From the NCBI GenBank assembly GCA_903970145.1, contig CAJCHO010000062.1, positions 1-48,923 of the forward strand: a DNA stretch of 48,923 nt, read 5' to 3'. This document shows, one piece after another, positions 1 to 48,923 of the stretch. Source of the stretch: Mycobacteriaceae bacterium. Its GTDB lineage: Bacteria > Pseudomonadota > Gammaproteobacteria > Burkholderiales > Burkholderiaceae_D. The notes under the pieces were generated by a model. That model saw nothing but the letters and a program-made list of their open reading frames with translations, was not told the origin of the DNA and did no database searches. Each line of letters opens with the position of its first letter. Within the stretch, counting starts at the first letter, position 1. The translations under genes were made by a program, and so were the position numbers.

Positions 1-285
1 CAGACCTACGAGGAGTTCGCGCGGCTCGCCAACGATGCCGCTGCCAGCCGGTATGCGCACGTCTTCGATGTCTGACGAAACGCGCAAGACGAGCTCATCG
101 GAGCCGGCGTCGTAGAGCCATACCGAGCAGCGCTCCGCTGCGAGGACGAGCTGCGCCGCGCGCACCACCTCGGTGAGCATCGCCTCGAGATCGAATGCCG
201 CTGCGAGCCGGCGCGTCACCGCCAGGATCGGTTCGAGCTCCTGGGTCGACAGCTTTCGGCGGCTGTCGCTGGCGTCCGTCGGACT
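1..285 (-). CDS. GAF-domain protein, N-terminal part only. The gene runs off the 5' edge of the window. The probable start is a GTG near 283-285.
   Basis: The minus-strand frame from about 285 down to position 1 is open, with third-position GC around 85%. It translates to VSPTDASDSRRKLSTQELEPILAVTRRLAAAFDLEAMLTEVVRAAQLVLAAERCSVWLYDAGSDELVLRVSSDIEDVRIPAGSGIVG. This matches the GAF consensus: a destabilising-prone core followed by the (R)IPxGxGIxG loop. There is no ATG in the frame; an in-frame TGA lies just upstream of the GTG, and an AGGGGG sits 9 nt upstream. The ORF track shows a different, Arg-rich frame at 95-307, which I regard as spurious. Confidence 0.4.
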
Positions 286-370
286 CACCCTTGCACCCCC
301 TGCTCAATCGTGGACCGGAGAGTGTCGCGCGTTTTGACGACTATTGCCACGTCGCAGAGGATGCGGGGGG

Positions 371-1426
371 CTATTCGTCCGGCCAGGGCGCGCCGGGCAC
401 CGTAACCGAGAACACCTCGACAGGCTTCGATAGACCGCGAATCGGCACGAGCCCAATCTCCTCGAACTCGAACTGGTCCTCAAGCTGCAGGCGGGTAGCA
501 GCGTCGGTCAGGATCGGTCGGCGCGCCACCTTGGTGTGCGCCTCAAGCCGCGCTGCCAGATTGACCGACTCGCCAATGCAGGTATAGGTGGCGCGCTTCT
601 GGGTGCCGGTGTAACCAGCGACCATGCGTCCGGTCGCAATGCCGATCCCGATGCGCAAGCCACTCTTGCCGACCATGGCGCGCTCGGCGTTCAGTAACTC
701 GATCATCTCCACCATGTCACGTGCCGCGCGCACAGCACTCGCGCTATGGTCGGGCAACGCGAGCGGCGCGCCAAATACCGCCATCAGGCCGTCGCCTACC
801 ATCTGATTAACTACCCCGCCGTTGCTGCTGATCGCCTCGAACATCAGGGTGTAATAGGTATTGAGAAACTCGATGGTTTCCTCAGGAGGTTGCTGCTCAA
901 CCAGGCTCGTAAAGGAGCGGATGTCGGAGAACATCACGCTGGCCCACACGTGCCGACCTCCCAGCGCAAATCCGGACTCCTGCACATCCTGTGCCACCTC
1001 GGGTGTGGCAAAGCGGCGCACCATTTCACGCTGCTGGTCACGCAGGAATTTCTTCTCCAGGCTGGCGCTGATGCGCGCCTTGAGCAGAATCGGATTTACG
1101 GGCTTACTGAGGTAATCCTCTGCCCCAAGCTCGATGCAACGCACGACGTTGGCGACTCCCTCCACCGAAGAAGTCACCACGACCGGCAGCTCGCGCAAGG
1201 AAAGGTCCGCCTTCAGTTCTTCGAGCACTTCGAAGCCGTTCATTTCCGGCATCTCGATATCGAGCAACAGAAGGTCGAAGGTCTGCTGACGCAACAGGTC
1301 GAGCGCGACCCGGCCGTTTTCGGCGAGCGTGGCACGGTAGCCGTGCAGCTCGAGGCTGCGGGCCAGCAAAAGCCGATTTACCTTGTTGTCATCAACCACC
1401 AACAGGCGCGCACCCGAATCACCCAC
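371..1426 (-). CDS. Two-domain response regulator: an N-terminal CheY-like receiver and a C-terminal class III adenylate/guanylate cyclase (CYCc) domain.
   Basis: The track ORF 371-1633 contains a REC motif (LLVVDDNKVNRLLLARSLELHGY...LLLLDIEMPEMNGFEVL). It also contains cyclase motifs (VMFSDIRSFTSLVE, FLNTYYTLMFEAISSNGGVVNQMVGDGLMAVFGAP, RIGIGIATGRMVAGYTGTQKRATYTCIGESVNLAARLE). The first ~70 codons of the track ORF are Arg-rich and overlap the Hpt ORF. A GTG at 1426-1424 lies 2 nt after the Hpt stop, with an AAGGG 9 nt upstream, so I place the start there. Confidence 0.85.
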   Translation of the reverse strand: MGDSGARLLVVDDNKVNRLLLARSLELHGYRATLAENGRVALDLLRQQTFDLLLLDIEMPEMNGFEVLEELKADLSLRELPVVVTSSVEGVANVVRCIELGAEDYLSKPVNPILLKARISASLEKKFLRDQQREMVRRFATPEVAQDVQESGFALGGRHVWASVMFSDIRSFTSLVEQQPPEETIEFLNTYYTLMFEAISSNGGVVNQMVGDGLMAVFGAPLALPDHSASAVRAARDMVEMIELLNAERAMVGKSGLRIGIGIATGRMVAGYTGTQKRATYTCIGESVNLAARLEAHTKVARRPILTDAATRLQLEDQFEFEEIGLVPIRGLSKPVEVFSVTVPGAPWPDE

Positions 1427-1658
1427 GCCGCAGACCCTTGAGTGCTGCAGCGACCTCGGTGTAAGTATGGGCGAGCGCGTCAACTGCCTTCTCGTCCTGC
1501 GCCGCATCGCTGTGCAAGCCGCCAAGCTCAATCTCGCGCGACTGGGCGGCAAGGCCAAGTGCCCCAAAGGTGTTGCAATTGGATTTGAGCGAATGGGCGT
1601 GGCGCCGGTACGCTTCCGCATTGCGCGCTGCAAGCGCTTCGCGAAGAGATGCGATCAT
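1419..1658 (-). CDS. Hpt (histidine phosphotransfer) domain ORF. It is most likely the frame-shifted C-terminal domain of the upstream 7xGAF protein rather than an independent 79-aa gene.
   Basis: HAHSLKSNCNTFGALGLA is a canonical Hpt phospho-histidine helix. The same frame stays open upstream of the ATG and encodes GAGEQLQESAGPEFVNELVDTFLEEAPQ, the first Hpt helix with the FLEEAP motif. So the domain begins before the annotated Met. The ATG at 1658 overlaps the TGA of the GAF ORF (ATGA). Confidence 0.6.
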   Translation of the reverse strand: MIASLREALAARNAEAYRRHAHSLKSNCNTFGALGLAAQSREIELGGLHSDAAQDEKAVDALAHTYTEVAAALKGLRRG

Positions 1659-4600
1659 CTGCGGCGCCTCCTCCAGAAAGGTGTCGACCAGCTCGTTGAC
1701 GAATTCCGGTCCGGCGCTTTCCTGCAGCTGCTCGCCAGCTCCGCCGCGCGCTCCTCGGTTTCCTTGAGCAGGCGCTGGGTTTCGTCGAACAGACGGGCGT
1801 TTTCCAAGGCTACGCTCATGCTGGCGGCAAGAGTCTCGAGCAAGCGCACATGCGCTGCCGTGAAGGCGTGCTCGCGCTCCATATCTAACAAAGCAATAAC
1901 GCCGCGCGCCTGGTTGCCAGATACCAAAGGGGCAATAATTGCCGACTTCTCTTCAGCGGTGCCGGGAATGGTGTACGTGCCGAGTTCATCCCTCTTCTCG
2001 TTCATGCGCTCATTGACCAGCATCGTCGTTCGGGTTCGCATGACTTCAGCCGTGAATCCAGATTCGGTATCCGGATTAAAGGGTGAAGGCTCGACCGACA
2101 GGCGCTGGCCCGACTCGTAGATGTAGGGAATGAGGAGCGTGTTCGACTTCGCATCGTGGATACGGATCGTGACGTCACCGTTCTGGAAAATCTCGCGAAT
2201 CTTGTCGCCAACGGCGTCGTAAATACCCTGCATGCTCAGTTCCGCAGCCAGGGCCTGCTGAACGCTATTGATGATCGCCAGCTCCGCCGCCCGCTCCCCA
2301 GTCTCCTGTAAGAGGCGCTGGGTTTCATCGAACAGACGGGCGTTTTCCAGCGCTACGCTCATGCCAGCCGCAAGGGTCTCAAGCAGGCGGACCTGCGCAG
2401 GGGTGAAGGCGTGCTCACGCTCCATATTGACCAGGCCAATCACGCCGCGCGCCTGATTCCCGGATATCAGGGGTACATTGATCGAGGACTTCTCCATTTG
2501 CGTCCCGGGAACGAGCACGGCCCCGTAACTGGCCGCCGTCTCAAGCATCTTGTCAGAGATGACCAGGGTCTGACGGCTTCGCATGACATGCGCCATGATT
2601 CCTGACGAAGTCGTCAGATCGAAGGGAGCGGCATCCACATGGAGTCTCTGCCCCGACTCGTACAGGTAAGGGAAGTGTCGCAGTTTCGCTTTATCGTCGT
2701 AGATGGCAATGGATACATCACTGTTCCCAAAAATCTCACCGATCTTGTCGCCAACCGCGTCATAGATCCCCTGCATGCTGAGCTCGGCCGCGAGCGCCTG
2801 CTGCACGCTGTTGATGATGGCAAGCTCAGCCGCGCGTTCCTCGGTTTCCTTCAAAAGTCGTTGTGTTTCGTCAAACAGACGTGCGTTCTCCAGCGCCACC
2901 CCCATGCTCGACGCGACCGTCGATACGAGGCGAATCTCCGCTTCGCCGAAGGCTTCGGCGCTGACGAAACTATCAAGCCCGATGGCACCCAGGACCTGGT
3001 CGCCAGCGATGATCGGCACCGTGAGGTCGCACAACGCTAGATCGGTGCCTTGCACCGTAGCCATCCCTTGTGTAGTCACGCGCACGATTGGCGAGCGCGT
3101 GGCAAGTGCCTGCTCGAAGGGGCCTCCTTTGACCGGCGTCCTGGCTTCGACGTGGATCCGCTTGCCGTGTTCGTAGACGTACAGGTACTCCAGCTTATTC
3201 TCGCTGGCATCGAACCAGATAATCTGAATATCCTCGCTACTGAGTACCGCGCGGAGCTCATCGCCAACCAGATCGATGATCGCAAGGAATTCGAGCTCCG
3301 CGGCGATTCCCTGCTGGATGCTGTTGATAACCGCGAGTTCGCCAGCACGCTGCTCGGTGACGCTCAACAGGCGCTGCGTCTCATCGAACAGGCGGGCATT
3401 CTCGAGAGCTACGCTCATGCTGCCCGCAAGCGTCTGCAAAAGGCGCACATCGGAGTCACTGAACGCGTGCTGCGGATAGGCATACAGAGATATCAAGCCA
3501 ACCGCTTCCTCGTCGCGCAGGATGGGAACAGCGAGATAACTCTCGGTCCACACGCCCTGCGGGTCGCCGATGAACTCGGCGCCCAGCTCGACGGCGCGCT
3601 TTGCCAGGTCTTCTCCGATCAGCAGTGTCTGGCCAGTACGTATGACGTGCGCCGCAAATCCGCGACCGAGCTCCTTGGGCTCTATGACGAAGCGCTTGCC
3701 GCTCTCGAGGAAATAGGGAACCCGCCTGGTATTGCTCGCCTTGTCGTAGAGCGTTATCGACATGTCCTCGGTCTTGAAGATCTCTGCGACCTTGTCGCCG
3801 ACGAGATCAATGATGGCCGTGAAGTCGAGCTTCGAAGCGAGGCCGTCCTGCACGCTGTTTATGATGGCCAGCTCGGCGGCCCGCTGGTCGGTTTCCTTGT
3901 AGAGACGCTGGGTTTCATCGAGCAGGCGTGCGTTCTCCAGCGCCACCCCCATGCTCGCCGCTACCGTCGTCAACAGGCGTATTTCGGATTCACCATAGGC
4001 GTTCTCGCGCTCGTAGTCTTCAAGATGAATCGATCCCAACACCCGATCGCTGCCAATGATCGGTACTGCAGCCACTGAGAAGGCGTGATCCGTACCCGCG
4101 AGGTGACCGATCCCCTCCCGAGCCTGCTCTTCCCGTGAATTCAGGACAAAGGCGCGTCGGGTTTGCAGCAGCCGTTTGAATGTGCCACCTACCAGCTTGG
4201 GCTCAATGTGTAGTCGCTCACCGTGCTCGAACTCGTAGAGATAGTGAATCAGCCCGGTATTTGGGTCGTACCAACGGATGCCGATCTCTTCGGTGTGCAA
4301 CACCTCGCGCAACTTGCCACCGACCAGATCGATGATGGCCTGGAAATTGAGCTCCTGGGCCATGCCTTGCTGGATGCTGTTGATCACCGCGAGTTCAGCC
4401 GCGCGCTGCTCCGTCTCCTTGAGCAGGCGCTGGGTTTGATCGAACAGGCGCGCGTTGGAGAGCGCCACGCTCATGCTCGACGCAAGCGTCTCGAGAAGTC
4501 GGACATGCGACGCGGTATACGCGTGTTCCCGCTCTGTATCGGTAAGCCGAAGCAGCCCGCGCACGCGCCCATCCGAGATCAAGGGCACGTAAAGTGCCGA

Positions 4601-5620
4601 CTTCTCCTCAACAGTTCCGGGCATCAGGTAACTGCCCATCTGCTCAGTTACCTGATCTATGTGCTCGTTGACCAGCAAGGTACGGCCGGTGTCAACGATG
4701 TGTCGCATGAAGCCCCGTTCCGATAGAACATTGGGCGGCAGAAAAAGACGCTCCCGCATTTCGTAGGTATAGGGATAGCTGACCATGCCGCTTTTCTCGT
4801 CGTAGATTCGCACTCCGACGTCGGCCCCATCGAATATTTCGCGCAGCTTGTCGCCCACAGCGTCGTAAATCTCTTGAAGGCCAAGCTCCGCAGCGAGCGC
4901 CTGCTGGATGGCGTTGATGACCGCGAGCTCGCTGGCGCGTTCATCGATCTCGACCTTGGATGCGACCAGCTCGGCGGTGCGTGCGGCAAGTTCGGCCTCG
5001 AGCGCACTGGCGCGACGTGCATTAGCGAGCACGAGCGCAGTCTGAGATGCGAGCATGGCCAGCAAGTTGAGATCATTCGCATCGAAGCGGCCCCATGCCC
5101 CGTCGATGTCGGCGTAGACGTACCCCGTCAGCTCAACGCCAGAGACAAGTGGCGCAATCAGGCATGAGCGTTGATCTGTCGATTTCGCGCCTTGCGGGCC
5201 GTGTCGCAGGCGCGCCTTGCGCGTCCGCCGAGCCTCGTCAATCCAAGGCGTAATCGCCGCTACCAACTTGCGTTGATCCTCGCCAGTTGGCAGGCGTACG
5301 CCTGCCATTGACAGTCCATTCTCGTGCTCAAGAATTATGAGGATTCGTTGGGCGCCAGACACTTCGCTGACCGCATCGATCAGGGAGGTGTAGATTTCTT
5401 CGACCTGTCGATCTGGCGGCAAACTCGCTGCTATAGGAGGCAAACCTCGAGCAGGTGCTTTTTTCCCGGCAGCCCGGCTTCCGGATGCCGGCGCGCGCGC
5501 AGCAGTACGCTTCGCCGGGCTACGCGAATTCGCTTTGATCACTTCCCCTCCCCTGACGGCTTGCGTTCGGTCACCGTGGGGCTTGGCCTGCCACAGCGAA
5601 AATGAAGTATGGCGAGGCAA
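1655..5620 (-). CDS. Large cytoplasmic sensor protein of 1321 aa with about seven tandem GAF domains joined by conserved coiled-coil signalling-helix linkers. It has no recognisable kinase, cyclase or DNA-binding output in this frame.
   Basis: Repeated modules have the form ENARLFDETQRLLKETEERAAELAIINSVQQALAAELSMQGIYDAVGDKI ... PLVSGNQARGVIALLDMEREHAFTAAHVRLLETLAASMSVALENARLFDETQRLL. There are six clear copies plus a more divergent N-terminal GAF-like region. The last two copies are nearly identical in protein sequence. There are no TM segments, and no HisKA or HATPase motifs. Confidence 0.8.
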   Translation of the reverse strand: MPRHTSFSLWQAKPHGDRTQAVRGGEVIKANSRSPAKRTAARAPASGSRAAGKKAPARGLPPIAASLPPDRQVEEIYTSLIDAVSEVSGAQRILIILEHENGLSMAGVRLPTGEDQRKLVAAITPWIDEARRTRKARLRHGPQGAKSTDQRSCLIAPLVSGVELTGYVYADIDGAWGRFDANDLNLLAMLASQTALVLANARRASALEAELAARTAELVASKVEIDERASELAVINAIQQALAAELGLQEIYDAVGDKLREIFDGADVGVRIYDEKSGMVSYPYTYEMRERLFLPPNVLSERGFMRHIVDTGRTLLVNEHIDQVTEQMGSYLMPGTVEEKSALYVPLISDGRVRGLLRLTDTEREHAYTASHVRLLETLASSMSVALSNARLFDQTQRLLKETEQRAAELAVINSIQQGMAQELNFQAIIDLVGGKLREVLHTEEIGIRWYDPNTGLIHYLYEFEHGERLHIEPKLVGGTFKRLLQTRRAFVLNSREEQAREGIGHLAGTDHAFSVAAVPIIGSDRVLGSIHLEDYERENAYGESEIRLLTTVAASMGVALENARLLDETQRLYKETDQRAAELAIINSVQDGLASKLDFTAIIDLVGDKVAEIFKTEDMSITLYDKASNTRRVPYFLESGKRFVIEPKELGRGFAAHVIRTGQTLLIGEDLAKRAVELGAEFIGDPQGVWTESYLAVPILRDEEAVGLISLYAYPQHAFSDSDVRLLQTLAGSMSVALENARLFDETQRLLSVTEQRAGELAVINSIQQGIAAELEFLAIIDLVGDELRAVLSSEDIQIIWFDASENKLEYLYVYEHGKRIHVEARTPVKGGPFEQALATRSPIVRVTTQGMATVQGTDLALCDLTVPIIAGDQVLGAIGLDSFVSAEAFGEAEIRLVSTVASSMGVALENARLFDETQRLLKETEERAAELAIINSVQQALAAELSMQGIYDAVGDKIGEIFGNSDVSIAIYDDKAKLRHFPYLYESGQRLHVDAAPFDLTTSSGIMAHVMRSRQTLVISDKMLETAASYGAVLVPGTQMEKSSINVPLISGNQARGVIGLVNMEREHAFTPAQVRLLETLAAGMSVALENARLFDETQRLLQETGERAAELAIINSVQQALAAELSMQGIYDAVGDKIREIFQNGDVTIRIHDAKSNTLLIPYIYESGQRLSVEPSPFNPDTESGFTAEVMRTRTTMLVNERMNEKRDELGTYTIPGTAEEKSAIIAPLVSGNQARGVIALLDMEREHAFTAAHVRLLETLAASMSVALENARLFDETQRLLKETEERAAELASSCRKAPDRNSSTSWSTPFWRRRRR
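1735..4950 (-). repeat. Intragenic tandem repeat array: six GAF-module units with a period of about 505-545 nt inside the 1321-aa gene.
   Basis: The linker and GAF peptide blocks recur periodically. Their antisense shadow ORFs (MMIASSAARS..., 62-133 aa) recur at 2268, 2775 and 3276 on the plus strand. The DNA of adjacent units is diverged, but the linker segments are conserved. Confidence 0.75.
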
Positions 5621-5692
5621 TCACTTCAAGGCAAGAGCGGAGCAACCCTAAGCACCTGCACCGGGACCGTTGACCTTGGGCGAGGCCGGTTT

Positions 5693-7132
5693 CTAGGCGG
5701 ATGCCCGCTGCGTGCGGATCAGCAGCACTCCCAGAATGGCCGCGCAGGCGGCAAAAACCGCTCCAATAGCAAACGCCACGTGATAGCCGGCTGTGAGTGC
5801 GGCTGCCTCAGAAATACCCGCCGACTGGTTCGCATGGGCAACCGCGGCCGCCAGGCTCGCCAGCACCGCGAGACCCAAGGCCCCACCCATCATGAAGGAC
5901 GTATTGATGACACCCGAAGCGAGGCCCGCATCCTCTGGTGCCACATCGTTCATCGCAGCCAGCAGCACCGGGTTCAAGGCGATTCCGGCACCCAGTCCCA
6001 GCAGCAGCATGGCCGGCAGGACATCGCCAAGAAAATGACCGTCTGCTGGTGCGACCGCAAAGAGCGCCAGACCCAAGGAAGCACAGGCAAGCCCCCCGGC
6101 CAGAGGCCGTTTGATTCCATAGCGGGTGACAACCCACGCCGATATTCCCAGCGAGAGCGCGCCCATGATCAGATTGGCCGGCAGGAAGGCGAGCCCGACC
6201 TGCAATGCCGAGTATTCGAGGACCAGCTGCATGTAGAGGGCGGAGATGAAGAACCAGGCAAACATCGCCCCTGCCCAGAGGACGCCAACGATATTCGCGG
6301 TCGCCAGATTTCGCAGGCGGAACAGCCCTAATGGCATCAAGGGTGTGTGCGCCCGGGATTCGGCCGCGATAAACAAGCCGAGCAGAACGAGCGCTCCGGT
6401 CAGTTCAGTTAAGGTCTGCGCCGAGAGCCAGCCAGTTTCATTGCCGTTGACGATCGCATACACGGCCAGCATCAGGGAGCTCGTTACGAGAATTGCCCCG
6501 AGGACGTCCAAATGTTGTCCGGCGCCTGGCGCGGTGCTCTTAGGCAAGAGGAACTGGCAGAGCACGAGAACCAGCACCCCGATTGGCAGATTGACGAGGA
6601 AAATCCAGTGCCAGTCGAGCGCACTGGTCAATACGCCACCCAGGAGAACGCCGATGCTGCCGCCGGCCGAGCAGACAAAACCATACACGCCCATGGCTTT
6701 GGCGCGCCCGTCGGGCTCGGGAAAAAGGCCAATGATGAGAGACAGCGAAATCGCCGACACCACCGCTCCGCCCAGGCCCTGGACAGCGCGCGCGACGATC
6801 AGCCAGGTCTGCGATTGTGCCAGGCCGCAACCGAGCGACGCGAGCGTGAAGACGACGATACCAAGCAGAAACAGGCGCCGCTGCCCGTAGAGGTCGCCAA
6901 GCCTGCCACCGAGCAGGAGAAACCCCGCGAAAGTCAGCAGATAGGCGTTAACCACCCAGACCAGCGAGGTTTCGGTGAAGCCAAGACTTGTGCGAATCGA
7001 CGGCAAGGCAACGTTCACGATGGTCGTATCGAGCACGATCATCAGCACGCCCAGACACAGAGTCATCAGCGCCAGCCAGCGACGCCGATTGGTCTCGTCC
7101 GTGGAGGATGCTGAGCTTTCATCCATGTTCAC
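5693..7132 (-). CDS. MFS transporter of the DHA2 family (EmrB/QacA-type 14-TMS drug:H+ antiporter).
   Basis: The N-terminal signature is LMTLCLGVLMIVLDTTIVNVALPSIRTSLGF...WVVNAYLLTFAGFLLLGGRLGDLYGQRRLF. The 479 aa contain many hydrophobic helices. Confidence 0.85.
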   Translation of the reverse strand: MNMDESSASSTDETNRRRWLALMTLCLGVLMIVLDTTIVNVALPSIRTSLGFTETSLVWVVNAYLLTFAGFLLLGGRLGDLYGQRRLFLLGIVVFTLASLGCGLAQSQTWLIVARAVQGLGGAVVSAISLSLIIGLFPEPDGRAKAMGVYGFVCSAGGSIGVLLGGVLTSALDWHWIFLVNLPIGVLVLVLCQFLLPKSTAPGAGQHLDVLGAILVTSSLMLAVYAIVNGNETGWLSAQTLTELTGALVLLGLFIAAESRAHTPLMPLGLFRLRNLATANIVGVLWAGAMFAWFFISALYMQLVLEYSALQVGLAFLPANLIMGALSLGISAWVVTRYGIKRPLAGGLACASLGLALFAVAPADGHFLGDVLPAMLLLGLGAGIALNPVLLAAMNDVAPEDAGLASGVINTSFMMGGALGLAVLASLAAAVAHANQSAGISEAAALTAGYHVAFAIGAVFAACAAILGVLLIRTQRASA

Positions 7133-7610
7133 TCGCCGCTCCCGTCAGTCGAGGCCACGGCGGGAGTACTTTGTTCTCGCATCATCAATCTCCGCCTAGT
7201 AGGAGCACGTCAAATCCCGAGCAGCAGGCCGCTGGGCGATCGGGGGAACCGGCTCCTTGACCTTGGCCGGGTCGTATTTGCAGTCGTTGCTGGCGCAGGC
7301 ATTGGCCGCGTGCGCTGAGCAGTAGTTCCATGCCTCGACATAGGAGGAACAGGTGGTAGCCAGGTCGTCGTCGTCAAGCTTTTCCTCGATGCACAGGGTC
7401 TGTTGGTCGGCCGGACTCTGGTTCGACTGCCACTAGGTTGCGCACTGCCTCTTGGCATCCTCAATTGATGGCGCATGGTCCTTTGCCTCGGTAGTAATCC
7501 AGCAGGCAGCCACAAAGTCAATCTCTTCGTCGGCGATCAGCTGGAAGCTGTCACCGCAACGCCTGCTCGGGTCCCCGGTGCAGCAGTTATAGCTCGTCAC
7601 GTCAGGGTGG

Positions 7611-8024
7611 TTGGTAGCGATCCAGGGTGTCTTTTTGGAGTTGTCGCCAAGCGTCGTGACACCGACGTCGAGTAGGCGAACATGGTCCTTGCCGATCATC
7701 GATGCCCAGGTTTTTCGAGCGGTGCCACCGAACACCTTGATGCCGCTTGCCGAGCGGCTCGAGCCGCGGCTGGTAATCGAGCTGCTCAATCGCTACTTTG
7801 TGTCGATGGAGCAAGCAATCAGCCCGAGTGGCGGCTTCATCGATTCGTTTGCCGGTGACGAAATAAAAGCCCTTTTTGACACGACCAGCGACCAGGCGGT
7901 GGCAGGAGGCATTGCCATGGCAGGGATTCGAGCGTCTCACCTCCAAATAAAAGCGCACACGGCGAGCAGCGCCAAGACAATTCTCCCGCCGGTGCCTAGA
8001 GACGCTTATTTTCTGAGCGGATAA
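7611..8024 (+). pseudogene. Remnant of a class III adenylate/guanylate cyclase catalytic domain. It covers only the N-terminal half and is degraded upstream.
   Basis: The translation PNTLMPLAERLEPRLVIELLNRYFVSMEQAISPSGGFIDSFAGDEIKALFD aligns with the cyclase core (RLDPEELVELLNRYF...GGxIDKFIGDAxMAxFG). The metal-binding first half (VLFADIxGFT) is recognisable only with frame changes. The second half of the domain (the IGIHTG...GDTVNLAARLE part) is absent. The 3' end becomes AT-rich. Confidence 0.35.
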
Positions 8025-8050
8025 ACATATTACAAATCTGTCTTTGTTGT

Positions 8051-8088
8051 CATAAGAACCATTGGTGATAATAAATAGCTTTCTTATG
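8051..8088. promoter_or_regulatory. Perfect 8-bp inverted repeat CATAAGAA-N22-TTCTTATG in the AT-rich region about 40 nt upstream of the cysB-like start. It is a candidate operator or autoregulatory site.
   Basis: Read directly in an AT-rich island: ttgttgtCATAAGAAccattggtgataataaatagctTTCTTATGcc. This contrasts with the roughly 66% GC surroundings. Confidence 0.3.
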
Positions 8089-8128
8089 CCAAACAGAACT
8101 AAGCGAGCCCACAGCTCCAGAGACGATC

Positions 8129-9067
8129 ATGAATTTCCAGCAACTGCGCGCCATACGCGAGACCGCTCGGTCCGGTTTCAATCTCACCGACGTCGCCGCC
8201 ATTCTGCATGCCTCACAACCGGGAATCAGCCGGCAGATCCGCGAACTCGAACAGGAACTGGGCGTCGACATTTTCGTGCGCGCCGGCAAGCGCTTAACGC
8301 GTCTGACGCCACCGGGCGAAGCCGCCCTGCCGATCGTCGAGCGACTATTGCGCGACCTAGAGAACCTGCGTCGCGTCGGGCAGGACTTTACCGCCCAGGA
8401 TTCGGGCCCGCTTTCGATCGCAGCGACCCATTCGCAGGCTCGTTATGCCTTGCCAACGGTGGTGCGCGATTTTCGCAAGCTCTATCCGGAAGTTACCCTG
8501 AACCTGCATCAGGGCTCGCCCAAGCAGGTTGCCGCGATGCTGATCTCCGGCGAAGCCGACATCGGCATCGCCACCGAGGCATTGGCACAGTACGAACAGC
8601 TGCTCGCAATGCCCTGCTATCGCTGGACCCATAGCGTGGTCGTGCCACCCGGGCACGAACTGCTCAAGCGCGAGGGCGAGCTGACGCTCGAACAATTGGC
8701 ACGCCATCCGATTATTACCTACGAGTCCGGCTACACGGGACGCACCCACATCGACGACGGCTTTGCCAGCGCCGGCCTGAGTCCCAATGTCGTGCTCAGC
8801 GCCATGGACGCTGATGTCATCAAGACCTATGTCGAGCTCGGGATGGGTGTGGGGATAGTTGCCTCGATCGCCTTCGATGCAGAGCGCGATCGCAACCTGT
8901 GCGCGATCGATGCGCGCCACCTCTTCGAAGTCAATGTGACCCGCCTCGCAATCCACCGCGATGCCTGGTTGCGCGGCTATGTGTATGCTTTCATCGAATC
9001 ATTTGCCCCGACCCTGACCCGTACCGCGGTCGAGCTCGCCATCAAGGGCGAATCGGCCCCCGACTGA
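8129..9067 (+). CDS. cysB: LysR-type transcriptional regulator of the CysB/Cbl subfamily.
   Basis: MNFQQLRAIRETARSGFNLTDVAAILHASQPGISRQIRELEQELGVDIFVRAGKRLTRLTPPGEAAL is near-collinear with E. coli CysB (MKLQQLRYIVEV...[38 protein letters not shown]). The collinearity continues through IAATHSQARYALPTVV, HQGSPKQVAAML and DADVIKTYVELGMGVGIVASIAFD. Confidence 0.8.
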   Translation: MNFQQLRAIRETARSGFNLTDVAAILHASQPGISRQIRELEQELGVDIFVRAGKRLTRLTPPGEAALPIVERLLRDLENLRRVGQDFTAQDSGPLSIAATHSQARYALPTVVRDFRKLYPEVTLNLHQGSPKQVAAMLISGEADIGIATEALAQYEQLLAMPCYRWTHSVVVPPGHELLKREGELTLEQLARHPIITYESGYTGRTHIDDGFASAGLSPNVVLSAMDADVIKTYVELGMGVGIVASIAFDAERDRNLCAIDARHLFEVNVTRLAIHRDAWLRGYVYAFIESFAPTLTRTAVELAIKGESAPD

Positions 9068-9095
9068 AAAGCCCGCGCTGCGCGCGACGCGCGCT

Positions 9096-9623
9096 TCAGT
9101 TCAGGGCCCTGAAATAGTAGGTGGTGCTGCACAGGCCACCCTCCGGCCAGAGTGCATATCCCGGTATGTCGCCCACGCGTTGCCAACCCAGGCGTCGGTA
9201 CAGGCGCTCGGCATCACCGCCCGTGACGGTATCGAGCACAAGCAGGGTGCGACCTGCCTTGCGTGCAAGCGTCTCAGCCTGACGCATCAGCGCTTCCCCA
9301 AGGCCGCAACGCCGCGCGCGACGGTGCACCAGCATCTTGGCAATGTCAGCACGATGCGGCTGGTTGTCAGGCATATCAAGCAGGACCTGCACGGTGCCAT
9401 GCACCTGACCCGCTGTGTCCTCGGCGATGAGGACGAGGCGCTCACCCCGCTCTGCGGCGGCAAGCACGCCTTCCCAGAAACCAAGCGCCTTGTCCTGCGA
9501 CAGGGGCGCCATGAAACTAACCGAGGCTCCTCCGGCGACACAATCGATCAGCACTTCGGCAAGCGCCTTCGCCAGCCCGGGCTCAGAACCGGCAATGCGT
9601 ACCCGGATATCGTCGGCGTTCAT
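9096..9623 (-). CDS. GNAT family N-acetyltransferase.
   Basis: The acetyl-CoA binding region is LVHRRARRCGLGEALMRQAETLARKAGRTLLVLDTVTGGDAERLYRRLGWQ. I trimmed the start to the Met of MNADDIRVRIA; its ATG overlaps the upstream stop as ATGA at 9620-9623. Confidence 0.75.
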   Translation of the reverse strand: MNADDIRVRIAGSEPGLAKALAEVLIDCVAGGASVSFMAPLSQDKALGFWEGVLAAAERGERLVLIAEDTAGQVHGTVQVLLDMPDNQPHRADIAKMLVHRRARRCGLGEALMRQAETLARKAGRTLLVLDTVTGGDAERLYRRLGWQRVGDIPGYALWPEGGLCSTTYYFRALN

Positions 9624-10246
9624 GGCGAGTGTGCGAAGGAGCGCCGGTCGGTGGCGATCACGACCGCGTAGTGCGCCGCCGCCTTGGTTCGGTTCGCGTA
9701 GATGACTGGCCGATCGAGCGTCATCGCCATGCAATCGCCGGCACCAAGGCGATGACGCACATCGCCCAGAGTGACCTCGATGCGCCCGCCGATCACCCAG
9801 ATCTGCTGTTCGATGGGTGGATCATGCGCAGTCGTTTCGTAGGCCACCCGCGCACCGGCCGGGAACTCGACCTCGACGATTTCGATAGGAGACGGCCAGT
9901 GAGGTGGGGAGACATTGCGCCGCAGGTAGCCCGAGGCCGGATCGCGCCATTGCACCTGCGCGTCGAGGCGGGCGATGGGATCAGGTCGCTTCGCGGCACT
10001 CGAGGGTGCATCTAATAGCCGCGCAAGCGGCACCCCGAGTCCGGTTGCCAGGCGCTCGAGCACCACGGCGGTCGGGCTCGCCTGGCCGCGCTCGATGAGC
10101 GAAATCATGGAACGACTGACACCCGATTTCGCCGCCAGAGCTTCGAGTGACAGGCGACGGACTGCGCGCAGCTCGCGCGCCTGCTCGGCAATGCGCTGAT
10201 TGATGTCCGGAGAGTCGTTTTCCATCATATTGGATATATTATCCAT
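9620..10246 (-). CDS. Transcriptional regulator with an XRE-family HTH and a C-terminal cupin domain.
   Basis: The HTH is RLSLEALAAKSGVSRSMISLIERGQASPTAVVLERLATGLGV. The cupin barrel is IEIVEVEFPAGARVAYETTAHDPPIEQQIWVIGGRIEVTLGD. The start is uncertain between the MDNISNMMEN Met and the track start at 10300. Confidence 0.75.
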   Translation of the reverse strand: MDNISNMMENDSPDINQRIAEQARELRAVRRLSLEALAAKSGVSRSMISLIERGQASPTAVVLERLATGLGVPLARLLDAPSSAAKRPDPIARLDAQVQWRDPASGYLRRNVSPPHWPSPIEIVEVEFPAGARVAYETTAHDPPIEQQIWVIGGRIEVTLGDVRHRLGAGDCMAMTLDRPVIYANRTKAAAHYAVVIATDRRSFAHSP

Positions 10247-10305
10247 CAAGATGGAAACTCGCAACAGCCCCCCCCTAAACTCCCAAGCCGATGTGCCCAC
10301 GCCAG

Positions 10306-10503
10306 TCAGGCAGCCACTGCGTAGCCTTCTGCTGCGATCGCCCCGGCAAGGGTTTCGCGCGCCTGCTCGGATTCGATTTGCACGAGGTTCTGTGCGCGGT
10401 CGATATGCACGTGAGCGCCAGGGTCAAGCTGCTGCACGGCCTGGGTGACGGCCTTCTCGCAATGTCCGCAGGTCATGCCGGTAACGGTGAATGTCTGGTT
10501 CAT
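10306..10503 (-). CDS. copZ: Copper chaperone CopZ (HMA domain).
   Basis: MNQTFTVTGMTCGHCEKAVTQAV carries the GMTCxxC metal-binding motif. A GGAAGG Shine-Dalgarno lies 5 nt upstream of this ATG. The track ORF extends 16 codons further upstream without support. Confidence 0.8.
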   Translation of the reverse strand: MNQTFTVTGMTCGHCEKAVTQAVQQLDPGAHVHIDRAQNLVQIESEQARETLAGAIAAEGYAVAA

Positions 10504-10618
10504 GTTGTCCTTCCGGGAGTTGTCCATAGCCCAAAGGTAAAACCTTATCACCCCGGGCCACTGTCAGGCTCGCCCGACAGTAGGGGCATTCGCCGCGCCC
10601 TGCCCCGAAAATACTATA

Positions 10619-12847
10619 TTGCACGGCATGACCCAGCAGAGCACCCTCGACATTGGCATCGGCGGCATGACCTGCGCGTCTTGCGTGGCGCGCGTCGAGA
10701 AAGCCTTAAAGAAAGTCGCGGGAGTCGACGAGGCGAGCGTCAATCTCGCAAGTGAGTCAGCGCGCGTCGTCTTCAGTCCGGACATGCAGATGGAGGCGCG
10801 TCTGCGTCGCGCAGTGCGCGATGCAGGCTATCAGGCGCGCAGCCGCGAGGAGGTGGCGGCCCAGGATCATCTGGCGCCCTGGGCAGGTTTCGCGCCTGTC
10901 GCATACGGGCTGATTCTCTCGACGCCACTCGTCTTACCTATGGCGCTTGGTTTCTCAGGCATCCACTGGATGCTGCCGCCGTGGCTGCAATGCCTTTTAG
11001 CGACTCCGGTTCAGTTCATCCTCGGCGCGCGCTTTTACAAGGCCGCCTGGCACGCGCTCAAGGCGCGAGCGGGCAATATGGATCTGCTTGTTGCGATCGG
11101 GACGACGTCCGCCTGGACACTTTCGGTGTGGCTCTGGCTGACGGGTACGCCTGATGAGCCGCAGCACCTGTACTTCGAAGGCTCGGCGCTCGTCATTACT
11201 CTCGTACTGCTGGGCAAGTGGCTCGAGTCCCGCGCCAAGCGCGAAACGATGAGCGCGATTCGCGCGCTGCGCTCGCTGCAACCCGGCCAGGTCCACTTGC
11301 GTGAGCGCGAGAGCGAGGTCGATATCTCGCTCGCGGATGTCCTCCTCGACGATCAGATCGTGATCAGGTCAGGCGAGCGGGTACCCGTGGACGGCGTGGT
11401 GCTCGAAGGCGATTCGGAGCTCGACGAGTCGATGCTGACCGGTGAGGCCCTCCCGGTAGCAAAGTACATCGGTGCACGAGTGACCGGTGGCTCCATCAAC
11501 GGCACGGGACGGATCGTCGTCAGGGTCACGGCAACCGGAAGCGAGACGGTACTTGCGCGGATCGTGCGTCTGGTCGAGGATGCCCAGGCCGCCAAAGCGC
11601 CAATCCAGCGTCTGGTCGATCAGATCGCCGCTGTATTCGTGCCTGCCGTATTGCTCGTCGCGCTGGTGACCCTCCTCGGATGGATCGCGACGGGGGCATC
11701 GTTCGCCGATGCGACCATCAACGCCGTGTGCGTGCTGGTCATCGCCTGTCCCTGTGCCCTGGGACTCGCCACGCCAGTGGCAATCATGGCCGGCACTGGC
11801 GTTGCCGCGAAATTCGGCATCCTCATCAAGAATGCCGAGGCTCTGGAAACCCTGCACCGGGCCGACACGGTCGTCTTTGACAAGACCGGAACCCTGACAG
11901 TCGGAAAGCTGCGGCTGACCACTCTGGTTTGCGGCGCCGGGATCGACGAGACGCGGCTGCTGTCGATCGCTGCTGCGCTACAGACAGCGAGCGAACACCC
12001 GATCGCTCGTGCGATTCGTGATGCCGCCCGAGAGCGCCACCTCACATTCATCGATCCCGTCGAAGTCCGGGTTCTGCCCGGGCGCGGCGTTCAGGGGATA
12101 GTCGAGGGCACCACCTACATGCTTGGAAGTCTGCCCTGGATGAACGAACTGGAATACCAGCCGGGCATTCTTGCGGGAGAGACGGCGCGCCTATTAAGCA
12201 AGCCAGCGAGCCTTGTCGCGCTTGCGCAAGACGTCAACGCCAAGACGCAACTCCTGGGTCTCATGGCCTTTAGCGACACCGCCAAACCCGACGCGCGCGC
12301 AACGCTTGCGACACTGCGCGCGCGCGGTATGCGGCTCGTGATGTTGACGGGCGACAGTCGCGCTACGGCGCAAGGCATGGCAATCGAACTCGGGCTTGAT
12401 GTAGAGCAAGGCGAAGTAATCAGCCAGGTGCTACCAGCCGACAAAGCCTCGGAAATCTTGCGCTTAAGGGGAGCGGCCAGTTCGCATCACCATATCGTCG
12501 CCATGGTTGGCGACGGAATCAACGATGCGCCGGCACTGGCCGCAGCCGACATCGGTATCGCGATGGCTGGTGGGAGCGACCTCGCAATCAATGCCGCCGG
12601 CATCACTCTGATGCGCGGTGATGTAGCACTCGTTGACGCCGCCCTTGACGTGTCCAGGCGTACCGTCCTGAAAATCCGCCAGAATCTGTTTCTGGCTTTC
12701 GCTTATAACGTGGCCGCGATTCCCCTGGCGGCCCTGGGCCTGCTCAACCCCGTCGTCGCGGGTGCGGCCATGGCATTGAGTTCAGTAAGTGTGATCGCAA
12801 ACGCCCTGCTGCTAAGACGTTGGAGGCCCAAGCCAGGAAGGCGCTAA
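10619..12847 (+). CDS. copA: Copper-translocating P1B-type ATPase CopA.
   Basis: An N-terminal HMA motif [13 protein letters not shown] is present, with a CPC transmembrane motif ([11 protein letters not shown]), DKTGTLT, and [10 protein letters not shown]. The true start is probably the internal ATG three codons in (MTQQSTL). The gene is divergent from copZ across a ~120-nt intergenic region. Confidence 0.9.
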
Positions 12848-12999
12848 GGACGCTAGGTAAGGCCGCCAGTCCCGCGCGTAAAGAGGGTCAAGAACTCACG
12901 ACAAAAAAGGACCGGGGCACCCAAGGTGGGCGACCCGACCCGATCAGAGTGCTCGCACGGCCCTCAATCTAAGGGACCGCTCAAGCGGCGACTGGCGCC

Positions 13000-13221
13000 C
13001 TAGTGGCCGCTCTTGATTGCTGCGCGCTCACGCTCAGCGCGTTCACGCTCGGCCTTCTTGGCGTCTTCCTTCGCGTCGCCGATGTGGCCTTGCACCTTGC
13101 CAATACCCTTCTCAATCTTGCCTTCGATTTCAAGGCCCTTGTTGCCAACCGCTTTCCCGGTCACTTCCTTGACCTTGCCCTGCACCTGCTTGACTTCGCC
13201 CTTGACTTGATCCTTGTTCAT
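13000..13221 (-). CDS. CsbD-family general stress protein (73 aa).
   Basis: MNKDQVKGEVKQVQGKVKEVTGKAVGNKGLEIEGKIEKGIGKVQGHIGD is similar to YjbJ/CsbD. An AGGAGA Shine-Dalgarno lies 6 nt upstream of this internal ATG. The track start at 13263 has no RBS. Confidence 0.75.
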   Translation of the reverse strand: MNKDQVKGEVKQVQGKVKEVTGKAVGNKGLEIEGKIEKGIGKVQGHIGDAKEDAKKAERERAERERAAIKSGH

Positions 13222-13553
13222 GCAAATCTCCTGGTGGCACTTCGTGGGATTCCCTCTGGACACTACGTGTGTAGCAGCGCCAAGTGGCCCAATCTAGTCG
13301 CCCGGTCTCCGAGTGTCGGTATGCCAACGAACCAATAGGCAAGGGCTGAATAGACTTGGCGCGGCGCTTGCCCGAAGCCGCACGTGAGCCCATCCGCCAG
13401 AGTGCACGGCGACCGAAACCGAACATTCGTGCGATGCCACACAGACTTGATCACACCCGGGCGTCACAGTCCGGAAAAGCCCGGCTCCTGCCGCTGGCTT
13501 GTTCATCCAAGTTGCGCCCGATAAGACCGGGCCAGCACTACCGGAGCCCGACC

Positions 13554-14126
13554 ATGGACCAGGCCGTCAAGACCAAGAAGCCCTTTTTGACCGACATCAA
13601 GACCCTGCGTGAGCGCGCTAAAAAACACCTGGGCGAGGGAAACGTCACCTTCACCTATGAGGGCGACGCCAACAAGACAATCGAGATCCTGCAGGCTGTG
13701 CTTGCCACCGAGATTGTGTGCGTGCTGCGCTATACCATGCACTCGGTCGCTGCCGCCGGTCTGTCGAGCGAGGGTGTGAAAAAGGAATTCGAAGTTCATG
13801 CGGGCGAGGAACTGGCCCATGCGCTCAGTGTCGCCGAGCGCATCAACCAGTTGGGTGGCGTACCCGACTTCAATCCAAAGGGACTCGCAACCCGCTCAAG
13901 TACCGAATACGGCGACGCCGAAAACCTGGTGGAAATGATCACCGAGAATCTGATCGCAGAACGTATCGCGGTCGACCACTACCGCGAACTGGTGCGCTAC
14001 TTCGGCAATGACGACCCGGGTACGCGCACGATGCTAGAAGGCATCCTCGTGACCGAAGAAGAGCACCTCAACGACATGCATGACCTCCTGGTTGCGCACC
14101 AGGGAAAGCCAACGCTGTCGCGCTAG
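13554..14126 (+). CDS. Ferritin-like protein of the Dps/bacterioferritin superfamily.
   Basis: The block AGEELAHALSVAERINQLGGVPDF corresponds to the Dps motif DEIAERIxQLGGxP. Helix residues ENLIAERIAVDHYRELV also match. A GGAG lies 7 nt upstream of the MDQAVKT start. The ~200 codons in front of it in the track ORF are non-coding-like. Confidence 0.7.
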   Translation: MDQAVKTKKPFLTDIKTLRERAKKHLGEGNVTFTYEGDANKTIEILQAVLATEIVCVLRYTMHSVAAAGLSSEGVKKEFEVHAGEELAHALSVAERINQLGGVPDFNPKGLATRSSTEYGDAENLVEMITENLIAERIAVDHYRELVRYFGNDDPGTRTMLEGILVTEEEHLNDMHDLLVAHQGKPTLSR

Positions 14127-14153
14127 CTCGCGTCCCCGGCGGGAATCGTCGCT

Positions 14154-15770
14154 TCAGAGAACCGTAAAGAAGTGGCTGCCGTCGCGCGCGAGTTGCGCGA
14201 CCAAACCAAACTCCCAGTTGAGATATGCCTGCATCGCGGCGCGTGGGTTGTCGGTGCCCTCATAGGGTCGGCGATAGCGATCGATTGCGTCCGACATGAG
14301 ATACGTCGCGCCCGCTTCACTGGCCAGACCCGCGCCGAACCAGGCATCGTTGCCGCCCGCGAGCACGCGCACGCGGCGCGCGCCCGACTCGGCGAGATCT
14401 CGCGCGGCAAATTTCGCGAGGAGCCCACAGGCGGAGGTGAGCACGATCTCCCCCTTGCCCGCAAGCTGCTCCAGGCGAGCGGCAAGCTCCGAGCGCAGGA
14501 TCCACCGTGCGCCAGGGATGTGGCACCCCACGTAATCGCGCGATGCCTGAAGATCGAGCAGCGTGACGCCGCCAGAAGCGATCCAATCGGAAAGCTCGTC
14601 CGGGCTCACTTCTTCGACGGACCCGGGATCCGGAACCGGCGGGACCCAATCACCTGTGCAGAACTCCGCCGAGTCTTCCGTCGGCCGGGCGCTGGCGTTG
14701 AGCACCGCGACCTGCCAGCCCATCTGCGCGAGCCAGGATGCGCTCATATTGGCGCGTACCCCATCATCGTCGGTGAGCACAATGCGCGCCCCCCGCACCG
14801 GGGCATAGACGTCAGTCTCCTGCACGAGCTGCCCGCCCGGGGCGCTTCTAAACCCGCGCCGATGGCCGGCAGCGAACTCAATCGGATCACGTACGTCGAA
14901 CTGGTACAGAGTTCGCGAGCTATCCGCTCGCCACTCGTCCAATCGTTCAGGACCGATTCGCGCCACACCAGCGCGCAGAGCCACCTCCTCCGCGGACTTC
15001 ATCATCGAGACGCGCATCTGCGCTGTCACAGCAGGGCCATCGGAAAAACGCCGCGACTGGCCGTGCGCCAGCTTTTTACCGGCAAGGGTCCAGCCTATCG
15101 TGCCGTTGCGCAAGGCTGCAACCGGATTGGGAATACCAGCATTGATGAGCGACTGGGTGCCGATGATGCTGCGCGTGCGCCCGGCACAGTTGACGATGAT
15201 GCGCGTGCCCGAATTCGGGGCGAGATGCCGCGCCCTCAGCACCAGCTCAGCCCCCGGCACGCTGGTTGCACCCGGGATGCTCATCGTCTGATACTCGTCA
15301 AAGCGCCGCGCATCGAGAACCACGACGTCGGCGCGCGAATTAAGCAGGTCCTCGACCTCTTCCGCGGACAATGAGGGCGTGTGGCGCGTCGACTCGACCA
15401 ACTCGCCAAATGCCTTGCTTGGCACATTGACGTCACGAAATATTTCCAGGCCTGCCGCGCGCCACGCCGCGAGACCACCGTCCAGAAGGAAGACCTGCGT
15501 ATATCCAAGTTTGCGCAGCACGGCCGCGGCCCGTGGCGCAAGCCCCTCGCCATCCTCGTAGACGGCAATCTGCACGTCGCGCCGCGGCAGGCGAGAGTAG
15601 GCCTGCAACTCCAACTGGGACAGGGGGAGGTTGGCGGCCCAGAGGGGATGGGCCTGGGCGTAGGGATCTTCCTCGCGCACGTCGAGTAGCGCGATCTCGA
15701 CGCGCGACAGGAGCGCTGCCCGCACGTCGGCTGCGGTCAAGCTCGCCTCGTTAGCTGGCGCTCGATTCAT
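14154..15770 (-). CDS. Sulfurtransferase with four tandem rhodanese domains.
   Basis: Rhodanese active-site-loop contexts repeat four times (IVNCAGRTRS, RSAPGG, HIPGARW, TSACG). The 538 aa resemble the multi-rhodanese partner of bacterial thiol dioxygenases. Confidence 0.8.
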   Translation of the reverse strand: MNRAPANEASLTAADVRAALLSRVEIALLDVREEDPYAQAHPLWAANLPLSQLELQAYSRLPRRDVQIAVYEDGEGLAPRAAAVLRKLGYTQVFLLDGGLAAWRAAGLEIFRDVNVPSKAFGELVESTRHTPSLSAEEVEDLLNSRADVVVLDARRFDEYQTMSIPGATSVPGAELVLRARHLAPNSGTRIIVNCAGRTRSIIGTQSLINAGIPNPVAALRNGTIGWTLAGKKLAHGQSRRFSDGPAVTAQMRVSMMKSAEEVALRAGVARIGPERLDEWRADSSRTLYQFDVRDPIEFAAGHRRGFRSAPGGQLVQETDVYAPVRGARIVLTDDDGVRANMSASWLAQMGWQVAVLNASARPTEDSAEFCTGDWVPPVPDPGSVEEVSPDELSDWIASGGVTLLDLQASRDYVGCHIPGARWILRSELAARLEQLAGKGEIVLTSACGLLAKFAARDLAESGARRVRVLAGGNDAWFGAGLASEAGATYLMSDAIDRYRRPYEGTDNPRAAMQAYLNWEFGLVAQLARDGSHFFTVL

Positions 15771-15800
15771 CGGTGGCGCATTCGAAATGGACGTAGGCCG

Positions 15801-16397
15801 CTACTGGACCGCCGAATAGCCGGAAACAAAACCCTTGCGCCTGCCATCAAGGCCATAGGTCGAACGCTTTACCTGCCCGATGTCAGCGCCATAGATATGG
15901 ATGCTGATCGAGTCGCGATCCTCATAAGCATTGCGCACAAGATGAATATCGCCGATCGAGGGCGACACCGCTTCAACCTGCCCGGGCACGAGCCGCACCT
16001 CCTTGCCCGAAGCGACCAGCCTGTCCGGTCCGGCAAAGTGATAAGCCTGTGAACATTCGGCACCGCGCAGCATACCGATCAGACCCCATACGGTGTGATC
16101 GTGAATCGGAGTCTTCTGGCCAGGTCCCCATACAAAGGAGATCACCGAAAAACGCGCGTGCGGGTCAATATAGAGCGGGTACTGTCGGTAGTGCTCCGGT
16201 CCGGCTACTGCGAAGGCTGCCGGCAGCCAGTCGTCGTGAGCCACCAGTGCCGCGAGAAGTCGACCGGCTTCTGCAAGCACGCGCCCTTCCGATGGATTCT
16301 CGTCGATCAGACGCGACAGCGCCTGCACGAACTCATCGAGGGCGCCGCGTGTAGCGGCCCCCCTCTTGTCGGCGGCAGTGCTCGTGGTCTCTGTCAT
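15801..16397 (-). CDS. Cupin thiol dioxygenase of the cysteine dioxygenase type I / 3-mercaptopropionate dioxygenase family.
   Basis: VISFVWGPGQKTPIHDHTVWGLIGMLRGAE shows the 3-His cupin motif typical of bacterial CDO/3MDO. The protein is about 198 aa, and the gene lies 30 nt upstream of the rhodanese gene on the same strand. Confidence 0.75.
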   Translation of the reverse strand: MTETTSTAADKRGAATRGALDEFVQALSRLIDENPSEGRVLAEAGRLLAALVAHDDWLPAAFAVAGPEHYRQYPLYIDPHARFSVISFVWGPGQKTPIHDHTVWGLIGMLRGAECSQAYHFAGPDRLVASGKEVRLVPGQVEAVSPSIGDIHLVRNAYEDRDSISIHIYGADIGQVKRSTYGLDGRRKGFVSGYSAVQ

Positions 16398-16766
16398 GGC
16401 AGCGTCCGGTGTGGCCTTGATATTGAAGAATACCCGACTGCCGGATCTTCGGCGCAGCAGCCAAAGAGCGCTTGAGGCAAGGATGTTTGGCTTTTGCGCG
16501 CCGCGCGGGCCACGAGCCGCGCGCCAAATCGATCTTGGTACACTAGCATCTGCGGTGCACTCAGGCGCCCCGCCCGCCCCTGATGCCGGCCTGGCGGACT
16601 ATCCAATACCATCATTCATGCCCTACGCAGACCCATCGACTCCAGCTAGCAGCTCCTTCGCCCGGCAAAGGCTTCAGGCGTGTTAGGCCCCTCCAGATTG
16701 ACCCGGCTCAATGCTCCAAGGAACGTCAAGCCGGAGGCGTTCAATGTCGCCCCCGAGCTAGTTGGA

Positions 16767-17531
16767 ATGCCGCTGGCGCGTCCATGGGCGCGCATGTGGG
16801 CCATACTCCTCGATCTGCTGGTGATCGCGATGCTCTCCAGCGTTTCGGGTCTGCTGCTGCTGACCTGCGCCGGCCTCCTGGTGGCCTACCTTATCAAGCG
16901 TGCGCCGCACCAGCGCGTCTCACGCACGCTGATCCTGGCCGCACTGACAATCGGTCTGGCAATTGGTGGCGCGCAGCAGCTCTGGGATGCCACCGGTCCC
17001 AATCACGCCACCAAGGTAAGCGAGCCCGACGAGGATGACGAGGATGCGCCGGCGGCCAACGCCAAGATGACCGACGCGGAGCGCATTGCGGATCTCACAA
17101 AGAAGCTTGAGGAGGCGCAAAAGCCCCATACCTTCAAGCCGATCGACGAGGCAAAAAAGTTCATCCGCAAGCAGGGTGTCAGTTTTGGCTGGGCCGCGCT
17201 GTACTTTTCGGTACTGCCCTTCTGGCTCGGGGGCCAGACCCTCGGCAAGAAGTTGTTCGGTCTGCGAGTAGTCGAATTGACGGGCAAGAAGCTCAAGGTC
17301 CTGCACTATTTGAGCCGCTACGGCGGCTATGCTGCCGGCATGGCGACAGGTATGTTTGGATTTGCCCAGGTTCTCTGGGATCCCAATCGCCAGGCCATCC
17401 AGGACAAGATCTCCCACACCGTGGTGGTCGACCTGCGAGCCAAGCGTGACATCCCTCCGACTCTTCCCCCAGAGTCCGAGCCCAGGCTCGCGGATGAGAA
17501 GGCAGCCAACCCGCCACTGGCAAGCGTTTAG
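16767..17531 (+). CDS. RDD family membrane protein. An alternative upstream start lies at 16680.
   Basis: The N-terminal RDD-type segment is PLARPWARMWAILLDLLVIAML. The C-terminal signature is WLGGQTLGKKLFGLRVVELTGKKL...DKISHTVVV. An acidic/coiled insert (EPDEDDEDAPAANAKMTDAERIADLTKKLEEAQK) lies between the halves. Confidence 0.65.
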   Translation: MPLARPWARMWAILLDLLVIAMLSSVSGLLLLTCAGLLVAYLIKRAPHQRVSRTLILAALTIGLAIGGAQQLWDATGPNHATKVSEPDEDDEDAPAANAKMTDAERIADLTKKLEEAQKPHTFKPIDEAKKFIRKQGVSFGWAALYFSVLPFWLGGQTLGKKLFGLRVVELTGKKLKVLHYLSRYGGYAAGMATGMFGFAQVLWDPNRQAIQDKISHTVVVDLRAKRDIPPTLPPESEPRLADEKAANPPLASV

Positions 17532-17588
17532 AATCGCGGCTGCATTTAGCCAACGAACCCGCACCACCGTACCGAGAAAGGTCTTCGC

Positions 17589-18176
17589 ATGAGAATCGCC
17601 GCCTCGCAGTCCGCCGCGCCAGCCATGGGCGCATCCTGGTTGTATGAAAGGTCTCTCGGATGGCACCTTGCTGCGGCATTCGTCGCCACTCTGTTTCTCG
17701 CGCTTTCATCCTATGTCGAGGTACCAATGTTCCCGGTGCCCATGACCATGCAGACGTTCGCCGTAACGCTTGTCGGGGCCCTGTACGGCTGGCGCCTGGG
17801 AGCGCTCGCGGTCACTGCCTGGCTCCTCGAGGCCGTGCTCGGTTTGCCGGTCTTGGCAGGTGGTGCAGCCGGCCCCGCATATTTCCTCGGTCCAACGGCT
17901 GGCTACCTGCTTGCATTTCCCTTTGCAGCGGCTCTGGTTGGCTGGCTCGTCGAACACGGGTGGAACGGTCAGCGAGCGGGCCTCTCCTTTCTCGCCATGC
18001 TGATCGGCAACTTCGTGTGCCTCGCCCTCGGGGCTGCCTGGCTAGCGGTTCTCACTGACTCCCTTACTGCACTGACTCTGGGAGTTACACCTTTTGTACT
18101 CGGGGCCGGGCTGAAGTCGGTCCTGGCGGCGGCGACGCTCTGGATCGTCGCACCGAAGACGGCGAGGAGCGCCTAA
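17589..18176 (+). CDS. bioY: BioY family biotin transporter (the S component of an ECF transporter).
   Basis: VPMTMQTFAVTLVGALYGWRLG...GPTAGYLLAFPFAAALVGWL matches the BioY core (PITLQTLxVLLAGxxLG...GPTGGYLIGF). The N-terminal extent is uncertain. Confidence 0.8.
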   Translation: MRIAASQSAAPAMGASWLYERSLGWHLAAAFVATLFLALSSYVEVPMFPVPMTMQTFAVTLVGALYGWRLGALAVTAWLLEAVLGLPVLAGGAAGPAYFLGPTAGYLLAFPFAAALVGWLVEHGWNGQRAGLSFLAMLIGNFVCLALGAAWLAVLTDSLTALTLGVTPFVLGAGLKSVLAAATLWIVAPKTARSA

Positions 18177-18179
18177 ACG

Positions 18180-18620
18180 GTGACGGTCAGACTGCGAGCG
18201 CATCATCTGCTGTGCATGCTGACCTATCAGGGCAAGGGCTATAGTCCCGCTTTCATTGCGGGCGTTGATGCGATCGCGACGCGCATCGGCGAGGGCGAGG
18301 AAATTTCCCTGGTGCAGGGACCTGACGACATCTGCTCTCCCCTGTTGCCAGACTCCGATCCCCACTGCCTGCGCGAGAGCGCCCAATCACGCGATGAGCT
18401 TTCAAGAAGCGATCTGAGCGCATTGCTTGGCGTGTGCCTTGAGACCGGCTCATCGATCCGGATCGATCCCGCCATGCTCGAGACGATGCGTGCGGCATTT
18501 TCCAGTGGTCTCACGCGTCGCGCCTGTCAAGGATGCGAATGGCGAGAACTGTGCGACTCCATTGCCCAGGACGATTTCCGGCCGGTCGTGCTGGCGACTG
18601 TCAAGGCAGCACAAACGTAG
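18180..18620 (+). CDS. DUF1284 domain protein (Cys-containing, function unknown).
   Basis: MTVRLRAHHLLCMLTYQGKGYSPAFIAGVDAI matches the DUF1284 N-terminal (RLRxHHLxC...GxGYS). The gene starts 4 nt after the bioY stop. Confidence 0.6.
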   Translation: MTVRLRAHHLLCMLTYQGKGYSPAFIAGVDAIATRIGEGEEISLVQGPDDICSPLLPDSDPHCLRESAQSRDELSRSDLSALLGVCLETGSSIRIDPAMLETMRAAFSSGLTRRACQGCEWRELCDSIAQDDFRPVVLATVKAAQT

Positions 18621-18700
18621 ACGAACCCGGGTCCGAGGAAACGAGATGCAGTGGCACCCGCTCGCGAGGTTCATACTCGCATCAACGAAGGAGGAGTCCC

Positions 18701-19165
18701 ATGTCAGAGGCGACCAATCTATACGAAGCGCCCAAGGCCACGCTTGACGCGCAAGCTGAAAACCCGAGCTACGAGATTGCCGGGAGGTGGCGCCGATTGG
18801 GCGAGTACCTCGTGGATTTAATCGTCCTGCTGCTCGTAAACTTTGCTTTCGCCTTCGTGATGAAGCAGATGTACGGGAGTCACAACTGGTTTGCGATCCT
18901 CGGGTACCGCGAGGGCCTGGTCTTCGGCACAGCGCTGAACTCAACTTACTATTTCACCCTTGACGCAACGACCAACCGGACACCCGGGAAGATGCTCATG
19001 GGCACAATTGTCGTAACAGAAGACGGCGCCAAGCCGCATACCGCGCAGATTCTGGGTCGCTCGTTGGCGCGCCAAATCCCGTTCGAGTCCCTGTTCATTT
19101 TTGGACGGAAGAGACTCTGCAGACACGACTCGCTATCGCGGACGAAGGTAGTGCGCCTAAATTAG
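18701..19165 (+). CDS. RDD family membrane protein.
   Basis: AGRWRRLGEYLVDLIVLLLVNFAFAFV ... RTPGKMLMGTIVVTEDGAKP has the RDD layout. A GGAGGAG Shine-Dalgarno lies 6 nt upstream of MSEATNLY. The track ORF's 56 upstream codons lack support. Confidence 0.65.
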   Translation: MSEATNLYEAPKATLDAQAENPSYEIAGRWRRLGEYLVDLIVLLLVNFAFAFVMKQMYGSHNWFAILGYREGLVFGTALNSTYYFTLDATTNRTPGKMLMGTIVVTEDGAKPHTAQILGRSLARQIPFESLFIFGRKRLCRHDSLSRTKVVRLN

Positions 19166-19409
19166 CTGATGCACTGCAGGGGCATGAAATGTCCAGCCCT
19201 GGAATGGAGTTCGTAGCGCATGACTCTCGGAGGCCCTGATATGAACGAATTCCATCCAGGGAGAAAGCCAGTTAGTAGGCGAATCCCTGCAGAAACGGGC
19301 CAAGCCACGTACGGCGATCGCGCGCTTGGCATCCACTCCGCTCATGGTTAATCTGGTCGCGACGAGGGACTTCGGTCTGAAAACGACCCACCTGGTTCCG
19401 GAGATAAAT

Positions 19410-20537
19410 ATGGAAAATGCGGACGTGGCTATCGTAGGAGCGGGTCCCGCGGGTCTCGCATGCGCGGCCAGCATTCGGGCTCTCGGTCTTCGAGTAACGG
19501 TGCTGGAAAAGTCGGATGCCGTAGGCGCAGTATGGCGACGCCACTATGATCGCCTGCACCTGCACACCGACAAGGGAAACTCGGGCTTGCCAGGTCTTCC
19601 AATGCCGCACAGTTACCCGCGCTATCCTTCGAGAGCGCAGGTAGTTCAATACCTTGAAAGCTACGCGAAGCAATTCAATCTTGAGCCGGTTTTCGGCGCC
19701 AACGTCCGAAGCGTTCGACGGGAAGGTTCCAACTGGCAGATCGAGGCGGGTGAACATAGTCTGGTCGCGCCTGCAGTCGTTGTTGCGACCGGTTGGGCTG
19801 ATTTCCCCTACGAACCCACTTGGCCTGGGCAGGACTCCTATCAGGGGAGCATTATTCACAGCAGCGCCTATCGCAACCCAGCGCCCTACGCTGGCAAACG
19901 TGTCCTCGTTGTCGGTTTCGGAAACTCGGGTGGAGAGATTGCACTCGATCTGGCGGAGAAGGGGATTGACGTCTCCCTGTCGGTACGGGGTCCCGTCCAG
20001 ATCCTGCCGCGCGAACTCCTGGGCCTGCCAATCCTCTCCTGGGCGATCGCGCAAAGGCATCTGCCGGCTCGACTCTCTGATTTCATCAACGCTCCGGCGA
20101 TCCGCCTGGCCGTTGGGTCGCTCCGCAAATTGGGCCTGCAGCGTGCGTCTATCGGACCACGGCGCATGGTCGAGCAGACTGGCCGCGTGCCCTTGCTCGA
20201 CGTCGGCACGCTTGCCAAGATTCGCGATGGGTCGATCAAGGTGAACGCCGGGATTGAAAGATTCGAACCGGGCGGTGTGCATTTTTCAGACGGCAAACAA
20301 GGGAACTTTGACGCCGTCATCCTCGCGACCGGATTTCGGCCGGATGCACGCAAGCTACTTCCCGAATCCACTGGCGTCTATGACGACACTGGAAAGCCAT
20401 TTGTGACCGGAGGCCCGACCAGCGAACCCGGGCTCTTTTTCTGCGGCTTTATCACTTCCCCTAACGGGCAGTTCAGGGAGATCGGCATCGAGGCTAAACG
20501 GATCGCCGCCCACGCTCTTCGGCACGTCCGAGGATGA
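19410..20537 (+). CDS. Flavin-containing monooxygenase (FMO/CzcO-like, with FAD- and NAD(P)-binding motifs).
   Basis: VAIVGAGPAGLACA is a GxGxxG FAD site, and VLVVGFGNSGGEIALDL is a second dinucleotide site. ILATGFRPD is an FMO-like motif. A GGAGA lies 6 nt upstream of MENADVAIV. Confidence 0.75.
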   Translation: MENADVAIVGAGPAGLACAASIRALGLRVTVLEKSDAVGAVWRRHYDRLHLHTDKGNSGLPGLPMPHSYPRYPSRAQVVQYLESYAKQFNLEPVFGANVRSVRREGSNWQIEAGEHSLVAPAVVVATGWADFPYEPTWPGQDSYQGSIIHSSAYRNPAPYAGKRVLVVGFGNSGGEIALDLAEKGIDVSLSVRGPVQILPRELLGLPILSWAIAQRHLPARLSDFINAPAIRLAVGSLRKLGLQRASIGPRRMVEQTGRVPLLDVGTLAKIRDGSIKVNAGIERFEPGGVHFSDGKQGNFDAVILATGFRPDARKLLPESTGVYDDTGKPFVTGGPTSEPGLFFCGFITSPNGQFREIGIEAKRIAAHALRHVRG

Positions 20538-20555
20538 TCGACTGCGCAAGCTTTC

Positions 20556-20948
20556 TCAGCCGGCCACGGGAGTCAGCGTGTGTGCGTCTCGCGCCAGACG
20601 CCAGCGGCCATCGGCGTGTTTGCGGTATATCGTGATTCGGTTGCCAGCCAGCTCAGTAACCTTCCCGCCCGCGCGGGGTGTCACGCATAACGAATCGCTG
20701 CAAACTGTGTAGCCCATATCGCCAACAACCACGACCTCTTGCAACTCGCTCACGCAGCGGATCCACGATTGCTGATGCGCAGCGGAAAAGCCTGCGGGAA
20801 ATCCGTCGCGCCCGAATGGCAATCGCCCTGGATTGAGAAATACGACATCATCAGTCATCAGGCTCAGTAAGCGAGCCAGATCGCCGGCATTGACCGAATC
20901 AATCCAGATCGAATGCAGGTCACGGATAGCTCCTTCGTCAGATTCCAT
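20556..20948 (-). CDS. SgcJ/EcaC family NTF2-like protein (DUF4440 / SnoaL-like fold).
   Basis: IRDLHSIWIDSVNAGDLARLLSLMTDDVVFLNPG...ITIYRKHADGRWRLARDAHTL matches the conserved SgcJ/EcaC pattern, including the YRKxxDGRWxLARD tail. Confidence 0.65.
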   Translation of the reverse strand: MESDEGAIRDLHSIWIDSVNAGDLARLLSLMTDDVVFLNPGRLPFGRDGFPAGFSAAHQQSWIRCVSELQEVVVVGDMGYTVCSDSLCVTPRAGGKVTELAGNRITIYRKHADGRWRLARDAHTLTPVAG

Positions 20949-21045
20949 ATTCGATTCCCCACTTTCCAGATCTTGAACGGGCCAGTCGATGAATCATCGC
21001 CAGCCCACCTTCCTGATCTTTACAAAGGCCGCTGACACCGTCGCC

Positions 21046-22272
21046 CTACCGACAATTCGCTGGCGCAAAGGCGGGTCGCAGCGTTGCCCAGGGCGCCACC
21101 GTGAGTCGCTGTGATGCTGCGTAGGTGTAGCTCTGGCTCGCACAAGCCCAGATGATCTGACCTTGGACACCTCTGATCAGGGGATGACCATTGATATTTG
21201 CCTGCAGCGTCAAAATATTGTCCTTACCGATCGCTGGGAGGATCGCTTGGGCGTTGTAAGTGATGGCGATGACACCGCCGTCACCGATTTCAATGGATGA
21301 GACGTATTTGGATGGGACAAATTGATAGTCCCTGGAAAGTGCTGCGGCACTCGGATCGTGCCCGGCCGCAAAGTTTTCGGCGACAATTGCCTTCGCGGCA
21401 TCTGCCTGAAGAAGCCCCTGCGTGATCTTGGCGCGAACCGTGTAATCCTGATACGCCGGTAGTGCGATCGCGGCGAGGATTCCGATGAGAGCTATCCCAC
21501 CGAATACCACCAGCACAACCACCAGGACGATGGCAGCTCCACCACTTGTCGATCGGCGAACGACGACCGTTCCCGCCAGCAAGTCGGACAGTGACTGGCG
21601 GCGCGCCGTGATGAGCTGAATCAGGGCTGTAAACAGCGGCCAACCGGTGAGTATGGAGACCAGTGCCCGCCAGATTCCGCGTCCAAATCCGATTTTCTCG
21701 CCAGAGCTTGCATCCACAACCGCGAGTCCGAGGAGTGAGCGCCCCCAGGTCGCGCGACGCGTGCGCGAATTCAGAAAGCCGTGATACAGGAGAATGGTTC
21801 CGACGTAGCCCAGGATCGCGGCAATCGCGCCAGCGTTGGGGTTGCCCGCAGCAGAGAATCCCGCGGCGAGAGCAACGCCGACAACACCGCAGGGAATGTA
21901 GAGAATCATGCCGTCGACAACTGCGGCACCGACGCGCGCCCAGAAGCCGCCGTAATCTCCGGCCTCGAACGCAGCCGTCGCCATCGCAGCAACTCCTTCG
22001 CTGGCGGCAGATCCACTGCTGCTTGCTGGCGCAGAGTAAATCGAAGCGCCCGTGCGGGCGCGCCGCGCCTGCGCAAGTTCTGCGTCGTAACTCTCCCGAA
22101 GGGAAGTATCCGAGAGAATGGCGTAGGCGCGCCGGACTGCAGCCATTGCTGATTCACGGTCGCCCGGACTTGCCTCCGCGATCTTGCGCATTTCCAGTTC
22201 GTATGCCGATTGAATGAGTTCCGGACTCGCCGAACTAGCCACGCCAAGCAGATCGTAGTGTGTATTCGCCAT
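21046..22272 (-). CDS. Chimeric membrane protein. It has an N-terminal DnaJ-type J domain, an RDD membrane domain, a TM helix that is also a pilin alpha1-N helix, and a C-terminal type IVa pilin-like globular domain with a terminal Cys-Cys loop.
   Basis: The J domain is [28 protein letters not shown]...[15 protein letters not shown]. The RDD domain is [19 protein letters not shown] ... [36 protein letters not shown]. The pilin-like part is [42 protein letters not shown] ... [21 protein letters not shown] ... [14 protein letters not shown] ... IIWACAS...PANCR. This is collinear with PilE/PilA ([24 protein letters not shown] ... KYVKEVEVKNGVVTAT ... KKLSLWA...WFCGQ...STCR). It lacks the prepilin leader and the GFTLIE cleavage/Glu5 motif. 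Confidence 0.7.
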   Translation of the reverse strand: [408 protein letters not shown]

Positions 22273-22438
22273 TGTTTCCGCCTCCCAACGGAATTTAAAT
22301 GCAGTTTGCTTTTAGTAAATCTCTGAGGGACGCCGCCCGATTTTGAACTCACGCGCGGCTACAGCCGCCAGCTGTGCTGCAACCCATAGGTCAGCACTCA
22401 TCGAGAGTGATCTCACCGACACTTCGAGTCCTGCTTGC

Positions 22439-23449
22439 TCAAATGTCATCGGGGATTCGGCTGGTTCTGAGCTGATATCCAATTGGCAACAGGCGCACCC
22501 CAAACCGCGCTTCGATCTCACCCCAGATTCCGCGCGGCAGAAGCAGCGCGAACAGCATGGCGGTTGCGCCCAGACCAATCAGGTACTTCACACCCTCTGC
22601 ACCGAAGAAGGTTTCAATCAGGAAAAACAATATCGCACCCAGGATCGGACCCTCATAGGTTCCGATACCGCCAACCAGAACCATGAAGATCATGTAGGCA
22701 GTCCACTGCACGCTAAAGTAGGTCTTGGGCTGGAAAGTGATTGAAGTAGCAACCCACAAGGCACCCGCAATCGCGCAGCCAAAGGCCGAGAGTACGAATA
22801 TCAATTGCTTGGACGAGAATACGCGCACCCCGATCGAGGCTGCGGCCTCCTCATTGTCGCGAATCGCCTGGACGGCCGAGCCAATCCTGCCGCGCAACAT
22901 GAAAAATACCAGCCACCCGAGAAAGGCCACCGCCACGAGAGCCGCCCAATAGGTGTCATTGCGACGCTCGATCGCGTCATAGCGCTGCAAGGCAATCAGC
23001 GACGTGCCAGTCTCGCCCTGGACCAGATTGTCGAGATTCACGAGCAGGTGCGCGAGTTCAGCCACGACCCACATGCCAATCGCGAACTCCCCCCCGCGCA
23101 GGCGCAGCATGAAAGTCGAAACGGGCAAGGCCACTACAGCGACCAGGAGCCCGCCCAGAAGCAGTGCCGGGTAGGGACTGACACCTGCATCGGCCAGGCG
23201 CACCGCTGCGTATGCTCCAAGGCCGAAGAAGGCCTGATTGCCGATGGACACGAGGCCAGCGTAGCCGGCCAGCGCATTCCACATCAGCGCCAGGATCCCG
23301 TAAATGAAGAGGGCGGTAAGGCGATCGACGACGGTCGCACTCAAAAAAAATGGCCCGAAAGCGAGCAGCATTTGGCCGATCAGCACAAAGGCCACCGCGA
23401 TCTTCGACTGCCTCGTCCAGCGCTCGACTGTGAAGGGCTGTGTACTCAC
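22439..23449 (-). CDS. Branched-chain amino acid-type (HAAT family) ABC transporter permease, LivM-like.
   Basis: Multi-TM protein with IRDNEEAAASIGVRVFSSKQLIFVLSAFGCAIAGALW, which is a LivM signature. Confidence 0.8.
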   Translation of the reverse strand: MSTQPFTVERWTRQSKIAVAFVLIGQMLLAFGPFFLSATVVDRLTALFIYGILALMWNALAGYAGLVSIGNQAFFGLGAYAAVRLADAGVSPYPALLLGGLLVAVVALPVSTFMLRLRGGEFAIGMWVVAELAHLLVNLDNLVQGETGTSLIALQRYDAIERRNDTYWAALVAVAFLGWLVFFMLRGRIGSAVQAIRDNEEAAASIGVRVFSSKQLIFVLSAFGCAIAGALWVATSITFQPKTYFSVQWTAYMIFMVLVGGIGTYEGPILGAILFFLIETFFGAEGVKYLIGLGATAMLFALLLPRGIWGEIEARFGVRLLPIGYQLRTSRIPDDI

Positions 23450-24357
23450 GATGCCGTCCCCGACAAGCGTGCACGCAAGACCGTAAAGTAGTGACGCAGT
23501 CCCTGCGTGAAATACAGGCGCGCGAGCAGTATCGCAAGGAAAGTCAGGTGGCCTGCAATCAGGAATCCCTGGGGATTGAGCTGGGCACCGATGCTCTGCG
23601 CAACACCGAGCACGATGCCACCAAGGAGCGTCCCCCAGAGCGAACCGGCGCCCCCGATCACCACGGCCTCGAAGGCGAAGATCAGTTGCTGGGGTCCCGT
23701 ATAGGGATCGAAGGTCGCACGCATCGCGAGAAACGCCCCGGCGATGGCGACCAGTACCATGGTGATTGCAGTCGACGCCGCGTAGACCGAAACCGCATTC
23801 ACGCCAACCAGGCGCGCCGTCTCGGAATCCTCGGCGGCCGCACGGATGCGCCGCCCGAGGGCGCTGTAACGCAGCATGAGATGCAGGCCGCCCAGGAGCA
23901 CCAATGCGACGACGAAGGTCAAGAGCGACAGCTGACCAACACTGATGTCGTCCGTCAGGGACCAGCTATCGTAGCCCAGGGTATCTATATAGGGAGACAG
24001 CGAGCGGGTATCCGCGCCGAACTGGTCGAACATCGAATTGTCGAGCACCGTCGCGAGCCCGAAGGTGCTCAGGATTGGGACCAGCGCGCCGGCGCGCGCA
24101 CTGCGCTCCAGGACCACGTGATGCAGCACCCAGCCGATGATCGCCATGATGGGAATGACGGCGAGCAGCCCCAGAAATGGCGAAATTCCGAAATGTTCGG
24201 CCAGCACGAACAGCATATAGGCCGCCATCACAGCGAGGCTGCCGTGTGCCAGATTGATGATCCGCATCACGCCGAACATGAAGGACAGCCCGCAGGCGAG
24301 AAGTGCGTAGTAGCCGCCCAGGAGCACCCCCTGCACGATCTGATTGACCCAGATCAT
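23446..24357 (-). CDS. HAAT-family ABC transporter permease, LivH-like.
   Basis: MIWVNQIVQGVLLGGYYALLACGLSFMFGVMRIINLAHG is a LivH N-terminal. I trimmed the start to this Met, which forms an ATGA overlap with the upstream ATPase stop at 24354-24357. There is also a 4-nt overlap with LivM. Confidence 0.8.
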   Translation of the reverse strand: MIWVNQIVQGVLLGGYYALLACGLSFMFGVMRIINLAHGSLAVMAAYMLFVLAEHFGISPFLGLLAVIPIMAIIGWVLHHVVLERSARAGALVPILSTFGLATVLDNSMFDQFGADTRSLSPYIDTLGYDSWSLTDDISVGQLSLLTFVVALVLLGGLHLMLRYSALGRRIRAAAEDSETARLVGVNAVSVYAASTAITMVLVAIAGAFLAMRATFDPYTGPQQLIFAFEAVVIGGAGSLWGTLLGGIVLGVAQSIGAQLNPQGFLIAGHLTFLAILLARLYFTQGLRHYFTVLRARLSGTAS

Positions 24358-25079
24358 GCGCCCACCTTCGCGCTCGGAGCGCGATTGCCAAAGTAGTACT
24401 CCATGACCTGCTCGCGGCTCATCTGATCGGCGCGGCCTTCTGCAACGATGCCACCTTCGAGCATGCAGACGATGCGATCGGCGACGGCGAAAGTGCGCTT
24501 TAGGTCCTGCTCGACCAGAACGATCGTGACGCGCATGGCAAGCAATGCCTGCAGCGACGCGTACACGCCCTCGACAGCCAGCGGTGAGAGGCCGAGCGAC
24601 ACTTCGTCTAGCAGAAGAATGGTGGGGTTGAGCATCAGGGCTCGACCAATGGCGGTGGCCTGCTGCTGACCCCCAGAAAGTTCGCCCGCGCGCGCCTTGA
24701 GTTTGGGTTTGAGCTGCGGGAAGGCCTCGACCACCGTGTCGAGATTCCACGGCCCGCTGCGGCGCGCCGAGCGCGACACCATAAGATTCTCGGCAACGCT
24801 CATGTCAGCGAACAGGCGTCGTCCTTCGGGGACGAGCGCAATGCCCGCAGCGGCCCGCTTGTGGGCCGGCGTGGCGGTTATATCCACTCCATCGAGGAGC
24901 ACCTGACCGGAAAAAGCCGGATGCACGCCGGCAATGGTTCGCAAAAGCGTAGTCTTGCCTGCGCCATTGGCACCCACCAGGGCCACTTTTTCGCCGGCAG
25001 CGATGTCGAGCGTCAGGTCACGAACCGCAGTCAAAAGGCCGTGGCGCGCCGTCAGTCCTTGTATCTGCAGGGCGCTCAA
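24354..25079 (-). CDS. ABC transporter ATP-binding protein, LivF-like.
   Basis: Walker A is GANGAGKTT. The signature is LSGGQQQ, and Walker B is LLLDEVSLGLSP. Confidence 0.85.
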   Translation of the reverse strand: MSALQIQGLTARHGLLTAVRDLTLDIAAGEKVALVGANGAGKTTLLRTIAGVHPAFSGQVLLDGVDITATPAHKRAAAGIALVPEGRRLFADMSVAENLMVSRSARRSGPWNLDTVVEAFPQLKPKLKARAGELSGGQQQATAIGRALMLNPTILLLDEVSLGLSPLAVEGVYASLQALLAMRVTIVLVEQDLKRTFAVADRIVCMLEGGIVAEGRADQMSREQVMEYYFGNRAPSAKVGA

Positions 25080-25837
25080 TGTCCGCCCCCGAGATAGGCA
25101 TCCACGACACTCGCGTCAGTCAGCACCGTCTTGGGGTCACCGTCCGCAATTATTCGGCCTGCGTCCATACAAACGAGTCGCCGGGCGATTTGCAGAAGAA
25201 CATGCACGATGTGCTCGATCCACACGATCGCGATGTCGCGCTGCTGCAAAATGGCTATCGTTGCCACCAGCTCGGACGCTTCGCCATCGGTCAGACCACC
25301 GCCGATTTCGTCAAGCAGCAGGACGACGGGCGCGCTGGCGAGCGCACGTGCCAGTTCGAGCCGTTTGCGATCGAGCAGGCCCAGAGTCTCGGCACGGCGA
25401 TTCGCGAGCTTTAGCATGCCACACAATTCCAGAGCGTCGCTGGCGTGATCGTAGGCAGCAGTGCGCGCAAATCCGCCGCCGTGGACTGCTGCCGCGAGAA
25501 CGTTCTCAAAGACCGTCATGCCGCTAAATGGCCGCGGAATCTGGTGGGTTCGGGCGACGCCCAGACGACAGCGCCTGGCCGCGTCCAGATGCGTCACATC
25601 GGTGCCGCAAAAGGAAATCGAACCAGCCGATAGCGTGTGGGAACCGGACAGCGCGCCCATCAGGGTCGTCTTGCCAGCGCCATTGGGGCCGACTATGCCA
25701 ATGGCGTCGCCGCGCGCTACCGTGAAATCGACCCCGTCGAGCACGACGAGCGCACCAAAGCTCTTGTGAACCGCGTGCGCCGACAGCAGGATGCCGTCGG
25801 CGCCCGGGGTGTGGCGTGGTTTCGCGACTTTAGGCAA
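25076..25837 (-). CDS. ABC transporter ATP-binding protein, LivG-like.
   Basis: Walker A is GPNGAGKTT, and Walker B/D-loop is LLLDEIGGGLTDGE. There are 4-nt overlaps with both neighbours. Confidence 0.85.
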   Translation of the reverse strand: MPKVAKPRHTPGADGILLSAHAVHKSFGALVVLDGVDFTVARGDAIGIVGPNGAGKTTLMGALSGSHTLSAGSISFCGTDVTHLDAARRCRLGVARTHQIPRPFSGMTVFENVLAAAVHGGGFARTAAYDHASDALELCGMLKLANRRAETLGLLDRKRLELARALASAPVVLLLDEIGGGLTDGEASELVATIAILQQRDIAIVWIEHIVHVLLQIARRLVCMDAGRIIADGDPKTVLTDASVVDAYLGGGH

Positions 25838-27155
25838 ACGGAAGCAGTTTAGCCGCTACCGGAACGTTCGGATCGGTGGCGTTCTCGGTGATCACATAGT
25901 CGAGCTTGAACTTCGAACCGGGAGCGGCCTTGACCCACTGCGTTCCGATGATCGGCGTGGCCGACACATTGGGGAAGGGCCCCTTGTTGAAGTCGACCGT
26001 GCCGACCATCGTGGTGGCCTTCAGGGTGCTCAGCGCCTTGGCAACGCTGGCCTTGTCCTTGGCATTAGCGCTCGCCTTCAAGGCCTCGAAACCGGCGTCG
26101 AGCAGCGACATCGACGCGCCGAGCTGCTGGTTCCATTGCTTGCCGGTCTTCTTCTCGTAGCCGTCGGCCAACTCCACGCCCGAAACGCCAGTCAGCGCTG
26201 ACTTGTAGGGATAGTTCTTGTGCCAGTAGCAGGCGCTCGCAATATTGAGGCCAAGCGGACCGAGCGACTCGATCGATGAGGGGAACAGTCCGGTCTTTGC
26301 GACCTGAACGATCTTGGTCATCTTGGTGTAGCCCTGCTGGGCCGCCTGACGCCAGAAGGCAGCGAAGTCGGGCGGGATCGGGAAGGAATTGAAGATCTCG
26401 CACTTCTCAGCCTTGAACTTGGCAATCTGCGCCGAGTAGTCGGTCGTGCCATCTTCGTAGGGCCCGGCATCAACGATGGTAAAGCCGTTGGCTTGCAGGG
26501 CCGGTGCGAGGTGCGCGCGAATGGCGTTGCCATCGGCATCGTTCGGATAGAGAACACCAACTTTCTTGTTGGTCGGGATCTCCGCCCACTGCGAGGTATA
26601 GCACTTGACGAACTCACCCACACCAAACGAGAAATGGTAGGTCCATTTGAAGGGCGACGGTTGGTCGTGCTTGGCGCCGCGACCGAAATACCACGCTTCC
26701 CAGGGCACGATGGTCGACACGCACGGCACACCCGCTGCCTCGCAGGCGTCCGACACCGGATTGACGGTCTCAGGCGTCGAAGTTGCCAGCATCAGGTCAA
26801 TCTTGTCAGTATTGATCAGCGCCTTGGCAAGCTGGCTCGCGCGCGCCGGATCGGACTGGGTATCACGGTCGAGGATTTCAACGGCATAGTGCTTGCCACC
26901 CACCGTGATGCCTGCAGCGAGCGTCTTGCGCGCGACTTCGAGTACGTATTCGTCACCCTCTCCGAACCCGGCCAAAGCGCCCGAACGCGGGCTGATGAAG
27001 CCAACCTTGAGCGTGCCGGCGGCATCGGCACCCTGGGCAAATACCGATGAGGGATTGATCAGCATCAGTCCCGCCGCACCCGCCATGCCAAGCATCTCGC
27101 GGCGCGTGATATTGCGGGTCTCGTCGGGAACTTCCGGAATCTGTTTCTCGTCCAT
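25830..27155 (-). CDS. Periplasmic substrate-binding protein of the LivK/Peripla_BP_6 family with a Tat-type signal peptide.
   Basis: TRREMLGMAGAAGLMLINPSSVFAQG is a twin-arginine signal. It is followed by LKVGFISPRSGALAGFGEGD and the rest of a type I periplasmic binding fold. An AGGAGA Shine-Dalgarno lies 7 nt upstream of MDEKQIPE. The track start 16 codons earlier is unsupported. Confidence 0.8.
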   Translation of the reverse strand: MDEKQIPEVPDETRNITRREMLGMAGAAGLMLINPSSVFAQGADAAGTLKVGFISPRSGALAGFGEGDEYVLEVARKTLAAGITVGGKHYAVEILDRDTQSDPARASQLAKALINTDKIDLMLATSTPETVNPVSDACEAAGVPCVSTIVPWEAWYFGRGAKHDQPSPFKWTYHFSFGVGEFVKCYTSQWAEIPTNKKVGVLYPNDADGNAIRAHLAPALQANGFTIVDAGPYEDGTTDYSAQIAKFKAEKCEIFNSFPIPPDFAAFWRQAAQQGYTKMTKIVQVAKTGLFPSSIESLGPLGLNIASACYWHKNYPYKSALTGVSGVELADGYEKKTGKQWNQQLGASMSLLDAGFEALKASANAKDKASVAKALSTLKATTMVGTVDFNKGPFPNVSATPIIGTQWVKAAPGSKFKLDYVITENATDPNVPVAAKLLPFA

Positions 27156-27195
27156 CTTCGGTCTCCTGGTTTTCGAAGGTGCGGATTCATATCCG

Positions 27196-27241
27196 TTGCG
27201 CAATTGCAGTGGATTGAACCGCTTTGTTTTCAGTGCGCAAC
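27196..27241. promoter_or_regulatory. Two copies of a TGCGCA-core palindrome (TTGCGCAA at 27196-27203 and GTGCGCAAC at 27233-27241). They lie 41 and 78 nt upstream of the ABC substrate-binding protein gene and are a candidate operator.
   Basis: Read directly: ccgTTGCGCAAttgcagtggattgaaccgctttgttttcaGTGCGCAAcatc. Confidence 0.2.
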
Positions 27242-27533
27242 ATCACCCGATCAGCCGGGTATCAGTCGACACATTCTAGCCAAGCCGCATCGGCCCGTCA
27301 GCGTCCAAGATCGCGCCCTGTTTTGAGACGGGCCTTTGGCAAGCCGAATATACGCCTAAACCACCCGTTCTCATGAGCTTGGCGCACTATCGCCCGCGAG
27401 CGCGTAGCGCCATATTGGCGAGCTGCGCAATCAAGTCAACTAGGGTGATCCCTTGTGTCTGCGGAACCTGCGACTGCTATCCCTCTGCGCTCGCCCGGAG
27501 TCCGGCCTCGCGCGGCGAGTCCATCGCGACCAC

Positions 27534-28739
<1,206 letters not shown>

Positions 28740-28794
28740 CTACACTCGTTGCCAGCTTGCGCCAACCGGATCCTGCCCACTCACGCGACGCATC

Positions 28795-29721
28795 TCAGGC
28801 AGCGCTCTGTGCCGCGCCAGGCGCTAAAGTGCCATCCGCGGCCCCGTCAGCGGCGCGTGCGCCAAGACCCAGCAGGCGCATCGCGTTTTGCTTCAGGATT
28901 AGCGGCTTCACTTCCTCCTTAAAGCCCGCCCCGTGAAAATCCTTGATCCAGCGCTCGGGCGTGATGAGCGGGAAGTCCGATCCGAAGAGGATGCGGTCTT
29001 TCAGTAGCGTATTGGCGTATTGCACGAGTTGCGGCGGGAAATATTTCGGACTCCAGCCCGACAGATCGATCCAGATGTTGGGCTTATGCATGGCTAGCGA
29101 GATCGCCTCGTCCTGCCAGGGCCAGGACGGATGGGCGATAACGATCTGCATGTCGGGAAACGCGATTGCCACGTCCTCCAACAGCATCGGATTCGAGTTC
29201 TGCAGACGCAATCCGCCGCCGCAGCGCATGCCACTGCCGATGCCGGAATGCCCGCTATGAAAAATCGCCGGCAGCTTATGGTGAGCGATCACCTCGTAGA
29301 TCGGCCAGGCCATCTGGTCGGCCGGCTCGAATCCCTGCACGGTCGGGTGAAACTTGAAGCCGCGAACACCGTACTCCTCGATCAGCTTGACGGCCTCGCG
29401 CGCACCCATCTTGCCCTTATGCGGATCGATGCTGCCAAAGGCGATCATGATGTCGCTATTGGCCTGGGCAGCTTCGGCAATCTCTTCGTTGGGGATACGC
29501 CGCCGACCCAGTTGCGTCTCGGCATCGACCGTGAAATTGACGAAGCCAATCTTGATCTGGCGATAGTAGGCGATGGTTTCGTCCATCGTCGGGCGCCGGC
29601 TCGAACGAAAATACTTGTCGGCGGCCCGGTCATATTCCTCACCATAGTTGTCGAATGGATTGCGACACGACACCTCGAGGTGGGTATGGGTGTCGATCGC
29701 GATCAGATTCTCAAGATCCAT
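28795..29721 (-). CDS. Amidohydrolase_2 (PF04909) family metal-dependent TIM-barrel hydrolase or decarboxylase. Its substrate is unknown, and it is probably linked to the aromatic pathway.
   Basis: AIDTHTHLE is the HxH metal motif. GFKFHP and ILFGSDFPL are the His and Asp strands. A GAGGAT lies 6 nt upstream of MDLENLIA. The track ORF's 68 upstream codons are unsupported. Confidence 0.7.
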   Translation of the reverse strand: MDLENLIAIDTHTHLEVSCRNPFDNYGEEYDRAADKYFRSSRRPTMDETIAYYRQIKIGFVNFTVDAETQLGRRRIPNEEIAEAAQANSDIMIAFGSIDPHKGKMGAREAVKLIEEYGVRGFKFHPTVQGFEPADQMAWPIYEVIAHHKLPAIFHSGHSGIGSGMRCGGGLRLQNSNPMLLEDVAIAFPDMQIVIAHPSWPWQDEAISLAMHKPNIWIDLSGWSPKYFPPQLVQYANTLLKDRILFGSDFPLITPERWIKDFHGAGFKEEVKPLILKQNAMRLLGLGARAADGAADGTLAPGAAQSAA

Positions 29722-30101
29722 TGCTATCCTCGGCCAGATATTGCCCCCGACAAGGCAGGCAGGGTGCGCTTGCTGCAGCGCGACATCGACTGCACAGTCT
29801 GCTTCAGACCTCGAAGAATACCGCGTACCCGGAGCCGGCGTCCTATTGCCGCGCGGAATTTTCTCCTCTACATTGCAGGCTCGCGCGGGCGCGATCGCAC
29901 CAACCAAGCGCAGCGGGGGCTTCACATGCCACTAACCTCGCACGGGCCCGCACGAGACCGAAAGCAAGACCGGCGCCGCAGAGCGCCAGCGCAAACGAGA
30001 CATCCCGGTGTGCGCAGCCGGATCTGGAGCACTTCCCCTGGCCGATCGCGATCCACAGTCGCGCGGCGACTTGCAGGACACCTAATATCTGAGGACAGGC
30101 A

Positions 30102-31556
30102 ATGAATCTACTCGACCCGGCAAAATTCGGAGAGCGCATCTTTTGCGGCACCTGGGAGGCGGCGGCGGAAAGCCACCCGCTGCAGGAACCGGCAACTGAC
30201 GAGCCGATCTTCAAGCTCGGCCATGCGAGTCCCGCAGACGTCAAGAAGAGCGCCGCAGCGGCACGACAAGCGCAACTTAAATGGGTCAAATTGCCGCGCA
30301 AGGAGCGCGCCGCCGTATTTGCCAAGGCGGCCGAGCTCCTCGAGAGCCACGGCGCCGAGTTGACGCCACTTCTGATGCGCGAATCGGGCTCGATCGGCCC
30401 GAAGATCGGCGTCGAGCTGGAAATGGCTGCCGGCATCTGCCGCGAGGCAGCGGCGATGATCAACCAGCCCTACGGACTGATGCTGCCGGCCGACAACGGC
30501 CGCCTGTCGCTCGCGCGCCGCGTCGCCCACGGCGTGGTCGGCGTGATCTCGCCGTTCAATTTCCCGCTGATTCTCTCGATGCGAGCGGTAGCACCGGCGC
30601 TTGCGGCCGGCAATACCGTGGTCTTAAAGCCCGACCTGCGCACGCCCATGCTGGGAGGTTTTCTGATCGCGCGCGTTTTCGAAGAAGCCGGCCTGCCGGC
30701 GGGATGCCTGCATGTGCTGCCTGGTGCGGCCGCCGTTGGCGAGGCGATGTGCACGGACCCTAATATCGCCATGATCTCCTTTACGGGTTCAACCAATGTC
30801 GGTCGGCGGGTGGGAGAACTGGCGGGCAAGCATCTCAAGAAGGTAACCCTTGAGCTCGGTGGCAAGAATTGCCTCGTGATTCTTGAGGACGCCGATGTCG
30901 CAGTGGCCGCGTCCAACGCCGCCTGGGGCGCCTACCTGCACCAGGGCCAGATCTGCATGGCCACGGGCCTCGTATTCGTGCACGAAAAGATCTACGAGCC
31001 CTTCCTTGCGGCACTGATCGAGAAAGCCCGGCACCTGCCGGTGGGGGATCCTGCCAGCGGCCAGGTCGCCCTCGGGCCGATCATAGACAGGAAACAGGCC
31101 GAGCGCGTACACGCCCTGGTGTCAGACACCATCGCTGCCGGCGCAAAACTCGAGGCCGGCGGCACGCATGAGGGCAGCTTCTACAAGCCGACCGTTCTGA
31201 CCGGGGTCAAGCCTGGCATGCGCAGCTTCGACGAAGAAGTGTTCGGTCCGGTCGCCTCAGTCATCAAGTTCAAGGACGAAAGCGAAGTCGTCGCACTTGC
31301 CACCCGTTCCGAGTATGGACTCTCGCTTGGCGTGATTACCCGCGACACCGGGCGGGGTCTGGCGCTTGCAGAACAGATTCCAACCGGCATTGTCCATATC
31401 AATGACCAGACGGTCGGCGACGATCCGACCATTCCCTTTGGTGGACGCGGCGCCTCAGGCAATGGCGGCCGCCATGGCGGCCCGGCCAACTGGGAGGAAT
31501 TCGCGCAATGGCAGTGGGTCACCATCGACGCCGCTGCCCATCCCTATCCCTTCTAG
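30102..31556 (+). CDS. NAD(P)+ aldehyde dehydrogenase, most similar to benzaldehyde or vanillin dehydrogenase.
   Basis: The ALDH motifs are VTLELGGKNCLVILEDAD (with the catalytic Cys region) and FTGSTNVGRRVG. A GAGGACAGG Shine-Dalgarno is present. Confidence 0.85.
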   Translation: MNLLDPAKFGERIFCGTWEAAAESHPLQEPATDEPIFKLGHASPADVKKSAAAARQAQLKWVKLPRKERAAVFAKAAELLESHGAELTPLLMRESGSIGPKIGVELEMAAGICREAAAMINQPYGLMLPADNGRLSLARRVAHGVVGVISPFNFPLILSMRAVAPALAAGNTVVLKPDLRTPMLGGFLIARVFEEAGLPAGCLHVLPGAAAVGEAMCTDPNIAMISFTGSTNVGRRVGELAGKHLKKVTLELGGKNCLVILEDADVAVAASNAAWGAYLHQGQICMATGLVFVHEKIYEPFLAALIEKARHLPVGDPASGQVALGPIIDRKQAERVHALVSDTIAAGAKLEAGGTHEGSFYKPTVLTGVKPGMRSFDEEVFGPVASVIKFKDESEVVALATRSEYGLSLGVITRDTGRGLALAEQIPTGIVHINDQTVGDDPTIPFGGRGASGNGGRHGGPANWEEFAQWQWVTIDAAAHPYPF

Positions 31557-31586
31557 GGTCTGGTAAGCGCAAGACCGGGAGCAACG

Positions 31587-32690
31587 ATGCAAATCAAAGC
31601 CGCAGTCACCCGTGCCCCGCATGGCCCTCAATCGCTCGAGTCGCTCGAGCTCGAGGAGCCACGCAGCGACGAAATCCTTGTGCGGGTGGTTGCGACCGGC
31701 GTATGCCACACCGACATCGCCATGCGTGACCAGGCTTTTCCGGTTCCGCAGCCGATCGTGCTCGGTCATGAAGGGGCCGGCTTCGTCGAGAAAATCGGCT
31801 CCGCGGTAACGCGCGTCGCAGTCGGCGACAGCGTCGTGATGAGCTACAACTCCTGCGGGGTATGCGAGAGCTGCGTCGAGCATGAGGCGACTTACTGCCA
31901 CGATTTCTTTGGCCGCAACTTCGCGGGTGTACGACCCGACGGTTCGTCGGCGCTCTCGAAGGGCGGCGAAAAGATCCACGGCAATTTCTTCGGCCAATCG
32001 TCCTTCGCGAATTTTGCGCTCTGTCATGAACGCAATGTCGTCAAGGTACCCGAAGGCGCGCCGCTTGAACGCCTCGGTCCGCTCGCCTGTGGTATCCAGA
32101 CCGGCGCCGGTGCGGTGATCAACGCCCTGAAGGTCGGCGTCGGCAAGTCCATCGCCGTATTTGGAACCGGATCAGTCGGCCTGTCGGCGATCATGGCGGC
32201 GCACGTCGTGGGTGCCACGACAATCATCGGCATCGATCTGAACGCCCAACGCCTCAAGTTGGCAAGGGAGCTCGGCGCGACCCACACGATCAACGCAGGG
32301 TCTGAGAACGTACTCGAGCAGATCATGTTGATTACCGACAGCGGCGTGCATTTCGCGCTGGATACGACCGCAAACGCCAAGGTCATCCGCCAGGCGGTGG
32401 AAAGCCTGACCCTGCGAGGCGAATGCGGTCTCGTCGGCGCGTCCACCGCTGGCACGGAAATCAGCCTCGATGTGCTGCACCTGATGACCGCGGGACGCAA
32501 GGTACGCGGCATCGTCGAAGGCGACAGCGTGCCGGAGATATTCATCCCGCAGCTGATTCAATTGCACCTGCAGGGCCGATTCCCGTTCGACAAGATGCTG
32601 CGCTACTACGACTTCGCCGATATTAATCAGGCGATTGCCGATTCGGAATCCGGTGCAACCATCAAACCGGTCTTGCGCATGACACGCTAA
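31587..32690 (+). CDS. Zn-dependent aryl-alcohol (benzyl alcohol) dehydrogenase, XylB-like.
   Basis: MQIKAAVTRAPHGPQSLESLELEEPRSDEILVRVVATGVCHTDIAMRDQAFPVPQPIVLGHEGAGFVEKIGSAV ... FFGQSSFANFAL ... LGPLACGIQTGAGAV ... AVFGTGSVGLSAIMAA is collinear with P. putida XylB (MEIKAAIVRQ...LVATGLCHTDL...FGHEGAG). Confidence 0.85.
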   Translation: MQIKAAVTRAPHGPQSLESLELEEPRSDEILVRVVATGVCHTDIAMRDQAFPVPQPIVLGHEGAGFVEKIGSAVTRVAVGDSVVMSYNSCGVCESCVEHEATYCHDFFGRNFAGVRPDGSSALSKGGEKIHGNFFGQSSFANFALCHERNVVKVPEGAPLERLGPLACGIQTGAGAVINALKVGVGKSIAVFGTGSVGLSAIMAAHVVGATTIIGIDLNAQRLKLARELGATHTINAGSENVLEQIMLITDSGVHFALDTTANAKVIRQAVESLTLRGECGLVGASTAGTEISLDVLHLMTAGRKVRGIVEGDSVPEIFIPQLIQLHLQGRFPFDKMLRYYDFADINQAIADSESGATIKPVLRMTR

Positions 32691-32767
32691 GGAGGGGAAA
32701 GCTGTGCGGCATGCGCAGCATTTCGACTGCGCATGCCCTGCCCTTCAAGTCAGGATTGTGCTGAGAG

Positions 32768-33241
32768 TCATCCCGCGAATGCTCGTTCAAGTGCGGCGAT
32801 GTCGATCTTGGCCATTCTCAGCATCGCGTCCGCGGCGCGCTTGGACTTCATTGGATCAGAGTCCGACATCATCCGCGTCAGGACGGTCGGGGTAATCTGC
32901 CAGGACACCCCGAATCGATCAGTCAGCCAGCCGCATTGACTCGGGGAGCCGCCTTTGCAGAGCGCCGACCAATAGCGATCCACTTCGTCCTGGTCATCGC
33001 AGTGGACGACAAACGAGATCGCGCGATTAAAGGGGTCGAGCGGTCCCGCACTCATCGCAGTGAATGACTGGCCAAATAAAACGAACTCGACGACTTTGAC
33101 GGATCCGGCGGACCCACTCGGTGAGTCCGTCGGCAGAACGCTCACCCGAACGACACGCGAGTCCGGAAATATCGAGGCATAGAAGCTTGCCGCTTCCTCC
33201 GCCTCGCGTGAGTACCATAAAAAAGGTGTAATTTTTTGCAT
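32768..33241 (-). CDS. VOC/glyoxalase-superfamily protein of the PhnB/YjdN type.
   Basis: MQKITPFLWYSREAEEAASFYASIFPDSRVV ... FGQSFTAMSAG ... DQDEVDRYWSAL ... GWLTDRFGVSWQI matches the PhnB-like 3-demethylubiquinone methyltransferase-domain family. A GGGGAGAA Shine-Dalgarno lies 5 nt upstream. Confidence 0.6.
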   Translation of the reverse strand: MQKITPFLWYSREAEEAASFYASIFPDSRVVRVSVLPTDSPSGSAGSVKVVEFVLFGQSFTAMSAGPLDPFNRAISFVVHCDDQDEVDRYWSALCKGGSPSQCGWLTDRFGVSWQITPTVLTRMMSDSDPMKSKRAADAMLRMAKIDIAALERAFAG

Positions 33242-33731
33242 GCATTCTCCCCGTCGGCCTGCAAATGAGAATCGCTCAGCATCTCTCAAATACGAGGTGC
33301 ATCGATCATGCGAATGCTAGTCGAGCTCGCAGCGCACTTCAATATCCCTTCGTGATCAAGTTCTTAGCTCGCCCCAGAAATTCGAGTCCCCGATCGCTCC
33401 CACAAGCGCGCGTGCCTTCGACACAGTTTGAACTGCGATTGCATGCGCATCAACACTCAGGTACTCGCCTGGCGAATTCCCTGAAACCGCCTATGATGGG
33501 TTTCATGGGCAGATAAAAACCTGGTTCGCAAATCACCGGGACTGTTCTGGTGTGATGCGACTCACGCAAAACGCCCTATCCGCAGATCAATCCCCCCAAC
33601 ACACATCCGGACACAGAGCCATGGCCTGCGCACAACCAAAGCCCAGGACAGCGGCTTTGTCCGTCCGCTTGCCGCATTGGGCGGCCCTGATTGGACTGCA
33701 TTGATTCATTGCACTCAAAGATGGTGAAATC

Positions 33732-35759
33732 ATGACTCTCATTCTCGATAATCTTGGCACGATCGGCTGGATCGTTGCGGTCCTGATTGTCGTGTCGCTC
33801 TACCGCTGGATACTGTGGTTGTTTGGCGTAATCATCGTGCCCAACGATTCCATTGGCATTGTCACCAAGCGTTTCACGCTTCTCGGAAGTCACCGAACTC
33901 TGCCCGATGGGCGCATCGTCGCCCTGTATGGCGAGGCCGGCTACCAAAGCGATACGCTCGCGCCCGGATTGCATCTGGCACTCTGGCCGTGGCAGTTCAG
34001 CGTGCACCTTGAGAAGTTCTTCATCGTGCCACCCGGCAAGATCGGCCTCGTCGAAGCCTGTGACGGCAAGCCGCTCGCCAGCGGACGCATTATCGCGCGC
34101 CAGGTGTCCTGCGATACCTTCCAGGATGCACGCGCCTTTCTGGAGAATGACGGTGAGCGCGGGCCGCAAATGGAAGTGATTCCACCGGGCACCTATCGCA
34201 TCAATTCGCTGCTTTTCACGGTGACGATCGCTGACGTGATCAGCATTCCTCCGGGCAAGATCGGCGTGGTTGAAGCGCGCGACGGCGCAGCTCTCGGCGC
34301 GGGCCGGATCATCGCGCGCCAGGTGCAGTGCGACTCGTTTCAGGACGGGCGCGCTTTTCTTGCCGGGGGCGGCGAACGCGGACCGCAGATGGGCATCATC
34401 TCGCCCGGGACCTATCGCATCAACACGCTACTGTTCAATGTGCAGCTGTCCGATGTGGTCGACATTCCTGACAACAAGGTCGGTATCGTCACAACCCGCG
34501 AAGGCAAGCCGCTGGATGCAGGTGAAATCGCGGGACCTGCGGTGCCTGACCACAATATGTTTCAGAACCCCGACGCGTTCGTAAGAAATGGCGGCTGCAA
34601 GGGATTGCAGGAGCAGGTGCTGCTCGCCGGCCGCTACTTCATCAATCCGCGCTTTGCAACCATTGAGATGGTCGATATGATCGAGGTGCCGATTGCCCAC
34701 GTTGGCGTCGTCATCGCGTTCGTAGGCAAGGAGGGCAAGGATGTCACGGGCGACGCATTTCGCCACGGGAATCTCGTCAGTCGCAACGAGAAAGGTGTCT
34801 GGGTGGATCCGCTTGATCCAGGTAAATACCCAATGAACCCTTATACGCACAAGGTCAGCAATGTCCCGACTGCCAATGTGGTTCTCAACTGGGCGACCGG
34901 CAAAACCGAAGCTCACAAACTCGACGCCAACCTGTCGACGATCACCGTGCGCTCGGCCGACGGCTTCAAGTTCAATCTGGATGTCTCGCAGATCATCCAC
35001 ATCCCGCGCAACGATGCTCCGAAAGTCATCGCGCGATTTGGCGGGATGCAGGCTTTGGTGACCCAGGTTCTTGAACCGACCATTGGCAACTACTTTCGCA
35101 ACGCGGCTCAGGGTTCGGACATCATCGACTTTCTCAAGAATCGCTCGACACGCCAGAACGAGGCGCGCGAGTCGATCTCGAACGCCCTGAAGGATTACAA
35201 CGTCGGAGCGGTGGACACGCTGATCGGGGATATCGTGCCGCCGGAGGAGTTGATGAAGACCCTGACGGACCGCAAGCTCGCCGAGCAGGAGCGCGTGACC
35301 TTCGATACGCAGCGCATGGCGCAGATAGTCAGGCAGGAGCTTGAACAGGCAACGGCGCTCGCAGCCACCCAGGCCAAAGTGGTGGACGCCGAACGACGCG
35401 TCTCGATTGCCGAGTTTGACGCCAGGTCGACCGTCAAGGCCGCCGAGGGTGAAGCCCAGGCGAAGACCATCAACGCCGAGGCCGACTCAAAGGTACTACG
35501 CATGGTCGGCGAAGCTGAAGCCGACAAGGTCAGTGCCGTCGGCGGAGCCGAGGCCGAGGTGATCAAAAAGAAGATCGACTCGATGGAGTCAGGCAACTAC
35601 GCGATCGTCCAGGTCGCGCAGGCCCTGGCGTCGGCCGGTGTCAAGCTGGTCCCCGATATCGTCGCCGGCGGCGTATCAGCTGCCCAGGGTGGAACGCTGG
35701 TTGACGTCCTGCTGGCTAATCTCGTTCGAGATAGCGTGCGGCACGAACCCGCGCACTGA
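33732..35759 (+). CDS. SPFH/band-7 flotillin-like protein of the YqiK type. It has an N-terminal TM anchor and a ~75-aa internal repeat.
   Basis: The N-terminal hydrophobic anchor is IGWIVAVLIVVSLYRWILWLFGVI. A four-fold internal repeat has the form PPGKIG(L/V)VEA(C/R)DG...GRIIARQV(S/Q)CD(T/S)FQD(A/G)RAFL...GERGPQM..PGTYRIN(S/T)LLF. A long Ala/Glu-rich coiled-coil C-terminal half (AEQERVTFDTQRMAQIVRQELEQATALAATQAKVVDAERR) is typical of YqiK-like flotillins. Confidence 0.8.
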   Translation: MTLILDNLGTIGWIVAVLIVVSLYRWILWLFGVIIVPNDSIGIVTKRFTLLGSHRTLPDGRIVALYGEAGYQSDTLAPGLHLALWPWQFSVHLEKFFIVPPGKIGLVEACDGKPLASGRIIARQVSCDTFQDARAFLENDGERGPQMEVIPPGTYRINSLLFTVTIADVISIPPGKIGVVEARDGAALGAGRIIARQVQCDSFQDGRAFLAGGGERGPQMGIISPGTYRINTLLFNVQLSDVVDIPDNKVGIVTTREGKPLDAGEIAGPAVPDHNMFQNPDAFVRNGGCKGLQEQVLLAGRYFINPRFATIEMVDMIEVPIAHVGVVIAFVGKEGKDVTGDAFRHGNLVSRNEKGVWVDPLDPGKYPMNPYTHKVSNVPTANVVLNWATGKTEAHKLDANLSTITVRSADGFKFNLDVSQIIHIPRNDAPKVIARFGGMQALVTQVLEPTIGNYFRNAAQGSDIIDFLKNRSTRQNEARESISNALKDYNVGAVDTLIGDIVPPEELMKTLTDRKLAEQERVTFDTQRMAQIVRQELEQATALAATQAKVVDAERRVSIAEFDARSTVKAAEGEAQAKTINAEADSKVLRMVGEAEADKVSAVGGAEAEVIKKKIDSMESGNYAIVQVAQALASAGVKLVPDIVAGGVSAAQGGTLVDVLLANLVRDSVRHEPAH

Positions 35760-35885
35760 GGATGGACCGGGCCCGTAATTCGAAGCCCGGGCAGGAAGCT
35801 GGCGGGGGCGCGTCGCGAGAGCACGCGTCCCCGTCACTGAGACTTATCCTGCACCTCAAACCGAAACAGCCCCGCAGCCCCGCGC

Positions 35886-36161
35886 CTAGCGACTCAATCC
35901 GAATCTTGCTGCACTACGCAAGCGTGCACGTTCCTTTTCCACCTCGCGGTTGCGTGGCTCGGCATTGGTGACGAGCGACGCGATGAGCAATTGCGCGGCC
36001 GCTGCTACCTCGTCGACCGCACGCTCGAAGGCCGGCGCGTTGGCTTTTGATGGCGCCGTAAATCCGCTGAGCTTGCGAACAAACTGGATGGATGCGTCAC
36101 GGATCTCGGCATCGCTTGCCGGCGGCTCGAAATTGAACAAGGTCTTGATGTTTCTGCACAT
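35886..36161 (-). CDS. DUF2277 domain protein.
   Basis: MCRNIKTLFNFEPPASDAEIRDASIQFVRKLSGF matches the DUF2277 N-terminal. The start was moved to this Met. Confidence 0.6.
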   Translation of the reverse strand: MCRNIKTLFNFEPPASDAEIRDASIQFVRKLSGFTAPSKANAPAFERAVDEVAAAAQLLIASLVTNAEPRNREVEKERARLRSAARFGLSR

Positions 36162-36387
36162 GTTGACTCCGTCGGTGGCTCCGGCACCACGAGATGCCGA
36201 CCCTGAATTGGACGCGTAATCTGGACGGCCTGCAAGATTGGCCGCTGCGTGACAGAATTCGCGTGCGTTTCGCGGCAACTGGTCGCACACTTATATACAC
36301 ACGTGTGTTGCCCGGTCGCGGGCGTCACACGGACCATGAACCGACATAATCGGGTTCGCAAGATGCGCGAGTCGCTTAGGGGGGCGC

Positions 36388-37758
36388 GTGAGCAAAGCCA
36401 GGAACTTACTGCTGGGCGGCGGCGCCGTGGTCGCAGCCGTCTTGGTGGGCGCACTTGCATTTCACAAGTTTCACCCGAACCCAGGTGCGAGCTCACCTGC
36501 CGCAATCCAGTCGACCAGTAGCGGCGCCCCGGCGACCGCTCCGACAGCGCCGGCCACGAATCCGGCAGATGCTGCCGCCCCTGCTCCTGCCCCTGCCGCG
36601 ACGGCCGCCAACGTCGCAGGGACAATCGATCTGGTCGATGGCGAAGCCAGCATCGAGGGCGCTGATCACCAGACGCGCGTGCCCGAAGTAGGCGCAAAGC
36701 TCTATGAGGGTGATACGGTCGCCACACATGGCGGCGCCGAACTGCATATCGCCACGGCCGATGGCGGCTTTATCGCCGTGCGACCGGACTCCAGCATTCG
36801 CTTTTCGAGCTACCAGGCCAATGGCGATGCAAGTGACCACAGCGAGATCAACCTGATCCAGGGCAGCTTGCGCTCGATCACCGGCTGGATAGGCAAGACC
36901 TTCCCCCAGAACTATCACATCACCACGGCCTCAGCGACTATCGGCATTCGCGGCACGGATCATGAGCCGGCTTACTTTGCTACCGATACGGCGGACACGC
37001 CTGCCGGAACCTACGATCGCGTACACATTGGCGCCTCGACCATCAAGACGCAGGCCGGACAGATCGACGTGGCGTCAGGACAGGTCGGCTTCACCGCACA
37101 CAACGCGACGACTGCACCCCATGTGCTCAAATCAGTACCGCATTTCTTTGAGACTCCCCACAAGCACGATGCCGTGTTCGTCGGCAAGCATGCTGCGGTG
37201 CTAGCGACCCTCGAGCAAAAACGCAGCGCACGCCAGGCGGCGGTGCACGGTACGCCACCCGCGGCCGTGCCGCGTCCTGGCGCCGTGCATGAGGCGCCGG
37301 CTCAGCATCCGGCCGTAGCGCCTCACCAGCTTCCCGAGGCACGCACACCGGAACGCGCCATGCAACGCGGCGAGCCAGCGCGACCCTCTGTGACGCATCC
37401 GCTGGAGCCGGCGCGCCAGCCGCTCGCACGGCCCGGTCAGCCAGGTGCGCCCCAGCCCGCGAATCCCGCACGTGCACAATTGCCGGGAAATGCGGCCCAG
37501 CCAACGGCGCACCCACTGGTACCACAAGCCGTGCCGGGTGCACGTCCTCTCCCGGGACAGCAGGCCGTTACTGCCGCCCGTCCTGGATTGCCGGTTCCGG
37601 GACCGCAGCCGCGCGCCCCGATTCCCCAGACAGCCGTTCGGCCCGGAGCACCGCCCGCTCAAGCGCCCAAGCCCGCCACAGCTGCGCCAGCTCCCGCCCA
37701 GCGCCCGGCGACACCCCCAGCCAACGGACAGAATCCGCCGGCCAATCCCCAGCAATGA
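36388..37758 (+). CDS. Membrane-anchored FecR-domain protein with a ~200-aa Pro/Ala-rich low-complexity C-terminal tail.
   Basis: The N-terminal TM is LLLGGGAVVAAVLVGALAF. The FecR-like fold is IDLVDGEASIEG...VGAKLYEGDTVATHGGAELHIATADGGFIAVRPDSSIRF...INLIQGSLR...ATIGIRGTDHE. The tail consists of PxxP/PAxP repeats. Confidence 0.6.
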   Translation: MSKARNLLLGGGAVVAAVLVGALAFHKFHPNPGASSPAAIQSTSSGAPATAPTAPATNPADAAAPAPAPAATAANVAGTIDLVDGEASIEGADHQTRVPEVGAKLYEGDTVATHGGAELHIATADGGFIAVRPDSSIRFSSYQANGDASDHSEINLIQGSLRSITGWIGKTFPQNYHITTASATIGIRGTDHEPAYFATDTADTPAGTYDRVHIGASTIKTQAGQIDVASGQVGFTAHNATTAPHVLKSVPHFFETPHKHDAVFVGKHAAVLATLEQKRSARQAAVHGTPPAAVPRPGAVHEAPAQHPAVAPHQLPEARTPERAMQRGEPARPSVTHPLEPARQPLARPGQPGAPQPANPARAQLPGNAAQPTAHPLVPQAVPGARPLPGQQAVTAARPGLPVPGPQPRAPIPQTAVRPGAPPAQAPKPATAAPAPAQRPATPPANGQNPPANPQQ

Positions 37759-37804
37759 TTGTTTGAGTGCCCGGGTGCCGCCAGCGCTCGCAGCGCAACG
37801 GTGG

Positions 37805-40084
37805 CTACTCGCTCGCTGTGGTCAGCGGCGCTGTGCGCTGGTGCTCGAGCTGGCGCGATTGTCTGATACCGAAATGGTAAAGCACGTTGCGCAGCAGAAT
37901 CTGCAGGCGCGGATCCACCGGTAGCACCCAGCTGAACGCGATGGCACCGGCGTGGAATACGCGACCGCCATCGGGACGTTCCCAATAGATCATCTCGGCC
38001 GACAAGCCGCCCTGCCAGCCGATCCTGCGTCCGAAATAGTCGAAGTAAACATCATCGGATCCCGGAGCGGCGCGCGTGCCAAGCGCGATGGTCGTGATGC
38101 CCGCGGCTTCTGCGGGCAGACTCGCGCCCTCCGGAACGACAGTCGTCACTCGCGCCAGCGTTGCCAGTCGTACGTCCCATTCGTGGCCGACCGCGCATCG
38201 ACCGGGCTCACCGGGGAATTCGCCGAATCGGCTGCCAATGGCGAGGTTTGCGACCTCCGGGGTATTGAAAAGGAAATGGCCTGGGACAATCGTCTCGTAG
38301 ACCCCGAAATCGGTCGCCTTGCTGACGGCCCATCCGAGGGTCTCAAGGCCAACCAGTCGCCATGCGGGATAGCCACATTCGCGCATCAAGCCGCCGCGCC
38401 CCCGATCCTGCGAGTGATAAGACTCGCCCATGTTCACTCCCGCCTGACCACCCGAGCCGACGCCCAGCTTGCGGCACTCCATGACGCTTCCGTCACCATT
38501 GAAAGTGGTGCGCCAATAGATCGCGTTGCCGGAGAGCACGATGGCATCACCGCCCTCGTGCAGATAGCGCTGCAAGCCTTCGTAGGCGGCAAGCGACCAG
38601 TACTCGCTGTGGCCGTTGATTATCAGCGCGCCGTAGGCCTTCAGGCACTCCGGATTAACATGCAGATCGTAGTCGCTCACTACATCGAATTCGTAGCCCT
38701 GCTCATAGAGCCACTGATGCAGGCAGAGCTCGTTTTTTACCCACTGACCGTAGTCGTTGCCCAGATCCTTGTAGCGCACATCCGGCGCTGCATTGGGCCA
38801 GGGCATGCGCATGCCCGAGTAATAGCTTGGCTGCCCCGCTCGGTGACTGCGGTAGCAGGAAAAAGCGGGTGCCTGCGGGTCACTGTTCTCGATTCCGCGC
38901 GAGCCCCAGATTGGCGCGGGTTCCTGATTGTGCGCAAACGGGGTCGATGCATAGGCACGCCAGCTGCTGGTGGAACAGACGACCAGGAGCGGTGCCGCGG
39001 CGCGCCAGGCCGACTTTCTCACCACGAATGTCAGATCGTAGCGCTGGTGCGCGCCAGGACCAAGCGTCTCGATCCGCGCGATATAGAGTCCCGGTCGGGT
39101 ATGTTCGGGCACCACCATGCGCTGGGTCGCCTGCCAGCGGCAATCGTAGAGATCATCGCTCGCCAGGCGCAATCCGTGACCGCGACCGGTGTCCTGCTCC
39201 CAATCATAGGGGGCATGGCGTGAGAGCGCCTGACCGTCGAAAGCCGGACCGCCAATCATCCAGGTGGCGTGGTTGATGAGCGTGCCGGTACGCTGTCGCA
39301 GGCTGGTATCGCGAATCGTCGCACCACGCTCCTCGTCCAGCGGCCAACAGCCCTCGATGCCGTCGCCGCGCGCACTTCGCGCCCCACGCTCGGCGAATCG
39401 CGCCGCGATCGCAGCCGGAGAAAGTGCGCTGGCATACAGCACCGGCATCGCAATGTCGGCATCAAGAAATCCGTCGGCCTGGGCGAGGCGGCCAAAGGCA
39501 CCGATGCGTAGCGGCGCTACACCGGCGCGTGCCGCGTGGGCAATCGACCAGGTGCGCACCTTCAGTCCGTCGATCCACAGGCTCAGGATTCGACCGTCAA
39601 AGGTCGCGACCACGTGCTGCCAGCGATTGCGCAGAAGGCTTGGACCGACATAGCGGTGACTCAGGCGATGGGCGACGCCGTCACCCAGATAGACCGCCAG
39701 CGTGGCGTCGCCATCGATGAACAGGCCAAAACCGGCGGCCGCGTCATCGCTGGCATCGTATTGGGTAATCACCCCCTGCAGGCTCTCCCCGTTCCAGGGA
39801 CGCAACCAGCATTCGAGTGTCAGGCCCTGCAGCAGCACGTCAGCGTCGAGACCGCGACCAATATGAATATAGGAACCCGGCGAGATCGGCTGCTGCAGGC
39901 CAGGCGCATTGGCAAAGTGATGAATGCAGCTCGCCGGCTCGGTGCGATGGGCGGGATAGACCGACAGTCGATAGGCGAGACTGCTGCTCACATGAAAGGC
40001 GATTTCCTGGCCCGCCGCAACGCTGGTGGCGTCGGCATAGGCGTGGATTCCCGGCAAGACGAGGGAGCGATGCGCTGGAATCAT
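37805..40084 (-). CDS. Large subunit-like protein of the N,N-dimethylformamidase beta-subunit family. It has a LamG/concanavalin-like domain and a C-terminal GATase1/ThuA-like domain. Its substrate is unknown.
   Basis: The N-terminal MIPAHRSLVLPGIHAYADATSVAAGQEIAFHVSS resembles the family start (xGYxDRxSVxPGExIxFxVS). A LamG-like block is LTLECWLRPW...FGLFIDGDATLAVYLGDG. The length from this Met, about 759 aa, fits the family. The track ORF's 72 upstream codons are Arg-rich and unsupported. No small alpha-subunit gene is adjacent. Confidence 0.5.
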   Translation of the reverse strand: MIPAHRSLVLPGIHAYADATSVAAGQEIAFHVSSSLAYRLSVYPAHRTEPASCIHHFANAPGLQQPISPGSYIHIGRGLDADVLLQGLTLECWLRPWNGESLQGVITQYDASDDAAAGFGLFIDGDATLAVYLGDGVAHRLSHRYVGPSLLRNRWQHVVATFDGRILSLWIDGLKVRTWSIAHAARAGVAPLRIGAFGRLAQADGFLDADIAMPVLYASALSPAAIAARFAERGARSARGDGIEGCWPLDEERGATIRDTSLRQRTGTLINHATWMIGGPAFDGQALSRHAPYDWEQDTGRGHGLRLASDDLYDCRWQATQRMVVPEHTRPGLYIARIETLGPGAHQRYDLTFVVRKSAWRAAAPLLVVCSTSSWRAYASTPFAHNQEPAPIWGSRGIENSDPQAPAFSCYRSHRAGQPSYYSGMRMPWPNAAPDVRYKDLGNDYGQWVKNELCLHQWLYEQGYEFDVVSDYDLHVNPECLKAYGALIINGHSEYWSLAAYEGLQRYLHEGGDAIVLSGNAIYWRTTFNGDGSVMECRKLGVGSGGQAGVNMGESYHSQDRGRGGLMRECGYPAWRLVGLETLGWAVSKATDFGVYETIVPGHFLFNTPEVANLAIGSRFGEFPGEPGRCAVGHEWDVRLATLARVTTVVPEGASLPAEAAGITTIALGTRAAPGSDDVYFDYFGRRIGWQGGLSAEMIYWERPDGGRVFHAGAIAFSWVLPVDPRLQILLRNVLYHFGIRQSRQLEHQRTAPLTTASE

Positions 40085-40122
40085 TCGGGACTGTGGGGAT
40101 GCTGGCGCAAGATAGCGATGGC

Positions 40123-40941
40123 TTAAATCGCGGTCATGCGTGTTCCGATGGCAACCGTCAGGCGCTGCGTCGTCTCGCGCAAGAGCGGCAAAAAGTGCTG
40201 GCGCATCTGGGCCGGAGAGTAGCTGCTGCGTTGCGCCCCTAAGCTCAGCGCGGCGACGATGCGACCGGAACTGTTGAGTACCGGCACGGCCATGGAACAC
40301 AGGCCCGCTTCCAGTTCCTCATCAATCAGGGAATAGCCCTGCTCATGGTCGGCCAGAATGCGCTCGGCAAGCTGCGCCGGATCGGTCAGGGTCTTGGGCG
40401 CGCGCGCCGGGAACGGTCCCTTGGCAAGTAGCGCGTCCAGGCGTTGCGCGCTCACGTAGCCGAGCATGATGCGTCCCATCGAAGTCGCGTAAGCCGGCAG
40501 GCGCGTCCCCACGCCCACCGAGATCGTGACCAGCTTGCGTGTTGGCACGCGCGCCAGGTAGACGATATCGTCGCCATCGAGCACCGAGACACCACAGCTC
40601 TCGCCGGTCTTGGTGGCGAGGTCAATGAGGATCGGTTGCACGAGATCGGGAACGCCGAGTGCTGACAGATAGGAGTAACCGAGCTCAAGGGTGCGCGGCA
40701 GGAGCGAGAAGTCGCGACCACGCTGCTCGACATAACGCAGATGCACGAGCGTTAGCAGGATGCGCCTTGCGGCCGCGCGCGGTAAACCGCTGGCCTGCGC
40801 CACCTCGGACAGGGTGGCCGGGCGCATCAGTCCCCCAAGGGCCCTGATTACCGAGAGGCCCCGAGCAAAAGACTGAACGAATTCATCACTGCGCAGGCTT
40901 TCGGTGCCCTGCGCTGCACCACTTTCCGTAGAAATTGACAT
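40123..40941 (-). CDS. IclR-family transcriptional regulator of the PcaR/PcaU/PobR subgroup.
   Basis: FVQSFARGLSVIRALGG...TLSEVAQASGLPRAAARRILLTLVHLRYV...LTPRTLELGYSYLSAL...VSVLDGDDIVYLARVP...GTRLPAYATSMGRIMLG...GYSLIDEELEAGLCSMAVPV is collinear with P. putida PcaR (YVQSLARGLAVIRCF...LSDVARATDLTRATARRFLLTLVELGYV...LTPRVLELGYSYLSSL...VSVLDGADIVYVARVP...GTRLPAHATSMGRVLLA...GYALVDQELEAGLRSIAAPV). Confidence 0.85.
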   Translation of the reverse strand: MSISTESGAAQGTESLRSDEFVQSFARGLSVIRALGGLMRPATLSEVAQASGLPRAAARRILLTLVHLRYVEQRGRDFSLLPRTLELGYSYLSALGVPDLVQPILIDLATKTGESCGVSVLDGDDIVYLARVPTRKLVTISVGVGTRLPAYATSMGRIMLGYVSAQRLDALLAKGPFPARAPKTLTDPAQLAERILADHEQGYSLIDEELEAGLCSMAVPVLNSSGRIVAALSLGAQRSSYSPAQMRQHFLPLLRETTQRLTVAIGTRMTAI

Positions 40942-40972
40942 CCGCTAGCAATAAGGCCAAAATTCGCTGAAC

Positions 40973-40995
40973 GAACATATGTTCTCACAACGAAC
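40973..40995. promoter_or_regulatory. A perfect 12-bp palindrome GAACATATGTTC plus an overlapping GTTC-N7-GAAC dyad, about 32 nt upstream of the IclR-family gene. It is probably an autoregulatory operator with GTTC half-sites.
   Basis: Read directly: ctgaacGAACATATGTTCtcacaacGAACaaag. PcaR/PcaU-type operators are built from repeated GTTCGA-like half-sites. Confidence 0.4.
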
Positions 40996-41403
40996 AAAGT
41001 CCTACAAGTAATCCGATCGCCGAAGGCCCTTCTGTTGTATTGCCGCCCATCCCCACGAGTATCAGGACACGCTGCGCCCTTAGGCGCTGCCTGTGCTTTG
41101 CCGCAGGACCTCTTGCATGACGCGCGCCGCTGTCCACCCGCGTTGCCAGAGCGCGCTTATTGCATTGCGTCACGAGACCTGGCGAGCGAAACGCGGCGCT
41201 CCGGCAAAACGCGCCTTAACTCGTGCGTATCAGAGCGCGTTAACAGTGGAGTGGCAGGGGTCTTGCTTTGACCCTCTGCCTGCTGGTCTACTGGCGTGCG
41301 CCATTGCATACGCCGGTGATCCGACTCCAATAAGCGCAGCAGCGAACCAGATAGATTGATTGCGCTTCAGACGCGATCGGCCCCGCTCAACGAAAGCAGC
41401 AAC

Positions 41404-42729
41404 ATGCACACGCCCCACATTCGTACCAGCCTTCCCGGACCACGCGCGCAGGCGCTGCTCGCGCGCGACCGCGACGTCACCACGCCTTCCTATCCGCGCG
41501 ACTACCCATTCGTCATCGATCATGGCAAGGGTGCCGAGGTCTGGGATGTCGACGGCAACCGCTTCATCGATTTCACCGCAGGCATTGCCGTAACCAGCAC
41601 CGGTCACTCTCATCCGCAGGTCGTCGCGGCTATCCAGGCGGCCGCCGAGAAGTTTCTGCACATTTCGTCCGACTACTGGCACGAGGGACAGACGCGGCTA
41701 GCCGAAGTAATCAATCGCCTCGCTCCCATGAAAGAGCCGGTGATGAGCCTATTCACCAATTCGGGAACCGAGTCGGTCGAGGGCGCATTAAAGCTCGCCC
41801 GCTATGTCACCGGGCGTCCGCGTTTTATCGGGTTTCTGGGCGGATTTCACGGTCGCTCGATGGGCAGCCTGGCGTTTACCTCGAGCAAGTACACCCAACA
41901 GGCGGGCTTCTTCCCGACCATGCCGGGCGTCACTCACATCCCCTATCCCAACGTCTACCGGCCGCTACTGGCCGGTGCCGATCAGGGCGAGGCCGTGTTG
42001 CGTTATCTCGAAGACGTACTCTTTCAGAGCAATGTGCCGCCCGGCGAGGTTGCAGCCGTGCTGGTCGAGCCACTTCAGGGTGAAGGCGGATACCTCACGC
42101 CGCCCGACAACTTTCTTCCGGGCCTGCGCAAGCTGTGCGACAAATACGGCATCCTGATGATCGCCGACGAAGTCCAGACCGGCATCGCGCGCACCGGGAA
42201 AATGTTCGCCGTAGAACATTGGGACGTTGCCCCGGACATCATGACCCTCGCCAAGGGCCTTGGCTCAGGCCTGCCTATCGGCCTGGTGGTTGCCAAAAAA
42301 CGCATCATGGAACAGTGGAAGCGCGGTGCGCACGGCAACACCTTCGGCGGCAATCCGCTGTGCTGCGCGGCCGCGCTGGCAACCCTCGAGCTGGTCGAGA
42401 AAGAATATCTGGCCAACGTAAATGTCGTGGGTCCGATGCTCATCGAGGCCATGGAGAAGCTCATGGCCAAGTACCAGATCATCGGCGACGTGCGCGGCAA
42501 GGGGCTATGGATCGGTATCGAGTTTGTCGAGGATCGGGCCAGCAAGAAGCCGGCGCGCGCCTTCGTCGACAAGCTCCTTCATACGGCATTCCACAATGGC
42601 CTGTTGCTGCTCAGTTGCGGTGCCTCGACTCTGCGCCTGATGCCCCCGCTGATGATTGACTCCGCAATCGCTGCCGAGGCGGTTGCCATACTCGACGCAT
42701 CGATCGCAGAGACGCTCGCCGCAGCATGA
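41404..42729 (+). CDS. Class III pyridoxal-phosphate aminotransferase (GabT, or an omega-amino acid or diamine aminotransferase-like).
   Basis: The motifs are GIAVTSTGHSHPQVV, FTNSGTESVEGALKLAR, MIADEVQTGIARTGKMFA (D-E-V-Q-T-G) and TLAKGLGSGLPIGL (the PLP-lysine context). I chose the internal Met of MHTPHIRTSLPGP as the start. Confidence 0.8.
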   Translation: MHTPHIRTSLPGPRAQALLARDRDVTTPSYPRDYPFVIDHGKGAEVWDVDGNRFIDFTAGIAVTSTGHSHPQVVAAIQAAAEKFLHISSDYWHEGQTRLAEVINRLAPMKEPVMSLFTNSGTESVEGALKLARYVTGRPRFIGFLGGFHGRSMGSLAFTSSKYTQQAGFFPTMPGVTHIPYPNVYRPLLAGADQGEAVLRYLEDVLFQSNVPPGEVAAVLVEPLQGEGGYLTPPDNFLPGLRKLCDKYGILMIADEVQTGIARTGKMFAVEHWDVAPDIMTLAKGLGSGLPIGLVVAKKRIMEQWKRGAHGNTFGGNPLCCAAALATLELVEKEYLANVNVVGPMLIEAMEKLMAKYQIIGDVRGKGLWIGIEFVEDRASKKPARAFVDKLLHTAFHNGLLLLSCGASTLRLMPPLMIDSAIAAEAVAILDASIAETLAAA

Positions 42730-44840
42730 GCGCTCGCATCAAGCTCTCGCCGGTTCGGCGGCGCGGCCTGGGCGGGTGTGTGCTCTCGCCCCGCCTCTGG
42801 TTTGCGTGTGCGCTTGTCCATCTATGCGCAGTGCCCGCCGTGGCCGCCGAGGCACCCGCCGTAGAAGTCGCTGACGTCAATAGAATCGCCGATCTTGCCA
42901 ATCCCGTGACTTCACCGGACGGCAAATGGATTGCCTACTCGGTGTCGCATCAGGACCTCGAGGCGAACCGCATCGTTACCCGGGTGTGGTTGATCGGGCG
43001 CGACGGCAACCAGCGCCACGAAGTGGCAGCACCCGCTGGCGCGAGTGCGTGGCAGGCAGAATTCACGCGCGACGGCACGGCCCTGCTTTTTCTTTGCGAC
43101 GCCGGGGAAGAACGCATCGCCCAGGTCTGGCGATTGGCGCTGCCCTCCGGTCAGGCGCAGCAGCTCACCCATATGCCGGGCGGCGTGGCCGACTTCAGCA
43201 GCGCGCCCGACGGCACACGCCTGGCTCTGACCAGCGACACCAGCGACGAGGCGGGTGACGCGGACAAGGGCCCAATCGTGATCGGGCGCTACCACTTCAA
43301 GGACGATGATCGCGGCTATCTGGCGCACAAGCGGCGCCGCCTGTTCATCTTTGGCGTCGCCGGCCAGACACTCACGCCAGTGTCACCGCGCGACGTCGAC
43401 GTCTTTCTGCCGGCCGTTTCTCCCGACGGCAGCCGCGTCGCCTATGTCACCCAGGCCGATCGCCAGATCGGACTTGACCTCACCGTGGCCGACATGAATG
43501 CCAGCGAGCCCGCCAGGCGCGTCTCCAATCCTGGCCGGATCAACAACGACCCCGAACACCTGTCGCGACTGGCCTGGTCGCCAGATGGACGTGCACTGGC
43601 GTTTCTTCAGGCGGGACCCGAGCGGCTGCTCGAATACGCGCCTTGGGAGCTGGCCGTCGTCGATCTGGCAGGCGGCAGCGTGCGGCGCGTCGGCATGGCG
43701 GATCACAATTACACGCACCCGGCGTTTTCCGCAGATGGTCGCTTGCTCTACGCGATCGTCGAGCAGGAGCGCAACTCCTATCTGCAGCGCATCGATCTGG
43801 CGAGCGGCAAGACCCTGAACCTGACCAGCGGCAAACGGCTTGACGTCGAATTCGCGTTGCTTGGCGAGGATCACTTCGCACTCATATCCGGCGACGACCT
43901 GCACCCCTATCGCCTGAGTTTGCTCGGTCCCGAAGGCGAATCCTTCCCCACCGGACACAACGACTGGCTGGCTAACCACCACCTGGCGACCGTCAGGGAC
44001 CTCGAGTGGCACAGTCGCGACGGCACACTGATCGAGGGGTTTCTGGTGCTGCCACTCGATTATCAGCCGGGCCACTCCTATCCGACTATCGTCGAGCTGC
44101 ATGGTGGCCCAGTCTATCAGTTCAGCCACGAGTTCATGTTCGACTGGCAAGTCTACGCCGCTCGCGGCTACGTGGTACTGGGCGTGAATCCGCGCGGCTC
44201 CTCAGGTCGCGGCTTCGCCTTTGCGCACGCCATCTGGGCCGACTGGGGGCATCGCGACGTGGAGGACGTGCTCGCCGGGGTCGACTACGTGACGCACGAA
44301 GGCTTTGCCGATGCGCAGCATCTGGGCGTGGGCGGCTGGAGTTACGGGGCCATGCTCACCGATTACACCATCGCATCCGATGCACGCTTTAAGGCTGCAG
44401 TTTCCGGTGCGGGCAGTGGCAACATGCTCGCCAACTATGGGAGTGACGAATACAGCGAGGCGCTGGAGGCCGAACTCGGCCTGCCCTGGACCAATACAGC
44501 GACCTACCTGCGCGTGAGCTTTCCCTTTTTCCACAACGAGCGCATCGTCACGCCGACTTTATTCATGTGCGCGGCACTTGATTTCAATGTCCCGTGCGCC
44601 GGCAGCGAGCAGATGTACCAGGCACTGCGCTCGCGCCACGTGCCGACTGCTCTCGTGATCTATCGCGATCAGCATCACACCCTCGATGTGCCGAGCGACC
44701 TCGCTGACCGGCTCGCGCGCAATCTTTCGTGGTACGAGCGCTACCTCAAGCCCCAGGCCGCTGACCGTCCCGCCGCTGCAAGCGCAAGCGGCGTAGACAC
44801 TTCATCCCGGTCACGCGGGGTCGCAGCACATGCGCAGTAG
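42726..44840 (+). CDS. S9-family serine peptidase (prolyl oligopeptidase or acylaminoacyl-peptidase type) with an N-terminal beta-propeller.
   Basis: Propeller-like repeats are SPDGKWIAYS, SPDGSRVAYV and SPDGRALAF. The C-terminal alpha/beta-hydrolase carries the GWSYGA nucleophile elbow (GxSxG) and a later His region. A signal-like N-terminus is present. There is an ATGA overlap with the aminotransferase stop. Confidence 0.8.
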   Translation: MSARIKLSPVRRRGLGGCVLSPRLWFACALVHLCAVPAVAAEAPAVEVADVNRIADLANPVTSPDGKWIAYSVSHQDLEANRIVTRVWLIGRDGNQRHEVAAPAGASAWQAEFTRDGTALLFLCDAGEERIAQVWRLALPSGQAQQLTHMPGGVADFSSAPDGTRLALTSDTSDEAGDADKGPIVIGRYHFKDDDRGYLAHKRRRLFIFGVAGQTLTPVSPRDVDVFLPAVSPDGSRVAYVTQADRQIGLDLTVADMNASEPARRVSNPGRINNDPEHLSRLAWSPDGRALAFLQAGPERLLEYAPWELAVVDLAGGSVRRVGMADHNYTHPAFSADGRLLYAIVEQERNSYLQRIDLASGKTLNLTSGKRLDVEFALLGEDHFALISGDDLHPYRLSLLGPEGESFPTGHNDWLANHHLATVRDLEWHSRDGTLIEGFLVLPLDYQPGHSYPTIVELHGGPVYQFSHEFMFDWQVYAARGYVVLGVNPRGSSGRGFAFAHAIWADWGHRDVEDVLAGVDYVTHEGFADAQHLGVGGWSYGAMLTDYTIASDARFKAAVSGAGSGNMLANYGSDEYSEALEAELGLPWTNTATYLRVSFPFFHNERIVTPTLFMCAALDFNVPCAGSEQMYQALRSRHVPTALVIYRDQHHTLDVPSDLADRLARNLSWYERYLKPQAADRPAAASASGVDTSSRSRGVAAHAQ

Positions 44841-47577
44841 CGTTGTTGTCCTGACTGCGAGTCTCGCTCTTTTCGCGCTCGCGCCGGCTGCGCCTGCGCA
44901 AGAGGTCGGGCCGGAGGTCAGCCCGAGCGTGCCGGAGAAAGTGATCGTGACCGGCTCCGGCATCAAGCGCATCGCCGGAGAAACAGCGCTACCGATGCAG
45001 ATCATCACGCGCGACGACATCCAGCGCACCGGCATGACCACCACGACCGAACTGCTCAATGCCATCTCGGCTGCAACCAGCGCGGGCAATACCAATCCGG
45101 CATCGGCCATGTATTCAGGCAACGAAATGACCGGCGCCTCCCTGCGCGGGCTCGGGTATCAGCGTACGCTCATCCTGCTCAACGGCCGACGCGTGGCCAA
45201 CAACGCACTCGATGGTGGCGGAGTCGATCTGGAGACTATCCCCCTGTCGGCGATCGAGCGGGTCGAGGTCCTCGAGGATGGGGCATCGGCCATCTACGGG
45301 GCCGACGCGATTGGCGGTGTGATCAACTTCATCCTCAAGAGCAACTACCAGGGTGTGGAGGTGGGACTCTACAGTGGCGAGACCCAGCGCGGCGGCGGCG
45401 ACGGCCAGCACATTCACCTAAGTGCCGGCGCGGGAGATCTGGCGAGCGACCGGTATAACTTCTTCATCACAGCCGAGGCCAGCGACGACGCGGCGCTGCA
45501 CGCCAACCAGCGTCCGTACACGGACACGACGCTCCTGCCGCCGATCTACGGGCCCGGCCGTTACTCGAACCTGAGCACCTTTCCTTTTCCGGGCAATGCC
45601 TATACCAGCTACGGCCCGGGCGCCATGAACTTCGCGATCGCCAACATCGGCAGCCCCTATTGCACCGCCCCGCACCTCTACCCCTCACCGGGTGGAGAGG
45701 GAGGATGCCTGTACGACTACGGTTTCTGGGGGGATGTCATCCCCGTCGAGCAGAAGTTCTCCGCCGTGAGCCGCATCAGCTACCGTCTCGAAAACGATTC
45801 AGAACTGTTCATTGAAAGCAGTTTCTCACGCAATCGCTACACGCTCGTCACGTCGCCCACCTATGCCCAGGGCGAAAGCAGCACGGCTGAAGGAAGCTTT
45901 CCAGGACAGGTGCCCTTTGTCATTCTGCCAACGAGCCCCTACTACCCGCGCGCTTTCGCCGAGCAGTACGGCGTGAACGGTCAGCCGATCAGTTTTGTAT
46001 CGCGCCTGTCGGAACTGGGTCCGGGCGTAACCGTCACGGCCAATGATCAGGCGCGCATCGTGCTGGGCGCGGACGGCAGCCTCGATGGCTGGGACTACAA
46101 CTCGGCACTGAACCTTAATCGCGCCGACAGCAGCGAGTACTTCATGAAGGGCATCGTTGACACCGATGCCTTCTACCAGCTCGCACTGTCGGGCGCCTAC
46201 AATCCCTTTGGTCCCCAGTCGCCGGCTGGACTCGCGGCGCTCAAGTCGACCCAATGGAGCGGTCAGACGCGCGCCGCCGTTTCCGATATCGAGGCGCTCG
46301 ATCTGAAATTGTCGCGCGACCTGGTGCAGTTACCCGCAGGGCCGCTCGCGTTGGCCATTGGTGCGGAAGCACGGGAGGAGAGCCTTTATCAGCAATACAG
46401 CTCGCATTACGAGAACGGCTGGCTGCTCGACTACGGCGGTGCCGGGGCTCCGGCCGACCCGCCATCGCGCACGGTGCGGTCGCTAAGCGCCGAAATCGAC
46501 GTTCCGATCATGACGCGTCTTGATCTTGACCTTAGCGTGCGCGATGACGACTACTCGAGCTTTGGCAATACCGCCAATCCGAAGGCGTCGCTTAAATGGC
46601 AACCCATCGAGCAGCTGCTCTTGCGTGGCTCCTATGGCACCGGCTTTCGCGCCCCCAATCTGGTCGACCTCGGCACGCCGCGATCAATCATGGCGGGCTA
46701 CCCCTTTTCGGACCCGGTGCGCTGTCCCAACGGGATACCGGTTGCCGGCGCCAACCCGTCCTATGATTGCAACGACTCCTTTCTGAATGCGAAATACGGC
46801 AATCCCAATCTCCAGCCGGAGAAGTCCCGCCAGGGAACGCTCGGCTTCGTGTATGAACCGACCAAGCAATTGAGCGTTGGGGTGAACTACTTTCACATCG
46901 ATCTCACCAATGTCATCCAGATCAATGGCCTGCCCGAATCACTGGCCTTCAACCCGGCTACCGCGAGCCAGTATTCCTATCTGCTGGTGCGCGGGCCCAT
47001 CAACCCGCTTTTTCCTAATCTGCCCGGCGAAATCCTGTACGTGAATACGCCATCGATCAATCAGGGTGAGTGGGATCTGGCCGGTGAAGACCTGGATGCG
47101 AGCTACCGATGGCCGAGCAGCTGCGGCAATTTCACCGTCAAAATAAATGGCACCTACTTCCAGACCTTCAATGTCTCGCAGATCGACGGGCCGATGATCG
47201 GCACGGTTGGTCAGAAGAATCAGCAAGGAGATGGGGTCGTGAATCGTTGGCACCACTACCTGTCGCTCGACTGGGAGCGCGGGCCGTGGGATACCACGCT
47301 GGCACAGACCTTCTGGTCGGGTTATCGGGACGAGAATTCCTACGCGTCGCTTGGCAGTCCCCTGCCAGGCTATCCGCGCGTGTCGAGCTACGCCCTCTAC
47401 GATCTGACCACGCAATACAAGTGGAGTAAGCAACTCACGGTCTCGACCGGCATTCGCAATCTCCTCGACACGTCCCCGCCCTTTACCAACAACTATGAGG
47501 GCGACAACTTTGATCCCAGCTATGCTGACCTGCGCGGACGCATGTTCTGGATATCCGCGACCTATTCATTCCTGTAA
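44830..47577 (+). CDS. TonB-dependent outer-membrane receptor.
   Basis: The signal peptide is MRSSVVVLTASLALFALAPAAPAQE. The TonB box is EKVIVTGS. The plug-domain motifs are LNGRRVANNA...ERVEVLEDGASAIYGADAIGGVINFILK. A 915-aa beta-barrel ends in an aromatic-rich terminal strand (RMFWISATYSFL). Confidence 0.85.
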   Translation: MRSSVVVLTASLALFALAPAAPAQEVGPEVSPSVPEKVIVTGSGIKRIAGETALPMQIITRDDIQRTGMTTTTELLNAISAATSAGNTNPASAMYSGNEMTGASLRGLGYQRTLILLNGRRVANNALDGGGVDLETIPLSAIERVEVLEDGASAIYGADAIGGVINFILKSNYQGVEVGLYSGETQRGGGDGQHIHLSAGAGDLASDRYNFFITAEASDDAALHANQRPYTDTTLLPPIYGPGRYSNLSTFPFPGNAYTSYGPGAMNFAIANIGSPYCTAPHLYPSPGGEGGCLYDYGFWGDVIPVEQKFSAVSRISYRLENDSELFIESSFSRNRYTLVTSPTYAQGESSTAEGSFPGQVPFVILPTSPYYPRAFAEQYGVNGQPISFVSRLSELGPGVTVTANDQARIVLGADGSLDGWDYNSALNLNRADSSEYFMKGIVDTDAFYQLALSGAYNPFGPQSPAGLAALKSTQWSGQTRAAVSDIEALDLKLSRDLVQLPAGPLALAIGAEAREESLYQQYSSHYENGWLLDYGGAGAPADPPSRTVRSLSAEIDVPIMTRLDLDLSVRDDDYSSFGNTANPKASLKWQPIEQLLLRGSYGTGFRAPNLVDLGTPRSIMAGYPFSDPVRCPNGIPVAGANPSYDCNDSFLNAKYGNPNLQPEKSRQGTLGFVYEPTKQLSVGVNYFHIDLTNVIQINGLPESLAFNPATASQYSYLLVRGPINPLFPNLPGEILYVNTPSINQGEWDLAGEDLDASYRWPSSCGNFTVKINGTYFQTFNVSQIDGPMIGTVGQKNQQGDGVVNRWHHYLSLDWERGPWDTTLAQTFWSGYRDENSYASLGSPLPGYPRVSSYALYDLTTQYKWSKQLTVSTGIRNLLDTSPPFTNNYEGDNFDPSYADLRGRMFWISATYSFL

Positions 47578-47647
47578 TCTGTCTGAAGTGATTGCAATCG
47601 CCGGTTTTGCGCGATGACTTTGCCGCGTCGCAACAGTTAAGATCAAC

Positions 47648-48907
47648 ATGACCAGCAGCTCGAGTGACATCAAGGCCCCGCACCCGGCACTGTTTGCCGC
47701 CTTGATGTATCCGACCGGAGCCGTGACTGGTTATCTCAGCGTGGCCATCGGTTATGACCTGAGTCACCACGGTGTGAGCGTCGAATCAGTCGCGGACCTG
47801 GTTGCCATCAGCTTCATCCCCTTTACCTGGAAGTTTCTCTGGGCACCGCTGGTCGACATCACCTTGAGCCTGCGCGGCTGGTTCGTGATCTCCCTGATCG
47901 CATCGGTCATCGGTACGCTCGTCATGGGGTGGATCGAGCCGGTACAGGGGACTCTGGGCTGGATGCAGATCGCGGTCGCGCTCACCTTCGTCGCGCTGAC
48001 CTTTAACGGCATGTCGGCCGACGGTCTGACCGCCCTCATCGCACCCTTCGAGCAAAAGGGCCGTTACGGCGGCTGGCTGCAACTGGGCAACCTCGCTGGC
48101 AATGGCATCGGGGGTGGCCTCGCCCTCTGGCTCTCGCAGAATTTCGAGAATCGATTTATCTCCACGGGTGTACTCTGCGGGACCTGCCTTCTGTCCGGCG
48201 CAGCGCTCCTCTTTCTGCCCAAGGTGGTGCGCACCATCAGCGAAGCGCACGTGGGTGAGCGCATCGTCGAAGTTGAGCGCGACTCCTGGCATCTGATCCG
48301 CTCGCGCGGCGGCGCAATGGCCCTCCTGATCATGTTTCTGCCACTTGGCAGTGGGGCCGCGGGTGGCCTGTGGTCGGCGGTCGCCGACGAGTGGCAGGCC
48401 AGTGCCGATACAGTCGCCTTTGTGACCGGGGGCTGGAACGGCGTGGCCAGCGGCCTCGGATGCCTCGTCGGTGGATATATCTGTGACCGACTCGATCGCA
48501 AGTGGAGTTACGCGCTGTTTGGCGTGATGCAGGCCGGCTGCGCTGCGGCGATGGGCTTTGCACCGCATAGCGAACAGATGTTCATTTTCTTCACCCTGCT
48601 CTACGCAGTGGTGACCGGGCTGACCTACGCCGCCTATTCGGCAGTCGCCCTTGAAGTAGTCGGCGGCGGGGCAGCGGCGACCAAGTACAACCTGATCGCG
48701 TCCATGGCCAACGCGCCGATTCTCTATATGACCGAAGTCGACGGCCATGCGCATACCTGGTTCGGGGCCAGCGGAATGCTCTACAGCGAGGCCCTTTTCG
48801 GGGTGCTGGGCGCGACGGCTTACATCGTGATCATCATTTTACTGGCGCGTTCGCGGCGCGCGGCCCTGGATGCCGTCCTCGGCCGTCCGCTTACGCCGGG
48901 TTCTTAG
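47648..48907 (+). CDS. MFS permease of the PAT/AmpG-like family. It is the likely inner-membrane partner of the TonB-dependent receptor.
   Basis: There are 12 predicted hydrophobic segments. IPFTWKFLWAPLVD resembles the AmpG KFLWSPLMD motif. Confidence 0.7.
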   Translation: MTSSSSDIKAPHPALFAALMYPTGAVTGYLSVAIGYDLSHHGVSVESVADLVAISFIPFTWKFLWAPLVDITLSLRGWFVISLIASVIGTLVMGWIEPVQGTLGWMQIAVALTFVALTFNGMSADGLTALIAPFEQKGRYGGWLQLGNLAGNGIGGGLALWLSQNFENRFISTGVLCGTCLLSGAALLFLPKVVRTISEAHVGERIVEVERDSWHLIRSRGGAMALLIMFLPLGSGAAGGLWSAVADEWQASADTVAFVTGGWNGVASGLGCLVGGYICDRLDRKWSYALFGVMQAGCAAAMGFAPHSEQMFIFFTLLYAVVTGLTYAAYSAVALEVVGGGAAATKYNLIASMANAPILYMTEVDGHAHTWFGASGMLYSEALFGVLGATAYIVIIILLARSRRAALDAVLGRPLTPGS

Positions 48908-48923
48908 GTCGGCGCAGCCATGA

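What the first reader, a model, noticed from the sequence alone, without database searches (positions are those of the whole stretch)
1655..1760. One-nucleotide frame change separates the GAF array from its Hpt domain (frameshift, pseudogene or recoding)
The annotated Hpt ORF starts at an ATG overlapping the GAF-ORF stop (ATGA). Upstream of that ATG the Hpt frame stays open and encodes the canonical first Hpt helix (GEQLQESAGPEFVNELVDTFLEEAPQ-M-IASLREALAARNAEAYRRHAHSLKS). In contrast, the GAF frame ends in Arg-rich junk (…AELASSCRKAPDRNSSTSWSTPFWRRRRR).

The two frames meet right after the last conserved linker motif …ERAAELA, around the sequence ctggcgagcagctgcag. Restoring one nucleotide there, for example ctggcgGagcag, would give a continuous …ERAAELAEQLQESAGPEF…Hpt protein.

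So there are three possibilities:
1. A sequencing or assembly indel in a homopolymer context.
2. A recent inactivating mutation.
3. A -1 slippage site.
Basis: seen in the sequence. Interest (0 to 1): 0.55.

Follow-up and report, generated by a model that had tools for sequence, protein, structure and literature searches.

The report
Deletion scar truncating kinase and Hpt genes
The frame change is real, but it is the out-of-frame scar of a deletion of about 2.6 kb that removed the catalytic half of a sensor kinase gene and the start of the neighbouring Hpt gene; it is not a one-base slip inside a GAF-Hpt fusion protein, so it is an ordinary broken locus or an assembly fault.

Summary
On the minus strand a 1321-aa GAF-array ORF (5620..1655) ends in ATGA with a 79-aa Hpt ORF (1658..1419). 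The Hpt frame stays open upstream and encodes genuine Hpt sequence (22/25 residues identical to the closest homologue).

All listed homologues are stand-alone Hpt proteins of 110-122 aa with their own start codon. None is fused to GAF domains.

In about 27 of 36 related genomes, Hpt is preceded within 90 nt by a giant hybrid kinase (GAFn-HisKA-HATPase-REC-REC) and followed by the same REC-adenylate cyclase. The window has the kinase's N-terminus and GAF array. At 1732-1734 it jumps from a GAF linker (...ERAAELA) straight into Hpt codon 12/13.

Missing are two terminal GAFs, HisKA, HATPase, both REC domains, the spacer and Hpt codons 1-11/12, about 2.6 kb in all.

There is no homopolymer, no slippery heptamer, no stimulatory RNA structure and no upstream start codon. 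The 79-aa ORF lacks helix alpha1 and 17 of 27 residues of helix alpha2.

Most likely this is a recent real deletion that left pseudogene remnants. A chimeric assembly cannot be excluded without reads. Interest is low.

The parts
1735..5620 (-). 5' remnant of a multi-GAF hybrid histidine kinase gene. It holds the N-terminal region plus 7 GAF units and ends in the linker ...ALENARLFDETQRLLKETEERAAELA.
   Evidence: Pfam finds 7 GAF stretches and no HisKA/HATPase/REC. Residues 23-218 are 45% identical to the N-terminus of the 1791-aa Variovorax gracilis kinase (L012). The array is 52% identical over 1151 aa to the L049 kinase and colinear with L001. The units recur every 513-543 nt and are 60-81% identical in DNA.
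1732..1734 (-). Deletion or chimera breakpoint: CGA, which could come from either side (possible 3-nt microhomology).
   Evidence: Exact identity to the preceding GAF linker (2275-2290) runs through 1732. Homology to orthologous Hpt genes starts at codon 12/13, at 1733/1730. The microhomology is inferred from TT[C GA]G in orthologues and is not proven.
1655..1731 (-). Out-of-frame tail of the GAF ORF (SSCRKAPDRNSSTSWSTPFWRRRRR*): Hpt DNA read in the wrong frame.
   Evidence: Translations of the three frames. The tail aligns with no kinase orthologue.
1659..1733 (-). Stranded Hpt codons 12-36, covering the end of helix alpha1 and the first 17 residues of helix alpha2. They lie in the -1 frame relative to the GAF ORF and have no start codon.
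   Evidence: 22/25 residues are identical to P0002, and the frame has no ATG/GTG/TTG back to the stop at 1955. Pfam Hpt profile positions 1-13 are matched here. Alignment A1.
1667..1674 (-). Shine-Dalgarno-like GGAGGAGG, 8 nt before ATG 1658, formed by the conserved L-E-E-A codons of Hpt.
   Evidence: Read directly from the sequence. It probably explains why gene callers start an ORF at the internal Met37.
1419..1658 (-). 79-aa ORF equal to Hpt residues 37-115. It contains the phospho-accepting His in the HSLKSN motif and starts at a conserved internal Met.
   Evidence: Pfam Hpt 33.5 bits, profile positions 14-83. His is invariant in alignments A1/A2. Helices were mapped from the AF2 model of P0002 and from HptB 7C1I.
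371..1426 (-). Intact REC-class III nucleotidyl cyclase gene. Its GTG start overlaps the Hpt stop by 8 nt (GTGGGTGA), as in orthologues.
   Evidence: Pfam Response_reg plus Guanylate_cyc. It is 74% identical to orthologues. L001 has the same 8-nt overlap (7148-7155).

Best explanation
The frame change is the junction of a deletion in a three-gene phosphorelay operon. It is not a point frameshift.

The ancestral locus, as seen in relatives, was:
1. A giant hybrid sensor kinase (N-terminal region, GAF array, two terminal GAFs, HisKA, HATPase_c, REC, REC).
2. A stand-alone HptB-like protein of about 115 aa.
3. A REC-adenylate/guanylate cyclase.

In this window about 2.6 kb is missing. The gap runs from just after a GAF linker (...ERAAELA) to Hpt codon 11/12, joined at 1732-1734, possibly through a 3-nt CGA microhomology. 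The join is out of frame by one base.

Consequences:
- The kinase remnant reads 25 junk codons and stops.
- Hpt codons 12-36 have no start codon.
- Gene callers restart at the conserved internal Met37, which has an accidental GGAGG upstream, giving the 79-aa ORF.

Shown: the missing segment, the breakpoint position, the separate Hpt gene in relatives, and the absence of frameshift signals.

Inferred:
- The deletion exists in the organism rather than only in the assembly.
- It is recent, because both remnants are otherwise undecayed.
- The kinase remnant cannot signal and the 79-aa product cannot form the four-helix bundle.
For: - Homologues are stand-alone Hpt proteins of 110-122 aa with no GAF fusion. 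Their N-termini are conserved, and the window lacks that part.
- Synteny: L001 and the P0004 locus have a kinase of >2259 / >2560 aa, then Hpt of 115 aa, then the REC-cyclase.
- In 26-27 of 36 loci from species-representative genomes (two MAGs contribute two loci each), HisKA-HATPase-REC-REC ends within 90 nt of the Hpt start.
- Complete kinases L012, L007 and L049 all end in HisKA-HATPase-REC-REC.
- The window has no HisKA/HATPase anywhere in its 48.9 kb.
- The window ORF shares the kinase N-terminus and the GAF array.
- Colinear mapping puts the junction at about L001 residue 1404 of 2259 and L049 residue 1980 of 2822. That means about 842-855 codons are missing.
- The breakpoint is resolved to 1732-1734.
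- No homopolymer and no slippery heptamer; no RNA structure; no alternative start codon.
- The longest exact repeat in the array is 31 nt, and nothing longer than 16 nt is shared at the junction. Repeat collapse or a k-mer mis-join is therefore unlikely.
- Ten neighbouring ORFs were scanned, nine of them complete. Those checked against profile coordinates (MFS transporter, LysR regulator, P-type ATPase) match nearly full-length Pfam models. The contig is not riddled with indels.
- The AF2 model of intact P0002 (pLDDT 92.9; helices 8-18, 20-46, 50-67, 70-82, 88-114) agrees with the HptB crystal structure 7C1I (PMC7467158). The 79-aa ORF starts at residue 37.
Against: - No reads, and no second assembly of this organism. 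Both the 79-aa Hpt and the cyclase are singletons from this one NCBI contig. A metagenome scan found nothing. A chimeric read or contig with exactly this structure therefore cannot be excluded.
- The closest relatives are only about 74% identical, so the ancestral state is inferred from distant orthologues and the deleted length is an estimate (1.6-3.2 kb).
- Both remnants are free of further lesions: 1321 codons are open and all Hpt invariant residues are kept. This fits a very recent event, but it equally fits an artefact or retained function.
- A few relatives (L009, L033) have Hpt-cyclase without an adjacent kinase, although their Hpt is full length.
Confidence: 0.65

Rival explanations
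1. Assembly or library artefact. A chimeric read, or a minority structural variant chosen by the assembler, produced the same GAF-linker-to-Hpt-codon-12 join. The organism would then carry the intact kinase and a 115-aa Hpt.
For: The sequence is known from one contig only. Both flanks are otherwise pristine. Tandem GAF arrays are hard to assemble.
Against: The repeat units are only 60-81% identical. The longest exact repeat is 31 nt, and the junction shares at most 3 nt between its two sides, so a graph or repeat mis-join has no substrate. The rest of the contig shows intact genes. Chimeric reads rarely win a consensus.
Confidence: 0.26
2. One reading: a one-nucleotide indel, either a sequencing error or a recent mutation, in an originally continuous GAF-array-Hpt fusion ORF.
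For: Adding one base at 1732-1735 would formally join the two frames.
Against: - No fused homologue among the best 120 hits.
- Orthologues have a separate Hpt with a conserved N-terminus that is absent here, and 2.6 kb of kinase sequence in between.
- No homopolymer at the site.
- A kinase-less GAF-Hpt protein would have no source of phosphate (inference from established two-component-system biochemistry).
Confidence: 0.03
3. Programmed -1 ribosomal frameshifting, or another recoding event, makes a GAF-array-Hpt fusion from the two overlapping frames.
For: The Hpt frame is the -1 frame of the GAF ORF. It is open and well conserved for 25 codons before the GAF stop.
Against: - No X XXY YYZ heptamer in frame and no homopolymer.
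- The downstream RNA folds no better than shuffled sequence (z = 0.18).
- The arrangement is unique to this contig.
- The conservation is explained by recent descent from a normal Hpt gene.
Confidence: 0.01
4. The deletion is real but the remnants still work. The 79-aa mini-Hpt would be translated from Met37 using the GGAGGAGG site or by coupling at ATGA, and charged by a paralogous hybrid kinase to drive the REC-cyclase. The GAF array would act as a stand-alone ligand binder.
For: - There is an SD-like site 8 nt upstream and an ATGA overlap.
- His and the HSLKSN motif are intact.
- Some relatives carry two copies of the operon (L022/L039, L011/L043), and some carry Hpt-cyclase without an adjacent kinase (L009, L033).
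Against: - The ORF lacks alpha1 and 17 of 27 residues of alpha2, one of the four bundle helices.
- That stretch includes the core residues and the REC-contacting positions described for HptB (PMC7467158).
- No homologue shorter than 110 aa was seen among the listed hits.
Confidence: 0.05

Closest known systems
HptB-type multistep phosphorelay of Pseudomonas aeruginosa (hybrid kinases such as PA1611, then HptB; structure 7C1I, PMC7467158)
   Same: The intact relatives of this Hpt are stand-alone proteins of about 115 aa. P0002 matches the HptB chain 7c1i_A at E = 2e-10. The AF2 model has the same five-helix layout, with His in the second bundle helix. As with HptB, the Hpt receives phosphate from the REC domain of a hybrid kinase; this last point rests on established knowledge of such relays.
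   Different: - In relatives the kinase is a cytoplasmic giant with 5 to more than 10 GAF domains and two REC domains, encoded immediately upstream.
- The output is a REC-class III cyclase rather than HsbR.
- In the window, the kinase transmitter and the Hpt N-terminus are deleted.
Pseudogenes made by intragenic or intergenic deletion through illegitimate (microhomology) recombination
   Same: Two adjacent genes are joined out of frame. At most 3 nt of shared sequence lies at the breakpoint. There is a junk C-terminal tail and a 5'-truncated downstream gene.
   Different: Nothing unusual. Only the recency of the event stands out: no secondary lesions were seen in either remnant.
Programmed -1 frameshifting genes (e.g. 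dnaX, IS element transposases; from general knowledge)
   Same: There are two overlapping frames, and the downstream one encodes a real domain.
   Different: There is no slippery site, no stimulatory structure and no conservation. The upstream and downstream parts do not form one protein in any related locus examined here.

Membership tests
Hpt domain / HptB-like stand-alone phosphotransfer protein (PF01627) | Significant match to the Hpt profile | tested here: met
   The 79-aa ORF scores 33.5 bits. With the upstream frame it scores 49.9 bits. The cut-off is 24.6.
Hpt domain / HptB-like stand-alone phosphotransfer protein (PF01627) | Conserved phospho-accepting His in the H-S-L-K-S/G motif | tested here: met
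   AHSLKSN is present, and the His column is invariant in A1/A2.
Hpt domain / HptB-like stand-alone phosphotransfer protein (PF01627) | Complete four-helix bundle (alpha2-alpha5) with the alpha1 cap, encoded in one translatable ORF | tested here: not met
   The ORF starts at residue 37 of 115, so alpha1 (8-18) and residues 20-36 of alpha2 (20-46) are outside it. Codons 1-11/12 are absent from the DNA. There is no upstream start codon.
Hybrid histidine kinase | HisKA dimerisation/phospho-acceptor domain | tested here: not met
   Absent from the 1321-aa ORF and from the whole window (tblastn). Present in orthologues.
Hybrid histidine kinase | HATPase_c catalytic domain | tested here: not met
   Present in orthologues.
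Hybrid histidine kinase | C-terminal receiver domain(s) | tested here: not met
   The only REC domain in the region belongs to the cyclase.
Hybrid histidine kinase | Sensor region orthologous to that of the complete kinases | tested here: met
   The N-terminus is 45% identical to L012, and the array is 52% identical to L049 over 1151 aa.
Programmed -1 ribosomal frameshift site | Slippery heptamer X XXY YYZ in the zero frame | tested here: not met
   None between 1900 and 1640.
Programmed -1 ribosomal frameshift site | Stable downstream stimulatory structure | tested here: not met
   MFE -48.4 kcal/mol against a shuffle mean of -49.1, z = 0.18.
Programmed -1 ribosomal frameshift site | Two-frame arrangement conserved in relatives | tested here: not met
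   All 55 loci with an Hpt match (49 distinct; L001-L006 all carry the identical P0002 gene) have a separate full-length Hpt.
Single-base sequencing indel | Homopolymer context, with both flanks colinear with one orthologous ORF | tested here: not met
   No run of 4 or more bases in 1655-1760. The flanks map about 2.6 kb apart in orthologues.

The most novel reading that the evidence does not exclude
The scar is tolerated because it created something usable. One possibility is a kinase-less GAF-array protein plus a 79-aa mini-Hpt, translated from the internal Met behind an accidental Shine-Dalgarno site and charged by a paralogous hybrid kinase. Another is a low-level trans-frame GAF-array-Hpt fusion. 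Either would be a snapshot of domain shuffling in a phosphorelay.
Probability: 0.04. Interest if true: 0.5.

Novelty: already known. Interest (0 to 1): 0.12.

Why it matters
Mainly as an annotation correction. The '1321-aa GAF protein' and the '79-aa Hpt protein' from this contig should be treated as remnants of a disrupted kinase-Hpt-cyclase operon, or as a possible assembly fault. They should not be counted as a new GAF-Hpt architecture or as a recoding site.

It also shows that a one-base frame offset between two ORFs can hide a multi-kilobase deletion, which only comparison with orthologues reveals.

The intact family seen in relatives may deserve attention in its own right. It consists of kinases of 1562 to more than 3200 aa (the window's closest relatives, such as L049, are 2800 aa or more) with up to 10 or more tandem GAF domains, feeding an HptB-like protein and a REC-cyclase.

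Tried and rejected
- Exact look-up of the 79-aa ORF and the cyclase in public assemblies, to find the source record or a second assembly: nothing on record. Cluster look-up shows both are singletons.
- Degenerate DNA pattern encoding ESAGPEFVNELVDTFLEEAPQMI scanned against JGI metagenomes, to find the same species with or without the deletion: 0 matches.
- Search for the missing HisKA-HATPase-REC-REC segment elsewhere in the window (inversion or translocation idea): absent.
- Repeat-collapse explanation: rejected. The units are 60-81% identical and the longest exact repeat is 31 nt.
- Slippery heptamer, homopolymer and RNA-structure tests for recoding: all negative.
- GC3 frame plot across the junction: uninformative in this GC-rich DNA.
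- Alternative start codons for a longer Hpt: no canonical start codon, only three CTG codons.
- Literature search for this operon type: only general HptB papers turned up.
Full report
**What is in the sequence.** All relevant genes lie on the minus strand.
- A 1321-aa ORF (5620..1655) contains seven GAF stretches and nothing else.
- Its stop codon overlaps, as ATGA, the ATG of a 79-aa ORF (1658..1419) that matches Pfam Hpt at profile positions 14-83 (33.5 bits).
- The Hpt stop in turn overlaps by 8 nt the GTG start of an intact REC-class III cyclase (1426..371).

- Upstream of ATG 1658 the Hpt frame stays open and reads ...GEQLQESAGPEFVNELVDTFLEEAPQ.
- The GAF frame meanwhile runs into SSCRKAPDRNSSTSWSTPFWRRRRR*.
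- Including the upstream stretch raises the Hpt score to 49.9 bits and moves the match to profile position 1.
- 22 of its 25 residues are identical to the closest homologue.
- The Hpt frame is open for 98 codons upstream but holds no ATG, GTG or TTG, so this part cannot be translated on its own.

**What relatives look like.** I searched 5.8 billion proteins with a 'repaired' junction protein: 39 aa of GAF linker plus 105 aa of Hpt.
- Apart from the window's own 79-aa ORF, the best 120 hits are all proteins of 110-122 aa carrying only PF01627. Several are named HptB by their source.
- These hits cover at most about 75% of the query, which corresponds to the Hpt part. None extends into the linker.
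- Their N-termini read M-x4-I-D-x-A-T-[FY]-x-E-L-Q-E-x-A-G-x-E-F.
- In the window's Hpt frame the nearly invariant I-D and the aromatic residue are replaced by the out-of-frame reading of the GAF linker (NRGARGGAG). Homology begins only at EQLQES.

**Gene neighbourhoods.**
- The closest homologue's locus (L001) and the P0004 locus have a gene of more than 2259 aa (more than 2560 aa for P0004) directly upstream. Next comes Hpt of 115 aa, then a REC-cyclase of 357-370 aa overlapping the Hpt end.
- The big L001 gene encodes at least 10 GAFs, HisKA, HATPase_c and two REC domains.
- A scan of species-representative genomes with the cyclase returned 80 loci. The best reached 74% identity. Most are Burkholderiales-type MAGs, and one is the isolate Variovorax gracilis.
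- In 55 loci with an Hpt match (49 from this scan, the rest being the six P0002 loci), Hpt is a separate gene of 110-120 aa with its own start codon.
- In 26-27 of 36 loci examined, HisKA-HATPase-REC-REC ends within 90 nt of that start. In 7 more the kinase lies within 2.6 kb. Two loci have none in the fetched flank.
- Complete kinases are 1562, 1791 and 2822 aa long, and all end in HisKA-HATPase-REC-REC.

**What therefore happened in the window.** The window ORF is the same kinase gene.
- Its N-terminus is 45% identical to that of the V. gracilis kinase.
- Its array is 52% identical over 1151 aa to L049 and colinear with L001.

HisKA, HATPase_c and the kinase REC domains are absent from the ORF and from all 48.9 kb of the window. 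Going downstream, identity to the preceding GAF linker is exact through base 1732. Homology to Hpt genes starts at codon 12/13, at 1733/1730.

The junction corresponds to about residue 1404 of the L001 kinase fragment and about residue 1980 of L049. The missing piece is therefore two terminal GAFs, HisKA, HATPase_c, two RECs, the spacer and Hpt codons 1-11/12. That is roughly 2.6 kb, at least 1.6 kb, and more if the ancestor had extra GAF units.

The three bases CGA (1734-1732) could derive from either side, which would be a typical microhomology. This is an inference. The one-base frame offset is simply how the two broken ends happened to meet.

- *Sequencing indel.* There is no run of four or more identical bases in 1655-1760, and the flanks are not neighbours in any orthologue.
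- *Slippage.* There is no X XXY YYZ heptamer. The 126 nt from the junction onward fold no better than shuffles (z = 0.18). The arrangement is unique to this contig.
- *Inactivating mutation.* Correct in kind, but it is a deletion of kilobases. One added base would give a kinase-less GAF-Hpt protein with no counterpart among the homologues and related loci examined here.

**Consequences (inferred).** An AF2 model of the intact homologue P0002 (pLDDT 92.9) has helices at 8-18, 20-46, 50-67 (with His58), 70-82 and 88-114. This matches the crystal structure of P. aeruginosa HptB, where alpha2-alpha5 form the four-helix bundle and alpha1 caps it (PMC7467158).

The 79-aa ORF starts at residue 37. 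It therefore lacks alpha1 and 17 of the 27 residues of alpha2, including positions that in HptB pack the core and touch the receiver domain. It starts at a conserved internal Met preceded by GGAGGAGG (1674-1667). That site is just the L-E-E-A codons, and it probably explains why the ORF was called. The kinase remnant has no transmitter, so the REC-cyclase is left without its cognate input.

**Real or artefact?** I cannot decide this without reads.

Points against an assembly fault:
- The GAF units are only 60-81% identical.
- The longest exact repeat is 31 nt, and the two sides of the junction share at most 3 nt.
- Neighbouring genes are intact.

Points in favour:
- The sequence is known from one contig only (metagenome scan negative).
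- Both remnants are otherwise undamaged. This means either a very recent event or none at all.

I put a genuine deletion, including a population variant, at about 0.65 and an artefact at about 0.26.

**Verdict.** Interest is low. The intact giant multi-GAF kinase-Hpt-cyclase operon in relatives is the more interesting by-product.

Noticed in passing
window 1-288 (-): A GTG-started ORF runs off the window start and begins a GAF-like domain (Pfam GAF/GAF_3 E about 1e-4, only 96 aa visible). It sits downstream of the cyclase, where the relatives L001 and the P0004 locus instead have convergent cNMP_binding and Lcl_C genes.
   Followed up: partly
L049:1175-9640, L025:855-9638, L029:213-9629, L022, L040, L043 (upstream of Hpt): Relatives encode giant hybrid kinases of 2800 to more than 3200 aa, with tandem arrays of up to 10 or more GAF domains joined by a near-identical linker (ALENARLFDETQRLL.ETE.RAAELA.IN). 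The number of units varies between species. The operon occurs in MAGs labelled Burkholderiales and also in MAGs labelled Chloroflexota/Anaerolineales.
   Followed up: partly
L022 + L039 (MFD00032.bin.2.155); L011 + L043 (MFD02134.bin.2.183): Two copies of the kinase-Hpt-REC-cyclase operon occur in the same MAG. Paralogous copies exist, and they could buffer the loss of one.
   Followed up: no
L008, L015, L018, L027 (region before Hpt): The stop-to-stop ORF before Hpt is only 309-653 aa although HisKA-to-REC2 homology is all present. The kinase gene is interrupted by frame changes in these assemblies, either through long-read indel errors or as further pseudogenes.
   Followed up: no
L009, L033: The Hpt-cyclase pair has a full-length Hpt but no kinase within the fetched upstream flank. 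The pair can exist away from its kinase.
   Followed up: no
window 1667-1674 (-): A perfect Shine-Dalgarno-like GGAGGAGG lies 8 nt before the internal Met37 codon of Hpt. It is created by the conserved L-E-E-A codons, and Met37 is itself conserved in most homologues.
   Followed up: partly
window 13356-16397: A cluster of a ferritin-like protein, a protein with four rhodanese domains (538 aa) and a cysteine-dioxygenase-like protein. It follows a P-type heavy-metal ATPase (10619-12847). The genes look ordinary and intact.
   Followed up: no

Follow-up and report, generated by a model that had tools for sequence, protein, structure and literature searches.

The gene analyzed here is located on the minus strand of the window (the whole 48.9-kb stretch of DNA that was studied), a strand assignment missing from the original prediction. 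It starts with ATG and runs uninterrupted for 408 codons, and its stop codon lies inside 21046..22272. A Shine-Dalgarno sequence was found 8 nt upstream of the ATG (22272-22270), and a gap of 166 nt separates the gene from the livM-like gene upstream. The neighborhood consists of a liv ABC operon, a DUF4440 gene and a flavin monooxygenase gene. In a scan for promoters and terminators, the sites found were not in excess of those in shuffled sequence. The two other RDD ORFs of the window showed only remote similarity to the target, for which reason recent duplication was rejected. The features of the locus, with the evidence used to delimit them, were as follows:

22281..22286, minus strand: Shine-Dalgarno sequence GGGAGG (direct sequence reading)
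21046..22272, minus strand: whole ORF of the J-like/RDD/tethered pilin protein (ORF list), P0001 of the protein collection
22048..22272, minus strand: J-like domain, residues 1-75, with a helix II-loop-helix III-helix IV fold, predicted to be cytoplasmic (Pfam, Foldseek)
21955..22047, minus strand: low-complexity, Ala/Ser-rich linker, residues 76-106 (model confidence, conservation)
21553..21954, minus strand: RDD membrane module, residues 107-240 (Pfam RDD, AF2, conserved residues), comprising TM1 (110-141), TM2 (145-169), a cytoplasmic beta strand (183-187), a broken pair of short helices read as re-entrant (196-208 and 212-221) and a beta strand (235-239)
21367..21543, minus strand: pilin alpha1, a single continuous helix of 59 residues (AF2), residues 244-302, divided into alpha1-N (244-271, a TM anchor running from in to out) and alpha1-C (272-302)
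21049..21366, minus strand: globular pilin head, residues 303-408, predicted to be periplasmic (Foldseek, phmmer, Cys conservation)

Pfam matched the protein to RDD, Pilin and DnaJ, with all three matches above the curated cut-offs. Together with Foldseek and phmmer, these matches bore out the original prediction that a J-type fold is joined in a single 408-aa ORF to an RDD module and a major-pilin fold of type IVa, and the motifs that it quoted, including WACAS...PANCR, were all found in the translation. The AF2 model had a pLDDT of 88 and a pTM of 0.63. No NCBIfam model reached its cut-off for the target or for five of its relatives. That the locus is a genuine single gene for a polytopic inner-membrane protein of this anatomy is well supported; its host is probably a betaproteobacterium that has not been cultured.

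The DnaJ match at the N-terminus covered residues 4-63 and scored 29.7 bits (cut-off 27.8, E 7e-7); with a margin of 1.9 bits, it barely passed. The four-helix fold of J domains was present in the target, and Foldseek returned J-domain matches for this region at probability 1.0 (TMt 0.6-0.79). J-domain proteins need the HPD tripeptide for the activation of Hsp70. The original prediction had stated that the domain recruits Hsp70 and had named the lack of HPD as evidence against a J domain. Direct inspection found no HPD anywhere in the 408-aa protein, and alignment with E. coli DnaJ and with P0062 placed A-E at the HPD loop, so that the recruitment claim was not sustained and a functional HPD J domain was rejected. 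The loop reads A-H or ASS in the closest relatives, and HPD is missing from P0002, P0005 and P0053, the three J-like proteins nearest to the target; among the target and these three proteins, the replacing residues are not conserved, and a one-residue deletion occurs as well. The distant relative P0062 retains KYHPDRN within a canonical J domain (59.9 bits). Because the target lacks HPD, its N-terminal domain is called J-like here, and from its sequence it is not expected to stimulate DnaK. J-like proteins without HPD are also represented by Tim16/Pam16, while DjlA is a membrane-anchored bacterial J protein in which HPD is present and DnaK is activated. The target differs from DjlA in lacking HPD, and it shows no sequence relationship to Tim16/Pam16 or DjlA beyond the fold; we know of no partner J protein for it. 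The linker that follows was the least conserved segment between P0001 and P0002 (52%), and for its residues 75-91 the first model gave a pLDDT below 50, the second one of about 51-58.

The profile of the RDD family (PF06271) matched residues 107-234 with 52.1 bits against 24.1 (E 1e-13), and the residues that give the family its name were found at R113, D120 and D230, of which D230 is invariant and the other two are at least 90% conserved. AF2 assigned a pLDDT of 90-97 to this module. Outside the pilin head, the only strands in the model were 183-187 and 235-239, together with a bridge at residue 107 before TM1, and these elements were therefore placed on the same side of the membrane. Across the family, the mean number of Lys and Arg residues was 0.4 in the TM1-TM2 loop, 5.1 before the short helix pair and 3.7 after it. 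Based on the modeled secondary structure, the charge distribution and topological logic, residues 196-221 are read as a re-entrant hairpin, and the whole module is read as two full TM helices, this hairpin and a small beta sheet on the cytoplasmic side, where both termini of the module would also lie. The N-terminal domains found in the family (J, zinc ribbon, GYF_2) are of cytoplasmic kinds. Given that the GYF_2-TM-pilin relatives have a single TM helix, alpha1-N was oriented with its N-terminus in and its C-terminus out. The positive-inside pattern, the conserved Cys pair and these single-pass relatives agree with the original prediction of a periplasmic head. No sequence link between the RDD module and solved structures was detected, the best match (LptF, E 0.02) being judged spurious.

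The Pilin match covered residues 279-408 with 38.2 bits against 22 (E 3e-9). In the Foldseek search, the head matched 9xnc_G at E 4e-6 and 3jyz at a TMt of 0.71, in support of the predicted pilin fold of the C-terminal domain; phmmer aligned 9xnc to residues 259-408 (E 1e-14) and the N. gonorrhoeae pilin from residue 259 (7e-12). The closest proteins were major pilins rather than minor pilins or pseudopilins. The lollipop shape of pilins, with an alpha1 of ~53 residues on an antiparallel beta sheet, was recovered, and the head consists of a four-stranded antiparallel sheet and a C-terminal D-region between C377 and C407, the cysteines that bracket the D-region in type IVa major pilins being present. 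C377 was invariant in an alignment of 17 sequences, both cysteines were each conserved in at least 90% of 134 fusions, and exactly two Cys residues were counted in the head of 119 of 146 fusions. With P272 anchored to pilin P22, G264 corresponds to pilin G14.

Prepilins are marked by a short hydrophilic leader that ends in Gly(-1) and is cut off by prepilin peptidase (PMC10191384). Neither this class III signal peptide nor the docking residues Phe/Met1 and Glu5 were found in the target, where alpha1 begins at residue ~244 of the chain and positions -1, +1 and +5 are occupied by Leu, Val and Val. The G-FTLIE motif was likewise absent from the target and from all 151 sequences scanned; Pfam N_methyl matched 0 of 134 fusions, and Glu at +5 was seen in 0 of 116 relatives with a recognizable alpha1 core, whose -1 residue is in most cases I, V, A or L (Gly in 5 of 116). 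These results uphold the earlier proposal that the pilin module has no leader, cleavage site or Glu5 and that alpha1-N is an extra TM helix following those of the RDD module. Across the 134 fusions, conservation did not exceed 0.45 at alpha1 positions 1-13 and was 0.75-0.98 at most of positions 14-31 (0.60 and 0.34 at positions 28 and 29), although the high values may stem in part from how the relatives were gathered. In P0003 and P0004, which have the heads nearest to that of the target, alpha1 is degenerate (IPSAIDFEVRSK), so a canonical alpha1 is not indispensable. The head of the target shares 61% identity with that of P0003 and 53% with that of P0004, as opposed to only 39% and 44% for the respective RDD parts, a difference that would point to selection on the head.

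A family of RDD-pilin fusions was delimited here, without a curated model, by an RDD module, a variable hydrophobic segment, the motif GILAAIA[IL]PAYQDY, a pilin head with a Cys pair and no class III signal peptide. A profile search returned 5,962 representatives at E<=1e-30; RDD-pilin fusions made up 128 of the best 149, corresponding to at least 128 distinct clusters at 50% identity. In a Pfam census of 134 fusions, RDD was matched in 134, Pilin in 132, a zinc ribbon in 56, GYF_2 in 30 and DnaJ in 5. The N-terminus is thus mostly a zinc ribbon or GYF_2, with J or J-like domains in 5 of 134. The target can be aligned over its full length with the 134 members and ranks at the top of its own family search. 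P0002, whose 55.6-kb metagenome contig is independent of the window, is also 408 aa long, collinear and 65% identical, and P0005 and P0053 share the three-part architecture; in P0034, an M48 peptidase is fused to a leaderless pilin module. Among the matches listed, all named hosts belong to the Gamma- or Betaproteobacteria, and cultured Xanthomonadales are among the carriers. A single-protein scan of the genomes of GTDB species representatives gave no close relative. The fusions are annotated publicly as "RDD family protein" or "PilA". The remark that no protein with this combination had been described therefore stands for the exact triple only, as RDD-pilin fusions make up a large family among public sequences. 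By sequence comparison, the target was established as a rare J-like variant of this large, uncharacterized family.

The literature found on RDD plus pilin, DUF4339 plus pilin and leaderless pilin-like proteins was limited to remarks on XAC3805. This protein of Xanthomonas citri 306, of the GYF_2-pilin type, was called "probably not a bona fide pilin" (Dunger et al.), and no function was reported for it in the literature found. It resembles the target in that a type IVa pilin-like domain without a prepilin leader is encoded apart from the pil clusters. Its orthologs are DUF4339/GYF_2 "pilin-like" proteins (AZ78_3612 in Lysobacter capsici), and in X. translucens, Pseudoxanthomonas, Stenotrophomonas and Lysobacter, genes of this type are immediately followed by GYF_2-RDD genes. 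XAC3805-type proteins are single-pass GYF_2-TM-pilin proteins with RDD in a separate adjoining gene, whereas RDD and pilin form one chain in the target, whose cytoplasmic domain is J-like instead of GYF_2. The target has no GYF_2 Pfam match and its RDD module is interposed, which sets it apart from the XAC3805 type.

Among the matches listed, 10-11 Xanthomonadales genomes carry a fused or a split arrangement in the slot def/fmt-LysM-dprA-smg-[ ]-topA. Ahniella and Aquimonas have a fused GYF_2-RDD-pilin gene in the slot, and the fused gene of Chiayiivirga, L050 and L062 is of the RDD-pilin type. Xanthomonas, Pseudoxanthomonas, Stenotrophomonas and Lysobacter have a GYF_2-pilin gene there, followed by 1-3 GYF_2-RDD genes. 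As the fused gene and the split operon occupy one syntenic slot, the RDD and pilin modules are probably linked in function. The target gene itself lies outside the dprA-smg-topA slot, next to the liv operon and the DUF4440 gene.

The contexts of the target, P0002 and P0004 are unrelated, with no shared neighborhood. Type IV pilins are assembled by a PilB/C/D/M-Q machinery, and their genes usually lie close to those of the machinery or among them. No pil genes were found in the window or in the inspected flanks of relatives. Leaderless pilin genes had appeared to adjoin canonical pilA, a candidate association that was discarded when the ORF starts were corrected. None of the genomic associations points to a binding partner of the head.

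The target was also compared with type IVa major pilins, namely P. aeruginosa Pa110594 PilA (3jyz/3jzz), Burkholderia PilA (9ime) and N. gonorrhoeae PilE (2hi2). Gly14 and Pro22 of alpha1, the four-stranded sheet and the C-terminal Cys-bracketed D-region are common to all. Unlike these pilins, the target lacks the class III signal peptide together with Gly-1, Phe1 and Glu5, and its alpha1 comes after ~243 residues that belong to the J-like and RDD parts; processing and polymerization by the known pilin route (PMC10191384) would thus not be possible. For RDD, the Halobacillus andaensis protein is reported to be a Na+(Li+,K+)/H+ antiporter (PMC5996927). It is only distant kin of the target, and the target carries extra cytoplasmic and periplasmic domains. 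In PADLOC, positions 352-473 of the 476 in the PD-T4-6 profile (PDLC04051) matched the RDD region of the target with 20.7 bits (E 4e-5), and the last ~120-140 positions matched P0062 at E 2e-12. The N-terminal ~330 profile positions, which correspond to a Ser/Thr kinase, were unmatched in the target, so that it is not a full-length PD-T4-6 protein, and no defense-island context was seen around it. The S. thermophilus "PD-T4-6" paper deals with a kinase-PASTA protein, and RDD does not occur in its text. A BFVD fold search returned J domains only, and PHROGs gave generic pilin and J matches only. A phage or defense origin was rejected, these matches being generic and the PADLOC match to PD-T4-6 being one at the level of the RDD domain.

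The target is probably best explained as a periplasmic pilin head that resides permanently in the inner membrane and works with the RDD module. Because a class III signal peptide is lacking and the head is tied covalently to a multi-span domain, neither a cut by prepilin peptidase nor extraction into a filament would occur, and, as far as can be judged from the sequence, the head is almost certainly not releasable into a pilus. It would be parked for good in the pre-assembly state of a prepilin. From N to C, the chain would comprise the J-like domain, the flexible linker, the RDD module, alpha1-N as a TM helix, and alpha1-C with a head capable of forming a disulfide. The occurrence of fused and split forms in one slot suggests that the RDD module and the tethered head act as one inner-membrane unit, in which the N-terminal domain on the cytoplasmic side, exchangeable between zinc ribbon, GYF_2, J and J-like forms, may serve as an adaptor to cytoplasmic partners. 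The head would most likely be an immobile domain that faces the periplasm and does the binding or sensing for the RDD module. Its partner could plausibly be a further alpha1/head surface of pilin type in the membrane, since the part of alpha1 in the outer leaflet retains the canonical pilin consensus.

A narrower version of this explanation, rather than its opposite, is that the protein acts as a pilin mimic: the locked head and the outer half of alpha1 would dock on free pilins, on the assembly platform (PilC/PilMNO) of the type IV pilus or on PilS, the kinase that senses pilin, and the output, delivered through the adaptor and the RDD module, would be control of pilus assembly or pilin homeostasis, or the anchoring or termination of filaments. 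We regard this as possible, though on the unlikely side. It would account for the type IVa consensus at alpha1 positions 14-31 (mostly 75-98% in 134 fusions) next to the drift of positions 1-13, for the similarity of the head to major pilins in particular, and for the named hosts among the matches listed, since Gamma- and Betaproteobacteria are typical carriers of type IVa pili; the enzymes of membrane-protein quality control found on the same module (the M48 peptidase of P0034 and the HPD-containing J domain of P0062) fit it as well. However, no pilus gene adjoins any inspected locus, the pilA adjacency vanished, and P0003 and P0004 hold the head but not a canonical alpha1. Recruitment and docking of pilins and pseudopilins need Glu5, which none of the 116 relatives with a recognizable alpha1 core has.

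Recruitment and activation of DnaK at the inner membrane by a membrane-anchored J-protein whose periplasmic part would be the pilin head is improbable. The J-domain fold is present, and the canonical KYHPDRN domain of P0062 (59.9 bits) makes coupling to DnaK plausible for that branch, but HPD is lacking from the target, P0002, P0005 and P0053. Most members carry a zinc ribbon or GYF_2 at the N-terminus, and DnaK recruitment is therefore not the common mechanism of the family. It is still less probable that the protein is a cryptic precursor, from which a protease cut (e.g., after Gly-Gly 258-259) or an internal start frees a polymerizable pilin. The target does have the dipeptide, and Gly stands at -1 in 5 of 116 relatives; however, the consensus fraction at the Gly-Gly column is 0.06, I, V, A and L prevail at position -1, and no Met is found near the junction. 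A cut at this site would leave alpha1-N nine residues short and without Glu5, and the retention of the architecture over hundreds of clusters argues for a function of the single chain. That an assembly join or frameshift merged a J-RDD gene with an independent pilin gene has a negligible probability. Although the GC content is 0.55-0.56 in the head-coding part and 0.61-0.66 in the RDD and J parts, that of the flanking DNA is as low as in the head-coding part, and the RDD-pilin junction holds no remnant of a prepilin leader. The chimera was rejected because the collinear architecture recurs in independent assemblies: P0002, P0005 and P0053 have it, and so do 128 of the best 149 representatives, which also agree in the RDD-to-pilin junction.

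Returning to the favored explanation of a membrane-resident head that works with the RDD module, a bolder and doubtful extension is that leaderless, locked type IVa heads represent a widespread undescribed inner-membrane system of Beta- and Gammaproteobacteria, always fused to or paired with a small membrane module (RDD, TM2, DUF2628 or M48 peptidase) and a cytoplasmic adaptor (zinc ribbon, GYF_2 or J), which would read or control the membrane pool of pilins or the base of the pilus machine via the outer half of alpha1; as the effector, RDD might then form a multimeric channel like that of Pex2/Pex10/Pex12. The class III signal peptide has been the defining mark of pilins, and their study has dealt nearly exclusively with filament subunits. 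In at least hundreds of clusters at 50% identity, the type IVa pilin fold would instead serve as a non-polymerizing, membrane-locked periplasmic domain, in which alpha1 retains the pilin consensus over its outer-leaflet half. The target also cautions that "DnaJ domain" does not mean "DnaK recruitment" when HPD is missing, and neither PilA nor a bare "RDD family protein" is a suitable annotation for the fusions. The widespread and essentially uncharacterized RDD domain gains a concrete partner and a topology constraint, both ends being read as cytoplasmic, as well as genetically tractable hosts, since the core-genome slot shared by the fused and split forms is found in Xanthomonas, Stenotrophomonas, Lysobacter and Aquimonas.

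The 408-codon open reading frame (the query, P0001) is uninterrupted and lies on the minus strand of the window, with its ATG start codon preceded at 8 nt by a ribosome-binding site, GGGAGG. Three Pfam domains scored above their curated cut-offs; no NCBIfam model was matched at or over its own cut-off.

The query ORF and its Pfam domains
21046..22272, minus strand: 408-codon ORF
residues 4-63: DnaJ, 29.7 bits (cut-off 27.8, narrowly passed)
residues 107-234: RDD, 52.1 bits (cut-off 24.1)
residues 279-408: Pilin, 38.2 bits (cut-off 22)

The single, intact three-part ORF of the original prediction was thereby upheld, and every peptide motif quoted in it was found in the translation. The domain layout it described stood, except for the strand, which it did not give (the ORF is on the minus strand), and for the HPD tripeptide.

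The same architecture was found in homologous proteins. P0002, encoded on an independent metagenome contig of 55.6 kb (ENA, JGI, NCBI), is collinear with the query across all 408 residues (65% identity), P0005 and P0053 likewise have the three parts, and the RDD-to-pilin junction was seen again in more than 100 cluster representatives. A chimera created by assembly or frameshift was ruled out by these sequences. The GC content of the DNA encoding the pilin head (0.55-0.56, 21050..21500) was somewhat lower than that of the RDD and J-like part (0.61-0.66, 21500..22250), yet equal to that of the flanks (∼0.55); the lower value may reflect the amino acids encoded, or the module may have originated separately.

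The pilin module (residues 259-408) matched the cryo-EM pilus subunit 9xnc in sequence (E 1e-14), the gonococcal and meningococcal PilE (E about 1e-11), and the P. aeruginosa Pa110594 pilin up to the final residue (E 1e-10). Two AlphaFold2 models of the query were built, one of them from a family alignment of 134 sequences (mean pLDDT 88, pTM 0.63). In this family-based model, residues 244-302 form a single unbroken helix followed by a four-stranded sheet, and the top Foldseek matches were type IVa pilins (E 4e-6, target-normalised TM 0.66-0.71). When numbered from the conserved Pro22 (P272), positions -1, +1 and +5 are Leu, Val and Val, and the G-FTLIE motif was not found in the query. Prepilins are defined by a class III signal peptide, and in the filament Glu5 forms a pair with the amine at the N terminus of the adjacent subunit (review PMC10191384). 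The query module thus shares the fold of pilins but not the features by which a filament-forming pilin is defined.

A word-indexed search recovered RDD-pilin proteins bearing other N-termini, and the same leaderless module fused to TM2, DUF2628, GYF_2 and M48 peptidase. Fusions of this module behind other small membrane modules comprise proteins P0018, P0019, P0021, P0022, P0027, P0029, P0032 and P0034 and genome loci L021, L046, L059 and L078. The partners include zinc-ribbon-TM2, DUF2628 and, in P0034, the M48 peptidase; in L078 the module follows a ribosomal L12-C-like domain plus TM2, and in L046 and L059 the genes form tandem pairs. A profile of 17 RDD-pilin sequences, run against 1.84 billion cluster representatives, gave 5,962 matches at E<=1e-30, the best 150 all being below 1e-72. 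Among the best 149 new representatives, as typed with local HMMs, 128 were RDD-pilin fusions and 21 were tandem RDD-RDD or RDD-RDD-RDD proteins. According to the Pfam census of 134 fusions, RDD was present in all 134, Pilin in 132, Zn_Ribbon_1 in 56, GYF_2 in 30, DnaJ in five and N_methyl in none. Glu at +5 was absent from all 116 relatives with a recognisable alpha1 core, and no prepilin motif was found in 151 sequences scanned. The head contained exactly two cysteines in 119 of 146 sequences and four in 25. The exact combination of J-like, RDD and pilin parts thus makes up only about 4% of an architecture that is common but unnamed, so that the claimed uniqueness holds for the exact triple but not for the RDD-pilin fusion. 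Source annotations read 'RDD family protein', 'PilA' or 'YckC/PilE', and full-text literature searches turned up no account of RDD-pilin proteins. What does appear in the literature (2014) is XAC3805 of X. citri, a pilin-like protein with GYF_2/DUF4339; the sole functional report on an RDD protein (PMC5996927) concerns a Halobacillus protein with Na+(Li+,K+)/H+ antiporter activity.

The N-terminal domains of the family (J, zinc ribbon, GYF_2) are cytoplasmic. Mean Lys+Arg counts across the family were 0.4 for the TM1-TM2 loop, 5.1 for the post-TM2 loop and 3.7 for the loop before alpha1-N. Outside the head, the model contains only two strands (183-187 and 235-239) and, immediately before TM1, a bridge at residue 107, all of which, if modeled correctly, must lie together on the cytoplasmic side; the broken, short helix pair 196-208/212-221 would therefore re-enter rather than cross the membrane. 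Given that the GYF_2-TM-pilin relatives are single-pass, alpha1-N must run from inside to outside, and a location of the head in the periplasm agrees with its conserved Cys pair. The predicted path runs from the J-like domain (in) through TM1 (out), TM2 (in), the re-entrant hairpin and alpha1-N (out) to the periplasmic head.

In a scan of GTDB species representatives, at least 10 RDD-pilin genes and at least about twenty other leaderless pilin fusions were found. All hosts among the matches listed were Gamma- or Betaproteobacteria, including the cultured Aquimonas voraii DSM 16957, and the best relative of the query among them was in a Betaproteobacteria MAG. The aldehyde dehydrogenase in the window had its nearest matches in Variovorax, Sterolibacterium, Nitrosomonadales and Rhodocyclaceae. 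These relationships hint, weakly, at an uncultured betaproteobacterium as the host. In at least seven genomes (Xanthomonas translucens, X. bonasiae, two Pseudoxanthomonas, Stenotrophomonas nematodicola, a Lysobacter and a Lysobacteraceae MAG), a GYF_2-TM-pilin gene had between one and three GYF_2-RDD genes directly after it (L043 4692..6353; also L036, L037, L060, L066, L077 and L084). The XAC3805-type gene is this leaderless gene of cultured Xanthomonas, Pseudoxanthomonas, Stenotrophomonas and Lysobacter. Clustering of flanking ORFs placed these genes in a single core-genome slot in at least 10-11 Xanthomonadales genomes (def/fmt, LysM protein, dprA, smg (DUF494), slot, topA, tsaC); Pfam bore out this order in X. 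translucens, as did the precomputed Pfam matches in Ahniella. The slot is fused in Ahniella and Aquimonas (GYF_2-RDD-pilin) and in Chiayiivirga and two MAGs (RDD-pilin gene), and split in Xanthomonas, Pseudoxanthomonas, Stenotrophomonas and Lysobacter. Parts that are fused in some lineages but encoded side by side elsewhere, at the same position, are classical evidence of joint action, and from this arrangement we infer that the RDD and its tethered head act together as one inner-membrane unit. The query gene is not in the slot; its upstream neighbor is a liv-type ABC operon and its downstream neighbor a DUF4440 gene, the genes around its closest relatives are unrelated to these, and no pilus genes were found in the 48.9-kb window. 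The GYF_2 domains of L043 (4692..5369, 5409..6353) and L023 (4647..5708) gave weak NCBIfam matches, far under cut-off, to the cytoplasmic region of GltJ, a Myxococcus gliding-motility protein, which is in keeping with their being cytoplasmic protein-interaction modules.

Other features of the window
371..1633, minus strand: response-regulator/adenylate-guanylate cyclase gene
1655..5620, minus strand: 1321-aa protein with at least six GAF domains, gene directly upstream of the cyclase gene
16680..17531, plus strand: RDD-family ORF
17589..18176: BioY gene, flanked by the two RDD-family ORFs
18533..19165, plus strand: RDD-family ORF

The query is less than 5 kb away from both RDD-family ORFs, which resemble its RDD only remotely and are therefore not recent duplicates. 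A trimeric assembly would be consistent with the existence of tandem RDD proteins with two or three copies and with the run of three GYF_2-RDD genes in L036. No sequence signal linked the RDD to the chains additionally listed by Foldseek. The C-terminal ∼90-140 positions of the PADLOC anti-phage profile PD-T4-6 matched the RDD modules of the query (21553..21954, minus strand; E 4e-5), P0062 (E 2e-12) and L043 5409..6353; the RDD may therefore also serve as the membrane part of a defence protein.

P0062, a distant family member, has a J domain with the canonical KYHPDRN (59.9 bits); the clade of the query has a degenerate, J-like version. J domains without HPD are expected not to stimulate Hsp70. 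The original prediction proposed Hsp70 recruitment and named a missing HPD among the findings that would refute its reading; HPD is missing from the query, the recruitment was not borne out, and the J-like domain should not stimulate Hsp70.

Across the family, alpha1 positions 1-13 had consensus fractions of at most 0.45, while positions 14-31 (GILAAIAIPAYQDYTxRA) mostly reached 0.75-0.98, except 28-29. Because a mere anchor would be expected to drift along the whole of alpha1, something probably reads its outer-leaflet half; candidates are another pilin and a component of the pilus machine. A pilin mimic acting toward the type IV pilus system would be an alternative role. In the branch of P0003, P0004 and P0048, the J-like domain is lost and alpha1 is degenerate (IPSAIDFEVRSK or LPVAMDFEVRSK), which would counsel against over-reading the conservation of alpha1. 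P0003 and P0004 are nevertheless the nearest head relatives of the query, with identities of 61% and 53% in the head and 39% and 44% in the RDD. As the head is more conserved than the RDD, it appears to be under purifying selection, as would befit a domain buried in the periplasm whose partner is conserved. By default the head is regarded as a fixed periplasmic binding or sensing domain, and the most fitting description of the query is that of a J-like member of a large family of RDD proteins with a membrane-locked pilin head.
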